Shown here piece by piece: positions 1 through 64,000 of a stretch of DNA of 64,000 bases. Numbering within the stretch: position 1 is the stretch's first letter; the number at the start of each line of letters is the position of its first letter. A program made the position numbers and the translations under genes. Below the pieces are notes generated by a model, which was not told where the DNA came from, did not search any database, and saw nothing but the letters and a program-made list of their open reading frames with translations. This stretch comes from Narcine bancroftii (taxonomy: Eukaryota): NCBI RefSeq assembly GCF_036971445.1, contig NC_091469.1, forward strand, positions 453,158,001 to 453,222,000, in the 5' to 3' direction.

Positions 1-178
1 TACTGCCCTACCATTTACCGTTGATGTCCTTTCTTGGTTTGTCCTTCCAAAATGCAACACCTCACATTTGTCTGCATTAAATTCCATCTGCCATTTTTCA
101 GCCTGTTTTTTCCAGCAGGTCCAGATCCCTCTGCCAGCTTTGAAAACATCCTTCGCTGCCCAAAACACCTCCAATCTG
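1..178 (-). mobile_element. CR1 LINE RT fragment (continues beyond the window edge)
   Basis: Reverse strand reads KWQMEFNADKCEVLHFGR, typical of CR1 ORF2. Confidence 0.8.
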
Positions 179-509
179 TGTGGACTCAGAGTTAGTGAAT
201 TGCAGTGCAAGCTGCAGGTGGCAGTTTTCACGTCCTTGTTGTCCATCCTTCATGGAGGTAGTTGTGGTCAGGGAGCTGCAAGTTGGAGCAACCTAGGGGT
301 GTAACTGCAGCACATTTTGTGAACTGCTGGGCATAGGACAAAACCCTGAGGAATAGCTGTGGTGTCGACACAGATCGGTTTGATTTGACCACCATTTTTT
401 TTGTGAATTAAGACCCCAACTACTGGAATGTTCTCATTCAACATCCATTATCACCGACAAGATCTAGTAGGGGGAGAATCTGAGCATACTCTTGAATATG
501 GTCTGTACC

Positions 510-845
510 AACTTAGAGTCATAAAGTTCTGCAACATGGAAACAGGCCCTTCACCCAAATTGACAACACCGATCAAAATGACTATCCCGGCAAGTCCTAC
601 CTGTTTGCATCCAGTCTAAACCTTTCCTATTCACATACCCATCTAAATGTCTTTTAAGTGTTTCAACTGTACCCACCGCTTCCATTTTCTTATCAGCTTG
701 TTCCATAGACCCACCACTCTTGAGTGAAATTGGTATTCCTCAGGTCCCTTTTAAATCTTTTCCTTTTCATCTTAATTCTATGCTCTCTGGTTTGAGATTC
801 CTTACCCTGGGTGGAAGACCATGATCATTTACCTTTATCTCCTCT
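510..845 (-). mobile_element. Degraded CR1 3' end
   Basis: catggaaacaggcccttc...ttaaatcttt...ttaccctggg pattern shared with other CR1 3' ends in the window. Confidence 0.6.
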
Positions 846-1409
846 TCTGATTATCTATTTAGCTGTTCAGTCAATGCAATATGAAATGAGTGGTCTTTTT
901 CTTTGGAACTCTCACTGTATTTTGCTTTGGGCTTTTAGCCTGGTGTCCACAACAAGAATGGAGCGTGACTTGGGGAAGTAAGACAATCGCCATTTTGTTT
1001 ACAAACTGAGCATCAGTACAGAAGCTTTGAGAACTGCTGAATATGTGAACTGCGGTTTATGCATCCAGTCTAACAAAAGATATATGGTATGACCTAACAG
1101 ACATGTGGATTACCACAGGAAATCCTATAATCAGCCAAATGAAATTGACAACAAGAGGATAATGTGAACAGGGATAAACAACATTTGGCTTAATGCTAAA
1201 TACCATTTTCATTGTGATAAACTATCACAAAACAATGATGAGGAATGTCTTCAATTGCTGATGCCAAGTTCATTCTCTCTTCCCACCCAAAGAAAAGCAG
1301 AGAATTAATTGGCTGCTTGCAAAACATGGGCAATTTTGAGATACCACAGTTGTCTCTCATGGTCTGTAAACATGGGGATGCTTTTATGCCCATTTTATAA
1401 ATACAACAG

Positions 1410-2030
1410 TTCACACTTCATCATAGAACAACAAAGCCCTTCAGCCCACCAAGTCTGGACTGAACCTGATGCCAATCTAGATAATCTCATGTACTTTAAT
1501 CTGGCTGCTCCTCCACCTCTGACACTCCAAAGAAAACAATCCAAGTTATTCCAGTGGCTCCTTTTAGTTGATAGACTCCACATCCTTCTTGTAGTGTGGC
1601 AACCAGAATTGTATACAATAATCCAGATGTGGGCAAAACAAAGTTTTATGCAGCTGCCACACGACTTGTTAACTTTTATACATGTTGCCCAACGCATAAA
1701 AGCAAGTATGTCATACACCTTCTTTCTTAGCACATTTACTGGAATTGTTATTTGTTATCAACTTGTATCCCAAGATCCCTCCATACATCACTGTTCTGTA
1801 CATCAATCCTTCTATACGTACAAGAGTGCGAGTGAAACACTAGTGAAACACACACAAGGGTCCTCCCATTTACTGTATAATGTCCTCACGCACTGGACCT
1901 TCCAAAATGCAACACTTCATACTTGTCCAGATTAAACTCCATCTGCCAACATTTCCAAATTATCATTTGACAAAGCCATCGCTATCCTCAACTCCAGCAA
2001 ATGTTGTGTCGTCATCTCCAAACTGCCTCA
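1410..2030 (-). mobile_element. Degraded CR1 3'/RT fragment
   Basis: Starts with catagaaca...gcccttcagcccac (CR1 tail). Remnants of VQFWxPH and WQMEFN motifs on the minus strand. Confidence 0.65.
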
Positions 2031-4130
2031 TCAGGATATACAAAACACGACTTCTATAGCCATATCAATTTTGTGGTCACTCAAGAGGGTTTAGAAACTG
2101 GAAAATTGAAGCAAAATAAGTAAACTGTTGGAGGATCTCAGTGGATCCAGCAGTATCTGTGAAGGTAAGGAAATGTTTTGGGTCATAATTTGCATCAAGA
2201 TGAAGAGGTGAATGACTACAAGACATAGGAGCAGAATTAGGCCAGTCCACCCATCAAGTCAGCTCTTTCATTTTAATCATCACTAATGCATTTTTCCTCA
2301 ACCACCACTCTCTGTGAAAAAGTTGCCCTTCAGGTCCCCTCTCACCTTAAACCCTGCAGGAATTTATGTGAAGATTATGGGAACACAGGAGACGGTGGGA
2401 TCTACAAACACTCTTTATCTGAGACGACTCTCTTTCGTTTCTCTTTCTCTGCACTGGACTATTGGCACCCTTTGCGTGCCTTTACAGGGCAAAGCAAAAC
2501 AAATTTTGTATATTTTGTATCTGTGACAATAAATGATTCTCAAGCCAAGTCACATGGGGAATGATGGGGAAATGGAACCAGGTGGAGAAGGGGATGGAGA
2601 AAGTTGGGAGACAGAGGCTGATAGGCGAAAAGAGATAAAGAAAATAATTTTAAAAAGGGGCAGATAGAATGAGAAGTGGGAGGGGAGGTGTAAGGTCGAG
2701 AAAAGGACAGAAAGTAATGTGAAACTACAAGGGAAGATGGGGAAAGGAATAGGAAGAGTAGGCCAGGGGAGAATATTAAAGAGGAGGATGTGTCATTTAA
2801 CCTGAGAAACATAGATAGATACGTCACCAGGTCCTGATAGAATCTATAACTAGGATTCTGAGGTAGCAGGGGAAAATTATCAAGAATATATAGATAATGA
2901 TCACTGACCCAACCAGATGACATCTATTAATCTTAGGAGCTACCCCAACTTCTTAAAAGGGGAGGCCTAAATCAGAGGAGAACTGGGAAGCTTATTTTGA
3001 ATGAGAATGAAGGAGTAGGTCTGTCATCAAGAGTCTGAATATAATGACTTTCAGTGCCGTCATTTTTGATCGCGAAAAGTTTTGTAATCTCAAATGCTCA
3101 CAAAGTCCAATGGCTACGGGATAGTTTCCCCTAACAAATTATGATTGCAGTGATAAGACTATGAAATGATTTCAAAACAAAAATCGAGTGTTGCTTATCC
3201 CAGAGTCAGGGCGTGACAATAAAATTAAGGGTCAGCGAAGGTTTGAGTGAACAACAGAATGGGTGGCTGTCTTGTACAAACTTAAGTTTACAGGGGGAGA
3301 GAACAAGTCTTCAAGGATATCTGGGACTTTATATTGCATCAAACAATTGATGTGGAAAAAGTTGAAACTCCTGGAGCACAATTGTACAAAGATGCATACC
3401 ATTTTGCATCCAAATTGATTGGCATTTGTCAATCTCAATGCAATCTAACGGTGTCCTACATATCACAATTAAAGGGTTTCTGATATTAAGATGAGGTTCC
3501 CATTAAAAAAAAATATTTGAATGTCAAACTTTGATCAAGGTGACAAGCATTAATTCACTCAAAAACACATCACATGTAAATGGAGCTACCTTAATGTTAT
3601 CTGGTTACAGAGAAGCTTTGCTCTCCTTTACCAACCATTACCTGCCTCTGCTAATTCTGGATTCATTATTGGAAGATGCTCCCTGCCTGGTGAGAGTCCA
3701 CCTGAACAGACAGCTTCCACATTCAGTGACTGAACTTGAAAAAGCATCAAAATCAACTGAATTCTCATCTGGCATTCACAAACAAATTTTCAGGAGATCT
3801 CACTGAAGTACGGATCTTAGAATGTAACCTGTGGAAGTGAGACCAGCCAACACTAAACCAAATATCTCAGTACAGGATGGAAAACAAACAAAATATTGCA
3901 AAATGAGGACCATACAGATCAGGGCACAAGGAGCTGTTTCGACACACATTTCAACAAGGCACTGCCATACCTGTTTAACAAGGATCAATTCAAAACAAAT
4001 TGTTCAAACTTGCCATCGGAAACATTAAACAGCACCAAAGATGAGCTAGCAGGAAAAACAGCCTTTGATAAGGTAATGGTGAAAATGATAAAGGAAATAA
4101 AACAATGTAATTCCAAGTGACTGCACTTAC

Positions 4131-4306
4131 CACAACTGCTGTATTATTTTCTCCTCATCAGCCAAGTACTTCTGTCGCTCTTCTTCCACTAGAATACGCT
4201 GTCTCTGTAGAGGGTCTTCTGATCTCCGCAGTGCTTCAATTACCCTCCCATTGATTTCAGACTCTGCTTTCTTGAACATTGCTTTGAGTGTCTCTTGGTT
4301 TGTGAG
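4131..4306 (-). CDS. KIAA1217: KIAA1217 coding exon (176 nt, phase 0 to 2): LTNQETLKAMFKKAESEINGRVIEALRRSEDPLQRQRILVEEERQKYLADEEKIIQQL(C)
   Basis: Hand translation matches human LQNQELLRAMMKKAELEISGKV...EDPVQRQRVLVEQERQKYLHEEEKIVKKLC as recalled. Acceptor ccaccatcag|CTC; donor TG|gtaagt. Confidence 0.95.
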
Positions 4307-4769
4307 CTGATGGTGGAAAATAATTCAGATTCAGTCTTCTCCGCATGTTCAATGACTTTGGAAATCAAATTGCTTTGCTGCCTTCAGAAATCAATCTACC
4401 TCACAGCTTACACACAGCTTAATCTTATCTTTATTTCACAAAGATTGCATGGACAAAAGTCAAAAGTCACATAACCACTTAACTGGAGGGAACTGACAGA
4501 ACAATTGCTACAGCCAGATTACAGGCTGCAATTAAATTTGACACCTTCTATGGAGTTTCAACTGTTTTCTGATGGGAGAGCACCCAATTATGAAGACAAA
4601 ATGATTGAACTAAGTAGATATATAAAAATAACTTTTTTAAGGAACTCATGAAATTTTTCCATGAAGCAGAGTTCATCGCCACCATTCAGCAGCAATAGTT
4701 TTAAAGGAGCAATAGTAAAACAAATCTTGCATATGCCTTAAAACAAATTCCTCTCATGTCAACTGTATC

Positions 4770-5462
4770 TCACCATCTCTCATATTTCAGTACAATACCA
4801 AAATGAAGCACGTCATACTTATCAGCATTAAACTCCATCTGCCATATTTCTGCCCACTCCTCTAAGCAGTTTAAATCCCTCTGCAATCTTTGAAAACCCT
4901 CTTCATCATCCACAGTTCCCCCAATTTTAGTATCATCTGTATATTTACTAATCCAATTTACTGCCCAAACCTGAAGATCATTAATATATATGACAAATAG
5001 CAACGGTCCCAATACCGATCCCTGAGGTTCACCGCTTGTCACCGGCCTCCATCCTGACAAACAATTATCTACTACTACTCTCTGACACCTTCCTTCCAGC
5101 CACTTTTGAATCCATTTGACTATCTCCAAATTAATACCCAGGGACTTAGCCTTCCTAACTAACCTTCCATGTGGAACCTTATCGAAGGCCTTACAGAAGT
5201 CCATATAGACAACATCCACTGCTCTACCCTCATCAACATTCCTAATCACCTCTTCAAAAAATTCAACAAGATTGGTCAAACATGACCTTCCACACATAAA
5301 TCCGTGTTGAGTGTCCCTGATCAGACCCAGTCCCTCCATATACTTATATATACTATCTCTAAGAATGCTTTCCATCAATTTACCTTCCACAGACGTCAAA
5401 CTTACAGGCCGATAATTGCAAGTCTTGATCTTCGAACCTTTTTTAAACAAAGGATCTACATG
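4770..5462 (-). mobile_element. CR1 LINE RT domain fragment
   Basis: ORF 4770-5552: NYRPVSLTS, QHGF..GRSCLTNL, DVVYMDF.KAFDKVPH, PQGSVLGPLLF.IYINDL, KYTDDTK. Confidence 0.93.
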
Positions 5463-5489
5463 CGCAAAAGTTCTTTTTTTTTTAAAAAA

Positions 5490-6225
5490 AAAGGAGCCTA
5501 ACATATCCGCCTCCACAACTGTTACTGGCAGCCCATTCCATGCACCCACCACTCTCTGTGTAAAACCTTGCCCCTGACATCTCCCCTGTATCTACTCCCT
5601 AGCACCTTAAACCAGTGTCTTCTTGTGGCAATCATTTCAGCCCTGGGAAAAAGGCTCTGTCTATCTACACGATTAATGTTTCTCACCATCTTAAACACCT
5701 CTATCAGGCCACTCCAAAGAGAAAAGGCCGAGTTTTTATGAAAACTCAACCTGTTTTCATAGGGCATGATCCCTAAACCAGAGAACATCCTTGTAAATCT
5801 CCCCTACACCCTTTCTATGGCTTCCATGTCCCTCTGGCAGTGAGGTGACCAGAACTGTGCACAGTACTTCAAATGGGGTCTGACCAGGATCCCATATAAC
5901 TGCAACATTTCCTCTTGGCTCCTAAATTCAATTCCATGATTAATGAAGGCCATTACACAGTATTGCCCTCTTAACCACAGAGTCAACCTGTGCAGTTGCT
6001 TTGACCTTCTGATAGACTGGGACCCCCAAGATCTTTCGGATACTCCACACTGCCAATAGTCTTACCATTAATATTATATTCTGCCATCATATTTGACCGA
6101 CCGAAATGAACTACTTCACACCTATCTGGGTTGAACTCCATCTGCCACTTCTCAGCCCAGTTTTGTAACCTCTGACAGCCCTCCATACCATCCACAACCT
6201 TGTGTCATCAGCAAATTACTGACCA
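5490..6225 (-). mobile_element. CR1 LINE ORF2 C-terminal part (3' portion of a CR1 split by a Rex1 insertion)
   Basis: KWQMEFNPDRCEVVHFG, LVRPHLKYCAQFWSPH, TRRHWFKV; starts at (W)VSxFADDT. Confidence 0.9.
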
Positions 6226-9200
6226 ACAAAATGGCACTGGTGACTTCCTACAGGCTGCAGAATCCACGTTATTAAAAACTTTTAAATACCTGTTAAAAAA
6301 AACACGCACAATACAGCTGGTCTCCTTACAATCAGCTGCAGGTATTTTTTTCAATAACCAAACACCTGCTAATCATAGTTAAATGATCCTCAAATCTCCC
6401 AGGTAACAGCTGCTTCAGAAACAGAATGGGGGCAAGGCAGAGATCTTAAAGGGACAGGCCACCACCATGACTGAGGGCGGAAACGTGGAGTTAGGGCCAG
6501 GATTCAAACAAGGCTGCAGCACAGAGGTCTGAGACTTCCCCTACCATCCATATTACTGGCAAATGTCCAGTCACTGGAGAATAAATCAATGATTTTATTC
6601 TAAGGGTAAGGCTAATCTACCAGAGCCAAGTAAGATAATCTCAGCTGTTTGCTGCACCGAGACCTGGGTAACAGAGAACACACTTGACACAGCTATCCGA
6701 CCAGACGGTTTCCCCATCCATAGATTGGATCGGAACTCGAATTCTGGTAAAGGGAGAGGAGGAGCTGTTTGGTTTTTCATTAATACTGGGTGGTGCATGG
6801 ACATTGGGGTTATGTCAACTTCTGCTTTAAAGCAAATCTCAATTAAATACAGACCCTTCTATCCACCCTGAGACTTCTCATAAGTGATTCTCACCAGAAT
6901 TTACATCACTCTGGATGCCAATTACAAGCGGGCACTTACGGAACTGCATGATGTTGTCAGTAAACAAGAGATGGCCCAGCCCAATGCACTACAAATCTTA
7001 GATGGCAACTTTAACCAAGCCTGTGTCAAAAAAACCCTGCCCAACTACCACCAGCATGCAACCCGCTGTTCCAGAGGGAGGTCCCATCACACTTGATTAC
7101 TCGTACACCAAGATAAGGAAGCCTATCGTTCTATCCCGAGACTGCACTTTGGCAAGTCTGATAACCTGGCTGTGCTCCTTCTGCCTTTATACAGACAGAG
7201 CTCAAAAAGAGAGGCTCAAGTTGTCTGGACATCTAGAAGATGGTCACAGGAGGCTGAAGGACAGTTACAGGACTTTATCAAGTCAGCGGATTGGGAGGTG
7301 TTCAAGGATTTGGCTGAGAACCTGAACAAGTACACTGAGGCTGTCACACACTTTATCAAATCAGCTGAGGTTGAGTGCATCTCCACCAAATCATTCAGGG
7401 TTTTCAACAACCAGAAGCCCTGGTTGAACAATGAAATTTGGAACCTGCTGAGAGCCAGATTACAGGCATTTAAGTCCGGAGATCCAGATCAGTACAGCAG
7501 GAGCAGGTATGACCTGTGGAAAGCTATCTCCCAGACGAAATGGAGATTCCGTGTGAAAATGGAAATAACAAGAGACACCCGACAGCTGTGGCAGGGCCTA
7601 AATGACATAACCTGTTACAAAATGAAATCTGGTAAAGTAGCAAATGGGAAAGCTTCTCTCCCAGAGGAACTCAATGCCTTCTACACCTGATTTGATTACA
7701 GTAATAGCAAAGAACCACCCCTCCGCACCCCACATCCCCTGATGATCCCACCCTGTCCGTATCTGAGAACGATGTGTGTGTTGCCTTCAGGAGAGTGAAT
7801 CTGAGGAAAGCATCTGGCCCGGATGGAATACCTGGCCAAGTATTAAAAATGTGTGCTGACCAACTTACCAAGGTATTCACAGCTATCTTCAATATCTCTC
7901 TCCAGCAGGGTGTGGTACCCACCTGTTTCTAAAAGGCGTCAATCATACCAGTGCCCAAGAAGAGTGTAGTAACCTGCCTTAATGACTTTTGACCAGTACC
8001 ACTTACATCAACAGTGATGAAGTGTTTCAAAAGGCTGGTGATAAAGCATTTCTGCTCTTGTCTGAGTGGTGACATGGATACGTTACAGTTCGCCTTTCGT
8101 AGCAACAGGTCTACGGCAGATGCCATCAACACAAAATCTTGGAACATCTAGACAGCAAAGATGCCTACATCAGAATGCCCTTTATCGACTACAGTTTGGC
8201 ATTTAACACCATCATCCCCTCCAAACTGATCAGCAAACTCCAAGACCTGGGAGTTAACACTCCACTGCGTAATTGGATCATGGATTTCCTCACCTCCAGA
8301 CCACAATCAGAGAAGGTTTGTAAAAACATCTCCTCCACAATCTCCATTAGTACTGGACCACCACAAGGATGTCTTCTTAGTTCCTACTCTACTCATTTTA
8401 CACCTTTGATTGTGTAGCTCGGTACAACAATAACCAGCTATACCACGGTAGTGGGTTGTATAAAGGAAGGGGATGAGTCAGAATACAGGATGGAGATTGA
8501 AAACTTGAATGATGCACCAACAACAACCTTGCACTCAATGTCACCAAAACTAAGGAGCTGATTGTTGACTTCAGAAAGGGAAAGCCAGAGGTTTACAATC
8601 CAGTGATCATTGGGGGATCAGAAGTGGAGAGGGTGAGTAAATTTAAGTCTTGGAAGTCACGATCTCGGAGGATCTTTCCTGGACCCAACACACCAATGGC
8701 ATCATAAAGAAAGCACGTCCTCTACTTCTTAAGGAGTTTTCAGAGTTTTGGTATGACACCAGAAACCCTGGCAAATTTCTACAGAGTGTACTGACCGGCT
8801 GCATCATGGTCTGGTATGGAAACACCAATAGCCCTGAGCGTAAAGTCCTCTAAAAGGTAGTGGATACAGCCCAGCATCTCACAGGCACTATTGACCCACT
8901 ATTGACCAGACCTACAGAGAACGCTGTAGTCTGAGAGCAGCAGGAATCATCAAAGACCCTCATCAACCAGCACATGCTCTGTTCTCGCTTCTGCCATCAA
9001 GGAGGTATAGGTCCCACAAGACTCGCATCACCAAGTTCAGGAACAGCAGTTACCCCTCCACCATCAGACTCCTCAATGACAAGCAATCAGAAACTCAATT
9101 AAGGACTCTTAATTGTGCACTTTATTTATTTTTCTTTTGTTCTCTCTGTATTGCAGAGTCAGGTTGTTTACAGTTTTTGTTTGTTTACATTTTTTACGCC

Positions 9201-9320
9201 ATGTACAATTGTTTTGTACTATCAATTAGTAGTAATTTTGCCACGGCCACAGGAAAAAGGAATCGCAAGGTTGTATGTGATGTCATGTATATACTTCAAC
9301 AATAAATATGAAACCTGAAC
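6226..9320 (+). mobile_element. Near-full-length decayed Rex1/Babar-type non-LTR retrotransposon (APE endonuclease + RT)
   Basis: LLANVQSLENK, ETW, GNFNQA, HFGKSD (APE); [53 protein letters not shown] (RT); Rex1-like 3' UTR ending aataaa...gaaacctgaacc. Multiple stops and frameshifts. Confidence 0.88.
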
Positions 9321-9950
9321 CCATCGCTCCACTTCCTCATCCAGGTCATTTATAAAAATCACAAAGAGTAAGGACCCCAGAACAGTTCCCTGAGGACCAC
9401 CACTGGTCACTGACCTCCATGCAGAATACGACCCATCTACAACCAATCTTTGCCTTCTGTGGGCAAGCCAGTTCCGGATCCACAAAGCAATGTTCCCTTG
9501 GATACCATGCCTTCTTACTTTCTTAACAAGCCTTGCATTTGGGAACCTTATCAAATACCTTGCTGAAATCCATATACACTACATCCACTGCTCTTCCTTT
9601 ATCAAAGTGTTTACTCACATCCTTAAAAATTCAATCAGGCTCGAAAGGCACAACCTGCCCTTGACAGAGCCATGTTGACTATTCTAATCATATTATACCC
9701 CTCCAAATGTTCATAAATCCTACCTCTCAGGATCTTCTCCATCAACTTACCAACCACTGAAGTAAGACTCACTGGTCTATATCCCTGCTCCCTTTCTTGA
9801 ATAAAGGAACAACATCCGCAACCTTCCAATCCTCTGGAACCTCTGCCGTCCCCATTGATGTTTCAAAGATCATCACCAGAAGTTCAGCAATCTCGTCCCT
9901 CACCTCCCACAGTAGCCTGGGGTACATTTCATCTGGTCCTAGCGACTTGG
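9320..9950 (-). mobile_element. CR1 RT fragment (5' portion of the CR1 that continues at about 6225)
   Basis: GPDEMYPRLLWE, PEDWKVADVVPLFKKG, YRPVSLTSVVGK, PQGTVLG.LLF.IFINDLDEEVERWV. Confidence 0.9.
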
Positions 9951-10029
9951 CAGAGAGTCTGTGGGCAGCAGAATCATGCTTATCCACAATAAATTTTTAA
10001 AACTAGGTTATTAAAGGCTTTCAGAAGTA

Positions 10030-10600
10030 CCATACTGAACTTCCTCAGGAATTTGCAGAGGTTTGGTTTGACACCAAAAACACTGGCGAATTTCTACAGA
10101 TGTGTGGTGGAAAGTGTGCTGACTGGTTGCATCATGGTATGGGAATATCAATTCCCCTGAGCATAAAGTCCTCCAGAGGTACCAGACACAGCCCAGGACA
10201 TCACAGGCAAAACCCTCCCCACTATTGAGAACATCTACAGGGAACACTGCTGTTAGAGAGTAGCAGCAATCATCAAGGATCCACACCACCAGCACGCTCT
10301 GTTCTCACTGGTGCCATCAGGGAAGAGGTATAGATGCCACAAAACTCACGCCACCAGGTTCAGGAACAGCTGCTCCTCCTCCTGCATCAAACTCCTCAAA
10401 ACCTTTTTTTTATTGCCTCTGTATTGCACAAGTCAACTTGTTTACATTTGTTATCTGTTTACAGTTCTTTATTTGTTTACATGTATATGCTGTCTGCTGT
10501 CTTTTTGCACTACCAATAAGTGGTAATTCTTCCTCACCAGCAGGAAAAAGAATCTCTAGGTTGTATGTGATGTCATGTATGTACACTGACAATAAACCTG
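10030..10600 (+). mobile_element. Rex1-type 3' fragment (second copy)
   Basis: Collinear with 8720-9305 (VLTGCIM.YGN, RYRCHKTHATRFRNS, same 3' UTR). Confidence 0.85.
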
Positions 10601-10824
10601 TCATCTTAGAAATGTGAAATCCAAGAGCCAATCCGCAGAACCGTTCCGTGTCTGATGATTTAAAAAAACTGGCAAGATTGATTCAAATTATGACTTTCTG
10701 ATGGATAACTTGGTTAGGGTATTGAAAAGAAGCATACATAGCAATACAATGAGTAGCTCACAGAACAGAGAGTGCAGTGGGCACATCTAAGGCACAACTA
10801 CTTTTAGCACGCAAAGAGAGTACC

Positions 10825-11140
10825 AGAATCAGAATTTATTGTCGTGAACAAGTCACAAAACTCGATGTTTAGCAGCTGCATCACGGTGCTAGCATTAATA
10901 TAAACCATCTCACTACAATAAATTTTTTTTAAATAGTGCATGAAAGGTAAGGCATTGTCTTTGGTTCATTGATTATTTGGGAATCTGACGGCAGTGGGGA
11001 AGAAGCTATGCTTGTGCTGTTGAGTGCTTGTCTTTAGGCTCCTGTACCTTTTCCCCACCGGTAGCAGAGTGAAGAGGGCATGGCCTGGTTGGTGGGGCTC
11101 TTTGAGGTTAGGGACTGCTTTTTTAAGGTATGGCCTCACG
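10825..11140 (-). mobile_element. Rex1-type 3' fragment
   Basis: atcagaatttattgtc tail and reverse-strand GHALFTLLPVGKRYRSLKTSTQ motif. Confidence 0.7.
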
Positions 11141-11479
11141 TTTTGCAGAAGATTCAGGCTATAGCTTACTCACACCAACATTTTCAGATACTTTAAAATC
11201 CATCCACTCATTGAAACCTTCTACCCACTATTCTTCCACTATCCACCTACACAAAGGATACTTTACAGTAGTTGGTTAGCTGAACAACCAGCCCATGTTT
11301 GGAGATGAAAGGAAGCCAGAGCACCTGGGAAAAATGCACTCACCTATAAGGAAGTTTATATAATTAACATATGTCAGCACGCATGAATTTGAAAGTGCGT
11401 CTAGAAACGTAGATAGAAAAGACGTGGGGAAGAGAAGAGGGAGAAAGTAGATGGTGAAGGAGCACATGCTAATAGTTAA

Positions 11480-11820
11480 GAGGTAATAGGTAGATACAGG
11501 TCGGAGGGGTAGAAGATAGAGAAGTTGAAAAGTGATGGGGCGAGGGCGGATAGCTCTGTGACAGGAGCAGCGAGTTGAAGAAAGAAGTCAAGGAGAGGGA
11601 AAGTAAGACCAAGGGAGGGTGATCAACGGAAATTGAAAGCCAATATTAATGCCGTTTGGTTAGAGATCACTGAGAAGATATTGTTCCTCCATTTTGCGGC
11701 TGGCCTCAATTTGACAGTACCAGTCCACGGTCAGACCTGTCAGCATGGGCATGGTGTTTGGAATTGAAATTATTGGCCACTGGGACGTCCTTGTTGTCAT
11801 GGACAAGGCAAAATGGTCAA
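11480..11820 (-). mobile_element. Degraded Penelope-like (GIY-YIG) fragment
   Basis: Similar to 29390-29600 (VANNFNS, EASRKMEEQY, PNGINIGF). Confidence 0.55.
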
Positions 11821-12997
11821 CTCTGTTGAATGATTGTTGAGGGTTCTGAGACCCATGTTATAACAAGAGATTAGAGCATTGCAGAGCTTGAGCAGTTATT
11901 ACTTGCAAGATATGGGCCAGCTTTGGCGCCACTCAATCCACTGCTCTCCTTCTACCCTCCCTGTTCCCTACACTCCACTGCAGGAATAGTTCAGGTCAAA
12001 GTTCAAGACATTGATGAGAATAGAAGCAGCAAGTGTCTCTGTGGATCAATTCACTTTCCAACCTTTAGCCCTACTTTAATGATGTTGCCAACACAGCTAC
12101 ACATAATTAATGAGAAATAACAATTTGAGTTTATAATTACAGGAGCCATCATCTGCCCCTTCATGCAACCACTTCAAAAGGCATTTAGTGTTTATTACAT
12201 GGGAAACTGAAACTGATTTCCGCACTAAGACGTCCACTGCGTCAGCTGGTTATTGATTTCTCAGTAATGCATCTCACCTTCGTAATTAAAGCCTGAACAA
12301 CAAACTCCAGCTTAAGCCTGATACAGACCATATCTGAGGACACGTGGAAAAAAGCAACTACGTACAGGCCCTGACGGAAAGAGCATGAGATGGGATGGAA
12401 CCCTTCTTTATTTGTTCATTACATTCACTTTGTCTTATCAGAACAATGCAGCCTCTGCCAGTATTCATACATCTTCATAGTAAGTGAAGTGTATTTGCTA
12501 CTTTCAGAGGGAGTGTGAGGTGAATGCATTTGGGATTGGAAGTGACCCAACTAAAATCACAATTTCTCCATATAAAATCACTCCTAACCTGCTTCATTGA
12601 TAAACGTTAGGTTAAATTTGAATTAAGACATGTTAATCATCCACATTCTCTTTAGATTTAAGGTTAATAAAGTGATTTTTTTTGGCAGGAGATTATTTCG
12701 CAGCATCTTAAAAGAGAGATGTTGTTCCTCACTCATTCTTGATTAAGACCATGACATCTATCCAACCTTTAATATTGCAAAGGTGGCTGATTAGACCAGC
12801 TTAGGCTGGAAAGTTCCTTTTCACACATACGACAGAGGAGCAGGGATGTTGTTTTTGTAAGCAAATGGGTTCTTGATTTTTGAGATTCTCTTTTTCTCGT
12901 TTCTTCCTTAGCTGATTTTATGTGAGTTGGCTGAACAGGACCATCCAATGCTTGTTGTCCCAGTGGTGTGAACCAATGTCAAAATTCATTGGAGATG

Positions 12998-13568
12998 TTG
13001 TTGCGGCCTAATTTGGAGTTCTGTGTGCAGTTCTGGTCGCCTAATTATAGGAAGGATATAAACAGAGTGGAGAGAGTGCAGAGAAGGTTCACCAGAATGT
13101 TGCCTGGGTTTAAGCATCTGGAGTATAGGGAGAGATTGGACAGATTGGGTCTTTATTCTTTGGAGCGTAGAAGGTTGAGAGGGGATTTGATAGAAATATT
13201 TAAGATTATGAAAGGGATAGACAGAATGGATGTGGATAGACTATTTCCGTTAAGAGGAGGAAAGATTAAAACAAGAGGACATGAGTTAAGAGTTAAGGGG
13301 CAGAGGTTTAGAGGTAACATGAGGGGGAACTTCTTTACTCAGAGAGTGGTAGCTGTGTGGAATGATCTTCCGGGAGAAATAGTGGCGGCGGAGTCAATTG
13401 TATTATTTAAGAAAAGGTTGGACAGGTATATGGATGAGAAGAAGATGGAGGGTTATGGGCATTGTGCAGGGAGGTGGGACTAGAAAGGGGTGTTTGGTTC
13501 GGTGCGGACTAGAAGGGCCTAATGGTCTGTTTCCGTGCTGTAATTGTTATGTTATGTTATGTTATGTT
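12998..13568 (+). mobile_element. Young 5'-truncated CR1 (intact ORF2 C-terminus and (GTTAT)n tail)
   Basis: Uninterrupted RPNLEFCVQFWSP...ERVQRRFTRMLPG...RGNFFTQRVV..WN; 3' UTR ending gttatgttatgttatgttatg. Confidence 0.93.
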
Positions 13569-13784
13569 CTGCAAGTCTTCAATTTTTATTTCTATCCACC
13601 TCACGAGAGTTAGCCCTCAGTCATTTTTCCATACAGTGGTTCCTTTGGTATTCTATCATCAGACTGATACATGCCCCTTCATCCCAGCACCCCCGTGATG
13701 TCCATCAACCATATTAATCCCTTTTTAAATTCTCATTCTCTTATCCACTCCCCCATGTTTCGACTACTTAAGACAACTTACGGT

Positions 13785-13955
13785 GGCCAACTTACAGGCT
13801 ACTCCACATGTCTTTTGGATATGGGAAGAAACTGGAGCACCCAGAGAAAACTCACAAGGCAACTGGGAGAAGTTGTAAACTCTGCATAGACAGCACCTGA
13901 GGTGAGGTCTGAACCCCAGCCATTGGGATACCATGGCTCTACCATGCTGTAATGT
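13785..13955 (-). mobile_element. V-SINE/HE1-like tRNA-derived SINE
   Basis: Reverse of the V-domain core (gaaactggagcacccagagaaaactcac...gggagaa...aaactc..atagacag). Similar copies near 11280-11350, 14370-14545, 41540-41700 and 54070-54430. Confidence 0.7.
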
Positions 13956-14369
13956 CCTACATTGTATGTACTTGCTGTGACACCATTCCGCCTTGAAATA
14001 TCCAGTGTGAAAGACTATAATTGCATCACCCAAAAGTTTATTATCAAGTAGGCTAGTGAAGCAAGAGTAAAATGTGCCAACAAAAGTAGGAGACAAAAGA
14101 GGCAACAAAATAAAAAGCACACCAGAGGGAGAATGGGTGAGTGAAGAAAGCCTGATGGGATGAGACCATGCTCTTTGGGGTGGGGATCAGCAGACCTAGA
14201 GAACAGTACACAGGAAGCAGGGAGCGCAGAGAGAGATAAGTTAGCAAATTACTCGGAAGAAAAGTTAATGAGAGGAAAGAATTAAGAACAGGGTAAAGAA
14301 GGAAACAGTAGAACTAGATTGCAGGGTGGGAGGAATTGCTAGATGCTAGAAATCTGAAATTGAAAACAC

Positions 14370-14545
14370 GGTACTGTCTGTAAGGAGTTTGCATGTTCTC
14401 CCAGTGTCTGCGAGTGTTTCCTCCAGGTGCTCCAGTTTCCTCCCACTCTTCCAATAACACCTGAATTTTGTAGTTAATTGCTGTATTTGGGTGGAACCTG
14501 CTAGTGGCCTAGAAAAGCCTGTTACTGTGCTGTATGTCTAAATTA
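14370..14545 (+). mobile_element. V-SINE/HE1-like SINE fragment
   Basis: ctgtctgtaaggagtttgcatgttctccc..gtttcctccaggtgctccagtttcctcccac core with a CR1-like tail. Confidence 0.7.
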
Positions 14546-14724
14546 AAAAAAATAAAATGCTGCAAACACTCATCAGATTCTGGCAAAAGATCTTCAACCT
14601 AAAAGGTTAATTTGTGTTTCTCTTTCCTATCAGCTCTGCTACATGTTTCTAGCATTCTGTGGTTTTATATATAACAAATTAGTAGATTGAATAAAAATCC
14701 TGCAGATGTCAAAAGTCTGACAGC

Positions 14725-15810
14725 AAAGGGGCGTGGCCATACTAATGAGCTGAGCAGGTGTTTTGAAAGAGCTCTCCACAAAATGAATTAAAAAGACAGT
14801 TTAAAAACTCAAAAACCAGAATTTTATCATCAAAAATGGATAAACCAAGTACTAAACGACTAAGGCAACTGAGAACAAAAACTGAAGAAGTGACAGCTCA
14901 GCCAGGAACATCGAGTGGAAGCCTGATGAGTGACTCAGCAGGGGTCTTGGGACTGGTTAAAGCCAACAGAGCTGGGGAGCCGGCCCAAGATATAGTCTCC
15001 ATCCTGAACATGTTGGAAACTTTATGCAGTTGTTTTACGAGTATGGAAACAGCGATGAGAGATACATCAGAGAAGGTAATGGAAATTAAAGAAGTTGTGG
15101 GAGACTTAAGTGAATGAATGACTCATTCAGAGGCTGGAAAAAACAAATGACAGGTTGAGGGCACTGAAAGAAAAAGCAAAAATATAGGACACAATAAAGA
15201 AAGGACTGATGGATAAGATAGACAATATAAAGAATTTTAGCAGATGTAACAATATAAGAATCATCAGACTGAGAGAAGGAATAGAGGGAAAAGATGCAGT
15301 GAGTTTCTTTGAAACATGAATCCTACAAATGCTGGGACAAAATAAATTAAATGCAAAGCTGCAAATTGAAAGGGCTCAGACCCAGAAGAATTGGCGAGCA
15401 AATTGAAAGGGCTCAGACCCAGAAGAATTGGCGAACAGTGACCGTAACCAGTCCTGGTAAGACTTTTAAGTTACCAGGAAAGAGATGCAATTATGGGAGC
15501 AACATATGAATATTCAAAAAATAATAATGACCAATTAGTGGTGAACCATGCAAAAGTAATGTTTTTTCCAGGACTTCAGCCCTGGCTTGGTCAAACAAAG
15601 AAAGGAATTTGATGAGGGAAAGAGACAAATGCGATCTAAAAACTTTAACTATTCAGTGATTTATCCAGCAAGGCTGAGGGTGGATGTCGCAGAAGGTAAT
15701 CAACGAATTTTCAAGAATAAAGAAGTGCAAGAAATTTTAAGTATGAAAAGATTAAATTCGCCAGGTGAAAGGACTGCAAAGACAACTTCAAAACGGGACT
15801 AACTGAAAAA
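14725..15810 (+). mobile_element. L1/Tx1-type LINE 5' end with decayed ORF1
   Basis: Coiled-coil region, NFSRCNNIRIIRLREGIEG (RRM start), VLVRLLSYQER, FFPGL, VIYPARLRV (C-terminal domain). Internal 37-bp tandem duplication. Confidence 0.8.
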
Positions 15811-16864
15811 CGTATCTTTTTATTTATACTAACAGTACTGATTTATCCTGTTTTCACAGAGAAAAAAAAACATTGCTTTATATGGAGAGATTTTAAATGA
15901 CAGAAAGGTGGTAAGGAAAGTAGCGAGGTGGGAATTCCAACTTGGGAGGGAAAATGGCGCTGGGAGAGGAGCAACTTTAAAAAATGGCTCCAAAGGGAAG
16001 GATTCTTCTTCTTCTTTGGAAGAACTATTGTCAAACAAGTTTTTATTCAAACTGATTCCACAAGAACTATCTTTAGTTTGCACACTGCAGCACTCTTGCA
16101 AACTGTAAAAATCCAAATGTGCCAAATTTATTTAACTCACTCCACTTAATCTGAGTGAATACGTATTTAAATAATACTTTATCATAGTTAAAGCATCCAG
16201 AGAATTCACATTATGTACAGTAATTGGCCATTCAATTTACCTTTACTTTAATGCACTCTTGGGCACTTTAAAATGTCTGTTACATTTCCCAATGCAGTTT
16301 TGTTGTAAAGCAACTTGGAGATTTGACCAAGACTCAGCCTTCATCTTCAGTCTTTCTGTACTCTCTCTGATTTATCTAAGACACGTTCCTTTGCTCATAT
16401 GTTTACACAAATCTGGTGAAATTCCTCCATCCCTTATCTTCAGGTCGTCAATCAATTGAGGGAAAAAAACCTATTCATGCAAAAAATATGCTACAGCAGC
16501 TTTGAGACAAAACACAGATCATGTGTTCTCAACTGCAGCTTCGCAACTCTTCCCCAAGAACATTTTCAGCTCTGATTTTAGCCCTGCAGACTGTCCTCCC
16601 ACTCATAGTTATTCAGCAAAACATGGATTATTGATGCATTTGTGTCTAGATTTTGGACAATTTTAATCAGGATTCTAATAGAAAGGAACAAATCTGAAAC
16701 TGTTTATAAAAAAAAAAAAAAAAAAAATGACCACATGTCTTACCATTTTAGTGGTAAATGATTTCCAATATTCTAAAAAGCAAAAAAAAAAAATCGCAAC
16801 TGGACAAAGATCTACAAGTGTAACCTAATGATTGGAATAAAATCAGGCACACAGGAAATTAAGG

Positions 16865-17300
16865 ATTTGCTGGACCCACAAAGGCTGAAGCAGGAGGCTG
16901 GCGGCTAAAGGACTTATAACAGGTTGCAGGAGCTTGAGGATTGGCAGCTGAAGGACTCACCAATGCTGTTGGAGACTGGTGGCTGAATGACCCACGCAAG
17001 CTGCGGGACACAAGATTAGCGGCTGAAGGACTCAACAAGGAGCAGGAGACTCTTGACGGGAGAGTGGCAGCTGAAGGACCCACATAGGCTGTGGGAGATT
17101 GGAGTGTGGCTGTAAAAAGACTCACACCAGACTGCACGCTGTAGGAGACTGGAAACTGGAAGCTGAAGGACTCACAAAGGCTGCAGGAGACTGGTAGCTG
17201 AAGAACTCACAAGACGCTGCGGGCTTCAGGACACTGTAGACTGGTGGTTGAAGGATTCACACAAGGTGCAGACTGCTGTAGACTGGCTCTTGGGAACCAG
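16865..17300 (+). repeat. Degenerate tandem repeat (units about 35-50 bp; core gactggtggctgaaggactcac)
   Basis: About 10 recurrences of gctgaaggac(t/c)cac-like motifs. Confidence 0.75.
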
Positions 17301-19026
17301 GTATTGGGACCAAGATTCGAGAGGATGCCGATAGTGAGAGAGGATCCCAAAGGGCCTCGAGTGCTGAGGGCTTCCTGATCATAACATGTTCAGAACTGGG
17401 AACTCAGGCTTGCCAATGGAATGGAAGGGAGGACATGTGGCTATAGAAGTTGTGGGAGCACTGGAGGTGAATCCATAGAAAGTTGGAGTCTCCGAAGGAC
17501 TCTCTCTTGCTTGTTGGGGGGACCAGGCTACACTAAGTGGCACCTCTTTGTGTGCCTTTACATGAGGCAAAAGTAGGTGAATTTTGTGTACTATATGATG
17601 AAAATAAAGGAATCTTCAACAAAAAGAAAATCATAGGGTAATCAGAACATTTAAGAAAAGCTTCCTTTCATGATCCAGTGCTAAATGATGAGCTGTGTCA
17701 TTTGAAATTTGAATGCATTGTACTAGGTTTCAATTACAACTACCCATTTGTTCTGCAAAAAAGCCTTAAGCTTCTTCCCAGTGCTCTTACTCCATTAGTG
17801 AGCAAAGGAAGAGAAAAGATGTTATCACCCACCCACCAGCAAGAGCCTGTGGTTATGAATCAAATATAATATTATTTAATGTTCTCATTGGCTAGGAAGC
17901 AGTCCAGATAAAATGTGAACGAGTTGCCAGTGATGCTGAATCTGCACTAAGCAAGACTCCACTCTGCAATCCACATTTACTATAATGGCTGTAGAATAAT
18001 AGCAGCTAAGACAAAATGCAACAGCAATTCACCTGGGAATTGAAAAGGTTTTGCTTTATTAGAACAATGTTTGCAGCTGATAGAGTTGGTCTGGGATTAT
18101 TGTTAGTACTGCCATTTCTGTTCATGAAGCCTCGATGGATGACCTTTGATGGATGTTAAGGAAATATGCTGAAAGGAGGATCTCTGAAGCATTGAGAAGT
18201 AAAACAAACTAATGCACAGACTTGCGGACAAATAAAACTCCTCAGAAAAACGCCTGAAAAATTCCTTTAGACGATAATATCTACAAGCTAAGATAGCTAA
18301 GCAATAGTTTGCAGTGTTTGTAAGAAAAATAATTTAAAAACTTACACAGTTCCTTTGCAATTGGGCATCAAATCAATATGGTCCAGCAGAAAGTACCGAC
18401 TCGAAGGAACAAAAAAACTACTGATATTGTCATTCTTCAGGTCACTAAGTTTCTACCTCTATGGAATAGCATTACAGATGACTACTGCCAAGAACATTTT
18501 CCAGTCATGATGAGATTGAAAGTACCAATGATGCAGATGTATCTTTTCATTTATGGAAGAAGTTTGGGTAGATTCTATTTTTAAGGCCAAGTGTGCCCAA
18601 GTAATGCTGCTTTGGCCAAATATGTATCTGACAAATTGGTTATCAACTATGTTTTGACAGAATTTCCTTAAGGAATGAAAAACTCCCTTAGGCATTATTG
18701 ATTGAAGTAAATTAAATCAATCACTTCTGAAACTTACTCTTAAAGTTCTCTCTTCACATTAGTAGGCTGTTCTAAATGTCTGCTTACTTTTTTCCTATCG
18801 GTTGATTATTTGCCGCCTTGCCTGTAATTCTTTACAAATCAACTAGTGGTCCCAGTTCAATATCCTGAGAATTGACTTGAGAAGTCCCAGGCCTTGGTTT
18901 GCACTGGCATAAATGAGGTGAGAACATGTAAAACTTGCTTTAAACAATATTGAATTCATTAGCAATAATAATTTTTTTTAAAAAATCTTACATTATGTGA
19001 CAAGTGAGATCACAAATGGGTTAGAC

Positions 19027-19666
19027 CAGTGGTTTTCAAACTTTTTCTTTCCACTCATATACCACCTTCAGTACTCCCTATGCCGTAGGTGCTCTGTGAT
19101 TAGTAAGGGATTACTGAAGGTGGTATGTGAGTGGAAAGAAAAAGTTTGAAAGCCACTGTTTTAATTGTCCCTAATTAGCTCGTTATGTGCACGGTTTCAT
19201 AACCCCCCCCCCAAAGGAAATGGGCCAATGGCAATTTTTCTCAAGCAAAATATTTCAGTAACAATCTGGTCTTGTCTAGAGCAATGGTTTTCAATCTTTT
19301 TTTCCCACTCACATACCACCTTCAGTATTCCCTATGCCGTAGGTGCTCTGTGATGAGTAAGGGATTACTGAAGGTGGTATGTGAGTGGAAAGAAAAAGTT
19401 TGAAAGCCTCTGTTTTAATTGTCCCTAATTGACTTGTTATGTGTACGGTTTCATAACCCCCCCCCCCCCCCCCCAAAGGAAATGGGCCAATGGCAATTTT
19501 TCTCAAGCAAAATATTTCAGTAACAATCTGGTCTTGTCTAGAGCAATGGTTTTCAATCTTTTTTTCCCACTCACATACCACCTTAAGCAATGTCTTACTA
19601 ATCACAGAGCACCTAAGGCATAGGATTCTTAAAGTGGTATGTGAATGGAAAGAAAAAGTTTGAAAA
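19027..19666. mobile_element. Compound hAT (Charlie-like) MITE, three mini-units and two spacers (internally duplicated variant)
   Basis: CAGTGGTTTTCAAAC-type TIRs bound each ~130-bp palindromic unit (19027-19158, 19282-19412, 19544-~19666); right end eroded. Confidence 0.85.
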
Positions 19667-20354
19667 ATTAGAATAATAAAACAGATTACTCCATTGAACC
19701 TAAATGGGAAAGAAAAGTACAGACCCTTCAGCCCACAATATTGTGCCGACTAATGGAAATCAACTCCAAACAAACTTAACCTTCCCTGCCTCTATTTTTC
19801 TTACATCCATGTGCCTATCTCAGAGTGTTTTGAATGCTCCTATTGTACCAGCCTCCACCACCAAACCCGGCAATACAAAAGGAAGATGTTCATAAACCTA
19901 TTACAATCATAGCTTTACAGACAAAGTATTTCAAAGTTGAAGAAAATATTTCTACTGCTGCTGCGATTCCCTCTTCTCCTTCTCCTATTCTCCAATCTCT
20001 TTTCCCCCAGTAAAATTAAATGACTGTCACTAGATTAGGGCTTGGCTTGGTTGGATGTCATATTATTTTGGTAGCCCCAGAGCACTAATTACCTCAAGAT
20101 CATCTTGAATTTCTTTCAAAAGAGGTGTGCACCATTGATTGCAAAGTCCTGCATCACTGCGTCTGTTGGGAGATTCAGGCATTATATCCTGGATTCAATC
20201 AATCTCTGGACCTGCCTGGGACTTGAAGTTTGTAGATCAAGGGCCCTGGTTGAGATGATTATTGAAAGTGTGCCACTTATTTCAAGTTCAAATTTATATC
20301 ATCTGAATACACATGGTACACACATGGTACTTAATAATCTCATCCATACTGACT

Positions 20355-21870
20355 AATGAGGTGTTGTGGGTCCATATAAGTCGTCCTTTACATGCACACC
20401 AAGGAACTTTGGGCTCTCCACTTTCTCCATGATGGAATTGTTGATGTGCAATGGAGAATGATTGGCCTTCATCCTCCTGAAGTCCACAATCATCTCTTTT
20501 GCCTTGTCCACAATGAGACTCAGGTTGCTATTCTCGCAGGATTTCACGAGCTGTTCAACCTCCTCTCTGTAACCTGACTCATCGTTGCTGGCAATAAGGC
20601 CAAGTACTGTTGGAAAACCTGCAAATCTAAACCAGTCTGCATCCAAACCATTTGAACTGAATCTAGCAGTACAGTCGTGAGTCAGCAGTATGAAAAGTAG
20701 TGGGCTGAGCACACTGTCCTGAGAAGCGCCAGTGGTGATGGGCCTAGGGATTTTGCTACTAACCCAGGGTGACTGTGGTCTTTTGGACAAGAAGTTCAGT
20801 GTTGAATGCCGTGCCTGGCGTATGAGATATCATTCTCTGGATCAGGATGGAGTGGGGGTTCAAAACTATATCATCATGAGCAGACTGGTTTAGGTGCAGG
20901 CTGGTTTAGGTGCAGGCTGGTTTAGGTGCAGGCTGGTTTAGGTGCAGGCTGGTTTAGGTGCAGGCTGGTTTAGGTGCAGGCTGGTTTAGGTGCAGGCTGG
21001 TTTAGGTGCAGGCTGGTTTAGGTGCAGGCTGGTTTAGGTGCAGGCTGGTTTAGGTGCAGGCTGGTTTAGGTGCAGGCTGGTTTAGGTGCAGGCTGGTTTA
21101 GGTGCAGGCTGGTTTAGGTGCAGGCTGGTTTAGGTGCAGGCTGGTTTAGGTGCAGGCTGGTTTAGGTGCAGGCTGGTTTAGGTGCAGGCTGGTTTAGGTG
21201 CAGGCTGGTTTAGGTGCAGGCTGGTTTAGGTGCAGGCTGGTTTAGGTGCAGGCTGGTTTAGGTGCAGGCTGGTTTAGGTGCAGGCTGGTTTAGGTGCAGG
21301 CTGGTTTAGGTGCAGGCTGGTTTAGGTGCAGGCTGGTTTAGGTGCAGGCTGGTTTAGGTGCAGGCTGGTTTAGGTGCAGGCTGGTTTAGGTGCAGGCTGG
21401 TTTAGGTGCAGGCTGGTTTAGGTGCAGGCTGGTTTAGGTGCAGGCTGGTTTAGGTGCAGGCTGGTTTAGGTGCAGGCTGGTTTAGGTGCAGGCTGGTTTA
21501 GGTGCAGGCTGGTTTAGGTGCAGGCTGGTTTAGGTGCAGGCTGGTTTAGGTGCAGGCTGGTTTAGGTGCAGGCTGGTTTAGGTGCAGGCTGGTTTAGGTG
21601 CAGGCTGGTTTAGGTGCAGGCTGGTTTAGGTGCAGGCTGGTTTAGGTGCAGGCTGGTTTAAATGAAAGGCAAACTGAAATGGGTCCAATGTGGCTGGATG
21701 GTGTGATTGGATACATTCCATGACCTCCCATTGCAAACATTTCATGATTGGAGAGGGCAGTGCCACTGGACAGACATCATTTAGTTCAGTTATTTGGCCA
21801 CCAGGAAGGTGATTTTTACTTTTAACTACGATGTGTCCCATACAATAAAAAAAAACTTCTGGCAATCCTG
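20355..21870 (-). mobile_element. Decayed Rex1-type RT fragment interrupted by a minisatellite
   Basis: PVAL.SPIMKC, LDPFQFAF, TGASQDSVLSPLLF.LLTHDC, DKAKEMIVDFRR, KFLGVH. Confidence 0.8.
20885..21660 (+). repeat. Perfect 16-bp minisatellite (CTGGTTTAGGTGCAGG) x about 48.5
   Basis: Directly visible; 776 bp with no variant units seen. Confidence 0.98.
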
Positions 21871-22764
21871 AGTGCCTACAGTTACGCTCATGAGGAAATC
21901 ATTGTAAAAAAAAACCTCAAATGCAAGACTCAATCTTGAAAGCATGTTTTTATGTTCTTGAAGTGAAACTGTGACTTAGTATATCATTTTAAGAGGACAA
22001 AAATACTTGTACATTTATATACAACATTAATTTGAGACCCAGACAAGGAGCAGTTGATTACACTTTAAATTGAGTCAGAATGCTGCACATTCAAACCCTG
22101 CTCCAAACCCTGAGACACCATTTTTCAGCTGAAGCATCAGACAAATGCTTTATCTGCTCTTAAAGGTAACATTTCCCCTGACCAAAATTTAATCCCCAAC
22201 ACCACTTAAAAATGATCTTTTTCTGTGGATTTTTGGCATGCCTAAATCGACTGCTGGATTTGTTTCAATACAAAAGTGATTACAATTCACTGGCTGCAAA
22301 ATGCTTTTTGGTTCTGCCTGAGGCTGTGAAAGAAATGATGTGAACAGACTTTCCTTCTGACACACGAAATTTAAATGATGTTGCTCTGTTCCAAGACGCA
22401 CCCAACAATATTGCTCATTTGAAACATCAACTGACAACATGCATTATACAGTATTACACGAGCCAACTAGTTGTCCAAATCATAAATCTGAAGAGGATCC
22501 ATTGCTGCTTTCTGGTGTGCATTGACCTCCAGTTTATATTTTTCAAATCACATTCCACTCTGTGTAACACAAAGTGCTCCTGAACAACAGACCCATTCTG
22601 AGATTAAAAGTTTTCAATACTATGGAATGCAACATTCATTCAGGCTTTATTCTATGTAAGCTTGGAGACATTAAACCAACAGCAACTGTAGAGCTTTTCA
22701 TCCAAACAAGGCTAGAAGTACAAATTTAATATAAATGTTTACCATATCAAATCAGGCTAAATTT

Positions 22765-25700
22765 CGTGTGTCGGGAGAGGAGAGGAGAGGAGAGAGGAGA
22801 AGGACAGAGAGGAAACGAGTCGGGGGCAGGTAAGAAAACTTTTTTAAAAGTCTCTTACCGGGGCCTGCGGAGAGGAGTCGGCGTCGGAGGCGACCATTGG
22901 TCGGACGGGCCTACAGGAGAGCGTGTAGGGGTTAATTGGTAAAAGGCCAATAAATAAGAGGGACAGCGAGTGGCCCAGCGAGCGAGTGGCCCAGCGAAGG
23001 AGTGGGACTTCCAGGCTTTGGCTCATCAGGCTTCAGCAAAAGGTTGGCTGTTTTTATTAGCACTTCCTAGGTGAGTGCACGGTACATTAAAAAGCTGAGC
23101 CATGCCTATGGGGTTAGTGCTCTGCTCAAGTTGCCAGATGTGGGAGCATGGGTGACCTCCACCCTCCCAAATGACCATATCTGTGCCAGGTGCAAAGAAG
23201 TGGGGTTCCTTAGGGGCCGAGCTGATGAACTGGAGCTCCAGCTTGATGATCTTAGGCTCGCAAGAGAGAGTGAAGAGGTAAGCGAAAGGACCTTAAATCT
23301 TCCCACAGGACATACCTGCAGGGGATGTAATGAGACACAAGCATTAAAAAATAAAATCAAAGAAATGGAGTTGCAGCTTGATGATCTGAGGCTTATCAGG
23401 GAGAGTGAAGAATTTATAGATACAACGCTCAGGGAAGTGCTTACCCCTGGATTGGGGGTGTCAGGTAAGTGGACTACTGTCATGGGAGGGGGGAAAGTTG
23501 CTAGCTCTGTGGTGAGCACCCTGGTGGCTACTGCTCTTAGCAACAAATGTAGTGTATTGGATGTAGTTGGGGAAGATAACCTGCCAGAAGTTGCACCAAG
23601 GGAACCGGTGGTGCGGAAAGGAAGGAAGGGGAACAAGGTGGTCATTGAGGACTCCATCGTCAGGGGAACAGACAAAAGATTCTGCGAACCTGACAAGTGT
23701 TCCCGTATGGTGTGTTGCCTCCCAGGAGCCAGGGTGTGAGACGTCTCGGATAGGGTTCAGAGTATCCTGGGGGGGGAAGGTGAACGGCCAGAAGTCCTGA
23801 TACACGTGGGTACAAATGACGTGGATAAGATGAAGGAGGAGAACCTGAAGAGGGATTACCGTGAGCTCGGAAGGAGGTTAAGAAGCAGAACCTCCAGGAT
23901 TGTAATCTCGAGGCTGCTACCTGTGCTGTACATGGGTGGGGGAAAAAATAATAAAATCAGGAGGTTAAGTGTGTGGCTGGAGGAATGGTGCAGAGTGCAG
24001 GGATTCAGGTTCATTGACCATTGGGATCTCTTCTGGGGAAGACAAGACCTCTACAGGAGGGATGGTTTACACCTGAATGCAATGGGGGCCAATATACTGG
24101 CAGTTAGGTTTAAAAATGCTGTCAGATTTGATTTAAACTAATTTGGCAGGGGGAAGGGAACAGGACTGATAGGGAAGCAGATAGGAGAGTGAATATAGGG
24201 GTGTTTCCGTTAGACAGTGAAACAATAAGGAAAATGGGAACTAAAAAGAATAGGAGAGTAGGGGCAAGTGCATCGAGAACAAAGGTAGAAGGAGAAAGGA
24301 GATATGGTATCAAGGTATTGTGTATGAATGCATGGAGTGTAAGGAATAAAATGGATGAGCTTGAGGCACAAATGGCAATGGGAGGTTATGATATTGTCGG
24401 AGTAACGGAGACATGGCTGCGGGAAGGGCAGGATTGGGAAATAAATGTTCCAGGGTACACGTCCTATAGAAAAGACAGAAAGTTAGGAAGAGGAGGTGGG
24501 GTAGCTCTGTTGGTAAGAAATGAAATTCAGGCGTTTGAAAGGAAAGACATTGAAACAGGTGGGGTAGAGTCTGTTTGGATAGAATTAAGAAATTGTAAAG
24601 GCATGAGGACCATAATGGGGGTCATTTACAGGCCTCCGAAAAGTAGCTTAGATATCAGTAGAAGTATAAATCAGGAATTAAGAGTGGCATGTCAAAGTGG
24701 TAGCAATACAGTAGTTATGGGGGATTTTAACATGAAGGTGGACTGGGATAATCAGACGGGGGCAGGAGCACAAGAGACTGAGTTTATTGAATGTCTATGA
24801 GATACTTTCTTGGAGCAGCTAGTGGAGGAACCTACCAGGGGGAAGTCGATTCTGGACTTGGTGCTGTGCAGTGACGCAGAGTTAATAAGTGACCTCGATG
24901 TAGGGGAGCCATTAGGGAATAGTGACCATGGTATGGTTGCTTTTGAGCTGCAATTAGAAAGGGAAAAAGAAAGGAAGTCGGAAGCATCTGTACTGCAGTT
25001 AAATAAAGGGGATTATGCAGCTATGAGGGAGGAGCTAGCCAAAATAAAATGGAAAGATACACTAGCTGGGAGGACAACTGGGGAAAAATGGCAGGTATTT
25101 TTGGACATTTTTCACAGGTTTCAGGACAAATTTATTCCAAAGTGGAGGAAAGGCTCTAGGAGATGCAAATGGCAGCCGTGGCTAACTAATGAAATCAAGT
25201 GTAATATCAAATCCAAAGGGTGTAAGTATAGGATAGCGAAGCGGAGTGCGAAGTTAGAGGATTGGGAAACCTTCAAAGAGCATCAGAGGGTAACTAAGAA
25301 AGTCATAAGAGAGGGGAAAATGAAGTACGAGAGGAAATTAGCAAATAATATAATGGAGGATAGCAAAAGCTTTTTTAAATATGTGAAGAGGAAGAAATTG
25401 GTTTGGTCCAAAATTGGTCCATTAAGAATGGAAAAGGGTGAAATTATTACCGGAAACAAGCTGAGGAATTTAACAAATACTTTGTAACTGTCTTCACCAA
25501 GGAGGATATAGGTTATGGTCAGTTAGGGGGTAATGGTCATGCGGTGTCAAGAGACTTGGGGAACTTTCCTGGGGAAGTAGGGGACCTAATGGATATCCGG
25601 ATCCAGAAACAGGAGGTTGTGAGTAAATTGTTGGGACTGAGGGCTGATAAATCCCCAGGGCCTGATGGGCTGCATCCCAGGGTGCTTAAAGAAGTTGCTA

Positions 25701-27205
25701 TGGAAATTGTGGAAGCACTGGTCGACACTTTCCAAAGTTCCATAGATTCGGGGGAGGTCTCTGAGGATTGGAGAGTGGCTGATGTGGTGCCGATTTTTAA
25801 GAAGGGAGGGAGGGAGAAAACGGGAAATTATAGACCGGTCAGCCTGACGTCGGTGGTGGGGAAGATATTGGAGTCTATCATAAAAGGAGTAATAGCAGAA
25901 CACTTAGGCAGAAATAATAGTATAAGGGCTAGTCAGCATGGATTCCTTAAGGGTAAGTCATGCTTGACTAACCTTCTGGAATTTTTCGAGGATGTGACAA
26001 AGAGGGTGGACTTGGGAGAGCCTGTGGATGTGGTGTATTTGGACTTCCAGAAGGCCTTTGATAAGGTACCGCACGGGAGACTAGTGGGCAAGATCAGGGA
26101 GCATGGTATTGGAGGTAAGGTGCTGACATGGATAGGAAATTGGTTAAGAAATAGGAAACAAAGGGTTGGGGTAAGCGGGTCTTTTTCAGGATGGCAGGAT
26201 GTGACGAATAGAGTGCCGCAGGGATCGGTATTGGGTCCTCAGTTGTTTGTAATTTATGTAAATGATTTGGATGAGGGGATTATTAATAATTTGAGCAAAT
26301 TTGCAGATGACACAAAACTGGGTGGCGGTGTGGGGTGTGAGGAGGATGTCAGGAAAATGCAGAGGGACTTGGACAGGTTGGGGGAGTGGGCTGCTGAATG
26401 GAAGATGACGTTCAATGTGAGCAAATGTGAGGTTATCCATTTTGGGGGCAATAATAGGAAAGCTGAGTATTATTTAAATGGAGACAAGCTAGGAAGTGGG
26501 GAGGAGCAAATAGATCTGGGAGTACTTGTTCACCGGTCACTGAAGACTAGCATGCAGGTTCAGAAAGCTGTGAAGAAGGCTAATAGCATGTTGGTTTTCA
26601 TAAAGAGGGGATTGGAGTATAGGAACAGAGACGCCCTTCTGCAGTTGACCCCACCTGGAGTATTGCGTCCAGTTCTGGTCTCCAATTTTGAGGAAGGACA
26701 TACTAGCTATAGAGGGTGTGCAGCGCAGATTTACAAGGTTAGTTCCAGGGATGGCGGGGTTGACATATGCTGAAAGGCTAGAAAAACTGGACTTGTATCC
26801 GATGGAGTTTAAAAGGATGAGGGGGGACATGATTGAGGTATACAAAATCATCAGGGGGATAGACAGAGTGAAGTCGGATTACTTGTTCCCAATGATGGGG
26901 GAGACGAGGACTAGAGGGCATAGTTTAGGAATACAGGGTAGGCCCTTTAGGACGGAGATGAGAAAACATTTTTTTACCCAGAGAAGTGTGAATCTGTGGA
27001 ATCCTCTGCCACAGAGGGTGGTAGAGGCAGATTCGCTGATTATGTTCAAAAGAGAGTTAGATAAGACTCTAGTGGGCAAAGGAGTTAAGGGTTATGGGGA
27101 TAAGGCTGGAAAGGGGTACTGATGGTAGTGATCAGCCATGATCTGTAAAATGGCGGTGCTGGCTCGACAGGCCGAAGGGCCTACTCCAGCTCCTATTGTC
27201 TAATG
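22765..27205 (+). mobile_element. Near-full-length CR1 LINE: 5' UTR, ORF1 (Zn finger/leucine zipper + SGNH esterase), ORF2 (APE + RT), 3' UTR; inactivated
   Basis: ORF1: LCSSCQMWE..HICARC, EDSIVRG, HVGTND, DGLHLN. ORF2: CMNAWSVRNK, GVTETWL, YRPP, MGDFN, GNSDH, PGPDGLHPRVLKE, KAFDKVPH, PQGSVLGP, FADDTKL, FFTQRSVNLWN. Stops at about 23737 and 24798; frameshifts near 23150, 25460 and 26650. Confidence 0.96.
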
Positions 27206-27254
27206 CTGCCCTTCACGAGCTCCTTCCAATTTATTGGGTGCAAGTACATAGTAA

Positions 27255-28280
27255 TTCAAGGTGACAACATAGGTAGACAGGATGGTGAAGAGGGCGTACA
27301 GCACTCTTGCCTTCAGTGGGCAGACAGGACACTGTGTACAATGGTTAGGACATCTTGTCGCAGCTGCACAAGATGTTGGTAAGACCTCACCTGGAATACT
27401 GTGTACTCTTCTAATCACTATACTAAAGGAAGGATGTGATTAAACTTGAGAAGGTGCACAAGGATTTACAGGGAATATTGCCAAGAATGGAGGCTTGAGT
27501 TATAGGAAGAGACTGGACATGATTGGACTGTTAATTTTTCCCCTGAAAGACAGGAGACTGAAATATGTCCTTATGCTGGCTGATAACAATCATGAGGAGT
27601 TGGGTAAAGTGGATTGTCACAGTTGTTTTCACAGGGCAAAGGAATCTCAATCTCTAAGATAAGCAGGATCTTAAGTGAAATTGAGAGATAAGGTTATGTG
27701 CATGCAAAAGGAACTATCAGAGAAGGTGGTAGAGACTAGAACAGTCACAACATTTAAGATATTTGGACAGATACATGGGTAACAAAAGTTTGGAGCAGTG
27801 GATTTCAAACTACCCCCTTAAACAAACATTTCACTTTAAGTAATCCCTATGCCATAAGTGCTCTGTGATTAGTAAGGGATTACTTAAGGTGGTATGTGAG
27901 TGGGAAGGGAAGGTTGAGAGCCACTGTTTTAATCGTACCTAATCGACTCATTATGCACATGGTTTCATAACTCCAAAGGAATTGGGCCAATTACATTTTT
28001 TTCTCAAGCAAAATATTTCAGTAACAATTGGGTCTAGAGCAGTGGTTCTCAACTTCCCTTCCCACTCTCATACCACTTAAGTAATCCCTTACCAATCACA
28101 GAGCACTTAAGGCGTAGGGGACTGCTTAACGTAGAAATGTAAGTTTAGTGAGGCAGTTTGAAAACCAATGGTTTAGAGGGCCATGAGCCAAATGCAGGCA
28201 AGTGGGACTAGCTCACAAAGTCACATTGGCCAGGTTGGTGAGTTGGGCTGAATGGCCTTTTCTGTGCAGCCTAACTCTAC
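27255..28280 (+). mobile_element. Older degraded CR1 3' fragment hosting a MITE
   Basis: LVRPHLEYCV remnant; CR1 3' UTR (gggactagctc...gggctgaatggcct) continues after the MITE. Confidence 0.75.
27796..28170. mobile_element. Compound hAT MITE with 8-bp TSD
   Basis: CAGTGG...CCAATG termini; flanks gtttggag (27788-27795) and gtttagag (28171-28178); two inverted mini-units around the shared spacer. Confidence 0.88.
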
Positions 28281-29083
28281 CACACAAGGTATTCATTTCT
28301 TGACCAGTGTTGAGAATTCTGAACCTCACAGTTGAAATCTAGCCAAATAGTTCCTTCCACAAATGGCAGAACAGCCAAAATTAAAAGTATTGATCATTTG
28401 CCCAGCTCCTCACTCATAGCCCACTGCCCTGAGGAACAAAACACTGATGCAAATGAGTTCCAGTTGTCCCGCCAACATCCTTCTCCAGTGTAAATGAGCT
28501 GTGCATAGAAGAACATGCTTCCCTTTCACTTTCTCCATGGAAGGTCCCTTAAAGATCAACTGCTGCCATCTGCCCTCCACATGTTTTCAGTCTGAGCTAT
28601 AGGTCTTACCCCTGACACAGGCATTCTCTATGAGAAGAGTTAAACAGGAAAAATCTGCATTACACTGTGAGGTTGTAGTGCAAAGCACAAAAGAGCAGGA
28701 GAAATTCAGAAGGTCACACAGCATCTATAAAAAGCAAAGCTCCCGGGCCCTTTACTCAGGTCAAAGCAAAAAACAGACAGGCACCTGAACAAAATATTAG
28801 TATTGCTGTACAAGAAGAGAGCAGAAATGATACTTTCAGCAATGCCATTCCTTACAATGATAATGAAAACATAGCTAGCCTTCACAGTGCAACTCTATAC
28901 AATGGAATGACTCATAAATATATGTACTTAAAAATGAATTGCTTACCTGACGAACTATCGGTTAACAGGACACTATATCACTGTATGGCAGAATTGAACA
29001 ATAAATGCAATCTTTGGCATCTGAATTAAATATACCATGCATAATTTTAAACAGATGCCTATTCTAGTTCTAATCTTATCACA

Positions 29084-29895
29084 GAGTGAAACACAAAAGT
29101 CTGCAGATGCTGTGATTGTAGTAAAAACGCTGGAGGAACTTGACTGGTCTTGCAGCGTCTGAAGGAGATAGATATATCGCTGATGTTTTGGGTCTGAGCC
29201 CTTCTTCAAGGAATAAAGAAAGAATAAGAAAAAAAGAGGAATTTTCAGAATAGAGACAGTGCTGGCTGGGGGGGAGGAGTCCCGACCCAAAAAAAGTGGA
29301 TATGATAAGGGGAGAGGTGAAAATTGATTTTGTCTGTGTGAAAGTAGACAGAGGGAAAAAGAGGGTGACAGAAAAGATGTGGGAGGGTTTAATGAAAGCC
29401 AGAGAAGTCAACATTAATGGCATGTGGTTGGAGGGTGCCCAGACGGAAGATGAGATGTTGTTCCTCCAATTTGCAGGTGGCCTCAGTCTGACAGTACATG
29501 AGACAATGGACAGACATGTCAGCAAGGGAATGGGATGGAGAATTGAAATGGGTGGCCACTGGGAGATCCACGCTATTGTGGCAGAGAGAGCTGAGGTGCT
29601 CAACAAAGCGATCTTCCAGTCTCTCCGATGAAGAGGAGTCCACAACGGGAGTACCGAATTCCATAGACAACCCTGACAGATTCACAAATGAAATGTTACT
29701 TCACTTGGAAGGACTGTTTGGGGTCCTGAATGGTAGTGTGGGTGCAAGTGGATCATCTCCTGCAATTACAGGGACAGGTACCAAGGGGTTGATTGGTGGT
29801 GAGGGAATAGTGAACAATGGAGTCATAAAGGAAATGGTGCCTGCGGAAGACGGAGAGGGGAATATGTGTCTGGTGGTGGGATCACATAGTAGGTG
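29084..29895 (-). mobile_element. Penelope-like element 3' part (GIY-YIG region and tail)
   Basis: RLEDRFVEHL, LPVATHFNSPSHS, KLEEQHLIFRLGTLQP.AINVDFS; tail gaagaagggctcagacccaaaac. Confidence 0.85.
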
Positions 29896-30945
29896 TCTCC
29901 CTACCTATATTAAGGACACTTCACACAACTTCTAGTTGCCTGAACCTGATAACCTCATGTTAACTATGGACATCCAATCTATATACACCTCCATTCCCCC
30001 ATTCTGAAGTCTCAATTCCTCTCCATCTCTGTCACATCTGCACCCAGGATGAGGATTTCCATGCTAGATCATCAGAGATGTCCTCCTTCTTCAAACAATG
30101 TGGCTTTCCCTTTACCACCATCAACTTAACTCTCACCCACATATCCTCCATTACTTGATCATCCACCCTGGCCCCCTCCGCCCCCACACGCAACAAGGAC
30201 AGGATTCCTTTTGTTCTCACCTACCACACCACCAGCCTCTGCATCTAACACATCCTCCTCCGCCATTTCTGCTACCTACTACGTGATCCAATCACTAGAG
30301 ACACATTCTCCTCTTCACCTTCCACAGGAACTGTTCCCTCCAAGACTCCCTTGTCCATTCCTCCCTCCCCACCACTAGTCCCCTTTGTGATCTCACTTCT
30401 GCCCACACCTCCTCCCTCACCACCATTCGGGGCCCAAACAGTTCTTCCACGTGAAGCAATATTTCACTTGAGAATCTGCAGTGGTCAGCTACCGTATCCT
30501 GTTGTGGTTTCCTCTACATAGGAGAGACTGGGCGCACACTGGGAGATTGCTTTGTTGAACACCTGGGCACTGTCCGCTGCAATGATGGAATGATGCTCAT
30601 AGTGGCCCACCACTTCAATTCTCCATCCCATTTCCTTGCTGACATGTCTGTCCATGGTCTCATGTGCTGCCAGACTGAGACCATCTGCAATTTGAGGACC
30701 AGCAACCCATCTTCCATCTGATCAGCCTCCAACCAGATGACATTAACATTGACTTCTCCGGCTTTCGTTAAACACACCTCTTCCCTTTTCTCTTTGTCTC
30801 CTTTCACACAGACAACTAACCTATTCTGAGATTTCCTGTTTTTTTGCTTATTCTTTGCTTATTCCTTGAAGAAGGGCTCAGGTCTGAAATGTCGGCAATA
30901 TTTCTGTAGGTGCTGTTAGACTAGTTGAGTCTCCCCAGCTTTTTG
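29896..30945 (+). mobile_element. Penelope-like element fragment (RT remnant + GIY-YIG + tail), inverted relative to its neighbour
   Basis: LPTYIKDTSH, TMDIQSIYTSIP, YIGETGRTLGDCFVEHL, VAHHFNS; tail gaagaagggctcaggtctgaaa. Confidence 0.85.
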
Positions 30946-31051
30946 GTCTGATGTTACTCATCTTACCAAAGTCACCCGAACTGCAGATCTCAAGGGCACA
31001 AAGACAATGTATTTTGTTTGTATGCATCTGGGCTAAAATATGAACAGATAC

Positions 31052-31209
31052 CTGTGATTGTCTCAAATGCTGAAGCTGCATGCGCAGGTCAAGAATATTC
31101 CTTCGTAAATCATACACATTGTTTTGAATTTGCTGCTGACAGGATGCAGTAGGTTGGGAAGCCACACCTGAAGATTCCAGAGTAATCGCAGAGATCGTAC
31201 TTGTTGCAC
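31052..31209 (-). CDS. KIAA1217: KIAA1217 coding exon (158 nt, phase 1 to 0): GATSTISAITLESSGVASQPTASCQQQIQNNVYDLRRNILDLRMQLQHLRQSQ
   Basis: Coiled-coil segment resembling human ..EMRRSVAELRLQLQQMRQLQ. Acceptor ttcccctgcag|GT; donor CAG|gtatct. Confidence 0.92.
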
Positions 31210-31409
31210 CTGCAGGGGAAAATCACTCCATTAGGGCTAAAAGAACAAAATTAAATCCTTTTTGAAGAGATCTAAATATGGTTGCAATCAATGTTTAATG
31301 TGATTCATCAGAGACCTGCCTGTATGCGAGGATCCAGATGTTGCCTAACAGGTTTTGACAAAACACAATTTGCATGGCTAATGCACAAGAATCACCACAA
31401 AATGTAGAT

Positions 31410-32275
31410 CTAAATATCACAATTGGTGAGAAAAGATGGTGAGATCTTTGTTGAGATTGTATGACAAGCATTATAAATATAAGGTATAGATTAGTTCAAT
31501 GTAATTATCTGCATCAATTATATTTAACGCCACAAAAATTGAATAGAATGAAATCAGAGTTATCTGATAAATGTTTTAGATGTGGTGAAGAGAAAGGAAC
31601 TTTTTTTTTTACACTGTATTTGGTCATGTTCTAAAGTAAGATCTTTTTGAATAGATTTAGGAAAAATTTTAGAGCAAATTATAGGTACTATATTTCCACA
31701 AAATTCAGACTTATTTTATTGGGAAATATAGAAGGAACAAGACCCAAGTTAAAATTATCAATGTACCAAATTAAATTTATCAAAATAGCACTAGCAGTGG
31801 CAAGGAGATTTACTGCAGTAACTTGGAAGTTAGATGTATATTTAGATATAGAGAGATGGAATGCAGAAATTCAAAGTTGTATTCCGTTGGAGAAAATTAC
31901 ATACAATTTAAGAAATAAATAGGCTACCTGTTTATAAATTTGGAGCCCGCATGTGCAAAGTTTTGGGGTAAATATGTAAAAATGCATTTCCAGCCTCTTA
32001 ATCTTCCCTAAAATGGCCATATAAATACTGTGGGATCCCAATGTGCGATTACTCAATGGGTAAATCCAGGAAACTATTTTCTCCTTTCTTTCCTATACTT
32101 CATATAAACTATATATCTCATTTATATATTCTATATATTTTTTGTGCAGGAGGGAGGGGTAAAAACCATCATATAATCATTGTAAATTTTTTTTAACTTA
32201 TCTGATACTGTTTTATTTAAAAGTTTATCAATTACATGTATGGAAAATTTTTAAATAAAATATTTTTAAAAATAA
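31410..32275 (+). mobile_element. L1/Tx1 ORF2 3' end (CCHC zinc knuckle) and 3' UTR
   Basis: YRLVQCNYLHQLYLTPQKL, CFRCGEEKGT..HCIWSC, CIPLEKITYNL; AT-rich tail with AATAAA. Confidence 0.85.
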
Positions 32276-33674
32276 TCACCACAAAACCCGATTACAGAAT
32301 AAAACAGAATACAGGCCAAAATGAGCAGTTTCAATTTAAAATTCGATAAATACACAGCATCATTTGGACAGATCAATGTTTTAAACTTTTTATGGAACTC
32401 CAAAGAGATTTTCACACTCAAAGTAAAAATCAGTTTAAAATATCATAATGTTCTACGCAGTGTCAAGAAGTTAAACACTTCTGGGTGGAAGTTGGGTAAT
32501 ATTAAGGTTATAAGATATAAATTGATATTAACTATGTATCAAATTGAATGTACAAATCGCTTTAGCAGTTTCTAGAAACTTGGAAATCGGTCACAGAACT
32601 GAATGATTCTATATATCCAACAAAGAAATGCGCTATTTGGCCATTCATTCAGAATATTCATTCACATTTTTCTCCACACGACCACTCAATTATAAGAAAA
32701 CAGTAATGTTGCTGCCTTGGTGTCCAGGTCCAGGTGATTCATGGCATTAGCAACTCAGTAGGGGGACCTCTGCCTGGCTTATCATCACAGTTTTCTGACT
32801 TGTGGGACTCCTTTTCATTCCTAACCTTTTCTTGCTAATTATCTTTCACCTCACTGAATCAGCGCACTTACCATACCCAACATTTAGCTCAAAAAAGACC
32901 TACTTTGAAAATCCACATCAATCACAACTAGTGCAATACTGAACCTATTTCAACAAAAGAATCCAAAACTTGGTCAGGCACAAGTTATCTGAACTATTGC
33001 TACAAAATACTGCACGATCTTACTTCAGAAACAAGATAGTCTAATCACTCCCCTACAATTACTGACTGATCCAAAAAAAAAAGCTAGTTTCCTTGAAGCC
33101 AGAATGATAGATTACATCAAGATTCCTGCCAAACAAGAAATCTCTTCCACAGTCATAAACTCTTGCAGTTTCTCAATATAAAAATAACAGCACAGAATTA
33201 ATGAATAACCACAAGTGAATAAGATGCATGATGAATTTAATAGCTTACATTTTCTTGGCTTATCAGCAGTTTACATATCCACACACAGAACAGGGTTCAC
33301 CCTTTAGATAAATCAAAACAATCTGCCCAGCGATACATTCATTTCATTCTGGAATAAATGCAACTATGCTTTGAACCCAAGCCAACAAAAGGGGCAACCA
33401 AGAGACAAATACAAGGAGCTCAATTTTATTAGAATGTTTCAACGCTGCCATTTCTCAAGCAAGAATTGAGCTGCAGTGTCAGTACGTGGAACGACCAAGG
33501 TCAGACGCTGATCACTGCAAAGAAAAAAAACCCCACGGAATTTTAAATATTAAACAAAGGTTCACATTGAGGGGAGATCCGCCTCCATATTCACAATGGC
33601 AATATCACGTAAACCTTCTGATACATCTCAACTTGTCTTGGTCTATTGGATCTGCTGCTCAGCTTCTTTGTTTT

Positions 33675-34210
33675 TTGTAATACTTTATTGATCATTTTAT
33701 ATATATTTAACAATCAACAATCATACCCAATACAAAACATCAAGAGAGCCCCTCCTTCCACCCCACCCCCACCATAAAAGTCCTATTAAACAGAGAAAGG
33801 ACGAAGAAAAAGAAACACAAAAAAGAGCATCCCGTTGTCAGTATGTGCAGTAATAATACCACAGTGTTAAGATCTTTACAGAGGTCTTCAGACCTCAGTA
33901 GCAATCGTAACCCTAGATTGGTGCCAAATATGCTCTAAATAAGGCTGCCATATTTTTAGAAAGGGGCTATTTCCCTTCCCAAGATTGTGTGTGACTTTTT
34001 CCAAGTGGGATGCAGCGATTCATCTCCGAAGACCAACTATCCTTGAGTAGACTGCACAGCTTCTTGAGCTTGTATTTAATTCTCTTTTGCCTTGACAGAT
34101 TCTTTTTTATTTGTTGATGAGAGTCTAGAATTCTTACTGACAAAGAAGGCACCAATCCAATTGTAAAGTTGTGCATACTTTTTAGGAGGTATATGTATCA
34201 AATTTGCCTT
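33675..34210 (-). mobile_element. L1/Tx1 3' fragment
   Basis: W.SEMNRCIPLGK resembles the 31860-31910 C-terminus; A-rich tail with AATAAA on the minus strand. Confidence 0.6.
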
Positions 34211-34564
34211 GTTAATGTTATTAAAACTCCCAAGTCAACAGCATATGATTCAGCACCACTCCAGCCGGACACTTCAGTGCTGGCGTGTGACCCAATTTTA
34301 CGAACTGGCCTCCTGCAAATGAAACACAAATCAGAACTCTGCGGTGCTGGCAGTTTAGAGCAGGTGGCCCGATGAATGAATTGAATGTACAAGAAATTCC
34401 AAAGAACATGCTCATCTCCTGAATTAAAATTTCCACTGATGCAAAGTTGAACCTGACCATTTCGTCTTAGCTGTAAAAGATGTGATGCATTGGAAGTGAT
34501 GTTTCCTTGTAGTGAACAAGAAATACATTAAGTATACTAATAATTGGGGGTGAAGAATAATTAC

Positions 34565-34611
34565 CTTGTTGCTCAGAAGTGTTGGCTTGTGGTGTAACTT
34601 TTAACTTCTCA
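34565..34611 (-). CDS. KIAA1217: KIAA1217 small coding exon (47 nt, phase 2 to 1): SEKLKVTPQANTSEQQ(G)
   Basis: Strong polypyrimidine acceptor tttcttttctttcctcag|T and donor CAAG|gtaatt. It keeps the frame between the flanking exons and resembles the human SEKMMKTT... segment. Confidence 0.88.
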
Positions 34612-34697
34612 CTGAGGAAAGAAAAGAAATTAGTCGTGTCACGTTTCTAGTCACTGTATCCCAGCATATTTCTGCATTTATGTTGCTTTTCTCTTAC

Positions 34698-34796
34698 CTG
34701 GGAAGTTCCTTGGCACCACTGCCCCCTTTAAACAGCGCAGACTGAACAAGCCCTGTCAAACTTGCAATCTGTTTCTCCATAACTTTCATTCTTTCC
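34698..34796 (-). CDS. KIAA1217: KIAA1217 coding exon (99 nt, phase 2 to 2): (R)ERMKVMEKQIASLTGLVQSALFKGGSGAKELP(S)
   Basis: Hand translation, not in the ORF track. Conserved MEKQIASLTGLVQSAL motif of the KIAA1217/SRCIN1 family. Acceptor aaacttag|G; donor CCCAG|gtaaga. Phase matches the previous exon. Confidence 0.95.
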
Positions 34797-35714
34797 CTAA
34801 GTTTAAAAAAAAGTCACAATTTAATCAACACATTGTGGCATTCAATTAAGGCTTAAGAGTAAGCCACTCTGCCCCTCTATCCTCCTCTAATGTCAACATT
34901 CAGGACAGTGCTGTACTCAAAGTGGCAATCATGTTTAAAATATTTTATTTCAATTTCCATTCGCAAGTGGCGGGCCACATTGACAAGGCCGCATTTACTC
35001 ACTGTCCACTTCTCATTAATTTGAGCTGAATGTGAGCTTTCTTTCAGTGATGATGGCACTGGCAAGGTTTTCGGCATTCAAAGCCAGTACTCTTCCATAA
35101 ATCTAACAAGGTAATAAAAGCACTGTAGCCCGGCTCAGTCAAACACCCCACAGCAGGCTACTCATTACATGAAATACCTCAGCAGCAAAAATAAATGCGA
35201 GCTCTCAGTGGAAACAGGAGGGAATAACTTAAACACCATTTGTAAATAGTATTTAAATCCAAAAAACCTTTGTGTTTGAGTTTATTTAAAACCATTAATT
35301 GCAATATTATTGGACTGGCAGCTAGACTTCAGTATTTAGACCACATAAGCAAAATCCTTTTACAGCTTTCAAATAATAAGCCTTTTTATTCCCTCTGAAA
35401 TAATCCCCATAAATCAACCATATTCCTGGAAAATCCTATTGTGTGAAAATAGCCCACCTGCTGTCCACTGGTCTGATGTATTAACCTGCCTTTGGAATCG
35501 GATTTTGTAACCTTCTGTTGCTCATCATTTACTTTAACATTGGGAAGTGATTTTAATGGCACAAGATGAAGAAAATTGCTGGTTCACTGCGAAGCTTAAT
35601 TAAGAGTGGTTAAAGCCAGTAATTTCAGACATTTACAGTAATAAACACTACGGAATAGGAAACCATGAACATCCTTTCTCATTCCAAATATTTGCCTATA
35701 TTCATCACCATCCA

Positions 35715-37470
35715 CAGAAACATAGAAGATAGGAGCAGGAGTAGGTCATTCGACCCTTTGAGCCTGCTCCGCCATTCAATGAGATCATGGCTGATCTTAA
35801 AGTTCAGTACCCCGACCCCGCCTTCTCTCCGTAAACCCTAATTCTAATGAAGAAATATATCTAATTCCCTCTTAAATATATTCAATGAACCTGCCTCTAT
35901 TGCCCTCTGTGGCAATGAATTCCACTGATTCACCACCCTCTGGGTAAAGAAATTCCTCCTCATCTCGGTCCTAAATGGTTTGCCTATTATCCTCGAACCA
36001 TGGCCCCGGGTTCTGGACTCCCCCACCATTGGAAACATCCCTTCTGCAACCATTCTGTCCAGTCCTGCCAGAATTTTATAGGTCTCTATGAGATCCCCTC
36101 TCAATCTTCTAAACTCCAGCGAGTACAATCCCAAATTGCACAATCTTTCCTCGGAAGTCATTCCTGCCATTCCAGGTATCAGCCTGGTGAATCGCCTCTG
36201 CACAACCTCCATTGCAAGAACATCCTTCCTGAGATAAGGTGACCAAAACTGCACACAATACTCCAGGTGTGGTCTCACCAAGGCCCTGTACAGCTGCAGT
36301 AAGGTATCCTTGTTCCTATACTCAAACCCTCTTGATATGAAGGCCAACATACCATTTGCCTTTTTAACCACCTGCTGTACCTGCATGCTCACCTTCAGTG
36401 ACTGGTGCACAAGAACCCCTAGGTCTCTCTGCACTTCCCCATCTCCCAATCTATTGCCATTCAAATAGTAATCTGCCCTCCGGTTTGTATTACCAAAGTG
36501 GATAACCTCACATTTATCCACATTGTAGTGCATTTGCCCAGTCCCCCAATTTATCCAAATCACACTGGAGCTTCCTGACCCCCTCTTCAGTGCACACAAT
36601 CCCTCCTAGCTTAGTGTCATCTGCAGATTTGGAGATATTACATCCAATCCCCTCATCTAGATCATTAATGTAAATTGTGAGCAGCTGGGGTCCCAGTACA
36701 GATCCCTGTGGCACCCCACTGGTCACCACCTGCCACTCAGAAAACGAGCCATTTATCCCAACTCTCTGTCTTCTATCTGCCAGCCAGTTCTCAATCCACA
36801 TCAATACCTTGTCCCCAATCCTATGAGCCTTTATTTTGCATGCCAGTCGTTTATGTCGGACCTTATCGAAGGCCTTTTTGAAGTCCAGGTACACCACATC
36901 CACTGGCTGTCCCCCATCTATTTTACCTGTCACCATCTCAAAGAATTCCAATAGATTTATCAAGCACGATTTACCTTTTGTAAATCAATTTGACTCTGTC
37001 CGATCCCTTCTCTGCTAGTCATATGCTCCACTATTACATCCTTAATAATGGATTCCATCATTTTGCCCACTACTGATGTAAGGCTCACTGGCCTATAATT
37101 CCCCGCTTTTTCTCTACCCCAGTTTTTAAATAGTGGGGTAACATTAGCAAACCCTCCAATCCATGGGTACTGATCCTGAGTCTATCGAGTTCTGGAAAAT
37201 AATTCTTAAGGCATCTGCTATCTGAATGTCCACTTCCTTAAGTACCCTAGGATGTAGATTATCAGGCCCTTGGGATTTATTGGCCTTCAATCTCCCCAAG
37301 ACCATGTCTTTAGAGATACTGATTTCTTTCAGTTCCTCCCTTGCATTAGTCTCTATGTTTCCCAACATCCTTGGGAGGTTATTTGTATCCTCTCTTGTGA
37401 AAACAGAACTAAAGTAAGAATTTAATTAGTCTGTCATTTCCTTATTCCCCATTATATATTCCCCTGATTC
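35715..37470 (-). mobile_element. 5'-truncated CR1 LINE (RT to 3' tail)
   Basis: ORFs 37144-37368, 36514-36963 and 35844-36599 carry RT motifs; tail cacagaaacatagaagataggagcaggag. Confidence 0.95.
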
Positions 37471-38329
37471 ATCCATGGTCAAAATAAATAAAAACAAATT
37501 GAAAATTTCAAACCAGTTACTTTTATCTATTAACAAAGGGTCAATTGCTTCGTAGAATGCAAATTAAGCAGATTTGGAGAACCTATTGATCCAGAGATTA
37601 GAGCATGATGCGTAACACTCAGCTGAGATACCAGGGCAGTTGATGATCTCAACATTTACATGGAAGCAAGGCAGCATTTAATGATCAATGCCTGCCCAGG
37701 AAAGAGAATTGCCCACTCGACGCTGCAGACCATGGTCTTTGAGCAAGGTCCCTCGGCAAGAGAGAAGGGACATCACACATTATGGTAGGAACGGCTGGTA
37801 GTAGTAAAATGGTCAGTCATTGTAGAGACAGTATGCGGAGCAGGTTGGAATGACACAACATCTGGGTTGGGTTGGGTAGGAGCGGAGAAGGCTACAATCA
37901 ACACCAGGAGAGGAGAGAATGCAGATGGTGAAATCTGGAGCAAAGAGCAATCTGCCAGAGGAACTGGCAGCACCAGTGCAAGAAAAAGAAGGGCTGATAT
38001 TTCAGGTTGGAAATCTTCTTCAAGAGAGACCTGAAGGGTTCCTACTTGTAACATCAGCCATATTTTCTCCCGGTGATGCTGTTTGACCCCGCTGAGTTCC
38101 TTAAGTAGTTTATTTTTCACTGAAGCTTCAAAAAGAAGGCTGGGAGCTCTCCTTATCCCTTTAGTTCATTGTCACTGGTTAAATAGGTACCTACACTGTG
38201 CTGCAAACCCCCTTTTATGCTAGGTTTCTCGATCCTGGAAAGAATACACAGGAGTAAGAAGCCTCAATCAGCACTTAAATGTTCATAAAATGTACTCCTT
38301 CATGGTAACTGTGTGTGTATCTGTGGCAG

Positions 38330-39470
38330 CCAGTGGGTTGCAGTAACTGTCAGTGGAGAGCTTGTCTCCTGAAATAGTGAGGGAGATAACGAGAACCAAA
38401 AAAGAGGGGAATCAGAAATGGTCCAAGCGATTCTGAAAGTAGGGTGGGCCAGTCGCAGGTCCTGACAAGAAGCGACACCAACCTAGTCATCGATATAACC
38501 GAGAAGGAGTTGGGGAGTGGTACCAGAGAAGGTTTGGAACAAGAACAGTTGTGCGTAGACAACAGAAAAACTGGTATAGGTGAGGCCCATGTGAGTGCCC
38601 GTGGGTTTGATTTGCAGGAAGTAAGAAGAGTCAAAAGGGAAGCTGTTCATTGAAAGAACAAATGTGACCAGGCAGAATAAAGTGTTGGTGCAGGGGAATG
38701 AGTTGGATCTTTGTTGTAGAAAGATGTGGAGGGCTGTAATATTTTTCTGATGGGGGATGAAGGTGTCTAAAGATTAAACATCCATAGTGTTGATGAGGTG
38801 GTGGGGACCAGGAAGTTATCAAAATGGTGGAGGTGCAGTATGTCCCAGATGTAGGTGGGAAGGGACTGTAAACAAGGAGAGACAGGATAAAATCGAGGTA
38901 CAAGGAGTTATAAGTTCAGTGGGGAAGAACAGGAAGAATCAATGGGCCTGTCTGGTCAATCCAATTTGTGAATCTTGGGTAAGAGATAAAAGCAGTAAAT
39001 GTGGGATTGGGCACCATCAGGTTGGAGACTGTGGAGAGGTGATCTCCTCGTGTGTAATGAGATTTGTGCAGGGCAGGGGACAGCAGCCTTGAGTTTGCTG
39101 GAGGCACCGTGGTTCTGTGGTGGGCATGAAGATTTCTGAGGTCCTTTGGCCTCTGCAAGGCAGAGTTCAGTCTGACAAAGTACAATGGCATCTCCTCTAT
39201 CTTTTGATTTGATGACTAGGCTGGAATTGATGCAAAGTGAGAGGAGTGCAGTGCATTTAAATGGAATGAAGTTGGGGGTCGGTGAGCAGAATGGAGAAGT
39301 CAAGGGCACTGATGTCACAACGCCATTGGAAATAATGTCTAGATGTAGCTTCGGGAATGAAGAGTCCTGGTACTGTTCTCCCCCATGTATCTTTCACTTG
39401 AGGACATTAGAGGACAGTCTGGGTAATAGTTTATTCAATCACTCTTGAAAGTACTGCTCCACATCTGCCT
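38330..39470 (-). mobile_element. Decayed Penelope-like RT region
   Basis: LVIKSKDRGDAIV (cf. IKPADKGGAVV), FYLLPKIHK, GTHMG...GYIDD-like motifs. Confidence 0.75.
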
Positions 39471-41349
39471 AATAAAGGTCATGGTTCATGGTCGACATGT
39501 CTCTGCTACCCTACTTGCCCACTGTGACTTCAGTAGCCTGTGCAAAAGGCAAAAACCACTCACTTGATAGTTGGATGGTTTTCTTCTTAAATGAACAGCA
39601 AATGAACAATGATCCCTCAGAGAAAATCAGCCCCAGAGTAGCAGCAAACCAAAGCCAATGTAACTTGATGGGACTCCTTCATGGGAAAATGTAAAATTTG
39701 ATCAGACTGTTACTGTCACCAACTTTGCTGTAGTTCTTGAATGTGGACATTTATTTAAATCAAAGCTGCAAGTCTCCCTCAACATCTCCTTCTGCTCCTC
39801 CCATTAATTTTGCAGTTCTTTCATCTATGGGCATCTGAAAGCAATAATTTTATCCTTATGGTTGTTCAATAAAACTACGTCCACCATGCACTTAAAGATA
39901 GTGCCACATTCACACCCTGAGTGGACATGTAACAGTATCAGTTCGTTCCAATGGAGATGGTAGCAAATTTGCATTCAAAATCCTGGAACTGCTTAAAATA
40001 ACACAGGGAGAGTTTTTGAAGTAGTGATCTAATTTGCATTTCTTCCTGTTCTCTGTCCAATGACATTAATTTGGTGTCAGCTATGGTCAAAGGTACTATG
40101 TACTGGATTAGTCCTTTGGGCAAGGTGTAGATTAGAGGTGAGGGAGAGAAACTCCAAGGAAATATCTGACATATAATCATTTTAGGAAATATGCCCTTTG
40201 TGACTCAGACACGACTCTTCCCCACTGAACTTATCTCCTGTGGCTGAACAACATGGGCAGAGAGGCAGGAATTTTAGTTGATTTCACAACAGATTTTCCC
40301 CTCTCTACTCTTATTAGGTACAGTTTCACCAAGTGGTCACATGCGTATCAAAAGTCAGATGATTCTGAGTAAATTTACATTGCTCAGCACAACATTGTGG
40401 GCTATAATGTCCTGCATTCTATGTACTTATCCACAAAGAGCATAACAACTGTGCCCGTCCTTGGCTGCCCACCCATGCTTATTGCAGACTCACAGGACGT
40501 TTATCAGAAGCAGAAAGCTTGATTGATGTTCTCCTTTCCCTAATCTAGAGGCTCGTTAGAACTACAGAGAGGAGCGAAACACGAAAGTCTATTCTTGTAG
40601 TCAAAACACAGAAATGCTGGAGGAACTCAGCTGGCCTCGCAGCATCCATCAGAGGTAAAGATGTATTACCAACGTTTTGGGCCTGAGCCCTTCCTTAAGG
40701 TATGTGTGAAAAATGACCAGGTCCATTGATAGATCTATGGGGAAACTTACTGGACTTCATAATTCACCAAGATTCCCACTGGGGAAAACCTGGGCATTCT
40801 GGTCTAGTAAATGTAGCAGCTCAGTCAAATCCAGTCGCTGCATTATTTAACCAGCTTAACAACTGAATATATGCTCACAATGCTCCATTTGATCACCTAT
40901 CCAGGTTAAATGTAACCAAGAAAGCTTGAAGCATTGCCAAACAAAAATTCTATTGAGACAGTCACTCATTAGTTGTAGTATGTGTACTTTATGTTTTACT
41001 TTTCTGGAGTATAGAGCAAACTTCCCCACATTTAGTGGGGGGAAAAATGCAAGCAGCTATTGTGCACAAAGAAATAAAAGTAACATTCATAACTTTTGGT
41101 TCTGAAACTTGGTTTCATTATTACTTCTTTTAACAAAAAGATTCCCACAATAAAAGAAAAGCAGAAATGTAGGATTTTATGAATCTGCACAAAGCTACCA
41201 CCAACTTGGCTCAATTTAGAGTTTTGTTTTTAGAACCATACAATTGTTGAAAACAGCAAGAACAAAGATCCATCAATCTGATCTTAAGACTTCACTCTGG
41301 CTGTGAGGATGGGGAGAACAATTTTTGCAAAGAATCACCCCAACCATCA

Positions 41350-41700
41350 GAACTCAAGAGAATAGGAGTGGGAGTAAGCTGCCAGGCCTCTCAAGCCTGT
41401 CCCACCATTCAATGTAATCATGGCTTATCTATGCTGGCCTCGTCTCCTCTTCAGGCTCCTCCCAGACTCCCAATGCCTCAAATCTTTATCTGTCTTCATT
41501 TTAAATCCAACCCCCTGATTTCCACCTGAAGAAGAATATAACACAACGGAAGCCCCTTCCGGATCATGAAACTATGCCGCCCAATTAACCTCACCACACT
41601 GTAAGTTTGGGAAGGTAGGAGGAAACTGGAGGACCCAGAGAAAACCCACGGGGAGAACATACAAACAACACCTTCCAGAAAGCGGCACATGATTCCTGTT
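41350..41700 (-). mobile_element. CR1 tail fragment followed by a V-SINE-like element
   Basis: aataggagtgggagta..ccattcaatgtaatcatggct (CR1 tail); ggaggaaactggaggacccagagaaaacccacgggaga (V-domain). Confidence 0.65.
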
Positions 41701-42309
41701 GAACTGACAGCTCAGTCTCAGCCCAAGTGTTGTGTTCAGCCCTGGGGACCAGAAGGATGGGTAGGCCCAGAAGCTGAGGAGCTGTGGAGGTTCACTAGAA
41801 TTGTGCCATGAAGAAGGGAAAACACTTGTGAAGACAGATCAGGGAAGCTGGCGTCACTCTCCCCAAAGGCTTAGAGATCCAACAAAGTTCAAAATCATGA
41901 AGTAATTTAGTGAAGAAAATATGTTGAAATTGCTTCCAGTGGGAGGAAAGTTGGCAACGAGGGGCTGGAGATTTAAGGCAAAAGCCAAAAGAAGCAAAAG
42001 CTACATGAGGAAATATTTTCTCTTTTTATACAGTGAGTTTTTTGTGATCTGGAATGCACTGTGATAAAGTGCAAAGGAAGCAAATTCAACTGTAACATTC
42101 AAAAGAGAACTGGACATATATACCTGAAAGGAAACCACCTATGGGGCCGACAAAGACACCAGGACATGAGGGTTACTTGAATGAATCGGCCCAAGAATAA
42201 GCCCCAGATCATGGGTTGAATAATCTCTTCTTTTTGCACTTGTTGTCATTTCCATAAACGTTAAACAAACTGAACTTATTCTCATGAAACAAGTTTGCTT
42301 TGCAATCAT

Positions 42310-44775
42310 CATGGGCGATGTGAACCAGAGGGCCAGAGCAGATAGAGGAGAGAAAAGATGATGTTAAAATTGCATGCACCATTAGAAATCAACAGGTTGT
42401 ACGTGGCGGAAATTTTCTAACGTGCATCAATTTCAATCCAAGGAGTACTGTAGGAAAGGCAGACGAGCTTAAAGCATGTTTTGGCACATGGAATTATGAC
42501 CTTGTGGCCATTAGTGAAACTTGAGTGCAGGAGGGGCACAGCTAGCAACTCAATGTTCCTGACTTTCTTTGCTGTAGACGCAATAGAACGGAAGGGATGA
42601 AAGGGGGAGGAGAGGCATTGCTCGTCAGGGAAAATATCACAATTTTGCTCAGGAAGGACAGACCAAGGGCTCGTCTACTAAGGTTATATTGGTGGAGATG
42701 AGGAATGGGAAAGGTATGAGATTGCTATATAAATCACTGAGAATTGAAGGAGCAAATCTGTAGAGAGATAGCAGACAGCTGCAGGAAGCATAAGGTTGTG
42801 ATAGTAGGGGATTTTAATTTTCCACATGTTGACTGGGACCCACATACTGTCAAAGGGCTGGATGGCTTGGAGTTTGTCAAATGTTTTCAGGTAAGTTTGC
42901 TAAATCAATATATAGAGGTATCAACTAGTGAGAATGCAACACTGGATCTACATTTAGGGAATGAGATAGAACAGGTGACAGAAGTAGGGAACATTTTGTA
43001 GGGGAACATTTTATCGGGGAACATTTTGGGTCCGGTGATCATAATGCCATTAGTTTCAAGTTAATTATGGAGAAGGATAGGTCTGGGCCTCAGGTTGAGA
43101 TTCTAAATTGCAGAAAGGGTAGTTTTGAGGATATGAGAAAGGATCTAGTATGTGTGGATTAAGAGAAACGGTTGTCGGGCAAGGATGCGCGAGGTAAGTA
43201 GAGGACCTTCAAATGTGAAATTTTGAGAGTAGAGAGTTTGTATGTTTCTGTCAGGATCAAAGGCAAGGTTATAAGGCATAGGGAACCTTGGTTTTTGAGG
43301 GATATTGTAGACCTGGTTCAGAAGAAGAGAGAGGTGTATAGCAGGTATAGGCAACATGGAACAAATGAGGTACTTGAAGGGTATAAAAAAATGCAAGAAA
43401 AACCTCAACAAAGAAATCAGGAAGGCTAAAAGATGACATGAGGTTGGTTTAGCAGACAATGTGAAGGAAAATCCTAAAGGTTTCTACAGGTATATTAAGA
43501 GCACAAGGAGAAAATTTGTTCCCACGAAGATCAGAATGGTCAGCTTTGTATGGAGCCAAAAGAGATGAGCAAGATCTAAAACGTTTTTTTTTCATCCGTA
43601 TCAACTCAGGAAACAGACACAGATTTGTGCTTAGTAGGGAAAACTAGCAGCAAGGTCATGGCACCTATACAGATTAAAGAAGAGGAAGTGCTTGCTGTCT
43701 TGGAAGCAAATAAAGGTGGATAAATCCCCAGAGCCTGACAAGATATTCCCTCAGATCTAGTGGGAGGCTAGTGTAGAAATTGCAGGGGTTCTATCAGAAA
43801 TGTTTAAAATATCCTCAGCCATAGGTGTGATGCCAGAGGATTGGAGGGTAGCTCACATTGTTCCATTGTTTAAAAAAGGCTCCAAAAGAAACCTTGTAAA
43901 TTACAGACTGGTGAGCCTGACATCAGTAGTAGGTAAATTATTGGAAGATGTTCTAAGAGATCAGATATACAATTATTTGGATACCCAGGGACTGATTATG
44001 GTTAGTCAACATAGCTTTGTGCGTGGTAGGTCATATTTCGCCAATCTTAGAGAGTTTTCGAGGAGGATACCAGGAAAGTTGATGAAGGAAAAGCGGTGGA
44101 TGTTGTCGACATTAACTTTAGTCAAGCCTTTGACAATTAACCACATGGCAGGTTAGTCAGGAAGGTTCAGACGCTAGGTATTCATGGTGAAGAAGTGAAC
44201 TGCATTTGACAATGGTTGGATAGGAGAAGCCAGAGAGTGGTAGTAGATGATAGCTTCTCAAACTGGAGGCCTGTGACTAGTGGAGTGCCTCAGGGATCGG
44301 AGCTGGGACCATTGTTGTTTGTCATCTATATCAATTATCTGGATAATAACGTGGTAAATTGAATCAGAAAGTTTGCAGATGTCACTAAGATTGGAGGTGT
44401 TGTGAACAGCGAATAAGGTTTTCAAAGTTTACAAAGGGAGCTGGACCAGCTGGAAAAATGGGTTACAAAATGGCAGATTGAATTTAATGCAGGCAAATGT
44501 GAGTTATTGCATTTTGGAAGGAAAAACTAAGAAAGGATGTACACGGTGAATGGTAGGGCACTGAGGAGTGCAGTAAAACAAAGGGATCTGGGAATACAGA
44601 TATCTAATTCCCTGAAAGTGACATCACAGGTGAATAGAGTTGTAAAGAGAGTCCATGGCATATTGGCCTTCATAAATCAAAGTATTGAGTATAGGAGCTG
44701 GGATGTTATTGTAAAGTTGCATAAGATATTAGTGAGGCCAAATTTGGAGTATTGTGTGCAGTTTTATTCACCTAA
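42310..44775 (+). mobile_element. Decayed CR1 ORF2 (APE + RT), 3' end missing
   Basis: VIVGDFNFP, GSGDHN, EPW, PEDWRVAHIVPLFKKG, GVPQGS.LGPLLF, KFADVTK, LVRPNLEYCVQFYSP; short tandem triplication of ggggaacatttt near 42985-43030. Confidence 0.9.
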
Positions 44776-44779
44776 TGTA

Positions 44780-45260
44780 GGTGGTACACTACGGATGCTG
44801 AGGTCTCATGCAGTACACTATAGCAGAAGGTGGTTGAAGTTTTGGGCCTGATTTGCCATGATGTTGCCAGGATTAGCAGGTAAAAGCTAGCACCTGAAGA
44901 AGGGCTCAGCCCCAAAACATTGACCACTTTCTGCTTTCCATGTATGCTGTGTGACCTGCTGAACTTTTCCAGCACTTTTATGTACTGCTTAATAGAGAGG
45001 CCGGAAAGCATTCATATCGACTTCCCTGGCTTTCGTTAAACCCCTGCTTCCCCCGTCATCTCTCCATTCCCTGTCTCCTTTCGCACAGACATGATAAATT
45101 CTATCTAGCCCCTTATAACATGCAAGTAACACCTTTTGTTGGTCTGGATTCCTCCCCCATTTGAATTCTGAGACTTTCTGATATATCCTGCTTCTACCTT
45201 TTCTGATATTTCCTTGAAGAAGGGCCCAGGCCTGAAACATCAGCAATATATCTCTTATGT
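44780..45260 (+). mobile_element. Penelope-like tail fragments
   Basis: gaagaagggctcagcccc and gaagaagggcccaggcctgaaac tail motifs shared with 29190 and 30870. Confidence 0.65.
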
Positions 45261-46994
45261 TTTTTACACAGCCACTGCATTCGAGGAAATTATTGCCATT
45301 TTCCCTGAGTGCATGTTGTGTAAAAAGGTCGGAATGGGAATGAGGGTGCCATTCCCGTTCCGTTATTTTACCTGCTAGACCCCTAGTAAATTTCCCAGAA
45401 TGCCTGCAGTCTGAAGTTACCTGCAGCCATTCTGTGAACAACGGGCTAATGTATAGCGCGTATCAATGAAACTCGTTGCAAGTCCCGCCTCTTGAATTAC
45501 CACACTTCCAGTATGCTGTCTAAACTCACGTAAGGAAATGGAGATTTTGAGTTTTGGTCGTTCATGTGTGAACATTCGTCAGACCAGTAAAATCATGCAA
45601 ATTCGAACTAAGAAACATATTTGTCTCCTATTGATGCTGAAACGACCAGCTGAGTTCCTCGAGCATTTCTGTGTGTTTACTACAACAATATCGTCTGCAG
45701 CCCTATCGTGTTTCACTCTTCACTTCAGTTGTATATTTAATATTTTTAATTATTTGCCGTTAAAACTTGAAAGGAATAAAATTGACCCTTTTGGTTCTTT
45801 TAATACTGTCTTATCTCTTCCAGCTGTGATGGATTCTGGAAGTGAGATGGCAGCACACCAGTGGAAGAGGAAATTAAATAAGATCAGAACACTGATCTTT
45901 CTATCTCGCAGCCAAAGTTAGACAGTATTAAAAGCATCGGTAAAGCTGTTTCTGATCATCAACAAAGAAGCACAATCCAAAAGATTTGCAGCTCATAAAG
46001 TAGGTTAAGACAAATTGAAAATAGGAGGAATTTATTATTTTTTTTAAATCAGCTCCTTAATCAACTTTCCTCCATTAGCAAAGAGCGACCGCTCAGTGAA
46101 CCAATGCACAATCACTCCCGGTCATACCCCAATCCTTCCAGGAATCTACTCCAGCAGAACTAATCAGGACATGATCACTAGAGTAGTTTTGAGTGCCTCC
46201 AGACTGAAACATCCAAGATAGGCCCAGATAGAATGCATCAAGCTGTGGAGATTCACTTGTCAACACGTTTCTCGTGCTGATGATCCACTGTGCTCTGTTT
46301 TAACAGATGTTTCACATAACTGCCAGGAGTGTCACCAGCAGAGGTCAGCGAACAGAATATTTTCCCTCTCTGAGTCATCTCATGTTCAAGAGGCGTCACA
46401 ACAAAGAAGCCCACATGAAATCTCACAAGAAACTTGCTGCATTAAAATACACCAATCACTAATCTAGAACAACAAGAGTTTTACTTTTAAAATAATTATC
46501 CATCTAAACAATCTTTACTGCGCGCTTTGCCTTGGGGAAAGTTTCTTGGCACCAATGCATAACTTTTGGGAGATGTAAGGACAATGTGGCTGACTTAGCC
46601 ACTGGTGAGAACACAGGGGAGGCATGCAAAGGAAAACTAAAATAACCAAATAACCACATCATCCAAAATAGAGGATTCTTAGTGTGCTCGAGCCTAGGCT
46701 CTACATGATATAAATCACACTCGGATCCGTGAGTTGGAACAAAGAGGTCAGCGGGAATGGGTGAATTTCAGGGCCCCCTCCAAACAACCCTGTGACATAG
46801 ATTATTACTTCTTCATTGTCACTGTGTGCAAATCACAAAACATTGAGAGGTTTATCAGTTCTTAGCTGTCCTCAAAGACAATCCACTCACTTTATTTAAT
46901 GATCAATAAACAAACTGCCACGTTCAGCTTAACAAAATGGCTACACTCTTCAGTTCTTCATCCCCACCTCCCATCACTTCTCGGTCACCCTCAC

Positions 46995-47812
46995 CTGGTT
47001 TCTGGATCATTTGGTGTCGCTGTGGCCCCACTGTAACCTGCCATGTGCTTCTCAGCTGAAAATGCTGCCATGTCAGAAATAGGTGGCGAAGACGTAGCAC
47101 TGTGCGACTTGATCGCGGCTGTTTCCATAAACATAGGTGGCCCAGAGTCTTTCCTGAGAGAGTTCCGGACAGAAGAGGACCGGTCAAGCTGGGTTGGATG
47201 AGCCATGTGAGCACTTGGTCCATGAAGATCTATCATGCGCATGTCACTGAGCTTCTGGGGAGAAGCCGGAGGTGTTTTGGAGTTAACTGGCGGAGTATAG
47301 CCATCAGAATATTTTCTGGGCTTTGTTCTGTACAAGGACTGCTCCATCATGTCACCTTGTCCACCAGTGCTTGGATATACATTTCCAGATCTCATTGAAG
47401 GCCGAAGGTACAGCATGTGGTCGGGTACATCCCCAGGAATTCCAGCACTGGATGAGGCTATGCTCATTCGTCCGTCATGATACATGTAGGGATCGGCATA
47501 CAGACCTTCGTTTCTGAAGAGGGGAATGTTTTTACCACTCAGATCTTCATCTGGCTTGACATCTCTCCTCTCCAAGATGGCACTCGGACTAGGGGATATA
47601 GACCTTGATGGCGGCATACTGGACAGTTTGTCTCGAGGGACTGTGGCACTTCCTGGCATAAGTATGGTTCTTCCTCCATTATATAGGATCCTGGATGGTG
47701 AAGGTGGCATTGACTGAGTTATTGGTGGTGAATTTGGGGGCCCATGTGGAAGTGGACCATGGTGGCGGAAGGAAGGAGGAGCTTCTTTTGTGTACGCCAT
47801 CTCTCTTTGCAT
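46995..47812 (-). CDS. KIAA1217: KIAA1217/sickle tail protein homolog, large internal coding exon (818 nt, phase 0 to 2)
   Basis: Translation MQREMAY...SPSPSAILERRDVKPDEDLSGKN...NEGLYADPY..DGRMSIASS..DVPDH..EQSLYR.K.RKY..SKTPPASP..ETR matches KIAA1217 as recalled; DVPDH, EQSLYR and SKTPPASP favour KIAA1217 over SRCIN1. Acceptor tttcccag|ATG at 47812; donor ACCAG|gtgagg at 46995. Confidence 0.95.
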
Positions 47813-48580
47813 CTGGGAAAACGAAAGGAAGATTACTTTAGGAGAATGCTTTCACTTAAGCCATCCTGACCTTGGACATAGTGCGGGCAGTTAATATGTG
47901 TTCAAATAAAACTATGCAGTGTACAAAAATAGGCTCACATTCCACTCTGTAATTCACACATTGGTGGGCAGCAGTCATGGGAGGTTTAAAACAGATGCTT
48001 AAACTCCGGCACTTCTGAATAGCATAATCTGGAGAGTTTAGAAAACATCCCTAAACAGATAGAGTAGACGGAGCCAAAAGGCAAGACCTACTTCCTACCA
48101 TCTTGTAATCCTAATTGCTTATAGCACCCCAGAAGTCAATTAAGTATTGTAAGTGATTCATCAAAATCTGCCACTTCCATCACAGTCCAGCTCCACAGTA
48201 CTGGTGGACTCCAGCAGACACACTTTTATCACATGCTCACCAGGTCACCCATCCATACATTCTCACAACATTGGTTTTGCTGGACCCCATGGCCTCTCCT
48301 AATTTTGATGGTACCTCGTACAATCTGTGCTTCACCTCAACCCCACACAATACCATGTTGCACACCCAGAATTTTAGGACAAACAGTGGCCCAAATACAG
48401 GCACTGGGTAATTACAGTGTACATTTCCCTCCAATCTGAAAAAAATCACCTTTCACTGCTCTGTTTCCTGTTACTTGGCTAATCTTCTACCCACAGACAC
48501 TTCTATTCCATGGGCCTCAATTTTGATGAAAAGCCTGTTATATGACACCTGCAAGTCCATAGAAACAGTACTAACTACAT

Positions 48581-48970
48581 CAGTGGTTCTCAACCTTTTT
48601 CTTTCCACTCACATCCCACTTTAAGTATTCCCTATGCCATAGGTGATCAGTCAGGGATTGCTTAAGGTGGGATGTGGGTGGAAAGAAAAGGTTTAAAAAC
48701 CATTGTTTTAATCGTACCTAATTGGCTCGTTGCGTGCACAGTTTCATAACTCCAAAGGAAATGGGCCAATGGATGTTGTGGTAAAGTTGTATGAGACATT
48801 TTCTCAAGCAAAATATTTCAGTACCAATTGGGTCTAGAGCAGTGATTCCCATCCTTCCCTTCCCATTCACATACCACCTTAAGCAATCCCTTACTAATCA
48901 CAGAGCACCAATGGCATAGGGATTACTTAACGTGGTATGTGAGTGGAAAGAAAAAGGTTGAGAAACACTG
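48581..48970. mobile_element. Compound hAT MITE with 8-bp TSD
   Basis: TIRs CAGTGGTTCTCAACCTTTTTCTTTCCACTCAC...GTGAGTGGAAAGAAAAAGGTTGAGAAACACTG; TSD aactacat (48573-48580) / aactatat (48971-48978). Confidence 0.92.
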
Positions 48971-49814
48971 AACTATATATCTTTCATTGATGAAGTAACA
49001 GGGACAAAAATGTTCCCATCAAATAACTTATTTGCTTTTGTACATCAACTACCTTCATGATATGGGCAACGGCTACAATTTTACCGTAAATAAGTTTCAT
49101 TTTTGAGTGACACAAGAACCCGCAAATAATGTTACAGAATGTGCAGTTATAGCTGACAGGTCTGAACACTAACGCTTTTGGCGACTTATCAAATTCTCCA
49201 ACTGAATTCAAGTTTCTTTCATGACATATCACCAATATCAGTAAGTAAGATGAACCAATGAGATAAAACAAATAAAACTTTTCAACATTTACTTCACCCA
49301 CTGATCCTTAAAATAAACTTGCCAAAGTGGACTCAAAATTTCAGTTTATAAAATGTATATTAAATATGCATAATATAGTTTACATAAATTTACCACTGAA
49401 TTGCCTTGCACATCAGAGTAAATTCACTCCCATTATAACCATGAGCAAAAAGCCCTCTCCTCAACTATTTTTGCTTGCAATTAATATTTCAGTGCAACTG
49501 TTTTTTTTAAAACCAACCCTAAACCTTCTGAGGATATGCCAATCTCTACATGCCCCGTAAAAGTGATGATGAATTTTGCCTTTAAACCATTACTTCCATA
49601 ATGGCTTGAGACAGGGTTGGGGTTAGGAAAGAGAAAACTATGTTGGTGGTTACTCCAAGTGCACTTTTAAGATCATACAGAAAAATTACAAATTGTTATT
49701 GCCTAAAAAAGGGCATATTCCACAATTTGAATGTTGAGTGAATTTTTATGTGCTAGTATTGACCAAATAAAACAGGACAGCACAATTCACAACCTTTATG
49801 TTGTACTTGATTAT

Positions 49815-50870
49815 AGGAGCCCATGGGATTACGAGAAAAGACAGAGGATTGACTGACTGACAGAAGGCAGAGTGGGAATAAAGGGCCCTTTTCTGGCTGG
49901 CTGATGTTGACTAGTGGTGCTCCACAGGGGCCAATTACTTTTCATCCTGTATGTAAATAATTTATATGATGGAGTTAATGGCTTTGTGGCCAAGTTTGTG
50001 AATTATACAAAGGTAGGTAGAAGGCAGGGTGGTGTTGAGGATGCAGGGAATCTGCAGAGGGGCTTGGGACAGGTTGGCAAAGAAGTGGCAGACGAAATAT
50101 ATTGTTGGGAAATGTGTAGTCATGCATTTTGGGGGAAGGAACAAAGAAGTACACTATTTTCTAAGTGGGGAGAAAATTCAGAAACCAGGCCCAAATGGAC
50201 CTGGGAGACCTCGTGCAAGAATCCCTAAAGGTTAACTTTCTGGTTGAGTCAGTAGTAAGGAAGCCAAATGCAAGAAGACCAGAATATAAAAGCAATGATG
50301 CAATGCTGAGACTTTAGTAAGGCAGTGGTCCATCCACATTTGGAATATTGTGAGCAATTTTAGGCCCCATATCTCAAGAAGGATGAGCTGGGATTGGAGA
50401 GTGTCCAGAGGACATGATCTCAAGGTTGAGAGAGTTAATGTATGAGGAGCATTAGATGGTTCTGTGCCTGTACCTGCTGGGGTTTGGAAGGACTGAGAGG
50501 GGCTCTCATTGAAATGCGCCAAATATTGAAAGAGCTGAATGGAATGGATGTGGAGAAAATGTTTTCAGTGGTGAGAGAGAGTCCAGGAAAAGAGGGAACA
50601 GCCTCAGAATAAAAGGACATCCCTTTAGAACAAAGATGAGGAGAAATTTATTTTCCAGAGGATGGTGAATCTATGGAATTCATTGCCACAGACAGCTGTG
50701 GAAGCTGTCATTGGGGATATTTAAAGCAGAGATTGATAGGTTCTCTGTGAGTAAGAGCATCAAATGTTGTGAGGAGGCAGGAGAATGGGATTGAAAAGAA
50801 AAATGAATCAGGCATGATTTGAATGATAAAGCAGACCTGATGGGATAAATAGCTAAATTGTACTCCTCAG
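49815..50870 (+). mobile_element. Degraded CR1 RT/3' fragment
   Basis: YVNNLYDG..VAKF..YTKV, KKWQ..Y.VGKCVVMHFG, PHLEYCEQF. Confidence 0.8.
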
Positions 50871-51324
50871 ACTTAGAGAGCCGGGCAAGGAACCATACAG
50901 CCCACTATGTCCACGCTGCCCATTAGTAACTATCCCTATTCATTCCATTTCCTAAACTTGGTCCAATTCACAGTTCGATACATCTGCAATGTGGTGGGAT
51001 TACTTGCCTTCACCACCCTGTCAGGCAGTGCATTCTAAATTCAAACAAAGCACTGGTGTAAAATTTCTTACTCAGATTGCCGCTAAACCTCTTATCTTAA
51101 ACCAATAACCTCTAGTATTAGACACCGCAATTATTGGGAGTGGTTTCTTATTTTAAAAACTGTTTTTCCCCTCGTAATTTTGTGAACCTCAATTCAGATC
51201 TCCCTCAGCGCTCCAATGACATTAACATAGATTTCTCCAATTTCTGTTAACCACCCCCCCCCCCACCAATGTCTCCTATCCTGCAGCTCTGTCCCTTTCT
51301 CTTCTCTTTTCCCTTCCCAAACAT

Positions 51325-52205
51325 CAAAAATGGTAGGCCACTGAGGAGTGCAATAGAACAGAGGGATCTGGAAATACAGATATATAATTCCCTGAAAGCG
51401 GTGGCACAGGTACATGGGGTCATAAAGAGAACTTTGGATACAATGGTCATAAATCAAATATTGAGTATAGGAGTTGGGATGTTATGGTAAAGTGGTATAA
51501 GACATTTGTGAAGTCAAATTTTGAGTGTTGTGTACAGTTTTGGTCACCCACCTGCAACAGAGATATCAATAAAATTGAAAGAGTGCAGAGAAAATTTACT
51601 GGGATGTTGCCGGGAAAGGTTAAAAAGGTTAGGAATTTATTCCCTGGAGTGTAGAAGAAAGTTGGGAGATTTGATAGAGGTAAAAAAAAAATTGCAGGTA
51701 GGCTTTTTTCATTGAGGTTAGGTAAGAAGACCGCAGAGCCCACCTCACTGACAAAAGACAAAGGAGGAAAAACCCAACACCCAACCCCAACCAACAAATT
51801 TTCCCCTGCAACCGCTGCAACCGTGTCTGCCTGACCCGCATCGGACTTGTCAGCCACAAACGAGCCTGCAGCTGACGTGGACATTTACCCCTCCATAAAT
51901 CTTCGTCCACGAAGCCAAGCCAAAGAAGAAGAAAAGAAGAAACCAAAGGACATGGTTTAAGAGTGCTTTGCCTTGAGTCATGGGAGAAGTTTAGGGGGAA
52001 ATTTCTTCACACAGAGAGGAGTGAGAGTATACAACGATTTGACAGCTGAAGTGGTGAATGCAGGCTCAATTTTAACATTTAAGAAGAATTCGGACAGGTA
52101 CATGGATGGGGGGGGGGGTATGGACTTCTTGCAGGTCAGTGGGACAGTTCAATATAGACGAGAAGGGCCAAAGGGCTTAGTTTCTGTAAAGTTATGTTCT
52201 ATGCT
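51325..52205 (+). mobile_element. CR1 3' fragment interrupted by an RTE insertion
   Basis: NGRPLRSAIEQRDL, GNFFTQRGVRV, tail gttatgttctatg. Confidence 0.85.
51724..51942 (+). mobile_element. RTE-clade LINE 3' end (C-terminal Zn finger, 3' UTR, (GAA)n tail)
   Basis: 51726-51875 reads EDRRAHLTDKRQRRKNPTPNPNQQIFPCNRCNRVCLTRIGLVSHKRACS*, then a short UTR and aagaagaagaaaagaagaa. Confidence 0.8.
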
Positions 52206-55016
52206 TCTCAATTAGATGAATCCACCCCGACTTCAGCTTCTGTAGCCCTCCATCCTAACTGCAGCACACACACACTTTGCCAGCCTCCTTAATACTAAAG
52301 TTGAGGTACAGGGTATTCCTCTTTACTGTGCACATTCCATATTCTCACCAAGACAAGGCCACCCATCACTTCCTCCCCTTTGTGATCTACAATAACTCCG
52401 AGTCAAGCAATAACTCAATTTTAAAGCTCTGAATTTTGTTTCAACAGCTTCACTTCATTCTGCTTCTATAATTTCTCCACCACAAAATTCCTTTAATTTA
52501 ACCCTTTCTTCCACTGTTTCCTTCCAAACAGCTCTGACATTTGTCATTATGTCTTCAGCTAGCAAGGGCCAAACTTATGAAATTTCCTTCCTTAATGTGT
52601 CCATTCCTCTTAAAACTGCTCCTTCAAAGTAACTCTTATTGGTTTTTTGATCCTGCCTTTAAGTGGTCAAGTCTTTTGGCCACACTCCTGTAAAACACTG
52701 AGAGATCTGGTAATATTTTAAACCTGTTGTTGCCCATCTTTGTTTAGTCAAAACAATTAAATAAAAGCCAACGCCATTTTTGACGAGAAGTTCCACATCA
52801 AAACTATTCATACCACTTTTCTTAAAGCATCTCACTAACCAATGCAGACACACAAAAGGAAATAATTGAAGCCTCTGTTTCTAGTTGTTTACATTAGGAT
52901 TCAAAAACAATGATTTGCGCAAAGATTTAATTAAAGAGCAGCAAACCACAAGGTCTTCAGAGAGCAGAAGGAAAATATATGATTATATGAGGACTTAAAA
53001 TACAGCAAATATTTTCACCTCTCAATTTGAAAAATTAACACATGCACAAATATTTGAAAGGGACTGATTATTTGTTTGCTGCTGAACTATTTTTGCGCAT
53101 GGACCATATTTAATGTTAATTGCTCTTCCGACCAACATTACTAAATAAAAGACCGAAAAGGTCCAGGCTACATTTCAGATGCATGGCTTAGTTGCCTAAT
53201 ATGTACTTGCAAAACATGTTAAACAACGCTGATGAAACTTTCTCCTTACATGATCACACAAGTTATTTTAATTGGTATCGACATTTGGGAAAACTCTCTT
53301 ACCTGCTCCATTAATCAGTCTCAATAAAGCATGAAGCTCATGTGCACAGAAGCAAAAACAATCCAGGGGCATGGCTGTTCTGCCACGATTGCCTGTCACC
53401 ACGCTGGAGCTTGCTTTTGTACTGAGATTTCAGTGACTGCCAATGTTTCAGTAGGAGGGTCAGCACCAAACTGGAATGAAGTACCTCCCACAAAGAAAAC
53501 ATCATTTGAAAGTTGAGTGCATCACCGGGTGAAAGTTACCTGACAGCAGTTGGTCGTATCTTTCAGCTAGTGATTATGGAGCATCATTAGCTGCCCCAGC
53601 AACAATATATCTTTTGACTCAGTACTAAATGGATAAAAATTGCATTCAAATTGTTGTGCTCTGTACACAGAACTGGCTGATGCCAGTGAAAGCAGGTATA
53701 TGTGATAGAGACCATTAGTGGACAACAGGAAGATGTTGCTGTTACTGGGTTAACTCGTTGAATCTGGAAGAAACACACCTGCACTCACGTTTTCCCCCCA
53801 CTGCCCCATCGCCTGTCCCATGAGCAGCAGAAGGCAGGCATTTCCCTCAAGGAGTTGGCCCGTCTCATATTCTTGCTCCTCCTGAGTTCCTCCAAATGCA
53901 GGCAAATAGGACTAACTTGGTCGTCATGGGCAAGTTGGGTCGATGGCCTTTTCTCTGTGCAGTAGAACTCCAGGACTTTTTTGACTAATATCGACCACTT
54001 TGAAATGCAAGTAGGGATCCATAATCACATCACCAATGAGTGCATATCTGCTGTTACAATGCCAGAAACACAAGTTCAAATTTGGCGTTGTCTGTAAAGA
54101 GTTTGTACATTCTCCTTATGTCTGTGTGGGTTTCACATCGTCAAGTTTATTGTCATCTGATTGAACAAGTGCAACTCGACAAAACAGCATTCTCCAGTCC
54201 TTGGTGCAAAACATGCAGACACACAAGCAGGCCTAACTCATTTACAAACAATACATATGCAGGACAAGTAATTAATCCATAAAAATAAATAATTAAGTAT
54301 CATTTTATGCATATAGGAGTCTCAGATGGTTCCTCCCACCTTCAAAAAATTATGGAGGTTGCAGCTTAATTTGGTGGGCACAGGATTATGGGCCAGAAGG
54401 GTCTGTACATCTAAATTAAAATTAATTCAAAAAATCAAAATATATTTGATGCCCAACTTCTATGTGTATTCCGGTTTTGTCATTGCAAGGCACTTTTTAA
54501 CTACCATAATGCTCGATACTTTTGCCACTTGGTTTCATCCCTCAGCACACAATAGAACAATGGTTCACAGCATGATGTAGGCTGGCAACCTTCAAATTAA
54601 AGGATGTGCAATGCAAAAAGTTCACAAAAAATCCAGTCTCGGTAAAATTCCTTGAAAAGTTGGGCCTCCATTCAGAGGAAAAGGTTGAAGTTATCTGGTG
54701 CTGTGTTGTGGGTGTTTGAAAAATAATCAAAACATGGAGGATGAGTCACAGTGAAACCCTCTCCCTCAAATTGAAATTGTTTGACAACAATACAGAAAAA
54801 GAGAGAAAGATAAAAATAAAAAATAGAAATAGAGAAAGAGAGGTAGATAGACAAGGTTCATGTAGGGTACTTCAGAAAGTCTGGTAACCACAGTGAAACT
54901 GTTTTGAAGTAAAAGCTGTCGTCAATGAAGCAATGAACATGTTCCTAGGAAGATAACATGAATCTGCGAATGGTGTAGTTTTCTTGGCAGATTTCATTTC
55001 TCTTCACTTCAGGTTG

Positions 55017-55950
55017 CTTGCTTTGACCAAGTCCACAGGCTGTGGTCTTGCTTTGACCAAGTCCACAGGCTGTGGTCTTGCTTTGACCAAATCCACAGGC
55101 TGTGGTCTTGCTTTGACCAAGTCCACAGGCTGTGGTCTATCTTTGACCAAGTCCACAGGCTGTGGTCTTGCTTTGACCAAATCCACAGGCTGTGGTCTTG
55201 CTTTGACCAAGTCCACAGGCTGTGGTCTTGCTTTGACCAAATCCACAGGCTGTGGTCTTGCTTTGACCAAGTCCACAGGCTGTGGTCTTGCTTTGACCAA
55301 ATCCACAGGCTGTGGTCTTGCTTTGACCAAATCCACAGGCTGTGGTCTTGCTTTGACCAAGTCCACACACATTGGTTTTGTTGTGACCAAGCTCACAATC
55401 AGTGCTCTTGCTGTGACAAAATCCACACACATTGGTCTTCCTTTAACCAAGCTTGCAGTCAGTGGTCTTGCTGTGACCGAGCTCACAGTTATTGATCTTG
55501 CTTTGACCAAGCTCACACATACTGGTCTTGTTGTGACTAAGCCACAGTCAGTGGTCTTGCTTTGACCAAGCCCAGATACAGTGGCCTTGCTGTGACAAAG
55601 CCGACACATATTGATCTTGCTGTGACCAAGCCCAGACACAGTGGCCTTACTGTGACCAAGCCTACACATACTGGTCTTGCTGTGACCAAACCCACAGTCA
55701 GTGGTCTTGCTTTGACCAAGCCCACACACAGTAGCCTTGCTGTGACCAAGCCCTCACACAGTGGTCTTGCTGTGACCAAGCCCACACACAGTGATTTTGC
55801 TGTGACCAAACCCACACACAGTGGTCTCGATGTGACCAAGCCCTCATACAGTGGTCTTGCTGTGACCAAGCCCTCACACAGTGGTCTTGCTTTGACCAAT
55901 CCCACACACAGTGGTGTTGCTGTGACCAAGCCCGCACACAGTGGTCTTGT
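55017..55950 (+). repeat. 30-bp minisatellite (CTTGCTTTGACCAAGTCCACAGGCTGTGGT), homogeneous to about 55367 and divergent after that
   Basis: About 31 units directly visible; gives 10-aa repeat ORFs in several frames. Confidence 0.97.
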
Positions 55951-57399
55951 TCCGTTAGCATCAGGGCCCATAATGTTTACTAGACTTTCTGTTTTTTTTT
56001 AAACTGGAGATTATTGGCAAGAAAATATATACAAAAGCTCAAAGGTAATTCAAGTAATTACATTTATTAAAAAGTTGGTTCTTTTAACCCAGATTTACAA
56101 ATTCTTAAAATGATTGATGAGAGATCTAAAAGGAACATTTTAAAGTGACATGAGGAAACTGGTGAAGGCAAGTTGCTCTGGGATTATTTGAGTAGACTGA
56201 GAACATCTGTGGCTGAGCTATGTGCCTACGAAGTGGCTTCAAATATCGGACAATAACAAAGGCCTCATATCTTTCTTGCGGTTTAAGGTGGAGAGCAAAA
56301 AGTGAAGAAAAATGACAGTTTTAAAATAGGAGTACATTTTTGGACATTCTTTCTTTATTCCAACATCATCATACCCGTCCCCCACCCTTCCGAGATTCCA
56401 GTTAGGATTACTGGGTCAAAGCATTAGGCCATTGGTCAGGGAGACTGGGGGAAACTGCAGTATGAGACTTTCCTGCTTGCAACCACAGCTATCCCATGAC
56501 ATCTATTAAAAAAAGCTCCAGTTATGTATCCTCGGGAAGCTCCAGAATTAGGTACGCTGAATCATGAAGTGAAAGCTGATGTTGGGTGTGTTTCTTTATC
56601 CACTGCCCATTTCCAGGTGGCTAAGCAGAGGGGAATGTTTCCTGTCATACGTAAAAGTACATTGTACTTACACACCAAAATCCTTCCTGCAGCTACATAG
56701 GTAGGTAAAGTACACTAACAAACAATAAGCACAAGTTAACGCACAAGACAGAAAAAGATAATAAACATAAAAGTATAGATAAATACTCACATTTGCAGTT
56801 AGTACAACACAAAATGTTAAGTTACAACAGTGCAGACAAGTTCTTAGGCTGGTCCTGGAGAAAGCCTCCTGTTTAGGGTGGTACAGGGACTTTCAAAATC
56901 TTGATAGCTGTTGGAAATAAACCATTCAGAGGTGCTGAACTATAGGCCTCTGTACCTCGTGCCTGGTGAGAAAGCGAGTGAGCATGGTGAAGGGGATCCT
57001 TAATGACGATGGCTACTTTTTTCAATGGATGGGAGATCAGCACCTGTGTTTGACTTAGTGAAACGCGAAAGCCTGCAGAAGCTGTGATTGTAGTAAAGAC
57101 ACACCAAAATGCTGGAGAAACTCAGAAGGTCTTTTCAGCATCCATAAAAAACAAGGATATGTGGCTGACATTTCAAGCCTGAGCCCTTCAAGGAATAAGT
57201 AGAATGAGCCAGAAGTTGGGTTTTCTCACTTCTGACCCTTCTGCACTAAATCCACTAAACATTCAACTTCTCTCGTTTGGTAACTCGAGTGACTAGGAAT
57301 GCAGAAGGCAACAGAAAATGACGTCCAGTGCAGGCACCATTGTAGACATCTGTATAAGACAATGCCTCAAGAAGGCAGCCTGCATCGTAAAGGACCCCT

Positions 57400-60300
57400 T
57401 GTAGTGCTATCGATCAATCACATTAGACAGAGTTGTGCCTCCGAGGTTAGTAGGACTGTGAGGTTGCTCGGTCTGGGGTTGGGGCACGGTGTCAGGTGCA
57501 ATTAGTGGGGCCAGTTGACCAGGGTTACCATGAGGGCATGTTGATTGGTTGGTTGAGGAGTTCCATGCACGAGCCAGGTCTCGGATGGAAACCGTTCCCT
57601 GCTGCCTATCCTGGTCCTCCACGTAAACATATTTGGGGTTCACATGGAGGAGATTGACCTTCTCGACCAGAGGGTCAGTCTTGTGGCATCTGATATGCCT
57701 CTGGAGCAGTACGGCTCCAGGGGTCGTCAGCTAGGATGGCAGTGTGGCACCCAATGCCGACTTCCTGGGGAAGGAAAAGAGCTTTTCATGCAGTGTCACA
57801 TTAGCAGCGGAACAGAAGAGGGATCTCATGGCATGCGGCACCTCAGGGAGGACAACTTGCTGCTGGGAGATGGGTAGGCCTTTCGACCTGAGGGCTAGGA
57901 GGACTGCCTTCCAGATGGTGGCGTTCTCCCTTTCTATCTAGCCGTTCCCCTGGGGGTTATAGCCCATGGTCCTGCTCGTGGCTATGCCCTTGGCCAGCAG
58001 GTACTAGCGCAGCTCCTCCCTCAGAAACGAGGATCCCCATTAGCTATGGATATAGCCGAGGTATCCAAAAGGAGTGAATAAGATATGCAGTGCCTTTATG
58101 AATGTGGCTGTAGTCATATCCGGACAGGGGATGGCAAAAGGGAAGCGGGAGTATTCATCAATGATATTCAGGAAGTATATGTTCCTGTTGGTGGACGGAA
58201 GAGGGCCCTTGAAATCTATGCTCAACTGCTCGAAGGGGCAGATGGCTTTGATAATGTGGGTTTTGTCTAGCTCCCCAATATCTTCAACCGAGTAGGGGAG
58301 ATTGTGGGCTCTAATAAAGTGGTAGAGCCTGGTGACCCTGGGATGGCAGAAGTTGTTGTGAAGGACTTGGAGGAGGTCCAACTGCACGTTGGCACATGTG
58401 CCATGGGGCAGAGCATCGGGAGGCTCGTTGAGCTTCCAGGGCCGGTACAAGATCTTGAAGTTGTAGGTGGATAGCTCAATTCTCCACCTCTTGCCGTTCT
58501 TAATTTTTCCCCACTGTTTGTTATTGAACATAAAAGTGACTGCATGTTGGTCAGTCAGCAGGGTGAATAGTTTTCCAGCCAGGTAGTGCCTCCAGTGGTA
58601 CTCAGCTTCCACTATGGCCTAGGCTTCCTTTTCGATGGCTGAATGCTAAAGTTAGGGGCTCTAGAAAGTTCGGGAAAAGAAAGCCACTGATCTGCCCACC
58701 TGCTTGATCGTGGCAGCCAGGGCAAAGTCAAACTCTCCACCTGAAATGGGAAGCATTCATCCACAGCACGCATTGCTGCCTTGGTGATGGGGAAAGGTAG
58801 TAGATTTCACCAGAGGGTGGGCTTTGTCCGCATAACTTGGGACCCACTGGGCGCAATACGAAAAGAACCTCAAGCACCTTTTCAGGGCCTTGAGGGTATG
58901 GGGCAATGGGAATTCCAACATGCAGTCAGGGTCAGACCCATTCTCCACCATGCAACCCAGCATGGCCAGCCATGAAGTACCGAACACGCAATTCTTTTGG
59001 TTATATGTTAGGTTGAGGCTCTTTGTGGCCTGGAGAAATTTCTGCAGGTTAGAGTCATGATCCTGCTGGTCTTGGCCGCAGATGGTCACATTGTCTAGGT
59101 GAGGAAGAGTGGCCTTGAGTCCATAGTCATCCACTATTCGGTCCATCTCCATCTGGAAGACAGAGACCCCATTAGTGACCCTGAAAGGGACTCGGAGGAA
59201 GTGGTAGAGGTGGCCGTCCACTTCGAAGGCAATGTATGGGGTGTCCTCCAGACAGATTGGGAGTTCGTGGTGGGCCAACTTGAGGTCAATGTTTGAGAAG
59301 ACCCGGAACTGGGCGATCTTGTTCACCATGTCAGCGATGCGGGAGTGGGTAGGCATCCAGCTAGGTAGATCGGTTTATGGTTTGGGTGTAGCCTGGCTCC
59401 ACCTTTAACAACCACCACCTGTGCCCTCCAGGGGCTGGTACTGGGTTCTATGATCCCCTCTGCCAGAAGTTGTTTGACTTCTGCTTCGATGAAGGCTTTG
59501 TATCACTATTGGCGATGATCTGCTTGCAGTCGGGGGTAAGGTTCTTGAACAAGGGTGGTGGTGGTTCCGAAGGTTAGGGAGACCACAGGTCATGTTCAGA
59601 GAGGGGGTCAAGAGGTTTAAGAATTTGCAGTTGCGGATCATGACAGGCGGGTGTGGGCTGTCAAACTGCATTTGGACACTCTTTAGCTGGCTCTGTGTGC
59701 AGAGCTGTGGCAAGATAAGGAGCTTAAAGTTCTCATACTCCATGCCCCGCACAGTCAGCGTCACGGTGCAACAGCCGTGGATCTCAGCATAATGGGATTA
59801 GGAGGCCAGGAAGACTTTATATTTTGCCAGGGTTACCACGAGGGAGTAGCACTGTACTGTGCCTGTGTGAATGAAGCTCTCCGTATTGAATAAGCAGTTT
59901 GTGACGTGACCATTTACTTACTCGATGTTCATCATGGCCCTGGCCAGTTGATGTGGGCTGTCCTGATCCAGGGCAATTGAGGCCAGCATCTGGTCGTTGT
60001 CTGAGTCGCTGCTATAGAGTTGGTTTGGGGGGCACCCACCAAGATGGCTGCCCCTATGCCGCGCACACAGTGCTGCTCCTTGCCGCCGGAAGTGGTGTTG
60101 ATCTGGATTGGCACTCCCATGGCCCTGCCGAACCATTTCCTACAACCGGAAGTGATGCCAGAGGTGAAGCCAGAAGTGACACGGTCCAAGATGGCAGCTG
60201 ATTTCGACTGGATGCGTCACTGCTGGAAGGGGGTTGGGACCTAAATACCTTCCCATGGTGTCTCTTCTTCCCCCAGGTGGAGCATATAGTTTCAGGCTGG

Positions 60301-61193
60301 GCAGTTCTTCCGGGGATGCTTCGTGTGTCCACAGAAGTAGCACTTTGGGTGCTCAATGGTGGCAGCAATGATCTGGAATCCAGTGTGCCAAGATGGCAGC
60401 ATCCATGCTCCCCATGTGGCGGCCGTGTTCTCCGAGAAGACCTCTGCATTCAGCTGCGTGGCTCAAGCATTTTAGCCAGGTTGACTACTCCTTATAGGCT
60501 TTGATTGCTCTTTTCCAGGAGTCTCTGTCTGATGTGATCAGACTTGAACCCAGCTACACGTGCATTGTGTATCAGGCAGCAGCAGAGACTTCTCTGCAGT
60601 TGCAGGCTCGCCCCAGCTCCCACAGGACCTGCATGTACTCATCGACTAACTCATCAGGTACTTGTCTTCGACTGTCCAGAAGGAATCTGGCATAGATGAC
60701 ATTCGTCGGGGTCCGATATCTTTCTGCAGGAGCTCCATTGCGGCCAAGTAGGTAGTGCAGTCCCTTATCATCTGGAAGACTCAGTGTCCAAGCTGAGTGA
60801 AGCGTTTGTCTTCCTCACTCTGTATGCTGTTGCATCTCATGAAAGCAATGAGGCATTGCAACCATTGATCAAATTTGACTGAGGCCTCCGGATCTTTAGG
60901 GTTGGTGTCCAGTTTATCTGCCTGTATTGCCTTGTCCATGGCCCAAAAATTTAAGGTGATTAAATTGTAGCACTATTGATCAACCACATTAGACAGAGAG
61001 TTGAGATTAATAGCCTTTAATCACCTTAAGATATCTCTCATGTTGCTGACCCGGATCCAAGGCAGGTACTGAGGGAGGAGTTTGGGTGTAACAGACTTTA
61101 TGGGGATTTCTGGGAGGGAGGAGACACAGGTTCAGGGGATGGGCCAGCTCATACCATATATACATACAGACCATACCCCTGAAGTGACTACTA
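57400..61193 (-). mobile_element. Decayed Ty3/Gypsy LTR retrotransposon (gag-PR-RT-RH-IN), probably Mag-related
   Basis: gag from ATG at 60939 (MDKAIQADKLDTNPKDPEASVKFDQWL), Zn-knuckle remnant CSTWGKKRH, PR remnant TESFIH, RT (FSNIDLKLAHH, YHFLRVPF.VTNG, HLDNVTI), RH (WRHYLAGK.FTLLTDQ), IN (SIDFKGPLP, IIDEYSRFPFA, YNPQGNG). LTR at about 60966-61193 plus a remnant at 57400-57434. Confidence 0.93.
60966..61193 (-). repeat. 5' LTR of the Gypsy element (about 228 bp; outer boundary approximate)
   Basis: Plus strand starts TGTAGCAC, matching tgtagtgctatcgatcaatcacattagacagag at 57400. Ends ...gtgactacta, an imperfect inverted terminus. ATTAAA on the element strand. Confidence 0.8.
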
Positions 61194-61464
61194 TCCAGAA
61201 AAGGGCGCTTGGAGGCCAGGTAGGGTTCTTGTTGGTGATGCATTTCAATTTAATTCACTGCAAAGCCCAGTTGAGTTTTTAAATATTTATTGATAAACAC
61301 AAAAGACTTGTTTTGATCGTAACGTTCCAATAATAATGATAACAAAAGTTGTAACGATATTCGGAGTAGACAACAAAGAATATTCGAGCCCTACTCACCC
61401 ACCTAGTCTTTAACTCATCACCCAAGTTGACGGGCTAATGAATCACGCCCAAACTCCTGCAATT

Positions 61465-63065
61465 GCACTAACCGCCCCCAGTACATGAAACTCACCAAGT
61501 AAGCGCCAACTATCCCCAGTATGCCAAACCCACCACACATGCCCCAATCATCCCTGGTACGTGAAACCTACTGCATAAACACAACTGTCCCCAGTATTCG
61601 AAACCCACCATGCAGGTGCCAACTGCCCCAGTACATGAAACCTATTGCACCGGCACTGACTTTCCCCAGTACACAAAACCCACCGCGCTTGCACCAACTG
61701 TCCCCAGTACACGAAACCCACCATGCCTGCACCAACCAACCCCAGTACACAAAACACATCACGCTTGCCCAAACCGTTCCCAGTACATTAAACTCACCAT
61801 GCCGGCACCAACAGTTCCCAGTATACGAAATCCACCGCACATGCACCAACCAACCCCAGTATACAAAATCCACTGTGCCTGCACCAACCTATCCCCCGTA
61901 CACGAAACCCACCGCACCTGCACCTACTGTCCCCAGTACACAAAACCCACTGCACCTGCACCAACCTGCCCCCAGTACAGGAAACCCCCCCTTGTACCTG
62001 CACCAACCTGTTCCCAGTACACAAAACCCACCACACCTGCACCAACCTGTCCCCAGTACACGAAACCCACCACTTATGCACCAACCAACCCCAGTACACA
62101 AAACCCACTGCGCTTGCACCTACATCCTCAGTACACGAAATCCACCGCACCTGCACCAACTGTCCCCAGTACACAAAACCCACCACACCTGCACCAACTG
62201 TCCCCAGTACACAAAACCCACTGTGCCTGCACCAACCTGTCCCCAGTATACAAAAACCACCACGCCTGCACCAACTGTCTCCAGTACATGAAACCCACTG
62301 CACCTGCACCAACTGTCCCCAGTATACGAAACCCACCATGCCTGCACCAACAGTTCCCAGTACACAAAACCCACAGCTTATGCACGAACCATCCCCAGTA
62401 CACGAAACCCACTGCGCCTGCTCCAACCGTCCCCAGTACACGAAACCCACCGCTTCTGCACTAACCGTCCCCAGTATGTGAAAACCACCACCCCTGCCCC
62501 AACCATCCCAAGTACGGGAAACTCACCACACATGTCGTTGCCAACCATCACCAGTGCACAAAATCCACCACGCCTGCTCCAACTGTCCCCAGTACACGAA
62601 ACCCACTGTGCCTGCACCAACCTGTCCCCAGTATACAAAAACCACCACGCCTGCACCAACTGTCTCCAGTACATGAAACCCACTGCACCTGCACCAACTG
62701 TCCCCAGTATACGAAACCCACCATGCCTGCACCAACAGTTCCCAGTACACAAAACCCACAGCTTATGCACGAACCATCCCCAGTACACGAAACCCACTGC
62801 GCCTGCTCCAACCGTCCCCAGTACACGAAACCCACCGCTTCTGCACTAACCGTCCCCAGTATGTGAAAACCACCACCCCTGCCCCAACCATCCCAAGTAC
62901 GGGAAACTCACCACACATGTCGTTGCCAACCATCACCAGTGCACAAAATCCACCACGCCTGCTCCAACTGTCCCCAGTACACGAAACCCACTGTGCCTGC
63001 ACCAACTGCCCCAGTACACTAAACCCGCCATGCATAGCCCAATTATCCCCAGTACGCAAAACCTG
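61465..63065 (+). repeat. About 38-39-bp degenerate minisatellite (ccccagtacacgaaacccaccgcacctgcaccaactgt) with a 385-bp higher-order duplication
   Basis: About 40 units; identical variant blocks recur at 62221, 62606 and 62991 (spacing 385). Confidence 0.95.
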
Positions 63066-63519
63066 ACATGCATGCACCAAACAACCAAAGAAAATAGCGC
63101 ATGCACAGATGCAACATGGTACTGAAAAGGGGCTGCAACTGAACACTACCTCTTAGTTCAGGAAGAGTTTTTAATCCAGTGCCTATCAGGATCTTCAATC
63201 TCCCCTTATTACTCTAACCAAACCATAAATTAGTGCAAGCTTGCATGCACTTTTGAAAGATTTTTTTCCCATTTGCTATCAGCAACTGTGAACAATTATC
63301 TATCTGTCCTTTTATATTTATTATCCTTTTTCTGCCTTGGCATATTGTGGTAATTTAATATATACTACTGTAGTTGGTGTAACTTTTGTTTGGTTGTAGT
63401 AAGTGAGAATTTCAGTACATCTGTGCAATGTGCTTGTATGACAATAAACTCTCATTACTCATTTATCTTCTCAATCTGGAACTGTTTAATGATAAACACA
63501 CATTGGTTCGCCACAGGCT

Positions 63520-64000
63520 CTGACAAGTCAGCACAGAATGGTTACAGCAGAGAAGAAAGCGATTCAGCCCATCATGTCCACCGTCCATGCAGCTGACCAC
63601 CAGAGCCTCACCACCGAACCCTCCTCTGTAGCCTGCAAATCCTTTCTCACCACATCAAATAGCCCATTGAAAGCTGCAATAAAGCCTGCCCCCATCACCT
63701 CTACAGACAGTGCATTCCAGATTCCAGCCTCGTGCTGAGTCAACTCCTCTTATCACTATTATGAGAATGGCCATTCTGTCCAGTCACCTCCCCATTTTGT
63801 AGTCTTCTGGCATGTCTTCCCTCAGTCTTGTCTTATTGAAAGTAAACACTCCCAGCCTTTCCTATCAGTCATTGCAGCTGTAGTCCCTTATTCCAACAGC
63901 CATTCCTATAAATCTGCCTTGGACCCGCTTTCAAGTCTATACAACCTTCCTACAATGAGGTAACCAGGTGAGGTTGATGTCATGTTTACCAAAGCTTCAG
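63520..64000 (-). mobile_element. Old degraded CR1 3' fragment
   Basis: Reverse strand LGVFTFNKTRLREDMPEDYK resembles CR1 LGLFSLE.RRLRGDLIEVYK; cattccagattc 3' motif. Confidence 0.6.

Follow-up and report, generated by a model that had tools for sequence, protein, structure and literature searches.

The Gypsy element described here, a dead copy without a chromodomain in the genome of Narcine bancroftii, carries a primer-binding site (PBS) that is the complement of its own long terminal repeat (LTR), and we consider it probable that the clade to which it belongs primes itself with a long 5' RNA fragment. As far as can be judged from sequence, a long fragment is the likely primer, and not a short one of the Tf1 type. 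Self-priming through an LTR/PBS complement, as proposed in the initial annotation of this DNA, is well supported by the complement itself, by covariation and by aberrant junctions in a young sister family.

The window element and its primer-binding site

The element lies on the minus strand of the window, i.e., the whole stretch of 64,000 nucleotides that was analyzed, where it spans positions 61175 to 57400 and is flanked by AGGGG duplications. Its parts are as follows.

61176..61180, minus strand: 5' target-site duplication AGGGG, from the sequence; 5-bp duplications also occur at other copies of the family
60966..61175, minus strand: 5' LTR of 210 nt (about 210-240 nt in the family, TGTGG..CTACA), from the sequence and family copies
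61097..61102, minus strand: TATA-like element predicted by motif, CATAAA in the window copy and TATAAA in many copies
61067..61072, minus strand: initiator-like TCAGTA, by motif; transcription, and with it the primer, is predicted to begin at its A (61070), judging from footprints in the sister family
61016..61029, minus strand: LTR arm TTAAGGTGATTAAA, predicted 3' end of the self-primer with a predicted cut after 61016, from complement and covariation
61021-61016, minus strand: poly(A)-signal-like ATTAAA closing the LTR arm, from the sequence
60965..61015, minus strand: 51-nt loop (rest of R, U5 and one spacer A), its start predicted to be paired in a second helix
60951..60964, minus strand: PBS TTTAATCACCTTAA, complement of the LTR arm and of non-TGG type, from the sequence
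57445..60939, minus strand: decayed gag-pol with stops, frameshifts and deletions, from the sequence
within 59374-58760, minus strand: reverse transcriptase (RT) remnant, from domain remnants in gag-pol
within 58618-58043, minus strand: RNase H and integrase core remnants, from domain remnants in gag-pol
57400..57437, minus strand: 3' LTR remnant of 38 nt (U5 end), from the sequence
57395..57399, minus strand: 3' target-site duplication AGGGG, from the sequence

The LTR had been assigned correctly, with the 5-bp AGGGG at both ends and with other copies that carry the same LTR twice together with a polypurine tract. It ends in ...CTACA at 60966, followed by a single A, the PBS and, at 60939, the gag ATG, whose translation MDKAIQADKLDT.. 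is similar to the N-termini of related polyproteins. The window copy has lost the integrase end, the polypurine tract and most of the 3' LTR. Across its family and clade, LTRs with TG..CA ends, a target-site duplication, a polypurine tract and the order gag-PR-RT-RH-IN are those of a Ty3/Gypsy element, and Ty3 Gag-Pol is the top solved-structure match of the clade profile. Where sequence has been deleted in the window copy (57445-57437), the end of the integrase now abuts the 3' LTR at a point about 10 nt past the predicted cut. Misdirection of the first strand transfer could account for this, as could a deletion at a later time.

The two 14-mers on the minus strand, at 61029-61016 (TTAAGGTGATTAAA) and 60964-60951 (TTTAATCACCTTAA), are exact reverse complements, and the 14-bp stem that they form encloses a 51-nt loop and is extendable on neither side by Watson-Crick pairs. 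Apart from two within repeats at 19034-19400, the window contains no other perfect inverted repeat of 14 bp or more whose loop is at most 100 nt, and the chance expectation of such a repeat in the window is about 0.02 by an arithmetic estimate; the folding z of the stem-loop is -2.3. A chance inverted repeat in a single decayed copy, for which only the AT-richness of the arms speaks, has a negligible probability and is refuted by the family-wide and clade-wide covariation described below. Other repeats in the window comprise tandem arrays with units of 16, 30 and 38 bp at 20880-21660, 55017-55949 and 61464-63080, respectively, the last of these about 290 bp upstream of the element, and a MITE-like short repeat family with inverted arms (19034-19624, 27803-28119 and 48581-48990).

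The claim that the element lacks a tRNA primer site was borne out by an incomplete host set of 30 tRNA loci with 28 distinct calls (one of them spuriously long) and 14 anticodons, among which the best run along the window PBS was 5 nt with Watson-Crick pairs and 9 nt with G-U pairs. The CCA ends of these 28 calls matched the PBS over at most 1 nt, and a wobble-tolerant PBS pattern combined with one T-arm motif had 0 genome-wide matches. As a control, TGG stands within 5 nt of the LTR end in all five Mag-like loci examined in the same genome, and the window element has no such TGG.

Covariation of the LTR arm and the primer-binding site

The covariation of LTR and PBS that the initial annotation had put forward for checking was found, i.e., pairing is kept with differing letters both within the family and across the clade. 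In the 3.3-Gb genome the window family comprises 1954 candidates, 40 of which were scored. In twenty copies retrieved at length, the LTRs measure about 210-240 nt and both contain the arm, and a polypurine tract is present; the LTR pairs are 75-89% identical where alignable, and the family is therefore old. Its nearest proteins come from rays and sharks. The stem is perfect in 14 of 30 copies and 399 of 420 cells are paired, the window copy included; since these 30 copies were chosen by similarity to the window, the numbers describe the state of the family and not present selection. The emphasis on a perfect stem in a heavily decayed copy was thus correct as to the perfection and overstated as a sign of present function. 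A reading of the perfect stem as current selection was rejected on these counts and because the arms contain no CpG, which explains their slow decay. One base pair of the stem, first seen altered on both sides in a single copy, has changed in a subfamily, for which 56 genome-wide pattern matches represent 30 loci: 26 are changed on both sides, 3 on the PBS side only and 1 on the LTR side only. The 26 double-changed copies descend from a single change in the subfamily and do not count as separate events.

Scans of metagenome and MAG contigs supplied 88 related loci, and 94 were processed in all. Of these, 61 matched the gag start and 6 had too little upstream sequence, leaving 55 loci, near-identical copies included. 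A perfect complement of at least 11 nt was present upstream of gag in 43 of the 55 versus 1 of 1091 control windows from coding regions. On a second look, 5 of the 12 misses pair at 12-13 of 13 positions with their own 5' or 3' LTR; L082 has an arm visible by eye at the contig end, and 3 further misses have no gag start on the contig. No complement was found at the remaining three misses, L088, L094 and L126. In L115 and L116 the PBS pairs with the LTR over 13 nt and is offset from the LTR end by a bulge. Several animal-type Gypsy elements (L137-L144) lay within contigs filed as bacterial MAGs and probably represent host contamination; scans of viral contigs yielded no relative.

A further comparison used 21 distinct types, hand-picked after they had passed the perfect-match test, so that the absence of G-U pairs among them is partly a matter of selection. 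Positions 1-13 are all Watson-Crick paired, with up to four pair types per position, and pairing over 12 nt is complete for 21 of 21 own arms and for 0 of 420 cross pairs. The geometry is fixed as LTR-CA, one A, then TTT: CAA directly precedes the PBS in all types, AAA closes the LTR arm in all of them, and GCC or ACC comes next in 17. Loops measure 24-66 nt, and the nucleotides just past the arm are predicted to be paired in 16 of the 21 types versus about 4 expected from shuffles.

These types also bear on the suggestion that the stem mainly hides the 5' poly(A) signal and that an unknown host RNA or tRNA fragment serves as the primer. Retroviruses are known to need their 5' poly(A) signal hidden, and AATAAA or ATTAAA ends the arm in 15 of the 21 types (L053 counted). 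However, the hexamer is missing in the other 6 and the AAA before the junction is nonetheless invariant; no tRNA match was found in the host set, and a primer acting in trans would leave no edge at the initiator of the element itself, as is described below for the sister family. Moreover, because the 21 PBSs differ and each tracks its own LTR, no shared host primer is possible, i.e., one host RNA could not follow all of them. We regard this explanation as very improbable; the stem could hide the 5' poly(A) signal as a second role alongside priming.

Aberrant junctions and the length of the primer

Self-priming may proceed as follows. Transcription would start at the initiator-like site, and the 5' fragment of the transcript would fold onto the PBS and be cut after the ..AAA of the arm, just before RCC. 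The RNase H of the element is a candidate nuclease by analogy with Tf1, whose 11-nt primer is reportedly cut by the RNase H domain of its RT. The freed 3' end would then be extended over U5, giving strong-stop DNA of about 50 nt, and the first strand transfer would use the short R between the cut and the poly(A) site. During plus-strand synthesis the whole primer would be copied, and the arm would thereby rewrite the PBS in every cycle, which would keep the two in perfect Watson-Crick register. If the element's own RNA is the primer, plus-strand copying should occasionally continue past the paired 14 nt and take in LTR sequence that lies upstream of the arm. The junction expected from such copying, which was sought after a lead from a loose contig end, consists of U5, the A and the PBS followed by the reverse complement of the upstream LTR.

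The junction was sought in a young sister family in the same genome (L051-L056, e.g., G000:C16:166953000-166961000). This family is very abundant, with LTRs that are 99-100% identical and intact open reading frames of about 1450 aa in which a repeat rich in Ala and Thr separates gag from protease, and by eye its reading frame is nearly identical to a protein labeled Narcine bancroftii. Both of its arms differ in letters from those of the window family and still pair over 14-16 nt. In the 240-nt LTR of L053, which is used for numbering, the arm occupies nt 179-192, a TATA-like site is at nt 108 and the A of a TCATTC initiator is at nt 141; the initiator motif follows the INR consensus as worded in a passage of PMC3601003. 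Loose contig ends at L053:1781 suggest another subfamily with a different arm.

Genome-wide, 111 junctions of the sister family were found versus 0 in the control, and 98 of them were examined. In the first type (20 of 98 loci; type a), the 5' LTR is complete and the inverted copy is partial. Sixteen of these loci jump into the interior of the element, representing 15 independent events, many with 1-7 nt of microhomology. The inverted copies end at nt 103, 137, 138, 138, 140, 141, 142, 143, 146, 149, 151, 155, 158, 163 and 164, so that 14 of 15 ends lie at nt 137 or later and 7 within 137-143, around the initiator-like A at nt 141. The 4 loci without an interior jump end at nt 14, 80, 118 and 131; for all 19 partial events, the 7 ends in 137-143 correspond to a scan p of about 7e-4 (any 7-nt window). 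Duplications of 5 bp with at most one mismatch flank 9 of 9 loci in which both ends are visible. The edge at nt 137-143 is the prediction of copying a primer that comprises nt 141-192 (about 52 nt). By analogy, the primer of the window family is predicted to measure 55-62 nt, namely 55 nt in the window copy and about 62 nt in copies without its 7-nt deletion. The window family itself provided 3 junctions of U5, PBS and inverted LTR, of type c in two cases and of type b in one as defined below, and 0 of the 3 bears a primer-end footprint.

In type b (27 of 98 loci), a full LTR is joined to inverted nt 1-192, with target-site duplications in 20 of 27. Having arisen by fold-back, these palindromes say nothing about which primer was used. 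In examples such as L205, L206, L208 and L218 of the young family and L303 of the window family, both ends are U3 ends. The inverted copy passes the LTR start into the polypurine tract or the interior in L280, L271, L295 and L297, running through the polypurine tract in L280 and, in the type b loci L295 and L297, reaching interior sequence about 95-150 nt beyond the LTR start. Type c (50 of 98) combines a partial U5 side with a full inverted copy; 42 of these loci join the interior, and 15 of 16 checkable ones have target-site duplications. With two duplicate pairs included, 41 of the 42 interior-joined ends lie at nt 179-222 (23 at nt 193 or beyond, 18 inside the arm) and one at nt 133; as a possible marker of the cut they are blurred, since the 18 stop 1-14 nt inside the arm and not cleanly at nt 193. 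Such products fit short strong-stop DNA or opening of the hairpin by the host. The last of the 98 loci is complex. Overall, the inverted copy reaches the LTR start in 77 of 98 junctions, and because DNA fold-back can explain these full-length copies, they are uninformative with respect to the primer. Inversion of the loop between the arms was rejected as a source of the junctions, as 0 of 98 run from an inverted loop into leader and gag.

Two other forms of self-priming have to be weighed against this edge. The primer might instead come from the 3' LTR, whose arm would be cut either in the same RNA or in one packaged with it, and the RNA would then be circularized or primed in trans. The arm is indeed present in both LTRs, the inverted copies of L295 and L297 run via U3 and the polypurine tract into the interior, and type c has ends that stop at the arm start, nt 179. 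Yet U3 lies upstream of the 3' copy, so that no edge at nt 137-143 is predicted, and long runs make up only 2 of 98 junctions; we therefore judge this source of the primer to be unlikely. Somewhat less likely still is the strict Tf1 geometry, in which the transcript starts at the arm and the primer has just about 14 nt. For Tf1/sushi elements, the text consulted of bioRxiv 2022.12.06.519325 equates the transcription start with the primer 5' end; 41 of the 42 type c ends stay at or after nt 179, and a strict TATA 80-100 nt upstream is missing in most invertebrate relatives. However, the primer-copy ends cluster at a TCATTC that matches the initiator exactly; this site lies about 38 nt upstream of the arm and 33 nt after a TATA-like site. 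In the manner of Tf1, the initial annotation had the transcript begin at the arm (about 61029); this was not supported, as motifs put the likely start of the window element at 61070 and the sister-family footprints likewise place the primer 5' end upstream of the arm. A long primer from the 5' LTR remains our preferred reading.

Relation to known self-priming elements and placement of the clade

The broader reading is that a widespread animal Gypsy clade (more than 1000 database proteins, with shark/ray, cnidarian, nematode, crustacean and mollusc labels) primes without tRNA, independently of Tf1/sushi: by a capped 5' fragment of about 50-60 nt and a conserved AAA|RCC cut overlapping the poly(A) signal, with the PBS rewritten in each cycle and failure products (LTR palindromes and primer-bearing deletions) fossilized by the hundred in a vertebrate genome. 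On balance we lean slightly toward it. If true, a large non-chromoviral animal clade would represent another independent loss of the tRNA primer, which bears on the question of whether tRNA priming is ancestral. Self-primed elements would presumably escape silencing by tRNA fragments, palindromic insertions would be a cost of the mechanism, and integrated failure products would allow the length of a primer to be read from a genome assembly. Annotation tools that require a tRNA site will miss or misclassify such elements.

In Tf1 and Tf2 of S. pombe, Tj1 of S. japonicus and the Tf1/sushi chromoviruses, a cut-off 5' segment of the mRNA acts as the primer, and these are likewise Ty3/Gypsy elements with a PBS complementary to the R region of their own LTR (passages of PMC4600332 and PMC5341516); at the 3' end of Tf1 cDNA, a copied primer site is often retained (PMC11042837, in part). 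The window clade differs by its separate RT clade and the lack of a chromodomain or SH3_Tf2-1 domain, by an arm whose last letters before RCC are a poly(A)-signal-like AAA, and by a primer of apparently about 52 nt, with only the last 14 nt paired, compared with Tf1/sushi primers that begin at the transcript start (bioRxiv 2022.12.06.519325, in part). In a crude test of the 21 types, duplexes between PBS-adjacent sequence and the LTR downstream of the primer, as in the three-duplex "pretzel" of the Tf1/sushi group, did not rise above the cross-family background (own versus cross-family energies of -4.9 versus -4.3 [sd 2.2] and -3.3 versus -3.6 [sd 2.4] kcal/mol).

Plant self-primers have been predicted in Tcn1 (a chromovirus) and TAR (Ty1/copia, including Houba and Osr-1) by a rule that asks for 10 bp or more of complementarity between the LTR and a site 0-5 bp behind it, and tRNA primers are listed for plant non-chromoviruses (relevant parts of PMC6317226). 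The window element agrees with this rule, with the difference of superfamily or lineage. The Conserved Hairpin Site of fungal GalEa Copia elements and bivalve TRIMs likewise comes without a tRNA site and with inverted repeats near the primer position, but both arms are internal there, whereas one arm of the window element lies in the LTR (PMC6934838, as far as its available text goes). The literature consulted, in portions, treats self-priming as a hallmark of Tf1/sushi chromoviruses, plus predicted plant Copia cases. No description of self-priming in a non-chromoviral animal Gypsy clade was found in the literature searched, outside of which lay Repbase, Dfam, GyDB and subscription journals; the palindromic self-priming attributed by the initial annotation to insect Gypsy lineages could not be traced to any report there. 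Cigr-1, of about 4.2 kb with LTRs of about 245 bp and a single ORF, resembles the window family. The Cigr-1 clade (Ciona, molluscs) and MolGy1-16 are, like the window clade, marine metazoan and non-chromoviral, in a comparison by description only (PMC6238403, in part). Primer sites are not mentioned in the available parts of that paper, one supplement row of which puts Cigr-1 beside "Mag," and the supplements searched contained no RT motif match.

The designation of the element as non-chromoviral is supported by domains and by phylogeny. Neither the chromodomain PF00385 nor PF24626 (SH3_Tf2-1), both of which are carried by fish chromoviruses, matched any of 5 clade proteins at E<=0.05, and neither is listed among the 120 best clade-profile matches. 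The profile retrieved 1005 proteins at E<=1e-100 among 7995 scored, a count to which more distant elements may contribute; the labels carried by its best matches include Trichuris, Actinostola and Armadillidium, and Plakobranchus and Petrolisthes are further labels among the related proteins. ESM Atlas returned generic RT clusters only, and Rfam nothing near the gathering score. Of 16 places in the genome marked by a Pfam Chromo search, the 3 that were retrieved contained no chromovirus RT; the SH3_Tf2-1 search pointed to one decayed sushi-like copy (L185).

The RT-RH tree has 47 rows from few lineages, with CsRN1, errantiviruses, Cigr-1 and MolGy outside the sample, and is unrooted because the 6 BEL/Pao loci intended as the outgroup had no RT match. 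It places 27 clade rows on one side of a 100/100 branch and 9 chromodomain-bearing fish rows, also at 100/100, on a separate branch. The long branch of the clade is also apart from 4 integrase-first (Gmr1-like) rows and from 5 rows that we take to be Mag-like on account of their motifs. The label "Mag-like" given to the window element is not supported, since the clade is separated at 100/100 from the sampled Mag-like rows, which carry ordinary TGG primer sites. Many decayed elements with the integrase before the RT (Gmr1-like; L178-L192) are also present in the genome.
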